A stretch of 64,000 bases of DNA, taken from positions 81,778,001-81,842,000 of the forward strand of contig OX597826.1 of the NCBI GenBank assembly GCA_951406725.2, given 5' to 3'. Positions 1-64,000 of this stretch are shown here, in pieces (positions within the stretch are counted from its first letter, which is position 1; each line of letters opens with the position of its first letter). The translations under genes were made by a program, and so were the position numbers. This DNA is from Octopus vulgaris (lineage: Eukaryota). The notes below the pieces were generated by a model that was given only the letters and a program-made list of their open reading frames with translations, searched no databases and had not been told where the DNA came from.

Positions 1-502
1 AAGGGTGACAAAACAAAATCATTGCTAATTTTTTGGTGCATTTGGGCAAGTCTATGTCTGTATTACCAGACAATTACAAAAAGGTTTAAAAGAATTAAAA
101 TCTCTGCAAAAATCCTGAACAAATTCTTCATGGTTCAAAACGTTGCTTAGTTTTTATTCAACCTGAGAGTAAACATTTCGTGAATGGCGAAATAGTGAGA
201 GTACTTTGAGTCAAGAAACTTTTCAGTATATGATAGGAGGGGACACAGCAAAGTAGCAATTCCGTTGTACAAGACTTAGTCTGGATGGTATCCGTGTTCT
301 TAATGTTTCCTAGATTTTTAAGAAGATTGTAATCACCAGGCAGCCATTTGTCAGTCATTGCTCGCAAAAATACAAGCGACAATGGAAATGCCACTCTGTT
401 GTGTATTGTGTGTGTGCGAGTGTGCTTGCATGCAGGAGTGTGTGCATGTGTGGAGTATATATATCAGATAAGACAGAAAACAATTAAGCTAGAATTACTT
501 AC

Positions 503-596
503 TCAAGGTAATTGTCTGGATAATAAGGAGAAGTAATTGTTTGCCAGCTGTAAGGATGAGACGTATATGACGTCGTGGCTGTACAGATTTTGCTAC
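503..596 (-). CDS. Internal coding exon, N-terminal part of a CUB domain (phase 1 in, phase 2 out)
   Basis: The minus strand has acceptor ttgttttgtgtttgcAG and donor GA|GTAAGT. The 94 nt between them read (G)SKICTATTSYTSHPYSWQTITSPYYPDNYL, matching the CUB start motif C-x(n)-ITSPxYPxNY. Confidence 0.8.
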
Positions 597-3500
597 CTGC
601 AAACACAAAACAAATATTACCATTATAAATACATCGTTAATAGAGAGTTAAAAATAATTAGTGTCATAGTAATTCACATCAAGGACAGGGGAGACAACTT
701 CGAATTTAAATCCATCAAATCCATAGCGAGGAGAAAAACATTACATCAATGATTTATTCGGCAGGGAAAATAAGCCTCGATTATGGATTTATTAAGATTA
801 GCAATAAGAACTAGAAATCATTTTAAAAGTACCGAGGTTTCCCATCCTTGACTTTATGATCCTAAGTTACTCATTCAAGTGACAGACTTTTTTCTCTCAT
901 TAGTACGTGTGTATTTCTAATTCATTTACATTTATTTCATCGCTACATTGAATATCTCAGTTCTCGCTTTGCTGTTAATTCATCGTACAGCAGGCGTCCC
1001 TGGGCAATATTGGCCACCACCACCACCACCAGTAATTGTATTCCATTCTCAGATGACAACCAAAGTGATTTGCTGTATACAGATGATCTACGTTTTTAAA
1101 TTTAGCAGCTCAGGCTACTTGACATCTGCTTGGGGATCTTTAAATATCACAAAATTATGTTGTGCAAAGTAAATACAAATCCGCCAGGTTCTTACAAATG
1201 TAATAACACAGCGATCTGGAAACTCTCGATGAACCGAAAATTAGTCCAATTCGCAGACGAATCTTCCTCAAGAGGTGCTTAAAAGCTAAAGCAGCAAGCA
1301 AAGACAATAATGTCAATACAAACTGGATCTGATATTTGAAGTTATTAAAGAAGTATTTTGATGTTCAAAGAAAATGATTCGAAGGAAATTTGACTGATAA
1401 TTCTTATTAGTCGAGCGCCCGCATGGCGGCTCCATTGTTATGTAATTCCTGAAGAATGTAAAGAAGTATACAACAACGGAGTCAAATTACCCTGAAATCG
1501 TTTGGTGCTCACCTCATAACGAATAAGAAATATTTAACCAACACGAATAAATATATAAAAAAAATACAAAAAACACAGAAGAAACAGAACTCATCACCAA
1601 AAACGGTTTTATCTTTTGGGATTAGGATGAAATAATAATGTTTACCAGAACTGTTCGTACAATAACATGTTCTGCTCTCAGAACTTTGCCGACATTTATT
1701 CAAATGTAATTGTCTCCCATAAATCTGCTTTACAAAATGACAGAAGTTTGCAAAGTTTGCAATATTGTTATTGATCTCCACTTATTGATCTCGCAAAAGA
1801 CTCACTGTAACAATTCTTACAAATGTAGAGAGATGTTCAGTTTTTACAGAGAACATTGCATTGATACCTGTTATTCCCATGTCTTCACGAAGTGTTCACT
1901 CACTCTTCTCATTTAATTCCTCGCCAAATATTTTGTTTTGTTACGTTTCAGGTGTATCTGTTCATTTGTTTCGTCCCTCTCTCTATTTTCTACTTTATGA
2001 CTTGCTTCTCATAACATTTCTTATTTAAAATATTGTTTACCTACCAACACGTGTGCTTCTTAGCAAACATAACAGACGAATTCTGTTGTGTCTGGGGAGA
2101 GTCATTTTCTTTTTATGCCTTATAATCTAACACACTCACTGGTAAAATTTCCACTTTTTTTTTCTTATTTTTATTCTCCTAAAATTTTCGTTGCGTCTTG
2201 CAACATTTTCAATAGTTTTGACTCTCTCTATAAGGCACAAAAAGAAAATGATTCTCCCCAGACACAACAGAATATGCTTCAACGCACGAAATCATATAAA
2301 GAATCTTGCAAACCAAATCCAAAAACGAAATATAACAGACGAAAACTTTTCTTTAAACACTGCAACTTCTCATAAAACCCTCTTTGGCAAATTTCAGATC
2401 GAATATGTCCCTTCTTTTTCCCTATCCGGCTGCTTTGGTCTATCAATTATTTTTCTTCAGCATAAGTAAGCAAATGTTAATAGTTGACATAGCATTGATC
2501 TGTTCATGACACTACACAATTTTCTTTCCTAACTATAAATTTGTGATGATTATTTTCTGCCGAATCTATTGAGTGTATTTAATAGCTTTTGCTAGCCTCA
2601 ATAGTATCACTCTTCTTGTGTTTCCAAAACAACCCACACCGTTCTCCCCTTACCTGTATATATTGCATACTAATTAATCATATCCTTTTATAACGGTGTG
2701 ATAGTAATCTGTAATGGTGTGGAGTTGACAGTAAGAAGCTTGGTTTTATCAAACTCACCGAGGTTAAAACATTCCATGTTCATAAAAGATATGACAAATT
2801 TATTATGGAAATCTCTTTTGCTCTCTCTCTTTCTTTCTCTCTCATCCTCTCTCTGGTTCTCTCTCTCTCTTCTCTCTCCTTCTTTCTCTCATTCCCCACT
2901 CTCTTTTAAACCCAATGATTTAAACAGGATCGATTAAGCGAGGTATAAAATACAGCTGCATCAAGAAACGACAGACAAAAACAATAAAAACAAAACACTA
3001 CAGCAGCAGCAGCAGGGGGAAATGACAACACAAACAACAACAACAACAACGACGATAGAAACACATGCAAACCACAAATAACATTATCTTATTAAACGGA
3101 ATATTATTTTCTCTACGTTGTCAAATACGATTATTTTCTAGAAAATGATGAATTGAAAGTAATTGAAACTAAAAGATAAAAGATGGCTGGGTGGGTGGGT
3201 GGGGGTAATCATTGAAGACAAGAGAGAAAAAAAGGAGGAGAGCAAGAGTGAAAGAGAATTCGAATGAGTTGTTGACAGAGATATATAGGAGTTGTAATAG
3301 AGCGAGTGATGCGGATAACATGCTGTTTTGAACTAAACAGCTGCTAGCAGTTAAGATATTGATCTGCCATTGTTAGCACCTATTTCTGGTCGGTTAACTC
3401 GAAACTAAGACCAGAGAAGGCGCTCCGAGGGGATTTATTTCAGTGACGTTGAAACGTTAAAAGATGAGATCACTAAGTTTTATAGCTTATCTAATCCATC

Positions 3501-6500
3501 GTTAAATCTGTAGAATTTCTTCAGCTAAACCCAATTCTCGGCTATACGAAATATAAGTTAACTGTTTATAGTTAATTTTCTTTAACACAACTCTGTCAAT
3601 GCTAAGTTGTTCCTATATTTCATTCCTCTCCCTCTCTCTGTTTTCTATCTTTTTGTTTATTCCCGCTCTCACTGTATCTCGATATTACCCTCCTTAACTC
3701 CGTCCGTCACTCTTTCTACTTCAGGTTCTCTTTTTCTATTTTCGATTCTGTTATAAAATCACCCAGTCAAATACTTGTGTTGAAATTAAACGAACCATTA
3801 AGTGCACCAAACTGAACTAACAGCTTAATGTATGACTTTCGTTGCAAAATAGCCATTTTATTCTTCTTTCTCATTTCTTAATCTTCAAAATTCCACCCCG
3901 CTTTCTTCCTTCGTTAAACTTCCTTACTCTACCTTTTCCCTCCAGTTTTCATGTCACAAAATGTAATTTGCGAACATTAAACTCGAAATATCTAACTCTC
4001 CGTCCTTCTTATCAAAATTGCTCCCTTTAGGGAATCCTATATAACATTACTTGTGATTTCGCAATAAAAGTTTAGATGAAAAACAAAAGTAAAAAAAAAC
4101 AAAAAAAAAACTAATTTCATTATCCTTACTTCTCCGAATACAAAACATTTCAGCATCAAAAAATATTATTTGAACCAATGATGATGAACATCATTTTGAT
4201 GAGGAGCATCGTCACGATCAGTACCAGGATTGCTACCAACCAGCCGCCATCATAGACAACAGCAATTTACACGTAAGTAACATTACAGCGACAACAATTC
4301 CTTATAGAAATGGTATCATGCAAGAACCAACATATTTTATTGCCAGCTTTGAAATAAATTCGCAAATTCTTTCTGCTTTCATCAATTTTACTTGCTTTCA
4401 CTTTTATTAGAAGATGCATCAGCGAACAAATGAATCAGCTCTCCAGTTTCGATTCATAGCTGTAACCATTTCATTCACTCCATTTATATACGAAGAAATA
4501 ATTCAAATATTGTAACCATAAACAAAGCTATAGGTAATTACATCTCATAATAAACCAAATACCTGATACACGTACAATTCCAGTTTGAAACCCTCTCAGG
4601 TTACTTATAAGTATCGACAAGTATCGTGCTCTTAGATAAGGCAGGAAAAAAAAAACCCAACGCCGGAAATGTCCCAAAGTTAAAAGAAAATGTAGTCGTA
4701 AAAACACCGAATCGGAATCGAAAAATGAGAGTAACGAAGGTTAAATCGTATTTGATAGAAACGTTTGCTCGACATGGCGAGATGTAAACAACAGTAGCAG
4801 CTGCAACAGCAAGAAATGTCACATAAGACAATGTAATCTTAGATAAACAATGTCCAGAAGATAAAAGGGTCGTGCTGACAAGAACACCTTTGACCAAATG
4901 TCTATTGATCGGGTCTGAACTGTTTTATCAGTTAGGACGGAGCAGTGGATAACGAAGACCAGCATTCACTATATTAGGACCCCTCCACCAAACAGTAAGA
5001 TAAAATAATCACAGTTGAATTATTTATTATGTATCATGACAATCCTAATAAATGTAAAAGAACTAAAAGAGTATAAGCCATATGTGGCTAAAGCGATTTG
5101 TGAACAAGTATTAAATGATAGCATATCAATATTGTCCCAGAATTTTCAGTAATTGCACAAGACGTTTGAAAGATAATAAGGAAGCGGTCTGCATAGAAAT
5201 GGCAAACGGAGGGATTACGCTCACTGTTTTGCTCAGTTCATTCTATCTTTCTGTCTCTCATGTCACAGAAAGACAGAATTAACTAAACAGAACAGGCGGC
5301 GAAACGTGGAATGGAGAGTCGCAGGGGAGGTTACAGGATGTGTGACGAAAGACTTTTAGATAAAGGACACTGAAATAAAAATAATAATAAAGCTGAAGTG
5401 GCGACCAAGTATATAGACCGGGTAGTTAATTGGCAAAAGTATGACCGTCCCGAAATATAATAACAATACCTGTTTCAATACACGATTTCACATCCTGAAT
5501 CTTACAAATCAAATACGTAAACGTAAAAGCAGACGACTGGCTGCGAATAATCATAGACTACATTACTGGACATTAGTAACGGTTCACTTCGTTGGTTGAG
5601 GCAAGTCATGTAATTATAATCGTTCTTGATGTGAAGCATCGCACGGTACTAAAGAGGAGATAGCTACTCTGAAACGCATGCATTCATCGATCTGGGTAGA
5701 GGGCGCTCCGAACTGAATTGGTGAGTTCATATCTTTTTGTCTACAGCGAGAATTTTTCTCCATGTCAAAAGGCTTTCTTACGGGGTTCGAATGTGTCTCA
5801 AGTATATTGGAACTGGTAACAAGTTTATGTTAGAACACCTAGAATGCCAGCGAAACACTTATCGAAAATTAAGTTTCGTTAAAAAGGTGAACTATACTTT
5901 GCCATTTCCTCTTTATTCTAGCAGTTCTTTGATGTTATTTTCCTCGCCGGCAATTTCAACAGGGCCAAGAAGAAGAACTATTCGTCGTTGCTAGAAATTG
6001 GAAATAATCTCGATTATCGGTTTTGGGACGCTACGTGCTACTTCCGGAAATGAAGTTTGCCAGACTTACAAGAAATAAGAAGCACCTAGCGATATTTGAA
6101 GTGATGTCTGTGTTATAAGAAATATCAAACAGACCACTTCCTGTCTTTTAACTTGCCCTGCGGGATGGACGGCGGAATTTCCATGTGAACTGATTTCTCT
6201 ATAATGATACTCCTGACTACGATTTCATTTAAGTGGATGATACTCTATCGAATATCTCCAAATTATGTTTGGCTAAATTTATTAGAAGTTAATATGGACA
6301 CACACACACACTCACACACATACACACATATATAAATCTTTTTTTTTATCTATATAGATAGATATACACACAAAGAAGTAAGTAGAAGAATCGAATGATG
6401 CTTTAAAATGTTAGATTTACGAGCGTCAAGCTTAGTGTCCGAGAATGTTCGATAAGAATTCAGAAATGAATAGTTTGATCGAAATCAAACAATTAGATAA

Positions 6501-6766
6501 TGAAATAAATGGTGAAATGATATAACCATGAAGTAGAAGAATAACAGGAACATCTTTTAGAGACTGAGGGGTGTATATATATATATATATATGTATGTGT
6601 ATACACACACACACATGACATGGGTAATTCTTATATTAGAGAAATATAACCAAAGAGAAAGAATCTCTGCAAACAAAGACAAATTAAAGAATGAAGGTAA
6701 ATAAATAAATCAATTGGGAAGACAAGACAGAAAGAGAGGAAGAAAGAAAGAGGAGGAGATGGAAGG

Positions 6767-6900
6767 AAAGGGAGAAGCGAAGAAAGGGAGAAGCGAAGAA
6801 AGGGAGAAGCGAAGAAAGGGAGAAGCGAAGAAAGGGAGAAGCGAAGAAAGGGAGAAGCGAAGAAAGGGAGAAGCGAAGAAAGGGAGAAGCGAAGAAAGGG
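6767..6900. repeat. 16-bp minisatellite (AAAGGGAGAAGCGAAG), about 8 copies
   Basis: Perfect tandem copies read directly from the sequence. Confidence 0.95.
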
Positions 6901-7944
6901 CAGAAAGTGATTGAATATCTTTGCGTGATTTCCAATAGAAAATTGGATTAACGGTTCTCAAAGAATTGGCAACTAGAAAGAAATGATGCTTTCGTCATTG
7001 TTCTTTTAATTATTTTCATATTTCGTTTCATATACAATAGACAATAATAATAATAACAGCAACAACACGTAGAACAATAATAGTTACAACAATATCAAGC
7101 TCAGCAAAAACACCCACCAACGCTTACAAAACGCATCTAACACGAAGCAACAAGACAAACGTAGAAGGAGCATGAACAGCCGAAGCCTAACGACATGAAC
7201 AACAATAGCAGGATCAACAACAAATAAAACGTCAATAGGAACAACAGCCACATGAACAACACGAATAAAAATAACAGCCATCACTTCAACAATAAGACGG
7301 GCAACAATAACAACAGCAACAGCTACAATACTAAATAACAACAACAACATTTTGGAACAATATTGACAACGAAACCTCTGGCAACGCCTGCGACATTAAC
7401 AACGACAACAACATCAAGCAGAAAAATCCACATCGATACGAAAGGAACACTATGAATACCAACAAGAAAAACATTAACTGCAGCAACAACAAGAACAAGC
7501 TTTACAAGAGAAATCCGTGTTGGTAACAAGCAAATATTAACATGTACAACCAACGAAACAAACATTGCATAGAATTAATTTACGGCAATAAAGGATTGCA
7601 AAGAAAAATCGCTGTAATTTGAACCAAGTTTCTTGTCATTTCTGTTTGATAGTTTTTCATATTGTTTTAATTTTCACGCTGAAGATCTCAAAAGTGACGG
7701 ACGGTGATGGTGGGAGGAGGGTAGTGAGGAGGGTGGCGATGATGTTGATGATGATGATGATGATGATGATGGCGATAGTGTAGATTGAAAAATCCCAAAA
7801 CAAAAGACAAAGCAAACAAAAACCCGAAATAACCATAAAACCTAAAGGAGAGAACTAAGAGGAGGAGGAGGAGGAGAAAACTGGAATTCGTTTGTCGGAT
7901 TTGCAGAAGATGGAATGATTTGACAAGGATTTCACTGACACATT

Positions 7945-7966
7945 TCACACACACATACACACATAC

Positions 7967-8003
<37 letters not shown>

Positions 8004-8154
8004 CATACATATATACATACATATATACATACATACATACATATATATATACATACATATATATATATATATACATACATATATACATACATATATATAT
8101 ACATACATATATATATACATACATATATATATATATACATATATATATACATAC

Positions 8155-8185
<31 letters not shown>

Positions 8186-8253
8186 CATACATATATATAT
8201 ACATACATACATATATATATACATACATATATATATACATACATATATATATA

Positions 8254-8293
<40 letters not shown>

Positions 8294-8338
8294 CATACAT
8301 ATATATATACATACATATATATATACATACATATATAT

Positions 8339-8383
<45 letters not shown>
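7945..8383. repeat. Compound (TA)n/(CATA)n microsatellite
   Basis: Read directly. Confidence 0.97.
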
Positions 8384-8386
<3 letters not shown>

Positions 8387-8775
8387 GAGATGCAATGATC
8401 CAGTGGTTAGGGCAGCGGACACGCGGTCGAGGGATCGTGGTTTCGGTTCCCAGACCGGGCGTTGTGAGTATGTTTATTGAGCGAAAACACCTAAAGCTCC
8501 ATGAGGCTCTAGCAGGGGGTGGTGGCAAACCCTGCTGTACTCTTTCTCTCACTCTTTCTTCCTGTTCTTGTTGTACCTGTATTTCAAAAGGGCCAGTCTT
8601 GTCACACACTGTGTCACGCTGAATCTCGTTAAGGGTACACGTGTCTGTGGAGTGCTTAACTGTTTGCACGTTAATTTCACGAGCAGGCTGTTCCGTTGGT
8701 CGGATCAACTGGAACCCTCGTCATCGTAACCGACGGAGTGCCACTACTACTACTACTAGAACTACTACTACTAGA

Positions 8776-8810
<35 letters not shown>
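8384..8810 (+). mobile_element. tRNA-derived SINE (family A) with (CTA)n tail
   Basis: tRNA-like head with A box (ccagtggttagg) and B-box-like ggtttcggttcc, a ~350 bp body and a simple-repeat tail. A decayed 3' half recurs at about 59215-59310. Confidence 0.8.
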
Positions 8811-8959
8811 ACACACACATATATATATGTATATACATATATATATGTATATACATATTATATATGTATATACATATATATATATGTCTATGTGTATATT
8901 GTGTATATATAGGTGTGTGTGTGTATGTATGCATGTACGACAGAGTGTTCCATCGATTG

Positions 8960-9970
8960 ATGATGCGTAGTGTTCGAGAAACGCTCTTTTAAATCGAGGA
9001 TATCGTACAACCCATTTACCATTTGCCGGTTCTAGACTCTCACATATTCTTACCATTCCGTCTCTTATCCACTGTACGTTATTCTATATAGTCTGATCTC
9101 CCCACGAGACAAAAGTATTATCTACACCCTTCTACGTCCTCCATCCGTATTTTGTTACCTGTCTTTCTTATATTTGAGTGAATGGGATCTGCACTCTGGA
9201 AAACCTCATCGTCCTTCCTTGTTCTTCTGTCATCATGCTCCCTTCTCTTCATTCTGATGAATAAACTACCTTGAGAATAGTCTTTTCACTCAGATTATTG
9301 TTCACTTTGACAACAAATATAAAGCGTTCCCTGGGCAACGCACAACGTTTAGGCGGTAATATTTGCTAGAAGAGATGTTGGCGTTCCTTTTCAGATTTAT
9401 TTTTTATTCGGACTGTCTCTGGTCGAGATAAACTACCTTACTTCTCACCTCATCCCAGATAATCTCCACTTGCAGATCTCGACCAAACCAGACACTGAAC
9501 CCTCTAACTGTTCCTCCTGTCCAGCGCCCTACGACGCTGTTGGTGACATGATCCTCCCCGTCCAGGCTCTCTGCTACAAGACCCTTCGTTGATATTCGCT
9601 TCTGTCACCTTACAACCGTACCAACCACCACGATGCTCTTTTGTCAAGCAATATGACGGTAACTAACTCCGCGTAAACCGACACGGATTTATCGCATCCT
9701 AGTTTACGCTCGATGATCCTCGATATCTCTAATTTCTGCAACAGGGGCTCAACTCTCAGTACATATCGAAAAGAGGTGACAGCCTTAACGAACAGAGCGC
9801 ATGGCACTAAATCGTTCCGAAAGTTGGTCATTCACCGAAACTACAGTGCCGCACATTGTAGCGATCGAAATGCAGTAGCGAGGATGGAAACCTGCTTTTA
9901 TGAGGACAGCAACCGTGTATTGATGGTCGACGTACTGAGAGAGCTTTTGACTGATCTAAATGCCTCAAGA
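8960..9970 (-). mobile_element. Decayed L1/Tx1-clade LINE, reverse transcriptase region
   Basis: Frameshifted minus-strand peptides LDQSKA..VDHQY, YVLRVEPLLQKLE, VSVYAELVTV (decayed YADD motif) and VWFGRDLQ occur in the order expected for a Tx1-type RT. The upstream boundary is approximate. Confidence 0.75.
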
Positions 9971-10007
9971 CCCATCGATTCCAGGATTCTCGTCCATCCT
10001 CATTATT

Positions 10008-10238
10008 TATTTCTTTATTGCCCACAGAGGGCTAAACATAGAGGGAACAAACAAGGACAGACAAACGGATTAAGTCGATTGTATCGACCCCAGTGCGTAA
10101 CTGGTACTTAATTTATCGACTCCGAAAGGATGAAAGGCAAAGTCGACCTCGGCAGAATTTGAACTCAGAACGTAACGGCAGACGAAATACCGCTAAGCAT
10201 TTCGCCCGGCTTGCGAACGTTTCTGCCAGCTCGCCGCC
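10008..10238 (-). mobile_element. tRNA-derived SINE (family B), full length, 13-bp TSD
   Basis: Reverse complement of the copy at 57901-58110. Flanked by the direct repeat CATCCTCATTATT at 9995-10007 and 10244-10256. Confidence 0.92.
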
Positions 10239-12306
10239 TTTTTCATCCTCATTATTATGCATCACTTGAAGTGGAAGTTGTCGTGAACCGGATATGTTGT
10301 ACATTTGTTTAAATAATTAAAAACCGCCAGCCACATGGCATGCACGAGTTTTATGTGAACTTGTCCGTTTTTTTAAAAATATTTATATATATATTGCAAT
10401 TAAAATAAACGAACACCCAATTGGTTCCATCACCAGAGTATCACCGTTGATGTTGTCGCCGCTTCTCGTATGTTCTGCAGTTGTTTCTGCCTCCTCTACG
10501 GCGAGAAAGAAAGTCGTAGTTTTCGGGTATTTGGTCCTTGTGCCTATAACTGCGCTAAGCAAATTACAAAACTTGACAAACGGGTTTTTTTCAGGTTATA
10601 TACATAATGTTCTGGGTAGAGTGTTCTTTTGATAAATGGAATAATCCAAACGAATATTAAGTGTAACGCAGACAGGCAGGCGAAGCGGTTGTTGGCGGAG
10701 AGGAAGAGATGAAGAAATTAGCTTCCCTGGTTTGGTAATGGAAGGTTATTATTATTTGTCATCGTTGCAATATATAGGCGTATATATTTATATACTTATA
10801 GACACATATCTCTACGGAATATTCATCATCAATGAACATTTATTTGGATATGTAACAGCAAGGGATTACATGTCGCACGTGCCTAGCTTTATATGTTTAT
10901 AACAAACTATGCTATAAGCATATTAGAAGACCCCAATAAATAAGTGTAACGGGATATATATTAATCTAACTTCTTTTTAACAAACCCAATTTGCAATTCC
11001 TTAAGAGAAAGTTTCTAACGCCGGCGAAACACTGAACCAGTATTATGTATAAATGCTCTATATAAGCTGTAAAATGGAACACCACCACCACCACCACCAT
11101 ATATAAAAAGAATCGTTATTATACATAATAAAAACTTTAACTAACCAAAGTGTGATCTGAATATGGTATATCTGCAATATGAATCTCAAACAAATTTACT
11201 TTGAATACATACCTAAGAAAACAAGAAGAAACAATAAATTTCACTATCAAACCAGGAAAACTATCTCCACTATCCCTCCTCTCTACACATGCCAAGCAAA
11301 CACATAGTTGCCCTCCTCTCCTTCACCAACACTCCTTCCGTAATAACCATTTCTCCTGACTGCCTACACGACATCTAATTCTGATTCACATTACTCCACA
11401 TATCTCCATTGACTGCCAAAAATATTGTGTTTACAGTCCAAGAAACCAAAGTAAACAAAGTCTGGTGACTGCCAGAGAAAAGTTGGAAGACGCAGTCAAC
11501 ACTTTCCTTTTAAAAATTAATGAATTCGTACCCGGGGAAACGGTACTGAGTGATCCTTTAATTTGATGTTAAATTGCTTTTCATATAACTTCACACAAAC
11601 ACACACATAAACATTGTGTGTGTGTGTGTGTGTGTGTGCGTGTATGCATGCATGTGTGTGTATATGTATATATATATATAGACACATATATTACCGATAT
11701 ATATACACACACATATTAGCTATATATATATATATACATACATACATAGACTGATATATATATATGTGTATATGCATGTGTGTGTACGTGCTTGTGTGCT
11801 TCTGTATATGACTGCCTGTGTATTGGTATGTAATATTAGTTCGGTATCAGTGGAATCAGTCATTACGATTCATAATATACTTCTGTAATTATACTAAATA
11901 CATTTATAGATTGTTTATTTCATTCAGCAATGTAGATTTTTCATATTTTTCATATCATTTTCTAAGACACAGCATTAACTTAAAGGGGAAAAAAATCCTC
12001 GAACAAATATAATTATAAATACATCCTGCATTAATGTCAGCAGAATGGTTGAACCCCACTCACCGTCACTCGTTCATTAATATCTATCTATATATATATG
12101 ACAGCGGAGATAATTGTGTATGTGTGTGTGCATGCACACATGCAATCTCAGACACAGATATACTCGCGCATACAAACACATACATACACGAACAAAAATA
12201 CTCATACATACATACATACATACGTATATATATATATATATAAATATAAACATGGACGTATGTAATAGATAAGTAATTTACATATATGAATATGGATATA
12301 TGTATA

Positions 12307-12338
<32 letters not shown>

Positions 12339-14510
12339 ATAGACGCACAGTGATACACATCAGCATAAATGCAAATAATTGCGACATTTTTTCTTTTATA
12401 GATGGAAGTTACAGGGGAGTAAAAACAAAACAAAAAGCACTTATAACTTTACGGTGATTGGTGAAATTCTGTGAATTATTACCAAGACAAATGCATAATG
12501 TTCTGTATAAACACATAACAGAATAGAAAAATACCTATATGAAACAGACCAAAATATACTTAATGCATTTCTGATCAACACAAATTGCCCTTGGGTCGTC
12601 TCTGGAATGTTTTAAGAGTGCCATTCCAAATGCATGAGGAAACAAACATAGAATGTATTGTTGTAATCTTCTGTTGGAATCTAAAAGTGTTTCGGAAAAA
12701 TAACTAATGACTCTTAATGGTGAACAAAATCTTGCGTACGTGAATGTTCAGATACAAAAGGGAAGTCGCTGAAATTTCTCGTACCATCTTATAAAACATA
12801 ACGAAAGGCACATCGCATAATGAATAATGGGGGCCTGGATGTGATAACAAAAGGGCGGTAATGTGACGTCTTGCACATGCGTCTGTTGATAGACAAATCC
12901 ATCCAACCATCCATCCAACCATCCATCCATCCAGCCAGCCATAAATAAAATGTAGTGGTATGCTAACATTGCCTCATTTCATTGCTATAATATACGATAC
13001 ATCATATTTACAGATTCGGTGGCCAACATTGTTTTAGAACTACTGTAAACCTTGCATCTACCCATGATCTTCCTAATTTGCCCTGGCGCATAATATTAAG
13101 GAATTTGTTGGGGGATAGTCAAGTTAGGCACATACTGGCAGATAACAGTTCCAAAACGAGTCGAAATATGAACACAACTATTTCCTCCTCTTCAGTTTGT
13201 GACTGTTTTGAGTAGACGATATGTGAACATTTACCATAAAAAAGTGTTGACTAACAAATCTATGGACATATTTTCTGGCGTATTCCAAAGTAATACGTAC
13301 ACTTATAAGTGACTCTTACCGAACACCTTACGAGTTCTCCAGGAATGCAACAAAATTAGTCCTTTAACAGTGATTCACCTATTGAATAAATTTATATTCC
13401 TCTATCTTAGATTATTGACTCCCTAACTTTGTTGTTCCTTGTGTTTCCAACTGAATCGCAACGCCAGCCGCACACAGATGCACCCCCCCCCTGCACACGC
13501 GCATACATGCAAACCAGCAAATGATTTGCATTTTGATTGTGATAATGGAACTCTATGAGCCAAAGAGCTGTAGCTGTGGGTGTTTTACCCATGGCAGCTC
13601 TGAGGAAGCTAAGCATATCTGAAGTGGAGGCTTATACTGAATGAGACAGAGAATGTTCACCAAGATTAGCAGCTGTTGGCTATGTTTGCTTAGGAGTGAC
13701 ACTTTCCTTGACGTAAAAGGAACTGAGGAGTTCTGGTCTGTGACCACACTGGAGTTCTTCTAGATCAAACCGAAAGAGAAGAAAAAGAGCTCAGAATTTA
13801 TTTACCTGCCTATTATCTTGCGAAGAGGATGTTCAACTGAGCAAACAAAACACAGACGAAAAGAAATGCACAATGTATATGTAATAAAAGCTATGCTCTC
13901 TCTCTCTAAACGAAACACAATCACAAGAGCGTCACCAAAAGGACACCCACAGCAAACAAAGACAAATCCAGAAACAACCAAGAGGTTGGCGGCACTGAGT
14001 ATTGATGATTTTGTCTGGGATGCGCCATCCAAATGATATGTCTCTGACGACGTTCAACTCACGTGATACATCATAGAAAGAACCTGGCATGAGTTAAGGC
14101 CCTGATCAGTTTAGTTGTATATAAAGTTTTGTTAGGTTCAATCATTAATAGTTAGCGGTTGTCCTAAAAGGCAGCTGATCTTCAGAGTTTGTTTTCAGAT
14201 TCTGAAACTCTGCGATATACGGCAACATATTCTCAGCAGTGAGAAGAAATGGCCACCTGTTGGAATCGCACAGCATACAATATCGTGATGTTGTTGATTG
14301 ACGATATTGTGCCTACCGGGGGTTTGCACTGTTTGTCAAGAAACAACAAGGATCTCGGACAGACAGTACTTTAGGCAATATGCGTAGAGTTCCAAGTAAT
14401 ACTGACTTTGCATTACATCTAGAGTGTAGGGTATTTCTAGAGCTTTTATGAGTTTTTTTCAGATTGGGTGGTATTGAACTCAATGCTCCGATGACATATC
14501 TTCATCATCA

Positions 14511-14557
<47 letters not shown>

Positions 14558-15244
14558 GTTGTTGTTGTTGTTGCTATTATTATCATCAACGTTTTTTGCA
14601 ATATTTTTTCTAATTCGAGAGAAATTTTTAGGAAGAAAACTTTATCAAAATCGAATGAATGATTAAATTTCGATTTTCAGTTTTATGTAAAGAATGAATC
14701 TAACCAATAATTGCATACTCAAACAAGCAGCGACGAACAAAAAACAAAAACAAAAAAACAAACAAAGCAGCACATTAAGCAACATTAGTGACAACAATAT
14801 CACCAGCAATTACAATCAGACTATTGTTAGCAACCCAAGACCGACAAATAAAATCTTGCATGGTTGAACAAATCTCTTTAACGCTTTATGTTTGATCGTG
14901 TGGCCACATCTAATCGTTTATTATTAGAAAAAGATTAATAAAATAAATAGGGCAACAAGAATTCAATGCGCAGCTAGGCTAATTAGTAAACTCAACAAAA
15001 ATATATTAGGAGGACGGAATAAGCAAGGAAACGGCCGAGTAGATAGGATGACTCTTTTGTAACTGACAACTGACCTATACTTCTAAGAACCGTAAGTTGT
15101 TACAGCTTGTATTCAATTGTTATTATGCTTAGATATTTGCAATATTTTTTCCGTGGGGTTCGGTGTCTTTTCTATCTTCTGTGGAACATCTCATGTCAAA
15201 TAAAAGAAAAAAGTAAATCCAAAACTGAGGCTGTAATAAAAATA

Positions 15245-15790
15245 ATTGTTTATGTCGACACAAGACCTGAAAGTTGGTAGAGGAGACTAATCAATGCCAT
15301 CGACCTCGGGACCTGACTGGGTTTTATTTTACAAACCCTAGAAGGTTGAAAGAGAAAGTGACCCAGGGGTATTTGAACTCAGAGCCCAGGGTACTGAAAC
15401 GATTACTGTAAAGTATTCTGTCTGGTAGTCTAAGAAGCAATAATCATAAAAATAATCATTGTTTCTAATTTAGGCAGAAACCGTAGAGACTGAGTTCAGT
15501 ATTTAATTGCTGCTTTCTTTCCATGGACCCTGGAAGAAGGAAAGGCAAAGATGACCGCCACGCAATTCGAACTCAACGTCGTGTGGCGGTACAGTATTGC
15601 TTTGTAAAAGCTTTACAATTCTGCTAAATCACCACCTGTCATAATTGCATTTAGGCATAATCGCGATTTAGACACAAAACCCGTAATTTAAGGGGATGGG
15701 GGTTAACCGAAACCATTGAATTTTAGTGACTGATTGGTACTTTATTTCATCGACTCCGCAACGATGAAAGGCAGAGTCGATCTCGGCGGA
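15245..15790 (-). mobile_element. Three tandem decayed SINE copies related to family B
   Basis: Repeated degenerate matches to ctggtac..tttatcgacc..gaaaggcaaagtcgacctcggc..ttgaactc at about 15300-15385, 15500-15575 and 15730-15790. Confidence 0.6.
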
Positions 15791-16061
15791 TGCAAGACAA
15801 TTATTATTAATCCAACATATTTTAAATACTTTACTATTGTTAAACCAGAAGGAATTCATTATATATATATTTCAGAAATATGATAACGGTGCGCGTAGTA
15901 TATATAGTTTCTCTGGGTGAAACATTAAAAATATCGTGAGTAAAACAACAGATGAAAAAAAAAATGATAAAAGATGTATTTTGTTAACTTTTTCTAACAA
16001 TTGGAATCTTCTAGACTGGAAATGTAAAAACATGATTCCCACGATGGAAATGAAAGAGAAG

Positions 16062-16130
<69 letters not shown>

Positions 16131-16489
16131 TGAGAGTGGGAACCGAAAAAGTATCATTTTGGGTCTATAATTTAGATATTTTGAAGCCTTTAATTATTTA
16201 GGTACGGTAATTATCCAGACAAACAAAACAGTTTGAAATCTCGTACCTAAGAGGATAAATCCTACGTGACAACGAAATAATTGGGCCGCACTGTACACGC
16301 ACCACACACACACGGATGAACATTCATACATCATAGACAAACAAACTTATACGGTGTCAGTTTTGGAGAATTAATTATTCCGAAGATCGCTTCGCCTCCT
16401 AATCTGGAGTTGCTATCATTTGCCATCAAGCGATTTGTCTACTTTCACTGGAAGCACAGAGAATTTTAATAAATTACGAATTTGTTTTA

Positions 16490-16900
16490 AGTTAAGTTAA
16501 TTTTTTGGCTCAAAAAGCAAAAGCGAGGCCATGTAGGGGGACATGGAGTTATGTACAGGGAGGGTGTTCATGCAAAGAGTTCAGGCCATTTCTGGTCAAG
16601 AGAGACTTTGAACCGAGCGGTCGTCAGCATCTTCACCATCTCGTCCGGCAGCTTATTCCACGGATCCGCAACCCGGACGGAGAAAGCTCCTCTCCTACGA
16701 TTGAGATGAAATCGTCGCAGGTAGAGCCTTTCGGAGTGACCCCGCAGCCGATGCTCTGGAGCAGGAGTGAAGAACAGCTCTTTCAAGAGGTTACACTTTC
16801 CGCTTATTATGTTGTGAGCAAGAATGAGATCACCACGGCGTCGTCGTTTTTCTAGAGAATAAAGGTCGAGCGTCTTCAGCCTTTCTTCATAAGACAAATG
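16490..16900 (-). mobile_element. CR1-clade LINE, 5'-truncated 3' end
   Basis: ORF SYEERLKTLDLYSLEKRRRRGDLI...LRGH...FSVRVADPWNKLP is the CR1 ORF2 C-terminus. It is followed by a short 3' UTR and a (TTAAC)-type tail. Confidence 0.9.
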
Positions 16901-18226
16901 TATGTCATATTCTTATTTCTTTTTGTGGCTCAAATACAGACCTCGAGCCATTTAAAGAAATTATTTGCCCTAAATCATTTTTTCTTTCACTAACGTTAAT
17001 TACCAACACAATAAATGTGTTCTATTCTATGCTTGAGTCTCTCTTCTGCTGAAGATAAGGTGGGACAATTCCCCTGCTGATGACGGCTACTTGTAAAGAC
17101 ACATTTTTCCACAGCTGTTCTATTGTTTTCAGGCAATCAAATGTGGCACTGAACAATTCTTATTTCCACTCCTCATTTGCAGTTGGTACGGATAACAAAC
17201 CAAGTAATTGTTCTACCCTCTCTGCAAGGGGAGATGATTTCAATAAACCAAGAATTTATCTTGTGTTATTTAGCACTGCCTTCTACGTCTACGTTGTTGA
17301 AATATTACACTGACAACACAGTTATTTCCCTTTGCTCATTTTGCATCAAACACTCAAATGTGTGTGTGTGTGTGTGTGTGTGGTTAAATATAGTAAAAAA
17401 AAAATGAAAGTTGTAAATTAAGACAAAGCTGAATGAATGTCACGAAAAACAAGTAAATAGTTGATATGAATAAAATAAATGTTTGCTATAAAGAAGTGAG
17501 AGTTGTGATCCATGGCTGGAAAGACAGAAAAATCCGAGAAAAGAAGAAAAGAAAAAAGAACAAGAGGAGATGCGAGTTTAGTATGATTTAACCCAGCTTC
17601 TATCTCCTCACTTTTTCTTTTCTTCTCTACCTTCCATGTCTAATACGGATTCGCCATTCTTCTTTCTTCATCAAAAACTAATTCATTCACGGGTTTATCT
17701 TAAATTTCTTTCCTGTTATACACTTTCACCCACATTTTAAAAAATTTCTTTAATTTTTCTCTTTCTCCTTTTTAAAGACTTTCCTCCCTCGCTGCATTTA
17801 TTCTACCTATCATTATACCTATCATTATACCTATTATTACACCTATTATTACACCTATTATACACATTTCCAATAGTAAAATCGATTTAGGTTGTTCATG
17901 TTTTATTTCAGTTTCAACTCGTTTTTCAATATTTATGACGCTTAGTCAGGGGAAAATTGCGTTCATCCTACAAATTTGATAAATTTGAAAAATAATAATC
18001 TCTTGTCCAATCAGATTTAAATGTTTATTTGATGAGTAACTAAATAAATTATCACTGCATCATTTCTGAATAAATATAAAAACGTTATATTTCTTAAAAA
18101 ATAAAATGAAAAAAAGAGGTACGTGTTTTACATGAAACTTGAAATGACAGTTTATGATTTTTTTTCAACCTTTTTTTTCTATGGTGTTCGAATGCTATGT
18201 TGCCTTCAACTTATATGCTGGCATGT

Positions 18227-18260
<34 letters not shown>

Positions 18261-19297
18261 GTACGCGCGTGCATTTCTATCCTGAATTGGTGACTCTCCC
18301 CGATAAGCAATGGTCCTTCCAGGAAGAAAAGAGATGTTGAGCTCGCTTTTGAGGTCCGAAAGACAGATATAAGGATGCCGGAGAAGTGTGTCAAATTCCA
18401 TCACCTTAGTCCGGAAATTAACAAGGTTTTTACTCGACATAGGAATCCCATATTGATCGGATAAACCGAGTTTGTGCCTTCAATCATTTCAGTCTATCCT
18501 GTTGCAGAGTGTGCTTTTACCATAACTATATATGCCTTTATTTGGTTGGCATCTATCCTACTGATGGCGCCATTCGTTTTTTAGAACCACACTTATTGCA
18601 CCCGTTTTCTGCGACTTTGAGATTTCGGTTTCAGCTATTTTGTTCTCTGAAAGGATTTCTGTTTAGGATTTCCTAAGAATTGTACATATTTTGAAAATTT
18701 CTGATTAGGTGTGGCCAAAATATTATGTAAATGTTGTTATTTGCAAATATTGAAAGAAGTTCTTTTCTTTTGTGGGAAGGTTTATGGATCTGGTTGATGT
18801 GCAGTTCACATGTGGTAAGTGTCTAAGATTGCAAGACCTATCACTCACAATCATACATGACCCATGGAGGCGACATTTTCTGTATATACATACATGCATA
18901 TGGTTGCCCTCGTGTAATTAAATTACACAAATCTAATCAGAATCACTTCACACATTCACATATAGAATAGGCACAAACACCAACAAAAACCAACACACAC
19001 ATACACATACATACACACGCACACTAATATTTATACGCAACCATTAATTCCACAGTATGCACAGAGTTTAAAATAGCATTTTAAATAAAAATACATGAAA
19101 ATTAGGATTATGTGACACCCCGTGCCCCTCGCCTACACTTGCACCCCAGAATTAAATACTAAATATTAATGCTATAATCTCTAACACATATACAAAATTG
19201 ATTATGGATATGAAACATTGGATTGTATTTCGCTGTAGAAACCTTGTTTAAAACAACTGATGAATCAAGATAGCAAAAAAACATGAGATATAAGACA

Positions 19298-20551
19298 ATA
19301 GGTAGGTAGGTACCGCTCCAACATGGTGAAATTACTACTTTTCAATATGTGTGAAATGAAATTTGTTTTAGAAAATTTGTATACATTTGTGAAATGATTT
19401 TCTTTTGTTTTTTTTAGATTATTTCAGAGCTAAACTATGATAGTTTTGCAGAAATGCCTATTTAAGCTGTAATATAATAAAAAACTATATAACGGTAACT
19501 AGAAGTAAAAGCCGTAATTCAGCATTTGGATTTCCTGGAGAATTTCCTACAGCAATGACCCCCATCAAAGGCTGATGTATTCCGACATTATTAATACACA
19601 AAGAAATGTGAAGAACAGATATGAAACACTTCACATGTTACTGGATCGTTGCTGCAGATGTGCAAACAATATGGGACAAATTTTCTTTTCCTTGGATTGG
19701 GTTTGAGGGAAGAACTCTAAAAATTGGGAGATTGACTGAATCTGCTTATAAATTAAACAAAATACCCATCAAGCAAAGAGGAGATGGCTTTGGTAAGGAA
19801 GTTAGAGGAATTCAAGGAAATGTTTGCTATATGCACCTGCACGTGTTGTGAAAAACAAATAAGAATACCTGACTCTTATAACCAATGCCTCTTCCTTGTC
19901 ACAGCCAAGGAGTCGAGTTTGTCATCAATTTAGCGACAAAAGCTTCTGAAGTCAGGATAGGCGACGGAAATAGGCTGAAATTCATATTAAATGTACAGAA
20001 ATCGAAACAAAGTTGACCTCAATTTGACTGGAAAAGACAATAGTCATTTCAAAAGTAAACACTATTTATGCTTGTTTTATGGCGTTCACTGTTCATGTAT
20101 TCCGTTTGAGGTTCGCGACTTTTTTGTTCTTTTATTGCATATCATAATAGTCGTTAAGAATTTATAGAATTTACTCTTTTTTTTTTACGTTGAAAGTGCT
20201 TTTCTGAATATATGCTTTTTTTTTTAAATAAAAAAAAACATTAATACAAACTATATAAATAAACAAAGGTTCCAATAACTGTTTTTTGTATCGGGTGAGT
20301 GGGGGGTGTATAGAATTTATAAAATGTTATATATAGGTAGTATTTAAGCAATACAAAGTTAATAGCATTGACACAGTTTACAGTTCCTTACATTTCCAAT
20401 ATTGAAAACGCAGAATTAGGGTGGTGGTGGTGGCTATGCGAGGTGTAGGGGGTGGTTGCATACTTTTCAAAATTTGCAAATTCATTTCTCACACCAAAAT
20501 GAACACCAAGCAAAATGTGGAATCAGAATATAAAATTTCGACCCCTACCTA
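19298..20551 (+). mobile_element. Possible decayed DNA transposon (hAT-like N-terminal region)
   Basis: Broken peptide PSKADVFRHY...VAADVQTIWDKFSFP. Loose inverted ends: taggtagg..gtgtgaaatgaaatttg versus caaattcatttctcacac..cctaccta. Family assignment is weak. Confidence 0.3.
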
Positions 20552-22608
20552 ATATGTATGTGTCTATATTTCTGTGCGCTTATGTACGAGTGTACCTCTG
20601 TGTGTGTGCGTGTGTGTGTGTGTTTATAAACAATGAAAATTGCATACATTTGTCTTGGTGCCAGAATCCTTCCCACAGATTTTGTCAAATGTGACGGTGC
20701 TGCTGTTGGCATTCTGGTGGTTCTTTTTGCGGTGGTGCCTGCGGTGAGGATGGTGGTGTGACAGTGTTGTTGTTTCCATTAGTGATATTTGTGGTGTTTT
20801 CGGTGAAAATGTTGGTATTTGGCTTTGACAGTGGTATAGGTTTAGTGGCAGTAACTCTATGGTGGCGGAGGCGTAGTGGTGGTGCAAAGATTAAGAGAGG
20901 TGTTCTGTCAAGAACGACAGTCTTACCGAACAATACATGGCAGTTATATGGCTGATTTCTTATACGGTTCTAGATTTACATGTAATACTGCATTTGATCG
21001 CAGAGTGTGGTTAAAGGAATCAAATGCGCTAACAACAATAATAATAACCCATCCAAAATAGAGTATTTTCATCCAAAACGGAGACGAGTAGCACGACTGA
21101 ATAATTGTGAAGCTTTACACGTGAAACCATTGGTTGCCTTACATCGATGACTTTGAGCCGGTGAGTATTTATCACTCAACTTTTTTGAGAAGGTTCAAAG
21201 AGGAACACCTTCAAGGGATCATCTATATGATATAATAGGTAAATCTTCATTTATCAGGTCACATTTTAAACCAAGATAACATAGATCCGATAGTATTGTT
21301 TTATATATCTCTGCCTGATAATAAGATCGGATAATCAAGACTGGAATGTTTTTGGTGATAGGTTTGCTGAATGAAAATACACACGAAGCTAAGTACCACG
21401 TCCACTGACTCCAAGAATATCAACAACAAGAACAATAACCACAGAAACCGGTATTTCAGTGGTTTGAATGTTGCTTGCCAGATCTGTGTTAAATATGGGC
21501 CAAGCTACTTATCTTTCAAATGCTCTACATAGATGCTCGTAGATAGAAGAATGGAACGACAATTCTCTATAATTAGTCGTAGCCTTATGAAATTGATGAA
21601 AGGGTTGCTGGTTTTCATTGGGGATTTAAATACATCCTGCGAAAATTAACTTCGATAAAGAAGTCCGTGGATCACCGGTTCAAACGACGTTATTTCTCTT
21701 TACCACAGTGTGCTTACCTCAGCGAAATATAAAATCTCTGTCATCTGGTGACTCAGGAATTAGTATTTTAGAGATATTGCAGCATGCAAAATAAATCATG
21801 TAGGTTAATTTTTAATCGGGAAATATTTCAAAACTTACTCCTAAATAATTTCGGTATCGTAACCACTTGGGAAAAGACGCAGATCAAAACACCGAAGTTT
21901 CACAATTGCAATCGAGTTAAGTTTTATCAGCGCCATCTTTCTTTTCCCAAAATATATTAGACTCGCGGATTACATCATGACAGCTAAATAGATTTTGGCA
22001 TTAATTTTCTTGTTTCCTCACCACGAACACTACACCACTTCACATATTTTATTGGATAATTCTAAATATTAATGTAAGGGTTCACCGACACTTTTAAGAA
22101 CAATAAAGTATTTTTAACTATGCTAGTTCAGTTTTTATGATGTAATGACACGAAATTGATAGAACAGAGAAGCTGTGCGAAGTCTTAATAATTCTATAAA
22201 AAAAAATACTTAGTTTTGCTAAATGAAGCCACGTATCATCTCTTTGCTATTTAATCTTAGCAGATTTCGCCAGTATACTGTGGTATTTGGCTGCATATAT
22301 TAAACGTGAAGTTTTTGCATGACAGAAGAAAAGACGCTCCGTTCACATTGCCAAGCTTTCGGTGAATGTCAATATACTTGTGAGAGACAAATAAAAGAGG
22401 AATTTGTAGAAGAGGAACAGTGAGAGTGTAAAGAGTAAGTACAAATAACAAAACATGGAACAAAGTCGAACGTTAAGGGTAAAAAGAAAAACAAATTTTA
22501 TATATGAAAAATATTTTAAAAGTAAGGATTAATGAGTAGAATGTATTCTAACAGTTGAACTAGCAATTTGTACTTTTACCTTTGATGACGGATACAGGCA
22601 CAGACCCA

Positions 22609-22655
<47 letters not shown>

Positions 22656-23545
22656 AGAAACACATACATGTACGAATACTTGGGTATGTATGCATGCATA
22701 TACCTATATATATATGTATAACAGGATATCAAGTAGTGATGCAGTACGAGCGTTTCGAGCGACTCCAATTAATTGAACGATGCAGTCATTACATCTACTT
22801 AAATGCAGTGCCACCATCAGCTGCACAAATAAATAAATAGAATCTTAACCAGTCGGACACATTAATGAAACTTTTCTCAAATACTTTAGCAGAGCAAGAT
22901 GGAAGAAATTCCTGTTGTCGCTATTGTGGCTAAGAATAGACTACACTTCCAAGAATCGCATGAAGCCCATTAGGGGTCATAGCTTGTAAAGGATTATGAT
23001 TCATTTCTAATTTATTTATATCTCCATCAACTACTAAATCTAAGACTAGAAGACTTTGTCTGTTTTGAATAAAGGGCAGGAGTGTGTTGACAGCTCATGG
23101 CTAGGTATGGTAATAAATATTGTCATATGTAACACTTTTCCTCTGAGAGGAAAGAAGATATTACGGGTAGTCAACTGGATATAGAGTAACTGTCTGTAAA
23201 AAGAGGGTATGCAGGGGAAGACTCTAAATCATGATGTTAAGTACCAGTTAAAGGGACAAGACAACTGGGATGTCAATGCAGAGGAAATTTTATCTTGGGA
23301 CACTATGGGTGATTGTTTATTAACAATATTGTTATGTTGTATAAGATTAAGATTTTCAAAAATCATATAACCAAAATAGGTAAAGTGTACATATATATCA
23401 ATTATAAACATCAAAAAGGAAAGATTACACAGAATCAGTTTCATATTCAATCATGTACTTAATTATTTACTTATCAGGTGGTTTCTGTAAAGACTACTCA
23501 GAGCATTTACTTATGGAATACTGGAAAGATAAACATGCTATCTAT

Positions 23546-23606
<61 letters not shown>

Positions 23607-23815
23607 GCATACAGGGTGTGATTGGTAAATTGTCACCATTGCGAAGTTGTCTGGAGATTGTGGTTGAAACCAATGGTAATTTTATTGAATAAATTTACTC
23701 TTTAGTATTTCAAGATATTTTTATGTAATTTTGGTAAATATATGTTAAAATGAGATGTCAGTGTTGTTTTCACTTTGCGTAACTTAGACGGCAATTCATT
23801 CACCACACACACATA

Positions 23816-23849
<34 letters not shown>

Positions 23850-23971
23850 TATATGTATAGATGTATATATACATATGAATGTATAGATGTATATATACAT
23901 ATGAATGTATAGATGTATATATATATATATATTCATGTGTTTATGTGTATTTGTATGTATATATATATATA

Positions 23972-25115
23972 TTAGTTGGAATTTACAAAAAAAAAAAACG
24001 AAGACAGATGTCTAAACAACAAACAGGTGTATTAGTTTAACGCTCGGGAAGGTCAGAAAGTATTTTACGTTTCGAGCCTATGCTCTTCAACAGAAAGGAA
24101 CTCGAGAAAATAAACAGATGAGAATAAAAAAAAGCTTTAGTAGCTAGCGGTCGATCATGGTGATGGCCGGACAGAGTTGGTCAGTCAGGAGAGCTAGGGA
24201 AAAGGGGAGATAATAAAGTAGTGGTGATCCCAAAATGTAAGTGCGCGTTCGTGTGTATGTGAGAGCGTGTGTGTGCGTTTGGATAGGGGCTGGTGACCTT
24301 GACGTGTGGGTGTGTGCAGGGGGGTGCGATGTAATGTGGTGTGGTGATGTGTGGTGTGTTGTGTTGGTGTGTAGTGTAGTGATGTGTGGTGGTGTTAGGT
24401 GTGTGGAATGCAAGGGTAGGGTGGGGTATGTTGGAGTGGGTTGTAAGGGTGAGGTATGTTGGATGTATAGGAAGGGTGGAATTGGGTGGGGTGGGATGTA
24501 ATGTAGAGGAATGATGGGTTTGAGATGGGGTAACGATGGAGGGGGTGACAATGAAGGGATAGGGTGGAAGGCAGAAGGTTGGTTGGAGTGAAGAGAGGAA
24601 GTAGGTGTGAGAGGAAGAGAGAAGAGTTAAATGAAGAGAGGAGGGGAGTTGAGCCCGTGTGGCGCAAAGGAGTGAAGACGGGAGTCCGGATGGCCCGTGT
24701 GCAAGGACAATCCGAACACCGACAGGTGTTGTAAAGACTGACCAGTAGAACGGAAATGGCGCGAGACCGGTGTACCATTGTGGAGTCTGATGTGTCGGAG
24801 GTGTTCCGCGAACCGGTCAGCCAAGTGGCGTCCTGTTTGACCGATGTACAGAGGGTAGAGAGAGAGCAGGAGATGTAGGAAATGACGTTGCTAGAAGTTC
24901 AGGTGAAGGAGTCAGTGATATGACAGGGTCTATGATGGGTGCCCGTGAGGATGGTGGTGTTGGAGAGGTAGGGTGCGGTTGGTAGGTTAGGGGAAACGGG
25001 ATATGGTGTGGCAGGTGCTGGGGAGAGAGCAGATGCTCGGTCCACGGAACGTGCTCTAGCAAGCGCGGTGTGGATAGTAGTGAGTGGACATCCACGAAGG
25101 ATGAAGTGGCGAGCC
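23972..25115 (-). mobile_element. Penelope-like retroelement, 5'-truncated: GIY-YIG endonuclease remnant, CA-rich spacer and terminal repeat with hammerhead motif
   Basis: Peptides MARHFILRGCP..ARARSVDR, FT*TSSNVISYISC and LYIGQTGRHLADRFAEHLRHI..PVSRHF match the Penelope GIY-YIG domain. (TA)n lies on both sides. Confidence 0.88.
24062..24098 (-). ncRNA. Minimal hammerhead-like motif, variant core CUGUUGA
   Basis: Reads CCUUU-CUGUUGA-A-GAGC(AUAG)GCUC-GAAA-CGUA-AAAU at the 3' end of the Penelope element. Confidence 0.6.
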
Positions 25116-26009
25116 ATATATATATGTATATATATATTCGTGCTATATGGAGAAAGTTTATCAATGAAACCTTCAAGCATAAATATATATAATAACCATA
25201 TTTATCTATGCTATGCTTCTAAAGAAAATACCAAGCATAACACATTTGGCGGAGAGTGCAAAACGATCTCCAGATGAGAAGTTTGCCAATTCTTTATTAG
25301 CAATGACATTCTCCCTTCAATTTTAACTATTTTTTCTGTCACTATCAAACTTTGGAATCACAAGAACTATGAACACAAATCTTTTCCTGGTATTTTGAAA
25401 TAGAAATCCTATTTATTTAAGAAATTAGCAAATACATTAATAAATTATATTCAGAGAATTAGAAGAGTTAAATTCTTACTCGCAGAATCAGTATTAGAAT
25501 GTCTGAACATTATACAGTTTCAGGTAGCAATTTGTTTAGCTGAGTAAGTGGGGCCCAATGCCACAAAGCTGTACCCCCCCTCCATGAATGAGAAGTACAT
25601 TCTAGAGAGTTTAATTTAAGACGATCGATTTACGGAATCGCAATAGTGTCAACCAAAATATGTATTTAGCGTATTTTGTTATAGCAATTTAAATGCCGCG
25701 TAATTAAAGTTTCTCTTTAATCATTCTGGTCTGGAGCTAATGAAATGAAGTGCCAGTGCCGAAATAGCTGGAGACTATATTCTATTGGCTGTACTGACCG
25801 TTACAATAATGCTGTTGTCAGTCTATCGATAGCGACGATAACAACGAAGGTAGCAGCAGATGCCGAGGCAATAACTGCTGCTGCTGCTGCTGCTACTACA
25901 AATCGTGTGAGTATTTCGATTCTACCTGTTCTTCTCCCTTTTCATGAATAATATTAAAGAAAAGTTTCAAATTCTTTGCAAAATTCTTGCAAATAGCTAC
26001 TTCATAGCA

Positions 26010-26360
26010 AATGAGGAGAGGAGGAGACCCCTTTGGTCATGACTGACCATGGGATTGCACCTAGTAAGTTACTCTCAGTGGCACAAATTCGGGTAAGGTT
26101 GTTTGTGGAAAGCCAGCAGTCGCCCATGCATATCAGCCTCCCCCTCTCCACACCACTGATGTTATCCAAGGGAAAAGCAAAGGGGCTGATACAGATTGGC
26201 ACCAGTGACGTCGCAATTCATATCTACAGCTGAGTGAACAGGAGCAACGTGAAATAAAGTGTCTTGCTCAAGAACACAACACGCAGCCCAGTCCGGGAAT
26301 CGAACTCACAACCTCACGATCGTTAGCTCGACGCTCTAACTACTGAGCCATGTGCCTTCA
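26010..26360 (-). mobile_element. tRNA-derived SINE with CORE-like domain (family C)
   Basis: Minus strand has A box tggctcagtagttagagc and B box gagttcgattccc, followed by tgtgttcttgagcaagacactt, which resembles the CORE domain. Confidence 0.85.
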
Positions 26361-26868
26361 CATAGCAAATACTGGTCGAAAATACAGCCGTTACTACAAC
26401 GGTCGCAAAAGTAAACTTTGTATTAACATGCGTCCATTATCATCTTTCTCTTTCTCCCCCCTCTCTCCCCCTCTCTCTCACTTTCTCCCTCCCCCCTCTC
26501 TCTCCCCCCTCTCTCTCTTTCTCTCTCTCCCCAAAGTTAACTCATTCACTATTAATTATTTTTACCCACCATAAATTTTGGATTAAACTTTACTTATGCA
26601 GACCAACTCAGGCTGCTTGGATTCCGTATGTTACATTCGTAAACTATATCATTGGCCAATTCTGTCTCCGCATGAGAAGCTCCTCTCTTCAGGGAACACA
26701 TTATTATACTCTCGGGCCAAAGCATATCAACACTGGAGGCTATTCCGAGCTTAGCCATATCCGCCATTCGCAAATCGATTATCACAACCTTGCAAATCGA
26801 TGATGGCGAACATAAAATAGCTATAATTTACTGTTACTGATATCATTTGGAGTTACTAGTATCTGCAG

Positions 26869-26893
26869 GCACACACTGACACACACACACACT

Positions 26894-26934
<41 letters not shown>

Positions 26935-26973
26935 ACACACACACACACTGACACACACACACACACACACACT

Positions 26974-27024
<51 letters not shown>

Positions 27025-27142
27025 ACACACACACACACTGACACACACACACACTGACACACACACACACACACACACAGACACACTGACACACACACAC
27101 ACTGACACACACACACACTGACACACTGACACACACACACAC
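26869..27142. repeat. (CA)n microsatellite periodically interrupted by CTGA
   Basis: Read directly. Confidence 0.95.
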
Positions 27143-27835
27143 TTTGCACCACACCCCTATATAGAGAATGTTTACAGAGAGTGGAATCACTATATATTTA
27201 TAGAAATATCGATTGAATGATGGAAGTACTTTGACAAAAAGATGCAAAGCATAAACTGAAACACACGTCTATGTGTGCGTGTGTTTGTGTGCGTGCGTGT
27301 GTGTGTGCTTTGGTATGTGTATTTGTGCATCTGTGCTTGTGTACGTATACACGTTTTTGTATATATATATATACATTTATATATACAAATACACACACAC
27401 ATACATATATACCGCTAAATTATGTATCACACATACACACAAACATAAGGACACACACACACAGAGATGTACACACAAACACTCATACACACATGTTTTT
27501 AATGCACAGACATTGAACAACTTCAATTTTTCCCAATTCGAAAACTTATTTGTGATTACCTGTCGCCGAAGTAAGCAGACTTTTCTCCAACTATTATATT
27601 ACACTAAATTACATTAGAAAACTGCAATATTTACGTTGATAATCACATCTCTGATGTAATTGACTCACTCACTCGTCTTTGTCAATATCTCTCTCTATAC
27701 ATCTGTTTGCCTCTCGCTATCTCTCCACCTCTCTCTCTTTCTGTATGCATTTTTTGCTTAATTTCTCCCTCCCTCCTTCCCTCTCTTACTCACTCACTCA
27801 CTCATCCTTGGTCTCTCTGTTTATCCGTCCATCAG

Positions 27836-27877
<42 letters not shown>

Positions 27878-28604
27878 CATCTATGTCTTAGCACCGCCAT
27901 ATTACTTTGCAGTCAGGGTATTTTATTTTGCACTTACAACAGTTTCTCCGGTATTTAATGATGTATTGTAGTTCGTCCGTTTTCAGTTACAGCATATGTC
28001 TGTCTGTATGCATTTACCTGTATATTTGTGCATGGAAGTATTCATGCTTATATGCTTGCACGTATGTATGCGTGTGTTTGGTTGTAGTTTTCGAAATTCT
28101 CAACAATGGGGAACGAGATTATTTTTAGCCTCAGACCAAGTCTCGTTAGAATATAGGCAACTTCAAACAGGGTATTCCTGTGGGTATATACGTGTGATAT
28201 GTGTATGGATATGTGAATGTATAGGCCACCCCGATGAGAGTTGCCTCTGGGTAAAAGCAACATTAATACACCAGCTTGTAGTAAAGCTAGGCGATTCACA
28301 GACGGATGTGTTGCATTTAAGACGACGTGCAATTTCATCTAGATTTAGTTCAGTTTTGGATTTCATTAACAAAAAAAAAAAAAATGACTCTTAGTTTCAT
28401 AAAATAAAGGAATTATAAAAGATAAAAATTAATTTAGAATGACTTTGTCGGCAGTTTAGGAAATCGGATACGATCTGGTGGTTTCCCACAAGTGGTAGCG
28501 TTTGTGATTACTGGGTCAGCTGTTATTGTCATTTCCTACAACCACAGGACATATGCATGCACACGCACATACACACACACAGACACACATAGACACACCC
28601 ACAC

Positions 28605-28658
<54 letters not shown>

Positions 28659-29479
28659 GCACAGGTACACATTCGCAGTAAAAATACAGATATTCAAATA
28701 TTCTCATAAGCTGTTGTATCCCTTCCTGCCAAATGCAATACTGCACCAAATCATTTTTCATTTTATTGCACACACACACACACACCATCTCATACACACA
28801 CACCCTTGTATGCAAACATTTTATTAAATAGAGATCTCTTGACGTCTTCACCCGTTTTCACTTGAGCACAATGCATTGTTGTATGCAAAATAAACACAGA
28901 TATAAAGTAAAGCAACAAACCCACACATGAATAAATAAATAAATAAATAAATAAATGGATATAGAAACTAATAAGTGTGGGGTGGGGTTGGGGGGAGGCA
29001 AAGAAAGGGAGAAGGACGAAGAAAGGAAGCGAAAGCATGAAATATGCCGATTTCTATTTGTTTTATCTCGATATTTATGCTTTTATTTTGTATTGAAAAG
29101 TAAGATCATGTTGTCTGACATTTGAATCTAATTTATCTCAACATAAAAGAGTTCTGTGTATCGGCTGTGAATCTCGGAATGGAAACACATCTAGCACATC
29201 TTCAATGTCTTCTCTCTCCAAGAAGATATATTGAAATTTGCCGGAGAGATTTTCCTAAACAAAAGATATAAAATGGACGAAATGCTATGCTGTACTCATC
29301 AAAGCAACAATGCAAGGCAAAACAAACCGTAACGACACTATGCGGAAATAAATGCATACATAACAAGCAGACACCATGTACACATGTATACGAGAATATG
29401 CCTGAGAGTCTGTGTGTGTGTGTGTGTGTGTGCGCGTGGATAACCGTGTGTCTCTGCCTTTGTTTATATTTCCTCAAGT

Positions 29480-29522
<43 letters not shown>

Positions 29523-29970
29523 TGTGTGTGTGTGTGTACATGTATGCACGTGTATACGTGTGTGTGTGTGTGTGCATATATATATATATATATCTATGTA
29601 TATATTATTTATAAACCACAGATATATTCACACATGCAAGCAAGCGCACACATACACAAAAATATCCATACACCTACGTGCGTACACACACCCTGATATG
29701 TGTGTGTGTGTGTGTGTGTCTGTTGCTGTTTGTATGCATGTGTGTGTAATGTAAACGGCAACAATTGAAAAGAGAACGAAGCAGGTATTGAAAGACAAAC
29801 GAAACTCCTACTTCAATCGCAGCTAGATGTTGTTTAATGCAATTTGTCTTAATATATATATTTATGTTTTTTTTTTCCTATCCCGCCTCCTCTGACTCTG
29901 ATCACTTGTCAGCTTTTGATCGCAAAATATGAATATTCTAACAGCATTCTTTCATCTATTCCATACTTTT

Positions 29971-30003
<33 letters not shown>

Positions 30004-30275
30004 CAGCAGCCTTTATTTATTTAATTTCGTTTCGTTTTGTTTCGCTTTTGATTTGTTTTGTTACGTTTCGTTTCGTCAAAGTTATACAGTTTTATAGTGG
30101 CGCTAGAAAGTCAGAATTACATTAATAGAATAGAAATGATAATTAATACTTGGATGTATTGTCGTTGCAATTACAGCGGATCTCTTTTATATGACGATTC
30201 GTTTTTCGATTATGATAGCTGATAATTTTCTCAGTGATTATCACATACCCCCTCCTTACCCAAACACACAACACA

Positions 30276-30319
<44 letters not shown>

Positions 30320-30689
30320 TACGCATACATGCACACACTCCTCCATATACACAAATAGAGAGATTGTATTTTCTCCCATGAAACTAAGCAACTCTCTCGT
30401 GTTTCTCCCTCTCTTTCTCTCTCTCTCTCTCTCACACACACAAGCATTCATGCACACAACACGCTTAAAAACTCTCACACACGTACGAATACAAATCAAC
30501 ATAAACTTACACACGTACACGCATACAAACAAATTGCTTATTTACCCATGTACACATCCACATTTCCTGTGTAAACACAAGCAATTTCACAAGACTCGTA
30601 TACATAAACACACATACATGCATACACACACACACACACACATACATACACACATACACACACATACATACACACATACACACACACAC

Positions 30690-30753
<64 letters not shown>

Positions 30754-30868
30754 GAACGTATATCTATGCACACATAGAGACGTATAGTTATAACCTCACG
30801 CACACACATCTATTCATTCGTCTCGATATCAGCTTTGCCTTATTGCGCATATTGGTCGAGAAATAAGC

Positions 30869-30917
<49 letters not shown>

Positions 30918-32965
30918 GTCATAAAAACACACGTGCACACATGCACTCGCGCACACATACACACGCACGCTCGCACGCACGCACGCACTCCGCAATCTTC
31001 GCAATACGACTGATATCAACTTTGTTTAACTTTCCAAACCTAATGCATTTTATGAAAGAACATAAGTGTCTCAACAATTCCTAGCCTGGAGAGAAGCTTC
31101 ATTATTTTTCTTGCTGCTTTTCTAAAGGTTTACTTTTCTTTTCTTTGTTTTTTCTTCTCTCTCCGAAGTAATAAACGCAAAGTTCTTAGATACGGAGCTG
31201 CAAATATATTTCCTCAACACATCAATTACGACTGATTGTTTTTGTTGCATTTTATTATTGCTATCGTTATCATCTTCAACTCCATATGTATTATCATTTT
31301 GATTTTATTATTTTGCTTCTGAAGAATATTCCGTCAAGTAAACCAAGAATTATTGCGCATGGAATTTATTCAATGAAAGACGCAGGATAAATATGCATTC
31401 TATTCTCCCAGACTGTCTAATGATTATAATATAGAGAATTCCTGCTTTTGTTTCGGTTTCATTGTTCGCTAAATCTTCATATTTATTCTCTCTCAATAAC
31501 TTCTCTATTTTGTCCTGTTCTTTAATCTTTTGTCAATTTCGGTCGGTATTCTTTCTTAAGCAGTCTAGATAAAAGGTGGAGGAGCTAAACAATAAGGGTT
31601 ACTCACTCATTTCTTTAAAGTTGATTTGGTCGTAAACGCCATTAGACCGCAAAGGTACCACAGGAAAACCACATTATTGCAACGTACGGAAGGGGATAAT
31701 TCTTCTCAAACAGCTAATCTGGTCCGAATGTCAACAACAGAGTGGCCTAAAGCACCCAAGGGCCAGATAATGGTAGTGGATTTGTAAGCTGGACATGGGT
31801 ACGGCAAAGTGCTGGTGAACAAAATATGGACTTCGTGTGCCTCTTCTTGTACACTTGGCTATATGCAGCCTGAGAGAATGTTATCGAATTCTTTGCATTT
31901 ATACCTCTCTAAAATACAATATATGTCAGGTGGCACAGAGGGGTGGAGGGTGAAGTTCAATGAACAGAATTTTAAACTTCAATGGAAATGGGATGAGTTC
32001 TGGCGGGAAACGAAGCTTTCGAATTGCAAATACCACTCTTGGTTTCACTGAAAAACGGTTTTGTTCTCCTTTTGTTCAGATTCAATGGAATATTTTTGTG
32101 AGGAGAGTATAAAAATGAGAAATGGAAGTAAAATATTAAAGGAATAGGAAATGTGAATACAATGTGATTAACCACTGAGAAACGAACCTACAACTCGCAC
32201 GCCCGTATAATGTAAATGTGGTCTGTCCTACGTTCTGTTCTTCTTTAGTCAACAAAACAACAATTTCAATTTATAGAAAAATTAAATTAAATTAAATTAT
32301 AAAAAATAATGAAAAAAATTATTGGGAATGGCTTTGACATTAAAAAGAAAACAAGATAAGAAAAATTGCGCAAAAATTATTTCTTTGTAGCTTTTCATAA
32401 AGTACTTTTAATATGTCTGATTTGTATTGCTGATTGCCATCTAGTGGAGATTATTTTGAATTTATTTACTTTTCCCCAGAATTATATTCCTCAAGTAATT
32501 CTATGTAAGTAAAGACATCGACCGATCTTGAAAGCGGTTTATTTTTTCACTGTGTCTGTTTAAATTACATTAAGAGATTAAAGAAACTAATAAAAGTATT
32601 TCAGAAATAACATTAAAAAAAAGAACGATATAATGAAGATTCAAAACTGGTCTGGTGCCAAAAAGGCAATTAAGAAAGAGGTTCCAAGTAATGATTATAA
32701 ACTTGAGAAAACATAGACACATGCTCCTACATGTTGTGATTATTAATTTATGTATATGTATATGTGTGTGTGTGTGTTTGTTTGCGTATGTGTGTGTATG
32801 TATGTGTACGTGTGTCTGTGCGCGCACTTGTGTTGGTTTTATGAATAAGTGTATCTTTTCAAATGGTACGACTGTACGTGTGTACAGGTAAATAGTATCC
32901 TCTTTTTACGAACATATACACACATCTCTCTCACCCACTATCTCTCTCTCTCTCTCTCTCTCTCT

Positions 32966-32997
<32 letters not shown>

Positions 32998-34094
32998 CAT
33001 TGGCACATGCAATAAGTGCGAGAATCAGTCATGCACACACATTTATATGGAGTAAACTATTTCATGATGTAAATGGGGATTTGTATCCTATCAAGATGAA
33101 ACAAGTTGGAATCAGCGCTCATAATAATTAACTGATGAGATACTTCTGTAGAATTTGCTTCATTAAAACGTTACATTTCTAAGCATTAACGTTCCCACAT
33201 TGATATTAAAATTATAATGTGTATTACTAAAAGTTTAAACATAAGTAAGTTTAGTGAGTCAGATATTCAAGTAAATGTGTCCCTTTGACGGTTATGCCAG
33301 TTTCTTGATCGACACTTACAGAATCGAATTTGAAACCAATGTCAAACATAAGCAATAGATGAGCCGGTCCCGTCTCTACCATCTCCGGTTTAGAAAGCAA
33401 ACAGTCGAAACTTTATGCATTCATTCAATACCTTGGCTCATAGCAGTGACGATATGAGTTTTTTTTCGCCAAATCCCTCAAGCAGAAATTATACAACACG
33501 AAAATTCTAAGTTATTCGCATAAAATTCACCGGGGAACAGGAAACATGGAAATTAATGTATCTTGGAAAAAGGACGAACGTCAGTTATTTATATACACAT
33601 TAAAAACAAAGAAAAAGGGGAAAAATGAGTGCGCACGCACACAAACGCACATGCAGAGAAACAGAGGGAAAGAAGGAGAGGTGAGAGAAATGGTGAGAGA
33701 GGGGGAGGAAAAAGAGAGAGAGAGAGATCTATTTTAGAAAACTGCAGGCAACCAAAACAGTTATTTCTTGTTTTCCGAAGTTAAAATTGATACCAAAGAC
33801 GACAATAGTTTAACAGGAAAATACATCGAAAGAATCCCATCCACCAAGGAATATTCTGTGACTGTTAGAGCGGGCAAAATGAAGACAGCTTCTTTCTCCT
33901 TCTTTTGCACAATTCTAACACTGTTGTACACGTCTTACTTTTCCGGGTTTTCTTCTCGTTTTGTTCAGTTGCTCTTTTGTTTTTATTTGACATTTGAAGC
34001 TAAAAGCTAAGTTTGGAATATCGATTTCACTCTTCAAACACGCTGTTTTATCAAAATTCTAAACCAAATTCCCCTTTCTCGTCAGTATTCAAAT

Positions 34095-34300
34095 AAGACG
34101 TCCATTTCTCAGAAGAAAACCTCCATGTGACTACTAAATGGAGTTGCTAGAAATAGCTGAAAAATCTGCCTCAAACCATAACCCCATCGTTGTAAAAGAG
34201 GAAGAGATCGTGATTAAATAAATGGTTGGATGATCACGGCTGGAATGTATTTGATCACAGGTTGGTTAGATGAAGCCTCGCTTGACCTAAACAGCAACTA
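34095..34300 (+). repeat. Old dispersed repeat (tgctagaaatagc...gctggaatg..tttgatca..ggt...ctaaaca)
   Basis: Degenerate relatives are visible at about 21190-21430 (+), 38690-38890 (-), 39170-39260 (-) and 52145-52330 (-). Confidence 0.45.
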
Positions 34301-34494
34301 TGATATTATAATGTTGATACATTACAATATTTTATTGTCATACAAAATTATGATGAAGCCATACCTTCTCATGGTTATCTTAAATATCAGCCCCACACTC
34401 ATTATATTCGCAGATTTCAAAAGTTTCACTCATCTTATTGGACTTTACCTTCTCCAAAGTCTTTTAGATTCTAAACATGCAAGCTTATTTACTA

Positions 34495-34935
34495 ATCATT
34501 CATCATTCATTGTTCGACCGTGGTCGAGACAATGGAATTTACTATGTTACGCGAGACCTCACGGTCCATCATGGCATTACGGAGGTCCTGTTGCTGGATG
34601 CCTGTATCCCTGGAGATTACATCAGGGTAGGAGAGTGTGCGCCTTCTGGTATCGCGAGCAGATGGCTTCCAGAGGAGAAAAGTAGAAATTACCTCGTTTT
34701 CAGCTCTACAACAATGTCCAGCAAACTGGACTCTTCTACCTTTCACAAGAGATGATACAGGTGGTAGTTTCCCATATATTTGTACTTTGGTTGGATGACA
34801 CTTCCACGAGAGATTTTGAGCTCTCATAAAGAGGTGAGTGTAAGTTCCATCCAGCCGCTTCTCAAGCTTCTTTGATATCGTCCAGGCTTCTGAGCCATAT
34901 AGTAGAATCTTCAAAGCCACAGTCGAACCAATTTA
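34495..34935 (-). mobile_element. RTE-type LINE, 3' fragment
   Basis: ORF ILLYGSEAWT..LDGTYTHL..RRVQFAGHCCRA..AMMDREV is an RTE ORF C-terminus, followed by a short (TGA)-type tail. Confidence 0.88.
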
Positions 34936-35739
34936 CTAATAATCTCAACTAGTAGAAGCTTTCAATATTATGTTTGTTTTCATATTTATGATGATGAAAG
35001 CTTCCCTCAAATGTTTCCTCTCGATCATACTAACGCGTTAGACGTGATGGTCACGGCCATGTGAAACGTATCTGCTATGTCATAATAGACGTTGAAATGC
35101 AATTACTGGATCAACCACAGCAGAAAACATGAGATAAATCAACTAAGGAGGCAGTGCACGGGAGTAAAGGATATTTAGAGATCTACTCTCCGCGTGTGGA
35201 CATACATCCGAGCCATAACGTTCCTTTGTTCACATCAACCTTACCACCAACTCTTCGGGAATTGAAAAATTAGTGTGTTCTCAAATATTTCTTCTCAAAT
35301 ATTTGCGATATACCTGAACCTCGTAATTCTTAATGACCTAAATCTGCCAGAGATTTGTTGACCTTATCGGTATATCAAGTCGAAATGTTTGGAGCTGAAT
35401 AAGATAGATGTGGCAAATCATTTCAAATATTAACAATAAAAAAATGACTAATAAAATGAAATCGTTTATTTTCTTAAAACAATCGCTATCTCAACGCACT
35501 GGAAAACAAGCAAACAGCAGCAGTAGATATCGTAGTCATCTGGGGAAATCTGCGATGGTCAGGTGCGATGGGTCTTATGTAAACACGCACATAAGTATGT
35601 ATAATGTACGAATGCATATGTGTGTGGGTGTAAGCACATGTATATATATATATATATACATACACACACATATTTTTGTGCACATATATAGTTACAGACA
35701 CAGACGGATATATATATATATATATATATATACATATGT

Positions 35740-35773
<34 letters not shown>

Positions 35774-37053
35774 GCATAAATACATATGAGCTAAGCTAAA
35801 AAAAATCAGACAGTAGAAACAGAACGTGCTTTCATTGTTATTGTTATGTCAGGTGAATATTTTCGCCAACTTACACCGACTTAATAAGATGAGGCCTTTT
35901 GTATAAAATAAAAACCAATACCGTTGTCGTATACAATAGAAATGTCCTAGCATCGGAATGTTCTTTCTTTGCCAATATTTATATCTGAAAATTGTGAGAT
36001 CTGTGATAAATGGCATTTGAATAACATTTCTGCTATAAAACGAAGAATAAATGTCAAAACGTGAAAATATAAATATGAAAATGTCCTGTTTTATCTTATA
36101 TCTTCAGCACAGCGAGAGGGAAACAGACGACTGTAAAAAAGAGATTGAAACCGTGTAGGGATATAGAAATATTCTCCATCTCTCTCTCTCATACACATAT
36201 CCACATATACATATGTGTGTGTTTATATATATATATATATGTACATGTATATCATCTTTTACTATATGCATGTATATATGCTTATATATATATATATACA
36301 CACATGTATATACGCACGCACACACATATACGAGCATGTGCATAAAGAGAGAAAGTGAGAGAGAGAGAGAGAATGAGAGTGAAGCTTATAGACGACGGGC
36401 GATGGAGAGGGAGTTACAAGAATAAAATGCGGTGCGTGATCGAGAATTAGCGACCATCGCAGACAGAGACGAGATGGGCTTCAGAAAGATAAGAAAATAA
36501 ATAAAAATAAACATATAACACATTATAATACAAGATAAAATCTGGGTACAATTGAAGAGATCGCTATGAAGAAATATAGAAAGGGAAAAAAAGACATCGA
36601 CAGAAGCTGCAACTGAAACGAACCAGCGGAGAAGAGAGAAAGAATAAATTTTGTAAAGAATCCTTTGATTCAATGGATAAGTAGATTCATTACGAGGACA
36701 AACGGATGTGTTATTAGCCGTAATGATGGAATAGATATTAAATCAAACCTGAAAGGGGCGGACAGTCCGCCAACGACGAGTGTTCTACGCATTCTCCTAC
36801 GACCTGTTAGGAATATCAGCCAAATCTGCACTAAATTATTGCACGTTTTTTTTTTTAATTGAAGAAAATATTAGGTTTAGTAAATATTATTTGTATCCTG
36901 GAGAAAAATAAAAGTGACGACAAGGAATACCTCCGAACAATTGTCTACGAAGTCCGTTTAAACCGGGATCATCACTGGTGGAAAACGTTTATAAGATTTA
37001 TGCTCAAAAGGTTTACAGCTACAGAAATCTCGCACAAACAACATACACACAGG

Positions 37054-37097
<44 letters not shown>

Positions 37098-37099
37098 TA

Positions 37100-37830
37100 C
37101 ATGTTGTCCGAAAATGCCATCACGTTATTATCTGCCGACGAGACATGATGCTGTAGCTAGGACACTCTATAATGAAATCCGTCCGAAAGATAATCTTGAG
37201 GACAAAGAAATAAGAAGCCACGGGAGAACAGAAGCCATAACCACTCATAATAAAAGGAATTCTGGTGGAATGCCTCAGTGAAGACCTCAATAAAATGTAA
37301 GCACAACAGACCTGATATAAGGATTTAGGATAAAGAAGAGAAATTGTGCACAGTTGTGGAAATTAGCTGCCAAGCGGATGTTAAGTGAAAAAGAGAACAC
37401 CTACGCTGAACTATTGAGAAATCTGCAGCTACCCTATCCAGACTGCAACTTTAGGTTGATACTTGTAATTATTCGGGCCCTGGGATATGTAACACACTGC
37501 CTAAATGCCAATCTTAAGTAATTAGGCTTCTCAAAACCAGAAAGGGGAAAGCTAATTCGAAGACTACAGATCCGATCTATCACTAGAACTGTAAAAATCT
37601 GTAAAACTTTCCGGCAGTTTATTATTTAAATATATATGAGCGTGTCTAGATATGCAACTATATGCATGGGAATGCATGCATAAAGCAAAACATACAACTC
37701 TGCACATATGCATGCATACATACAAAAATACCCAGTCGTTGATGTTGAAATTCCAATGAAAAGCCTTGGATCTAGGTTGGAAATCGACCCTTTCTCTATT
37801 GGCAAGAAATTTTAAATAAAACTGAACAAT
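37100..37830 (+). mobile_element. R4/Dong-type non-LTR retrotransposon, 3' fragment with restriction-like endonuclease
   Basis: Broken peptides CPKM..RYYLPTRHDAVA, HNRPDI..VVEISC, KENTYAEL, ALGYV and TVKICKTF give the RHD and PD-(D/E) motifs of RLE elements. Confidence 0.85.
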
Positions 37831-37882
37831 GACAGACAGACAGGCAGGTAGACACACACACACACGCACGCACGTACGCATG

Positions 37883-38076
37883 CATACATACATACATACA
37901 TACATACATACATACATACATACATACATACATACATACATACATACATACATACATACATACATACATACATACATACATACATACATACATACATACA
38001 TACATACATACATACATACATACATACATACATACATACATACATACATACATACATACATACATACATACATACA

Positions 38077-38106
<30 letters not shown>
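37883..38106. repeat. (CATA)n microsatellite, more than 50 units
   Basis: Read directly. Confidence 0.97.
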
Positions 38107-38107
<1 letters not shown>

Positions 38108-41100
38108 ATGGAAGCATAATCATCCAGTGTTTCAGATGATATTTATGACAGTTGAGGCGGTTGGTAAAGATCTCAGATCTAGCATCAAGATGTACCTCTT
38201 AAGTTTTTAAAAAATTGAAAACTGGCGGAAAACTTGTAATTTATGAGTAAATTAGAGGTATTTGCTGTACAATGTAAAAATTTATTGGTATAAAAGTGTG
38301 TCTTATATATTATTAGCGAGTTCTCTGAACATTGAAGGTGAAAAGCGCAAAGGCTGTAGGAATTGAAAATGTCCTTTAATAGGTTAAAAATGAGAAAAGA
38401 AAGAGTTTGCCACTTGATGCTGGTAAATCATTGAGTTATAAACTATTCAATCAACTGGTTGTGTAATCTTCCAGAATTTCGGTGATTTTTATAAACGCAA
38501 TATCAGTACGATGCTCTTTTCGACAACATATAAACCTGCAATATTAGTTGAAATTTTTCTAATCTCAAATTCATTGGTACGTTCTTTCACATTACACATA
38601 TAATTGCAGAGAAATATCTTAAAAAGGAAAAGCAAACACGCCCTTATGGTGTGTACTTTCTTTTTAAGACAGTAAATTGTGATTCAATAGAATGAATTTC
38701 GGCTGCTAATTCAAGCTGGTTGAGGTTTCAAGTTGTATTCTTGGAAGTAAAGATGAAGGTGGAAAAGTGGGGCAGAAGTAATGCTGACCTTAGCGGATGT
38801 TGCAGTATTCTTGTTACTAGTTACAGCTGTCAATATTTAACCCTAATCTAGATCTTATCACGTAGAATGGTGATCAAAGGTGTTCTGATCTTGAGATCTC
38901 CCTCATTATGGCAACTCAAGCAATAAAATAAATCTTTTGTTTTTTTGTTGAGCTGAAAGTATTTCAGTAGGAGGCGAGTAACGGAGTGAATATCTTGTCT
39001 AGTGATGTGTTAGTATTTTGATGTTGTTTTTTTACTCTCAAATGAACCCTGATCGAAGGGATCAATTAGTAGAAACCATAGAGATCTCACATACAATATC
39101 CAGATAATTTATCAAAGTTTATGATATCCAACATGTTGATTTTACTAACATATTAGTTGTAATTTATGGGGTATTTGGCTGCTCTTTCTACCTGGTTGTT
39201 TTATAAGAGCCACGTCAGACGTTGATCTTGCAGATCTATCCTCCAAGGTTATTCTATTGAAGACCCTCATTTATATTTTTGAAGATTTATGCAGCAACCT
39301 AGAACCCCATTACCAAAAAGGTTAGGCGATGAGTTGGCTGATTCGTTAAAGTGACATAGGGAAGGCATGGCGGTATTGTTTCCGGATCTCAATCTACTGC
39401 GTTCAGATACCCCATAGCTTTGGCTTTCGGATCGAAAGATACGATGACACCAGAAAGTGTCAATGTACACCACAACAAATAAAGAATAGAAATGTGCTTC
39501 TTCTCTTTTACGATGGCTGTATGAATTTTTTTTAGATCATTTCACTTGTTCTGTCAGGTTAAATGGTCGTATAGGATCTCTCTCTCTCTCTCTCTCTCTC
39601 GCTCGCTCGTATTCTTCCAGGCTGTGATATTGCGTAGTGAACTCCCTTGTGGTCTCAGAAGTTTAATCAGTTCGAAGATTAATATCGATTTACATTTGAA
39701 TAAATACAATGAACGAAACAGTTCAGGTGATAGAGATTTATATTACTTACATCGGCAAAATCTCTCAGCATTTACTATGGCATGTGAAGTAAAAGTGGGT
39801 TTTGTGTATCACTTATGCGATATATTCCTTTCTGACGTAACTGAAGCGAAATAACTACAACCGGGAAATGAAGCTCGCTCAACTGACTGAAACCATAGCG
39901 ACATTTATGGATCTCGCTTCAGTTTTATTTCATTAGCCACCGATGCTTCAGAGAGGTTTTTCGCGAGATGGGAAATGAGTAAATTATTACGTGTATCCAT
40001 ACAAATCGAATGAGTAGCAGCATGTAAAAGAGAAAATAAATGTAAATTCCTTGCAAATGAAAAGCCGAACCTGTAAAGAATCTCTCTGTTTCCTCTACGA
40101 CATTCACATGTGTATATGAAAATAATATCAAATTATATTCGAAGCCCTAACAAAATAGATACGGTCCATGCGAATGAAATAAGTGAAATTATAAGTAATA
40201 TTAATGTTCATGTACATCCGTACATATATATACATGTATGCGCATAGCTGCATACACGCACTCACACACAAACATACACCCATACATGTACACACTTACA
40301 CGCATGCATACACCTATATATACAAATGTACACGAAAACATAAAATGAACCGGGTACATTAGGATTCTCTATGGAAAATGGTTTCAGAAAGAAAATGAAA
40401 ATATGAGAAATATGACTGGAAATACATTTCTATTAATATATATATATGTATATGTGTGTGTATGTTTGTTTCTTTATTATATGTATGATGCTTGAACATG
40501 TAAGTGAAGAAGAGGGTTTGGGTTAGAGACTGTGACTGTATTCATATCGGCCTAAAAGACGGTATTGTTGTCAATGTCCTGCACAACCGTTTCTTGTACA
40601 TTATCCTTCAAGCAGGATTTCGTTATAATTAACCCAAACCCATGAAGGTTATGTGTCTGCATCATCATAGACCATTTCAAATAATTAACCCAGTAAGAGG
40701 TAAAAATATTCTCTGTATGCGTGTGTATGTGTGTGTGAATGTGTGTATGTGTATCTTTGTGTGCCTCCGCGTGTCCGTACGCAAGCAATCCTGATTATAT
40801 GTTTCAGGTGTTTTACCCCTCCTTTGCCTACCTTCACAAAACTATAAACAGACTTAACTCTTGCTTAACCTCTTAACCCTCCGATGCGCTCGATTTTTCG
40901 CAAATTAATGAAGGATAATAATCAACAGAAATAATTATAACAAATTCTAGAAAATATTAAAAAACCGTACACAATAGATTAAGGAAGCTCTGTGTCCCCG
41001 AAATATACGTCTAGTTCTTTTGTTACTCTTTCCTTCCATTGTTTTATATAAAGCACCAAAATATTAAATAGCGGCAATTTCACTCCCTTCTTTTATTAGT

Positions 41101-41877
41101 TTGATGTTTGCATTCTCTTCTTTTTCTTTTCCGATTTTTCTGATCAAACTTTACTGCCATACACTGTTATATTCATCCTCAATAATTCTTGACTTTCGGC
41201 TGAGAAAAATGACAAAATCTTTGGTTATATTATCGCTGGTGCCACCTGGAATTCAATACTGATTCAGTCTTCAAACTGAAGCAATAAAGGATCCCCCATC
41301 GCAACATCACACTTCTGCTCCCAATCAATTTGCAGAATCAATCACGTCGATGCCGATGTACATCGATTCTGTTAAACGTTCATTTTTGTCCCAAACATAG
41401 CTAAATTGCAGTTCTCTTCCGTTATTAAACTTATTTTCATTGCGGTCAAATCTTTCAATAATCTCAAGCGAGATGTTTAAAACACTTGTCAATCCTGTTT
41501 ATGACTTTGTTCGGGAGTATCCCTGGATTCTTATCGTTGCCTGGAGAACGGGCGATGGTTGTAAATAAATGCGTGATATTTCCGTTCGCAAACGAGTTTA
41601 GCGAGGAATTGAGATAAAATATTGAGGGCAGAGAAAGCTACTGGCTCTTAATTGATCACTAACAGATATTTCCGTGTGCAAGGTCCAAGAACTTTAATTA
41701 AATTCTATACATTAACGGTTACTTACAATGAATTGAATAGCATTTATTAAAGTTGATGAAAGACCATATAATTCAAATGAAACTAAAACGGAAGATAACC
41801 AAAGCCACAACAACAATGTATGTGCCAGATCGTGTGCATAATATGCGTGTATGTGCATTCATATGTATATACATATG

Positions 41878-41920
<43 letters not shown>

Positions 41921-41923
<3 letters not shown>

Positions 41924-42084
41924 AGAGTTTACGAAAAAAAACAAAAGACGAAGACAGGCGGTGTACAAAAACAAACAGATGTATTAGTATAACGCTCAGG
42001 AATAGAAAAATCTCTTTTACGTTTCGAGCTTATGCTCTTCTACAGAAAGGGACACAGAAAAAACAAGGCGAGAAACAAGTGTAT

Positions 42085-42085
<1 letters not shown>
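41921..42085 (-). mobile_element. Solo Penelope-like terminal repeat with hammerhead-like motif (42012-42051)
   Basis: Homologous to 23975-24140 and 61047-61182, and embedded in (TA)n on both sides. Confidence 0.8.
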
Positions 42086-42153
<68 letters not shown>

Positions 42154-42158
42154 TATAT

Positions 42159-42360
42159 ACACTGCGTTTCAAATTATTAACGACGTAATATCTTTTTTAT
42201 CTTATTTAGAAACTTCTCGTTCGAATTCAACGAAATTTCCACAGAATGATGGCAAAGTTTGTATGCGTTAGGTCTTCTGCAAGTGTAAACAAACTGTGGC
42301 CATTTGCATGATTTCCACGAACTTTCAGTGTTCCAAATTATTAACGAATGCTCTGATAAT
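42159..42360 (+). mobile_element. Probable left end of an IR/DR Tc1-like transposon
   Basis: TA|CACTGCGTTTCAAATTATTAACGA, with an internal direct repeat cagtgttccaaattattaacga at about 42326. No right end was found. Confidence 0.45.
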
Positions 42361-42669
42361 CGTGTAATTATGGGTCATAAATGCGACTTGATTGCCTCAG
42401 AGAAATCTGTTTAATCTTCGATTAGATCTTTCCCTGAATGTAAATGTGGGTGGTTTTTCGAGGTTATTCTTCTTTCGGAATGGTTTTTTTAATCTAATAT
42501 CTTAACAGCCGGACACGCAATGTTCAGACATAAAAACAGAGTTTGCAGTTTCCAAAGTTACACATACGCATAACATTACAAGCGCACATCGTTAAACGGC
42601 TATGATTATTTTTCTACACACACACACACTCTCTCTCTCACTCACTCACTCACTCACACACACACACAT

Positions 42670-42703
<34 letters not shown>

Positions 42704-43024
42704 GTGATGTGCAGAAACAAAAGACCTGGTAATTCAATCCGCAAAGCATGACTCCGATTAGAGATGGATTTAAGGGACATTTGTACATGATAGATTAAAA
42801 ATATATAAATTCACAGACTTTTTAAAAAACTCTGCAAGTAAATAACCATATTAAAGAAAATATACATGCGTAAAGTAATAGATTCTAAAGAATGCGCTCC
42901 TCATCGTCTCTTTTCGTTCGTTTCTATCACCGCTTCAGACTTTCTCCAATATTTTTACCTATACACGCATGTTTTATCGTTTTCATGTCTGCGTCCGGAA
43001 ATTCTTTAAAATCTATTACTTTAA

Positions 43025-43062
<38 letters not shown>

Positions 43063-43341
43063 ACATACAGTTTTATAAAAAACATGTCTGTGAATTTATA
43101 TATCTTTATTCTATCGTGTACATTTGTCCTTTAAATCCATCTCTAATCGGAGTCATGTTTTGTGGATTGAATTCCCAGGTCTTTTGTTTCTTCACATATT
43201 TATATCTTTCGTCTCAAGTTACTCTTGAGCACTTCTAAGTTCAAACCTCTACACTATGAGAGAATTTATAATCAATCTTCTTTCTCAAAAAATTTACATA
43301 CATACATACATATATATGTTGCTGCGTTGTTGTGCCTCTAT

Positions 43342-43374
<33 letters not shown>

Positions 43375-43599
43375 GTTAAAACATGCATTCATGAGCCACA
43401 TCTGTGAGCCTATGAAGAGAATCAGTAGTGTCCATTAGCTGAAATAAAATGGAGAGAATTGTGTAGTCGTGACCCCCTCCAGGTCGAGTGGAAAATAGAT
43501 ATTAGTAGTTCCAATGTTGGAGAAATACTGTGAGAGGAATGGCTGCGGTACAGTATAGCAGGAGAGAGGCAGGCTGATAGAAGCTGGCTATTAGATATA

Positions 43600-44848
43600 C
43601 GAGGTGGGGACCCAAATGTAATCGGAAACGTTCTCTGTGGGACAAGCTCGTGTAGTTCAGGCTTTCGCCACTAGAAGCCACTTGATGCGACCCTCATGCA
43701 TTTCCCTGCCGACCGACGTCATTTTTTGGAGTCGTATTGCCGTGGTTTGTCATTGCAGTGCTTCTTCCCGGTTACTTCATTTTTGCTATGGCCGAAACGA
43801 AAGAACAGCGTGTTTCCGTGAAATTCTGTTGTCTGCTGGGGAAAACGGCGGTCGAAACAGCTGTCATACTTCAAACAGCTTACAAGTTTATGAGTGGGAA
43901 TGGTCACTTGTCGCTTGAAGACCAACCTCGTTCAGGGTGTCTGTCGACCTCCTGAACGAACGAAAACATCAGGAAAACTCATGAACTGATCTTGGAGGAC
44001 CGTCGCTGAACAATTGACGAACTTGTTGATATGACCGCTGTGTCCTGCAGCTCCTGCCAACGAAATTGGAGTGAAGAATTGCAAATGAAAAGAGTTGCTG
44101 CAAAATTTGTACCTCACTTGCCCACGGAAGATCAAAAGCAGTCACAGCTGAATGCATATCGTGAATTAAAACAGGTGGAAGTTGGTCTGGACCTTTTTTA
44201 CGCTGGTGCGGAAGCTTGTGCTACGCCTGAGACCTGGAAATGAAGTAGCAATCAAGTCAATGGAAGCACTCAATGTCACCACGTCCCGAAAAAGTCCAGG
44301 GCCAAGACGATGTTGATTTGTTTCATCGATGCGAAAGGAATTGTTCACTCATAATTTCTTGCACCTGGTCAAACTGTTAGCAAGACATTTTATTTAGCAG
44401 TTCTGAAACGTTTGTGAGACTCGGTGGGACGAAAACGCCCCGACCTGTGGCAAAGTGGAGGGTGGCGGTTTCATCCCCCTCAATGCGACAACGCATCACG
44501 CCTCAACTGTGAGACAATGTTTGATCAAAAATGGCAAGCCCCAGCCTACCCACCCTCCCTTTTCACCCTTGCTCTCTGCGACATGTTTTGTTCTCTCGGA
44601 TGAAAAAGTCTTTAAAGGAAAACGTTTTGCAGGTGTGGAGGACGTGAAGGAAAGAAAAAAAGAAAATACGACGGAGGCATCACTTTGAACAGAGTTCCAA
44701 GACTGCTTCGAACAGAAGAAAACGCGTCAGACCGATGCCTTGCTTCAAATGGAGGAATACTTTGAAAGCGACAAAAGTGTAAACGTAAAACTAAGTGAAT
44801 AAAATAATATTGCAAAATTCCGGTTTCTATTGGGCAACCCCCACCCCG
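43600..44848 (+). mobile_element. Near full-length decayed mariner transposon
   Basis: TA on both sides and imperfect TIRs (CGAGGTGGGGACCCAAA..CGGAA / TTCCGG..TTGGGCAACCCCCACCCCG). Transposase remnants EQRVSVKFC..GKTA.ET, LEDQPRSG and AAKFVPHL (WVPHEL-like motif). Confidence 0.92.
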
Positions 44849-45092
44849 TATACCAATCAATATAGAGAGGGGTATTCTTGTCCAGGGAGGTTAGAGGGGT
44901 GCGAATGCTAAGACATAGATGAGGGATGAACAAAGAAGAAAACGAGATGCCAGGCCTACAATTTGGGTAGCGATGGATAAAGTTGAGAATAAAGGAGGTA
45001 ACAAGGCGGTTGCTAAAAGAAGATAATAGAAATTGAGGATTCTGAGTAGAATGCCCATTAGCTTGAGTCACCCTGACGACGAAAACGCCTCC

Positions 45093-45130
<38 letters not shown>

Positions 45131-45136
<6 letters not shown>

Positions 45137-45656
45137 TGGTAAAGTAAAAAAATTTACTTTACCACACACCGAGCTTTTTAGAAATAGCAGCCAAAAGTTT
45201 GGCTATTTCTTCAACTGCAAGAAAAAGTCTCCCAGACAATGCATACTCAGAAATAACTCACATAGGTATAAGGGAAAAACAACGAAAGATCACATCCATA
45301 AATCCAAATCAGAAGAAATCTCTGAGCTGATGAAGGAAATGTTGGCGTTTAACCCATGAATCCAGAAACAGGCTGTCCTCGGGTATCTTATATGGATGTG
45401 ATCTTTCGTTGTTTTTCCCTTATACCTATGTGAGTTATTTCTGAGTATGCATTGTCTGGGACTTTTTCTTGCAGTTGAAGAAATAGCCAAATTTTTGGCT
45501 GCTATTTCTAAAAAGCTCGGTGTGTGGTAAAGTAAATTATTTTACTTTACCCTATTTTTATAAATTAATATTTCAATTATACCGTAAATGGTCTTTTTAC
45601 ATACAGAACACTGCTCGGTCGAATTAATTAATAATTAATTAATTCTACCCTTTTTT

Positions 45657-45660
<4 letters not shown>
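45131..45660 (+). mobile_element. Non-coding fold-back element (~170 bp inverted arms) inserted in (TA)n, Penelope/retrozyme-like
   Basis: 45131-45300 is a near-perfect reverse complement of 45391-45558. The 90-nt loop carries a hammerhead motif. Confidence 0.8.
45321..45383 (+). ncRNA. Type I hammerhead ribozyme motif with canonical core
   Basis: Stem I UCUGAG/CUCGGG, CUGAUGA at 45327-45333, stem II closed by GGA/UCC, GAAA at 45365-45368, stem III ACAG/CUGU and cleavage triplet GUC at 45375-45377. Confidence 0.8.
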
Positions 45661-45700
<40 letters not shown>

Positions 45701-46396
45701 CATACGAAATATATAAGGTTCAGTTGAATTAAGTTGAGGCACCAAGTCAGTCCGGTATTATCCGCACAGCTCGAAGTAAGGTGAATAAAAGGCAAATAAT
45801 TAACAAGGATGTCAAGGTATTAATGCAGTGACACCCTTGTTACTTATTTGCTTTATATATATGTGTGCGTGTGTGTGTGTGTGTGTTATTAAATAAGGCT
45901 CGGACAAAACCCTTTTAGAATGCTATGCAAAGCTGCTCGTCCACGATTATTGGCTCCCTGATATGTACATACAGTAGAAGTTCCTCTCTTACTGGATATA
46001 CTCCGGGAATTCCATTGTAAATAAGTGCATAAATGAAAAAACTAGGGGCATCGAAGGAGCGATGCATACCCTGCCAGCAGATAATCTTTGTCGCAGATTA
46101 TTGTGTGGTTTACAATGCGTTGCTTACCCAGGCTTTTTGGTGGAACTGAATTAATTATCTTTAATTATCACCATTATAGGTATTTATACTCCGGTGAAAT
46201 TAAGAAATCAAGTCCCAGATAAACGAAACCATCGAATCCATCACTGTACACACACATACACACACACAGACCCAAGCACACCCAGACACAGACGCGTATG
46301 AATGTGTGTATGTACTCACACTTGTCTACGCGCATAGGTACACCATGATCTATACACACGTTAACGAGTGTTAATTCATCTGAAAAAGATGATATA

Positions 46397-46721
46397 TATC
46401 TCTTTACTGCCCACAAGGGGCTAAACATAGAGGGGACAAACAAGTACAAACAAACGGATTAAGTCGATTACATTGACCCTAGTGCGTAACTAGTACTTAA
46501 TTTATCGACTCCGAAAGGATGAAAGGCAAAGTCGACCTCGCCGGGCGAAATGCTTAGCGGTATTTCGTCTGCCGTTACGTTCTGAGTTCAAATTCCGCCG
46601 AGGCCGACTTTGCCTTTCATCCTTTCGGGGTCGATAAATTAAGTACCAGTTACGCACTGGGGGCGATGTAATCCTTGTTTGTCCCCTCTGTGTTTAGCCC
46701 CTTGTGGGCAATAAAGAAATA
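46397..46721. mobile_element. Head-to-head fusion of two 5'-truncated family B SINEs
   Basis: 46397-46540 is a minus-strand 3' portion joined directly to a plus-strand copy at 46541-46721. Confidence 0.9.
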
Positions 46722-48458
46722 CATATAAATCTGTAGTACAGCTTTCTCAGTCTGCTAATTGTTTTTAGCGAAGGAAAATAATATAGAATGCTGTAAATAA
46801 CCTTAAACTTAGGTAAAAGTGCTAAAAGTCGTATAGATTATTATTCTTCAAACCTTTGATTGCTGATTACCAATCATGAAGTTCACTTTAGAATTTTCAT
46901 AATACTTATTTAATTCTCTGTATAGAGCAAAGTTTTATTTTCAGCTGTGATTATTTCTCAATTAAATTATTTAGCTCAATACACGGACCTGATTCCTACT
47001 TCACTTACATAATTATTGTTTTCGATATGGCTCCGGTTTCCTATTAAAGCTAATCTCTCTCAGTGTAGTCGGATTTTTACGCTTAATTTGCATTAGGCGG
47101 TAATCAATAGAAATATTTTAGTCGTGGCTCCCTGACTGACTGAGGAAAAGTTTTCTGAATGGACATTCAACAATAGTTCCATATAAACCGGTTGCTTTTG
47201 TCAAAATCTTTGTGTTCAGTTTGTCCGTTTATTTCCCTCATTAAATGTATACCAAATGTGTAATTAATCGTTAGCATTAGGGTGGGGGGTCGGGGAGGCA
47301 GGGTGAGCTATTTGTGGGATGGGATTATCATTGTTAAGCAATTGTTATTTATATATTAATATCTCAATGAAATGAATTATGTGCCACAGTTGAAAGGTGA
47401 GATGCAACTAAAAGGTTTTGCCAATCAAATAAAGGTTAAAAGTTGACGGCTTTTAACCGAAAGGGGAAAGAATACCGAATTAAAGAATATAGCTTTATCT
47501 TGATTCTGTCTGGCTGCAACATCATCGTTTCATTGTATCTGAGATATTAAAGATATCAACCTAAAGTGTTGACACTTAACAATGTCCGATACAAGATGAT
47601 CAAATACGCATATTTGTAAATAGCACGGTTATGCTCAGACAAACATGCCTACATATCTACATAACCACCGGGAAACCAGCTAACAAACAAACCACCGTAC
47701 CTACCTGCTTACCTACTTTCATCTATATAAAAATGTGTGTGTGTGTCTGTGTATAGGAACGACGAAACTCGAAGGAGATAGAGCTATAAATATTAGCATG
47801 TAAATATTGGGTTCAGCCTTCCATTTTCTTAATTTAGAGGGTTTCTAAACCAATTTTATTTATAGCTTTATCTGCTTTGAGTTTCAAAGATGAGTATTTC
47901 ACGTTCTCACGAAGTTTATAAACTCTCATCTCATCAACAACAAATGTGTGTGTGTGTGTGTGTGTGTACACAAATGGACTCAAGTAGCTAAAGACGGAGC
48001 TGCGACCTATGGTTGTTCCACTAAAAATCTCCTACTGTTGTCCTAAATATATAAAAAAGAATGCAATGCATAAAATAAACTCGGACATACAACCTGGCGG
48101 GTGTTTACCGTTAGAACCCAGTTGATCATAGACGTCCAATGAGGTCTATTCTCTGGGCTAAATAACCTCAACATCAACACCTTCATCCACACCAGCCATA
48201 ATAAAATCAACATCCCAAAGCCATCGCATCAAAAGCGAGACAGTTACTTTTGCGGCGACCAACCTCCTTGCCTGCATGATTAAGATAATAAATTCCGACG
48301 TGGTCTTCATTAAAAATGTGAAACTGGCTGCTGACCAAGTCTCTTAGGGGCCCATTTAGGAAGAAAAGTTATTTAAACATTAAAACTAACGCAGTCTCAT
48401 TCAATAAGCATAGCAATGTGCGTAAATGATGTACTGTAACATTTATATTAATGTTGAT

Positions 48459-49020
48459 ATAGTTCTACATTTAAGAGATGAGGAATTATGTACATTATTT
48501 ACATTTAGCGGATATTTGTCCTCACCTTGTTTGTTGTTAACACAACATTTCGGCTGATATACCTTCCAGCTTTCATCAGGTGTCTTGGGGAACTTTCGAA
48601 CCTGTGTTCTCATTCCTAAGGTAGTTTTCGATAGTATTATTATTATTATTCAGGTCACTGCCTGGAATCGAACTCGGAATATTGGGGTTAGTAGCCCGCG
48701 CTCTTAACCTCTACGCCATATACCCGAGAGCAATTATAAGCCCTAAAATTCACTCCATAATTGCTCACGGGCATATGGTGTAGTGGTTAAGAGCGCAGGC
48801 TACTGATTCCGAGTTCGATTCCAGGCAGTGACCTGAATAATAATAATAATAATAATAACAACAACAACAACAACATCGAAAAACACCTTAGGAATGAGAA
48901 CCCAGGTTCGAAATTTACCCAAAATACCTGATGAAGGTTGGAGGGTATATCAACCGAAATTTGTGTTAACAAGATAAGGAAAATATCCGTTAAATGTAAA
49001 TAATGTTGACATATTCTCAT
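48459..49020. mobile_element. Inverted dimer of a tRNA-headed SINE (family D) with a hammerhead-bearing tail
   Basis: The arms are reverse complements around a ~19 nt loop. Each has A box TGGYGTAGWGG, B box GAGTTCGATTC, (AAT)n, then CTGATGA..GAAA at 48539-48584 (-) and 48923-48967 (+). Confidence 0.85.
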
Positions 49021-49639
49021 GTATATATAAAATCAAAACTTCTTTGTTGCCGTCTTTCCAAATGTGCCTCGAATCAACAAATGCAAATACACTCGTAATT
49101 CACCTTTTGCAGCAAAAAAAAAAAAGTCTTCCTGCCTTACTATGAAGTCGATTGACGAACTATGAATGGAAAGTGAGACTCCTTGACATTATATCCTTTA
49201 GAATATATACATTTGATAAGGTAGACCTTATAACACTTAAGTCTGAATAATAAATCAATTTGGTCACAACAAAAATAACTTCTGCCACATGTGTATCCCA
49301 CATGTGTATCCCACATGTGTATCCTATGGCAGTTAGCCATAGTTGTGCAATAGCAGAAACTACTCAGAGAATCACTGAGGCAGTTCTTTCACAAACCATC
49401 ATAGATAAATGGCACACAGAAGGGGCTGAGGTATGATAGGGTTAGATTGCAGTGGTGATTCGTACGTTTGACAAGGATTGCCCCTTACTGGCTGGCATGG
49501 TGTTGACTATTCTACAGTTGAGGACTACAAGGTAAGATTCATAAATTCAGTTATTTGCTATCTGAATGAATTTCTATTTCAAGATCAAAATCCGATTGAT
49601 TTCAAATCCTGGAGCGAGATTGGCAGTTCAGGGAAGCAG

Positions 49640-49798
49640 GCTTTTACATCGATTCCAGTGATCAACTGGCACTTATTTTATCGACCCCAAAACATAGAAG
49701 GCAAAGCTGATCTTGGCTGAATTCGAACTCAGAACCAAGGACGGACGAAATGCCGCTAAGCATTTTGCCAGCATGCTAACGATTCTGCTAGCTCGCCC
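49640..49798 (-). mobile_element. Diverged SINE related to family B
   Basis: Degenerate match to 10090-10238. Confidence 0.75.
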
Positions 49799-51216
49799 AC
49801 TTCCTACTGAACATTATATTAAACTATGATTAAAACCTACTTTCATGTAATACTTACACACACACACACACGTGTATGTATGTATGTAATGTGGTAGAAG
49901 TATATGTACATGTGTGTATCATTTAAGAATAGATACTTCATTTGGATGGGGAAGTTTTGTGCTACTCCTTTCGTGAAATTGTTCTTTCAATTGCATCAAA
50001 TGTACGAAAAAGAAACAAATGCTCTATTTAACGATGTAATTTCCTGACATGCATTCGGTTGCTCTCCTATTCAAGATTGAAACCTGTTGCGAAATGCTAC
50101 AAAGTTAACTCTATTATAAGATATAAAATGGTATTTATGGATTCCAGTTGATAGCCAAATAGAGCAGAGATATATTGACTGTCAAGTTCTCACTTCATGC
50201 CTTATTGACGTGACCATGTGGAGTCGTTGGACGGGATAATTAAATTTGCCTTTCAAAATTCGCCAAACTGAAAATTAAGTATGAAAATACCTGGAAAAAC
50301 AATTGGATGGCTTTGCTATCTTTTCCCAACTTAATTTAATTTGAGGATTAGTCCCAGACTAATGAGTGATTGCATTTGCTGAAACAGCAGAAACTATGCT
50401 GGAGATAAATCCAAAAACATTTCACGGTCCTTATCACATTTTTTTCTTACAAAATTCTGGCTTCGTGTTGAAGTAAATTAACTACCGTTCTTCTCATCTT
50501 CTCTTGGAAATTTCTTCTTCTTTTTCTTCCTTTTGATTGCTGCATTATATTTAAAACTAAACTACCAATTCTGACCTGTGAGTACTCTGCTCTTTTATTT
50601 TGCAGCCATTCAGATGTTTCTTAAAAGCAAACTTTTCTTTCACTTCATATAATTCTATTGGCGGCAGATATCAGCAAACAGTTTCTAAGCAGCCATTTTG
50701 AATGAAGTGATGCTGCTGTGATTTCCAGTTAATGGTTCTAGCAATATTTCGTGTAATATAATGATATCAACGGGACGTCTATGATAGTGTTTCACTTTGT
50801 GTGGGAAAACAATGAATTTTAGTTGTGCCATGAATAGCATCCAGAGAATAAACTGCATAAAGACAGGATAAGAGATTCTTGGATGAATGTCAAGCGAACA
50901 TCAGTGAAAAGATTAGCTAAGTGAAAAGAAATCATAAAACTCAAGTAATTAATGAATATAATGAATAAAAATAAATAAATTTCCAGAGGAGGTGGATGTT
51001 TGAAGCGAGGAAAACACTGTGAACAACAACAACAACAACAAAAAAGAGAAGAATTGAAAGTCTTTCAAACTATTCCATTCATGCTTTCTAATCTTTTTTT
51101 CCATTGTTTCTTATTGAATTAATTAGCGTGGTCTTCATTAATTTTTAATTAATCATACACTCTAACACTTTTCCCTTAAACTAATATTACACAGACTGAC
51201 AGACTCACACACACAC

Positions 51217-51264
<48 letters not shown>

Positions 51265-52380
51265 GACTCCATCTAGTGGTCGGCACGAATTTATATCATT
51301 TATAGTTGAAGTAATTCATAAGAAGCGAATTTTCACAATATATTTCTCTTATCAAACTGATATCAAGGTGGGAAAATTTGACTTCTTTTCGGAACTTATC
51401 CTGTTTCGCCCTTTTATTTTACCCGGTTAAAAATCAAAACCGAAAAGTAATGCAACAATAAATATATATATAAATGCAAAAAAACAAAAAAACAAAATTG
51501 AAAAGATATCAATCTTTGAAGTTTTAAGTATTATAATGATTGCCGTATACTAGCTTGGCTCATTTGCATAATACACACTGCTATATCACCACTGGTAATT
51601 TCTATAATTTTTCATTAAGTTCTTTGACTCCGCCTAAAGTTCTTCCCTTTTACCTTTTTGAGATATTTATGCATTTCGACAGACACGAGTGCACAGATTA
51701 TAATTGAATGTAAAACCATATACACAGATACGAATGCAACTACACATACAGAAACACATACAAATACCGGAATACGGAGTCTTTGAATGGAACTATAGTT
51801 GGTGATGGTCTAAAAGAATTAGTTGATAATCTGTTCTTTGAAAAGCTGGAATATTAATTTGTGACACAATACGTAAGAATTCTTGCTGAAGTGGATTCAT
51901 GTTAACGCCCACATTTAAACCAAGCAAATTGTTAAGTACATTTTCTTATTCATTTTGCATTTAAACTTACACCCTCTTTGCAACCAGAATGAAATACGTA
52001 ATCTTCTAAGAAGTCTGTTATTTGTTGTAAACTATCTGTTTTAAGATCATATCTATATAAAGTGCATTGCTTGTTTAGAAGAAAGGCATTGATAAACTTT
52101 TGTTCACTTAATTGAGACATGAATTCGTTTAATGAGTAACAGCATGTTTAGCTGTTTTTTTTTTATTGGAAAGATACTGAGACGTTGTGCAAAGGGTGCT
52201 TAACGACCGACCTAAATGAGGATTCTAAGGCGATTAATTAAGCTGACATGACAAAATCATTTAACAATTATATCCATCCAACTATGTGTGAATAGATAAA
52301 GTATAATCAGGTTTCTACTATATCTGACCAGACGTCTCCGGATAGAGTTTGGTGCCGGCGGGTTCCCGATTAGAGAATTC

Positions 52381-52417
<37 letters not shown>

Positions 52418-52441
52418 TATATATATATATATATATATATA

Positions 52442-52475
<34 letters not shown>

Positions 52476-52478
<3 letters not shown>

Positions 52479-53548
52479 ACCTCTATGAACACACAAATAG
52501 TGAGCGGTGTTCCACAGGACACTGTCTTGGGACCACTGCTTTTTATAGTGGCCCTCTCAGATATGCCCTCAAATGCCCGGATAGCCACTCTGGCCAGCTA
52601 TGCAGACGATACGAAAGTCTCGCAGAAATACAGAACCCCAGCGATGTTGCACACCTGCAGCAGGAGTTGGACTCAATCTACAGATGGGCTGAGGATAATA
52701 ATATGCAGTTTAATGCTGAAAATTTTCAGGCCCTGCGCTACCAGCATCCAAAACTGAATATTAAACCTACAGGGTACACCGGTCGACAGGGAATTTCAAT
52801 CCCAGAGCCTAAGTCAGTGAGGGTATCGACATGAGTGATGATACTTCTTTCCAGGATAGCGACAAAGTGCAGAGGACTGACTGGATGGATCCTAAGAACA
52901 TTCAGAACTAGAGATAAGGAAACCATGATGGTTCTCTAGCGGACATTCGTCCTCAGACGCCCGGATTACTGCTCACAGCTATGGTCACCCACCAGTATGA
53001 GATTAACAGCGGACCTTGAAGTAATCCAGAGAAGATTCACAAAGAAGATCGTCTCTTTGCAACAGCTCAGCTACTGGGAAAGGTTGAAACAGCTAAGACT
53101 CTACTCCCTGGAGAGAAGACGGGAGAGGTATGAAGTAATATATATCTGGAAGATCCTGGAAAGAATTGTGCCAAATTTTGGCATTGTAAGCTACACCAAT
53201 GCTAGAACAGGACGAAACTGCCTGGTGCCAAAGATCCCAGCAATGCCATCACGCTTCAGGACCAGCTTCTGCAACAGCCTGGGTTTCAAGGGCCCACAGC
53301 TTTTTAATATTCTCCCAAAGAGTCTGAGGAACTTGCAGAAAGTAGACGTAGGGTTTTTTAAATCAAAGTTGGACCTCTTCCTGTCGAGAGTCCCAGATGA
53401 GCCTACCTCACGGCAAGAGGTGCAAATAAGGGTAGCTATATCAAACTCCTTCTTCTTCAAGTGCCACATATTAGAGGAGGCTCCTAGTAATAACAGTGTA
53501 GCACAAAACGGCGGTGCATCAGCATGGCCGCTGCTCTGAACTGAAACT
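52476..53548 (+). mobile_element. CR1-clade LINE, 5'-truncated, frameshifted RT and C-terminus
   Basis: Peptides SGVPQDTVLGPLLF..YADDTK and LEVIQRRFTK..LSYWERLKQLRLYSLERRRERY, ending in a ctgaa-type tail. Confidence 0.93.
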
Positions 53549-53617
53549 TATATATATATATATCTATATATATATATATATATATACATAAACATATCTA
53601 TATATGCATTTATATGA

Positions 53618-53668
<51 letters not shown>

Positions 53669-53730
53669 CACATCTATATATATGCATATATATATATTTA
53701 TGCATATATATATATAAATATGTGTGTGTA

Positions 53731-53848
53731 TGAGGGCGTCTGGCCTAGTGGTTAGCATGTTGTACACACAATCTAGCGACCGTGATTTAAATTCCTAGAT
53801 TGGAGGGTGCGTTGATTTTTGAGCCAAAGACTTCATCTGATGTTGCTT
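53731..53848 (+). mobile_element. Decayed SINE head (family C-like)
   Basis: A box tggcctagtggttag, degenerate B box and a degenerate CORE-like segment. Confidence 0.55.
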
Positions 53849-54690
<842 letters not shown>

Positions 54691-55117
54691 ACATGCAACC
54701 ACGCGCACGCTTGCACTGCGTCACCAACCAAATTTCCTTGTTTGGAAATAGATGGCAATACTTGGACTAATGTCATTTACAATCACTGTTAGAAAAGTGA
54801 AAGAGACTCAGATCGCTGACAGCTCGTCGTCTCTGCAGGTATCAAGCCGAATGTGTCTTGCGCACCATGGCATTATAACAACTTTTGCCCTACTTTTGAA
54901 ATCTCCTACTTCTACTGTTACTAAACCATAGGCACGTCTTCTACACTCATCACCCACGACTCGTCTTCCAATTAAATATTATACAATATTTGTATTTATG
55001 TGTGGCTATTTGATGGAGAAGTGCACGATTCTTTCTATGCATTAAGGAATGTATGCGTCTAAATACACATGCACACTCACAAACAGACACACACATACAC
55101 AAAATGCACACACACAC

Positions 55118-56260
<1,143 letters not shown>

Positions 56261-56399
56261 CATGTCCGTATATAGGTATATAGTATGTCTATGTGTCACA
56301 CGTGTGCAAGTTGCGTGCTCGCCTGTCAGCCTGTCAGTGACAATGATAAAGCTGTTACTTCAAACTGTCCTCTTCCCATTTATCACACGATGCAATATG

Positions 56400-57390
56400 A
56401 GCAGCAGCAGCAGCAGCAGCATCATCATCATCATTATCAAACGCTGAGCAATACTGCAATCATAATAATCGCTTTCAGCAACACCACCACCACCACCACT
56501 ATTAGCGTTACAACCATCGCAGCTCAACCTCCTCTACAACCCCCCCATCAACCTCGCGACCATCACCTCTACCGCCGCAAATCCAAAATCTCTGCCCTAA
56601 CCATCCCCCAACACAACCACTCACCACAACATCAACAACAGCAAAAAGCTGCCATTACTACTACCACCTCCACCACCGCTACTACTACTAGCACCACCAC
56701 CACCACTAATAATACTAGCACCACCTCCAGCACCGCTACTACTATTACTACAAGCACCACCACTACCACTACTACTAGTAAAACAAAAACTACCGCTACT
56801 ACCACCAAATCAACTAGCAGTATCACCACTACAACCACCATCACCGCTACAACTAATAATAGCCTTATAACCACAGCCATCATCAGCCACCCCGCTGGAA
56901 GAATTACAACCACCTCCGCAAACACCCCCGACGCCACCACCCCCACCACCATCGCCACCGCCACCGCCGCCACCACCTACCATAACCCGACTATCGTATC
57001 ATCAGTTATTCTGTCTCGAAATACATGAGATTGTTACAAATATCTTTCATGGCAGACAATCAGTCAATATAATACACACTAAGCGCCTTCCCCCCTCCCC
57101 CCACCCACCTCTGCTCGACCATCTTACATCAATATCAACTGATCATTTCCTTTCTAATCGATCACTCATCGAACTTATTTTATACTTGAAATATTGATCA
57201 TTCCATGAGTATTATAATCGCCAATATGATTTCAAATCTCCCAACAGCAATTCCATCATCACTGCTGACATCATCATCATCCTCGTCGTTATCATCATCA
57301 TTCATCATCATCATCGTCATCATCATCGTCATCATCCATCACTTTGTTCGTTGTCATCGTTGTCCTCATAATCATCCCCCTCCCCACCAT
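56400..57390. repeat. Degenerate trinucleotide low-complexity region (CAG/CAT/ACC/ACT)
   Basis: Read directly. Confidence 0.85.
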
Positions 57391-57900
57391 TTCAAAAATG
57401 AAACACCGAACCCATTGCATTGAGAGTCGAACGCTTGTCCTTAGATATATTATTTTGCTGATACATTTTTTTGACAATCATCCATTTTGCTCGATATATT
57501 AAAATATAGCCACCTATATTGGTGCCAGCCTCAAGTAACAAATAATCCCCACACTACTTCGGTGTGGGGAACCACTGTTGCTACATCAGGGGTTAACGCT
57601 GAAAAGCACCAAAACAGATTTAAAAGGTATGAAAGAAGAATGGCAAATTAAGAAAAAAACTGAGAATCGAAAATGAACTTCAATGACAACCAGGAGCAAA
57701 CAACAGCAACTTAAATTTTGGTGGCATTACAAGAACGTAAATACCTGTCGTCAGCCAACCGAATGCAAGGGAAGAACCTTGGTGGGTGGGTGTTACGAAA
57801 GAAAATGCCTCCAGGCCCAAGGAATTTTTGCAGGAATGGACGAAAAGAAATAGTTCTGAATGGTCTTTTTGTTTTAACTGGTATCCATATCCCCTCGCAA

Positions 57901-58110
57901 GGTGGCGAGCTGGCAGAAACGTTAGCGGTATTTCGTCTGCCGTTACGTTGTGAATTCAAATTCCGCCGAGGTCGACTTTGTCTTTCATCCTTTCGGGGTC
58001 GATAAATTAAGTACCAGTTACGCACTGGGGTCGATGTAATCGACTTAATCCGTTTGTCTGTCCGTGTTTGTCCCCTCTATGTTTAGCCCCTTGTGGGTAG
58101 TAAAGAAATA
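57901..58110 (+). mobile_element. tRNA-derived SINE (family B) with 21-bp TSD
   Basis: Flanked by GGTATCCATATCCCCTCG(C/A)AA at 57880-57900 and 58111-58131. Confidence 0.93.
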
Positions 58111-60995
58111 GGTATCCATATCCCCTCGAAAGAAGAGATGGAATGTGGCACGATAAGTGAGTGCTCTGTCAGCCAGCGCGGGGAATTTGAAAGGGGTGAC
58201 AGACGACCCTTACTTGATGCTTTAAATTTTATTCATTACAGGACTTGTTAAAGGATTGCGTCACCCAAAGATGTAAATGCAACAGAGGCGGTGAAACGGT
58301 GCAATCGTGAGACTTGCATAAGCTTGAAAATAAACTTGGAGCAAATTAGAATAAGCTCGAAGCAAGTTCAAATAACTTCGGAGGAAATAAAATCATTTCT
58401 TTCCAATTTATTCAACAAAGCAATCAAGCCGTATTTCTATTTTGTCAAACGCTTAACAAATTATTCTTTCATTTTGACCGCCATTTTACAGAAATATCAA
58501 AAGCGTTTTCATGAGTTCGTTAGAATCCTTTACTTTTGAAATGCAAAACGCAATTACTTTCGTTGTAAACATACACGTTTCAATGAAACCATTCTTAACG
58601 AAAATGTCGCCGCAGTCTGCTGCGGTGCAGTCATTCGATGCATTCAATATAAACGTTTATAAATGTTCTTTAATGGTTCTTTAATGTTAACCATTCAAAT
58701 TGCTGCTCTTGGTTTTGTCTCAGACACCTTCATGGTACAAATACGATGTATACATTTTCAGTGGTAAATAATATGAACATCTCGTACAGCAAAGAATGGC
58801 TCCCCAGTCTTGTCCGACACCAGACATAAATGCACACACATAGATTTCCTGAGACTATTTATGTGGGCTTGGTTCACTTCCTTGTCTGGCAACAAATGGG
58901 GTAATAATATATGTTGCATGAAAAGGTATCATGGCTTTCGGGCTGGTTTTTGTCAAATGATAAAAAAAAATTCGGATTTGAAATGAATAACTTTAAGTTG
59001 GAACAATTAAAAATAATTGACAACTACGAAGTTTTACTTCAATATCTTTTCTTTGATTTGCTCTGAGATTATTTTATTTCGAGAATACTGTAATAAACTA
59101 CGATTTCTAAAAACAACCTTGATTTTTAACAGAAATAGCACCGAATTCGTTTTAATATTTTTCTGGGGATATTTTGTATTTGAGATAGTATAGATGACAC
59201 CCGTGATACAAAGGGCCCGCCTTGAAACACAGTGTCACGCCGAGTCGGCTTAAGACTTGTGTAAAGAGTGTATATGTCTTTAGAATAGTGGCTTACACGT
59301 TAATTTCATACAGTTCATCAAACAACTTAATTCTCATTCCCCACGTCCACTGATAAACTATTACCGTTGGCCGGTCATTTTTGCCCCAAGCATTGATCGA
59401 GTGTAACAGAAATCATTAATTCCTTTCCTATTCGCAGTCATCTGTCGTTTAGTTTCATTACGTCTCAAATCTTCTTTGTGTCAGTCAACAATAGAAAATA
59501 TATGATTTCGACATTGCTTCTAAGTGTTATTTTCCCTTTCAACTACCAATGGTCTAAGTTCAAATTATGCGGATGTCCAGGTTAACCATAAAATATTTAC
59601 TAGCAATGGACGCCTACTTTCCTTTCGTAGAGCTGCTAGAAAGATAGTTAAGAGATCACAACTTTTCTCGTGTTAAACATTTTGCCGTTGTTGTTATTGT
59701 TGGTGGTAGTGTTGTTATTCAGCGTAGAACACAAAGGAAGCTTGTCACGATATCATAATTATAATACATTTCAAAAATATATATATCTCAGTAGATCATT
59801 CTTTGCATCGAATAAATCAAGAGAGAATATCTTGAGTCTCGGGTCGCTTTCATTAAATCTCCGCAAGATCTTCTTTTGAATGTTCATTGATGTCACAGAA
59901 TGTACTCCATAAATATCTTATGGGTTTCGGTAATATCTCACAAGAACAGCGGGATATTTACACCAATTAAACACTTAAAAGTATTCTCAGATCTTGTGGA
60001 ATCTTTCTCAATTTGACAGCTTATTGTCGTGTTGTATTTATCTGATAAGTCAGTAGATTATTTGAAAACACGTCAAACTCTAACCACGATATTTACTGTT
60101 TAATGCACTTCTTTCATATATACACACATACATACATTTATAATACACACACACGTAAACATACATAGATATGTGTATAAGTTTGTGCGCATAAAAGTTA
60201 ATATCTTAATCACTGCGTGGTGGTAAGGATGGCCTTCCGTTCTATGTTTATGCTTGTAGCGTTGTGGCCCAAGAGGGAGATTTATGCATTTCGATATCTT
60301 TATATTTGTGTGTATTTGGGCAGAGTAAGCAGTATTGTCGGTCGGACGGTTCAGTATTATGATTCCCATGTGGAAAAACAGGATTTACAAGATCTAGTAA
60401 CATTCGTGTGTGACTTGCAGAATCATACACATGCTTATATTTACAGCATCTCAACCCCTGGGCATATGCCACTCCATATGTGTGTCCCATTCTGAGTGTG
60501 TGTGTATGTATCTCGGCCTGCCCTCTCTTTCCCTCTCACTGTGCCTTTCTCTCTCCATTCATATATATATAAGTATATACATGTCTGCGTGCGGTTTCCT
60601 TTTACGCCAAGTCACGTGTGTGCGTTCACACACATACATACACACACTCTCTCTCTTTCTCTCTCTCTTTTAGGTCAAGTAATACATCGGAATAATTCTG
60701 AATTAAATAGAAGGATTACTTATTACTTTTTAATAGACTACATATTTATTTTTTTTAAAGAAAATATTGACAGGGATTTCGAAGTCCAATGTAAGAAATC
60801 AAGTGACAAGTCGAAGTCATTGTCAAACTTTTCTTCGTAACAGTTTACAAGCATATCCACAGGCAAACTTGATATGCTTCAGATTGGACCGTCAGGGGGA
60901 GCCCTAAGCGTAATACCATGTTAATGGACTAAGAAGAGAACAGGAATTATATAAAAACATTTCAAGCTTTGATTTCACTGTTTCCTCAAAGCAGA

Positions 60996-61046
<51 letters not shown>

Positions 61047-61049
<3 letters not shown>

Positions 61050-61182
61050 TCGCCATGATAGATCGTTAGCCACTACACACATTTTTTTCTCTCCTTGTTT
61101 TTTCTGTGTCCCTTTCTGTAGAAGAGCGTAGGCTCGAAACGTAAAAGACTGTTTCTATTCCTGAGCGTTATACTAATACATC
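61047..61182 (+). mobile_element. Partial Penelope-like terminal repeat with hammerhead-like motif (61111-61147)
   Basis: Reverse-complement homolog of 41978-42085 and 24015-24160. It begins at a (TA)n run. Confidence 0.8.
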
Positions 61183-61204
61183 AGTATGATATGGCAAGGG
61201 ATTA

Positions 61205-61263
<59 letters not shown>

Positions 61264-61266
<3 letters not shown>

Positions 61267-61448
61267 TAATCCCTTGCCATATCGCGATTAACCTATCGCG
61301 GTTTATCATTTAAACTTACGTAGATTCTTCCAAGGTGTTCTTTTGCATTTATAATAAAAAAATATACAGTACTGTTTCTACTTCGCGGATTTTCACCTAT
61401 CATGGGAGTTTTTGGAATGTAACACCCGCGATAGACGAGGGATTACTG
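61264..61448. mobile_element. pogo/Tigger-like MITE
   Basis: TIR CAGTAATCCCT...AGGGATTACTG with TA on both sides and no coding capacity. Confidence 0.85.
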
Positions 61449-61453
61449 TATAA

Positions 61454-61506
<53 letters not shown>

Positions 61507-61507
61507 A

Positions 61508-62892
61508 CACTGGGGGGAAAATGAAAAAAGGATTTGTGGTGCCTCAGGTTTTAGACCTGATTCTAGGCATATCCACTCCTACGAATAAGAATATGGCCTT
61601 CATTTCTTTCTAGCAGCTCAACTTTTTGAGATAATGTACAGCTGCCCACACGTGAATCTGAGACAGGCTGCCGACAGGATTATTACAGAATCAGAGATGG
61701 TCTGTAATGTATTTAACGAATACTTATTTAAATACAATGCGTACTTAAGATAGACTTTGTATTCAAATAAGTATCAAGGCATTTGTCAAATACACTATTG
61801 ACCATCTGTGATTCTATAAAGACCCTGTCGGCGACCTGTCTCAAATTCATGTGTAGGAATCCGTACTTGTCAATAGATGTATCTTTCATGAGCCTGTCAC
61901 AGCGTCTGTTTCTAGGATAGCAGAGGCATACTGGAAATGACAGAATATAGTCAGTCGAGGATTACCAGAATTTGGCAGTTTCAGAACATGATAGTAAGAG
62001 AAAAGAATGAAATTGTGGAACGACTGGTTGACCAGAATCAGATCATTTTACCAGCACTGCATATCAGATTAGGTTTAACGAAACAGCTTGTAAAGGCTCT
62101 GAACAAAGAAGGGGAGATACTTTGGCTACATCTGCAGGAAAGTTCCAGTGTTGAGCATGGAGAAGCTAAAAGCAGATACTTTTGAGAACTCACGGAAATC
62201 CACATTTCAAAGATTCAAAGAACAATGCTGAGGCAGATGCATGGTCTTCGTTCAATATGTTTGTAGAGAATTCTCTTGGGAACTATAAAACAGATAATTA
62301 CACTGAGTTAGTAGAGAGAATGCTGTCTTCTTTCTTCTGTCAGCTTGTCTGTACAATGAGTATCAAGGTGGATTGTCTCCACAGCCACTTGGATCGTTTC
62401 CCAGAAAAGCTTGGTAACCCAAGTGAAGAGCAGGGTAAATGATTCCACCAAGATTTAAGAACTATGGAAGAAAGATACCGGACAGACTGAGACACCCACA
62501 TGACGGTAGATTACTGCTGGTCCACCCGAAGGGATTGCTCTGGTGCAGCTCACCGCAAGAAGTCTTTGAAGCGCTGCTCGAGTGAAGGCTATCAATGACA
62601 ACTTTCTATGCTTGCTCCATTGTTATCTTATTCTCTGATGTAAATTCTTCATAAATAAAAGAAATCTACGCGTATGAATGTGTTTTATTAATCCAGAAGG
62701 CAAAAATAATGATCTGTAGACATCAGTCCTGGTATCCGATTGGTCGTGTGCGTTAAAATTAGGGGTTTATCATATCTCAGTAACCAGAGGTGATGGAAAA
62801 GAACAAACTGATGGCGTATTTATATTCAAAGACCAAAACTTACCTAAAAAAAGGTCTAATATCTTTGGCACCAATTTTCATGTTCCCCAGGG
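61508..62892 (+). mobile_element. Internally deleted Chapaev3-like (CMC superfamily) DNA transposon
   Basis: Peptides ILPALHIRLGLTKQLVKAL, MSIKVDCLHSHLDRFP, SEEQGK*FHQD and MTVDYCW. Imperfect TIRs CACTGGGG..ATGAAAA..GGTGCC and GGCACCAATTTTCATGTTCCCCAGGG. Confidence 0.8.
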
Positions 62893-63852
62893 TCATCAAT
62901 ACATCAATCAGTAGATGCACATTACAGCAATGCCGGATAAAATATCCAATGTGTTCATAAGTCAATGTATAGTTTAATAATAAATTAACATAAATTAACG
63001 TAAATTAACATATCCATGTGTCTACTTCTATTCCTCATACCTTTCACTTCCTCCCATCCTCTCCCTCTCTTTCAATACAGTTATATATTCCGAGTAAATT
63101 CTCTTTCCATTTATAATCCAGTTTCTGTGCTTCTGCATAATTAATATCACTCATAATTTATGTAAGAATATAATATAGTGTGTGTTTGTGTATATGTATA
63201 CATATAAGTGCACGTTTGATTGTGTGTGTGTGTGCGTTTTTGCGTGTGTGAATGTACGTACGAACGTACTTGCGTGTGTGTGTGTATGTGTGTGTGTGCG
63301 CGCGTACGTGTGTGTGCGTGCGTGTGTGCACGTGCATGCGTGTGTGTGTGTGCGCATCTGTTTGTCTATGTGTATCTAAGTATATATGTCGACGCAGCAA
63401 GCAACTGAAGATGGGATGATAACAACAAAAACATCAATAACAACAATATGGGGACACCATCGACAACAACAATAGTATCAACATGAACCAGAATTAGAAA
63501 GATGAAAAGAATATCACTAACAAAGGTTACATGGACGACAACGACGCCATCTACAATGTTTCTTCTAAAACCAAACATCACCGCCGCGAACATCAACACA
63601 ACCATTAACCTCGGCAACCATTATCCTCATCATTATCAACCATCTTTGGCAAATAAAAAAAATACAAGTCTCAAAATATAAAGCAATCAAATAAAACATC
63701 AGACCAAACAAACGTTGTGAAAGATGCATGAGGTGTGTAGTTGTGGTAGCAACGATATTGCTCATGAAGGCGGTGGTGGTGGTGTCTTTGGTTCTGCTGG
63801 GTTTGGGGGTGTGAGTGTTGGCGGTTGAGAGTGGAAAGCATTTTCGACTTAC

Positions 63853-64000
63853 CGCTGTTGGTAGATTTGTACTTGAGTGAAAATCCTTCCCGTTCGATGG
63901 TATTGTCCGTGTGGAAGTAGATGTAAGCATAACGCCCAATGTTATTGACGTTGATGGAGCTCTGACCGCATCTGTGATCAAGAAGCTCACCCGATCGATC
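63853..64000 (-). CDS. Coding exon cut by the window edge, C-terminal half of a CUB domain, phase-1 donor
   Basis: An open frame from 64000 reads DRSGELLDHRCGQSSINVNNIGRYAYIYFHTDNTIEREGFSLKYKSTNS, then G|GTAAGT. This matches the CUB motif CG...FxTD....GFxxxY. Confidence 0.88.

Follow-up and report, generated by a model that had tools for sequence, protein, structure and literature searches.

In the 64-kb stretch of Octopus vulgaris DNA analysed here (the window), a copy of 530 nt that can fold back on itself lies within a (TA)n target microsatellite, which flanks it on the left (45093-45137) and on the right (45661..45704); the same target is found in the flanks of other insertions of its family. 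Its inverted arms at 45131-45300 (170 nt) and 45391-45558 (168 nt) align with 4 mismatches and one 2-nt gap, and the inverted-repeat search recovered them as an arm pair of 94% at 45118-45229/45460-45571 and a pair of 100% at 45230-45300/45391-45461, with a spacing of 90 nt. The fold of the 530-nt copy has a z of -36. Re-alignment, together with the inverted-repeat and fold analyses, reproduced the near-perfect arms, the 90-nt loop, the terminal hairpins and the (TA)n flanks reported in an earlier note on this DNA, and its statement that there is no recognisable ORF also stands, the longest stop-free frame being 92 aa over two tandem units. Past the right arm, the element extends for roughly another 100 nt and ends near 45660-45668.

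When aligned to the tandem unit of its family, the copy reads as unit positions ~91-267 reversed, followed by positions 1-371 forward. The inverted arm (45131..45300, minus strand) corresponds to unit ~91-267, is 5′-truncated and has its outer end at what we call start site 1; the inverted-repeat search placed the site-1 hairpin that it carries at 45137..45163 (minus strand), and this is the ‘terminal hairpin’ of the earlier note. The sense segment (45300..45668, plus strand) corresponds to unit 1-371, is likewise 5′-truncated and has its outer end at start site 2. The two meet head to head at 45300 with a 1-nt overlap, at a junction that is single-copy in the genome by pattern search. On the plus strand, the sense segment contains a type I hammerhead motif (45321..45383), the part complementary to the inverted arm (45391..45558, from the alignment and fold), a hairpin (45525-45551) directly upstream of start site 1, where 3′ ends fall at unit 250-285, a ‘tail’ of about 100 nt from start site 1 to site 2 (45559..45668), present only at the right end, and a second hairpin (45617..45649) directly upstream of start site 2, where 3′ ends fall at unit 359-371. 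Fold-back chimeras are a known artefact of long-read sequencing, and the structure might therefore have been produced during assembly or library construction. However, the arms differ at 4 positions and by the 2-nt gap, and both outer ends lie at the two end sites of the family, adjoining (TA)n, as at many other loci. We rejected an assembly chimera on these arm differences and end positions, and we regard an artefact of either origin as extremely improbable.

Several other features were observed in the window. Directly to the left of the insertion, at 44016-44690, are fragments that resemble what we take to be a mariner-type transposase, with no match in Pfam. A second inverted-repeat element of about 335 bp, with arms that are 91-92% complementary and a MITE-type look, occupies 46392-46726, and ends like those of this element recur near 9936-10031 and 58087; an (AT)n array of 2.4 kb extends over 53851-56259. 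The earlier note takes the ribozyme to be antisense to a host gene; the ORF list, composition scores and splice-bounded frames over the window gave no clear host gene, none of its 27 ORF or exon candidates matched Pfam (0/17 and 0/10), and the best minus-strand candidate had no match in the atlas. Three splice-bounded open frames on the minus strand (61745-61930, 50194-50267 and 50450-50545), also with no Pfam or atlas match, may be exons of a minus-strand gene.

The hammerhead motif is the only match of the type I descriptor in the window, with both strands searched. Stem I, formed by UCUGAG (45321-45326) and CUCGGG (45378-45383), has 6 bp, two of which are G.U; the core consists of CUGAUGA (45327-45333), GAAA (45365-45368) and GUC (45375-45377), with a predicted cut after C45377; and stem III is the quasi-palindrome ACAG-G-CUGU (45368-45376). 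The earlier note considered this a canonical type I hammerhead. The type I assignment is borne out by the presence of CUGANGA, GAAA, UH and stems I-III, whereas the word ‘canonical’ goes too far, in that A9 and G12 are not directly joined by the closing pair of stem II and Rfam scans, with the gathering score and with E<=10 as thresholds, returned no hammerhead family. An extra A is found both after CUGAUGA (45334) and before GAAA (45364), and stem II consequently begins one step out. Because copies of families A (that of the window), B and E all retain an additional base on either side of stem II, we interpret it as a family trait, not as decay of the window copy. The hammerhead fold is not the minimum-energy fold of the loop, and forcing the ribozyme fold costs 5.4-7.3 kcal/mol; two copies of the ACAG-G-CUGU quasi-palindrome pair with each other at -10.0 kcal/mol. 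When 8 hammerheads representing four families were aligned for covariation, 97.8% of the cells were paired and two-sided changes occurred in 7 of the 12 pairs, including C3-G8 to U3-A8; as the structure was read from these same, related sequences, the covariation supports the fold and does not prove it. At window position 45357, T is found only in the window copy among 49 exact-pattern matches, most of which have C, and it turns a predicted distal G-C pair of stem II into G.U. Penelope-type hammerheads with an extra base after A9, U3-A8 cores, action as dimers and low in vitro activity have been reported (PMC4209133, drawn on in part, as are the other sources cited below); the motif described here differs from these in its 6-bp stem I, in a stem II that is both long and interrupted, and in a second extra nucleotide, located before GAAA.

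On sequence grounds, the feature is assigned to a non-coding hammerhead repeat of about 560 bp, that is, to a non-LTR retrozyme family (family A). A search with the loop gave 41 matches from the 40 scored of 416 candidates, and only the window itself matched across the junction; a second repeat search gave 123 matches from 40 of 1926 candidates. The exact hammerhead pattern had 49 matches in the genome, a lower bound that covers a single subfamily, as compared with 0 for the reversed control. A natural array (L028) is built of a 562-bp unit with one hammerhead per unit, no frame longer than 92 aa and a GC content of 35%, and the circular fold of this natural unit has an energy of -164 kcal/mol (z = -7.1, 40 shuffles). 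From 60 sampled loci, which were the top-scoring matches and are biased towards young and long copies, we obtained 43 insertions, window included; 12 of these hold a full internal unit, and the longest measures 2902 bp. The earlier note had asked whether copies form tandem arrays, and they do so head to tail, in arrays of up to about 5 units. The copies closest to the sense segment of the window are 96-98% identical to it, which indicates that the family is young.

Retrozymes are recognised by tandem units that each carry a type I hammerhead, and such units are present at the family level, as are the lack of protein-coding capacity and the low GC content. No LTR-like layout was seen in the unit and the sampled loci, and no ORF with RT and GIY-YIG domains was found in the unit or joined to the sampled copies. 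The window copy, with its one ribozyme, falls outside the two-unit ‘active’ rule of 10.64898/2026.07.22.740005. The identity of the copies, the lack of an ORF and the tandem and inverted family together support the earlier reading of a young, non-autonomous, hammerhead-bearing element related to Penelope elements or retrozymes. Contigs of four of the 24 listed sequencing runs (X1, X5, X7 and X11), which are RNA only by guess, cover 27-30 of 30 bins of the natural unit; contigs in 3 of the 4 runs cross the head-to-tail joint, with one 597-letter contig spanning more than one unit, and this cover fits tandem DNA as well as circles and is given no weight here.

Diverged relatives, designated families B, C, D and E, were found beside Penelope-like loci, and the search for a helper element, which covered two sets of Penelope-like loci and three DNA searches starting from diverged relatives, yielded sister retrozyme families and no coding element. 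Tandem units are 556 bp in family B and 560 bp in family E. At least four sister families of retrozymes (B-E; L107:1480-2600, L191:1530-2090, L128-L130, L142, L146 and L164:334-680) share with family A the hammerhead layout and an end module of two hairpins, and many of the sampled copies of family C are small fold-backs.

How could a ribozyme have come to lie in the loop of a hairpin? Inverted insertions made up 19 of the 43 sampled insertions of family A (window included), 9 of 29 in family B and 15 of 21 in family E, proportions that are not genome-wide figures, as the best-scoring loci were sampled. Very short hidden inverted arms were also noted in 5 of 54 rows of apparently simple insertions; some of the rows were mis-parsed, and these arms are left out of the counts. 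The family A inversions are all head to head (19/19), and their junctions all differ; a search of the 2.8-Gb assembly with the junction pattern of the window, allowing up to 3 mismatches, gave a single match. The earlier note had proposed that a unique breakpoint would reduce the hairpin to an inversion by-product and had asked whether the fold-back geometry recurs in the genome: the junction proved to be single-copy, and no two of the 19 sampled inversions have the same junction. Because the window junction is unique and every inversion breakpoint is different, the ribozyme in the loop is a by-product, and the hairpin is an accident of insertion. By a simple calculation, a whole ribozyme would fall within a loop shorter than 100 nt for about 0.5% of junction pairs chosen at random; the window copy, which was itself the search query for the family A sample, is the only one of the 19 inversions in which this is the case.

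The same observations bear on the suggestion, made in the earlier note, of a dedicated fold-back element that displays its hammerhead in the loop and would cut itself to yield long dsRNA with defined ends. An RNA transcribed from the copy would indeed form a duplex of about 168 bp with the ribozyme outside the arms, and one other locus has a 79-nt loop that holds nearly the whole ribozyme. We nevertheless consider such an element very improbable, given that the junction is single-copy, that 19 inversions show 19 different junctions and that the window copy alone has a whole ribozyme in a loop of less than 100 nt; moreover, one hammerhead makes one cut, so that cleavage would define only one end of the duplex. 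A dedicated dsRNA generator was rejected largely on the unique breakpoint. A MITE-like or fold-back DNA element was likewise rejected, the junction being unique and the arms varying in every copy.

The outer ends of the insertions follow a stricter pattern. In family A, the 3′ ends concentrate at two places, with 34 of 62 at unit 250-285 (site 1) and 17 of 62 at unit 359-371 (site 2, some 100 nt downstream), in contrast to the 24 5′ ends, which are scattered along the unit. The two ends of an inverted insertion are site 1 and site 2 in 11 of 19 inversions of family A, 8 of 9 of family B and 15 of 15 of family E (34/43 in total), and both ends are at the same site in 0 of 43; at least one end is at neither site in 8 of the 19 family A and 1 of the 9 family B inversions. 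If 34 + 34 ends were paired at random, 34 mixed pairs out of 34 would be expected with a probability of 6e-10, and we see no way in which the selection of loci could have excluded same-site pairs. In families A, B and C, a hairpin precedes each site despite the differing sequence, although the one at site 1 is weak in B and C (z -1.4 and -1.7). Insertions continue across the predicted cleavage site, and no family A junction or 5′ end falls exactly there; since the copies read through this site, the template would have been a circle or an uncut multimer.

These fixed ends help to distinguish among the enzymes that might have moved the unit. Twin priming gives head-to-head inverted copies, the same order as that seen here, and LINE fragments are plentiful in the flanks of the sampled copies. 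In 34 of the 43 inversions, however, the second priming is at a fixed site and not at a random one, there is no poly(A) tail, and the ends are internal to the tandem unit. It is therefore hardly credible that the unit was moved by an unrelated LINE RT and that the inversions reflect ordinary twin priming at random internal sites. The fixed outer ends suggest that insertion was likely carried out by the enzyme of a Penelope-type retrotransposon. First, the family shows the Penelope-like insertion signature of 5′ truncation, an inverted copy, a one-sided tail and a microsatellite target; inverted 5′-truncated copies, one-sided tails of 30-40 bp and a (TA)n bias have been described as typical of these elements (PMC8557442). 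Second, a Penelope-like protein has been purified and shown to cleave AT-rich DNA on both strands and to extend each of them, with synthesis beginning at two positions inside the RNA that set the limits of the genomic tail, and the hammerhead is protein-assisted and dispensable for insertion (PMC11167929); the paired fixed ends of the retrozyme match these two internal reverse-transcription starts and the one-sided tail. Third, insertions of both kinds have a head-to-head inverted copy, a tail at one end, a (TA)n target, two alternative 3′ ends that adjoin stem-loops and a hammerhead upstream of the ends. In contrast to Penelope-like elements as described in the parts of these sources used here, the retrozyme has no RT/GIY-YIG ORF, its tandem copies are whole non-coding units, and its tail is about 100 nt long, as opposed to 30-40 bp.

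Candidates for the helper protein are present in this genome, which carries many intact 781-aa GIY-YIG frames with an RT match at E 3e-6, below the curated cut-off, and a CxxxCxxC linker; a CX2-5CxxC linker has been tied to Neptune elements (PMC8557442). Intact Neptune-type elements terminate in (TA)n and use two alternative 3′ ends, and the tail is present in 4 of 19 copies of one Neptune-type family (20 given) and in 9 of 20 copies of another (30 given). A young Neptune-type family with many intact 781-aa ORFs is represented by L067:1-2870 (G000:C16:20837296-20840559) and its relatives; members of this family insert in (TA)n, carry at the 3′ end a hammerhead-like motif whose core is U3-A8, and optionally have a tail of about 36 nt. 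In a third Penelope-like family, the 3′ end (L061:520-720 and L063:2793-2904) bears a weak, AT-rich likeness (64%, E about 0.003) to the stretch from site 1 to site 2, a possible lead to the helper that may also be due to chance. Our inference of a Penelope-type helper is drawn from common habits, not from common sequence.

Might the unit be simply the pLTR of an autonomous Penelope-like family that was not sampled, the short copies being its 5′-truncated insertions, with no free circular RNA? The tail, inversion and (TA)n signature are the same as those of Penelope-like elements, an extra nucleotide after A9 has been described for Penelope-like hammerheads (PMC4209133), retrozymes are reported to be related to pLTRs (10.64898/2026.07.22.740005), and 60 of thousands of candidate Penelope-like loci were sampled. 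In those 60 loci, we found no autonomous element with the retrozyme unit as its own end, and the strong matches to the unit were separate insertions in the flanks. Upstream of position 1, moreover, sampled copies run into position 562 of their own unit, for up to about 5 units and with no ORF, and a tblastn search with the Neptune-type protein as query gave only separate pieces near the copies of families A, B, C and E, with no ORF contiguous with any of them. We therefore think it unlikely that the unit is only a pLTR.

Non-LTR retrozymes are among the closest known systems. Metazoan non-LTR retrozymes were defined, and their circles shown, in PMC7229834, which names Penelope-like elements as strong candidate helpers; 10.64898/2026.07.22.740005 links retrozymes to pLTRs by co-occurrence and phylogeny and reports in vitro cleavage in 1 of 9 Xenopus retrozymes. 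The family resembles those retrozymes in its tandem units, which are non-coding, low in GC and provided with a single type I hammerhead apiece, in its monomers, dimers and multimers, in the predicted self-pairing of the circle and in the co-residence of Penelope-like elements. Its unit of about 560 nt exceeds the range of ~170-400 nt given in PMC7229834 and lies within the 51-972 bp of 10.64898/2026.07.22.740005. Inverted insertions, a tail and two fixed ends such as those seen here did not turn up in the passages and term searches of either main text, and the words ‘inverted’ and ‘octopus’ do not occur in the main text of PMC7229834; expression and cleavage are shown in those papers, whereas the family described here is known from DNA sequence.

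From these comparisons, we consider it quite probable that the feature is a single head-to-head, doubly 5′-truncated insertion of a non-LTR retrozyme, likely made by a Penelope-type RT-endonuclease that primed on both DNA strands of (TA)n. We propose that the hammerheads cut tandem transcripts, probably as dimers by way of the palindromic stem III and possibly with the help of a protein, and that the resulting RNA units are ligated into circles. The helper protein would then nick both strands of (TA)n, so that one target strand would serve as primer at site 1 and its partner at site 2, both sites lying immediately 3′ of a hairpin; the two cDNAs would extend 5′-ward, circling the template if they became long and so yielding tandem units, and would stop at variable points before being joined head to head as two truncated cDNAs. 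In the window copy, the cDNAs would have stopped after about 177 and 371 nt, and chance would have left the ribozyme in the 90-nt loop. With one ribozyme and two-thirds of a unit, this copy is likely a dead end; as it does not contain unit positions ~372-562, no unit-length RNA can be made from it.

We further lean towards the view that animal retrozymes possess a pair of hairpins on which a dimeric Penelope-type enzyme docks, and that the two target strands are primed at separate fixed sites of the retrozyme RNA, site 1 for one strand and site 2 for the other, and never both at the same one. The family itself is a further non-LTR retrozyme, and its insertion geometry is already known. We found no description of the paired-site rule in retrozymes, or of this family, in the literature on retrozymes, Penelope-like elements and octopus or cephalopod hammerheads, which was represented mostly by open papers, without the supplements that may list such families. 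The enzyme that moves animal retrozymes has so far been argued from co-occurrence and sequence likeness, and the origin of the inverted copies with one-sided tails in Penelope-like elements is a standing question. The strict rule of one end per site in three non-coding families, together with an intact candidate helper protein, makes both questions testable in a small system in which a single purified protein acts on a 560-nt RNA and a (TA)n target. If our interpretation is true, the families of about 560 nt would be a direct genomic footprint of the Penelope machinery moving retrozymes, they would provide a small non-coding substrate with which to explain the origin of inverted copies and one-sided tails, and a large proportion of their insertions would become long inverted repeats as a side effect.
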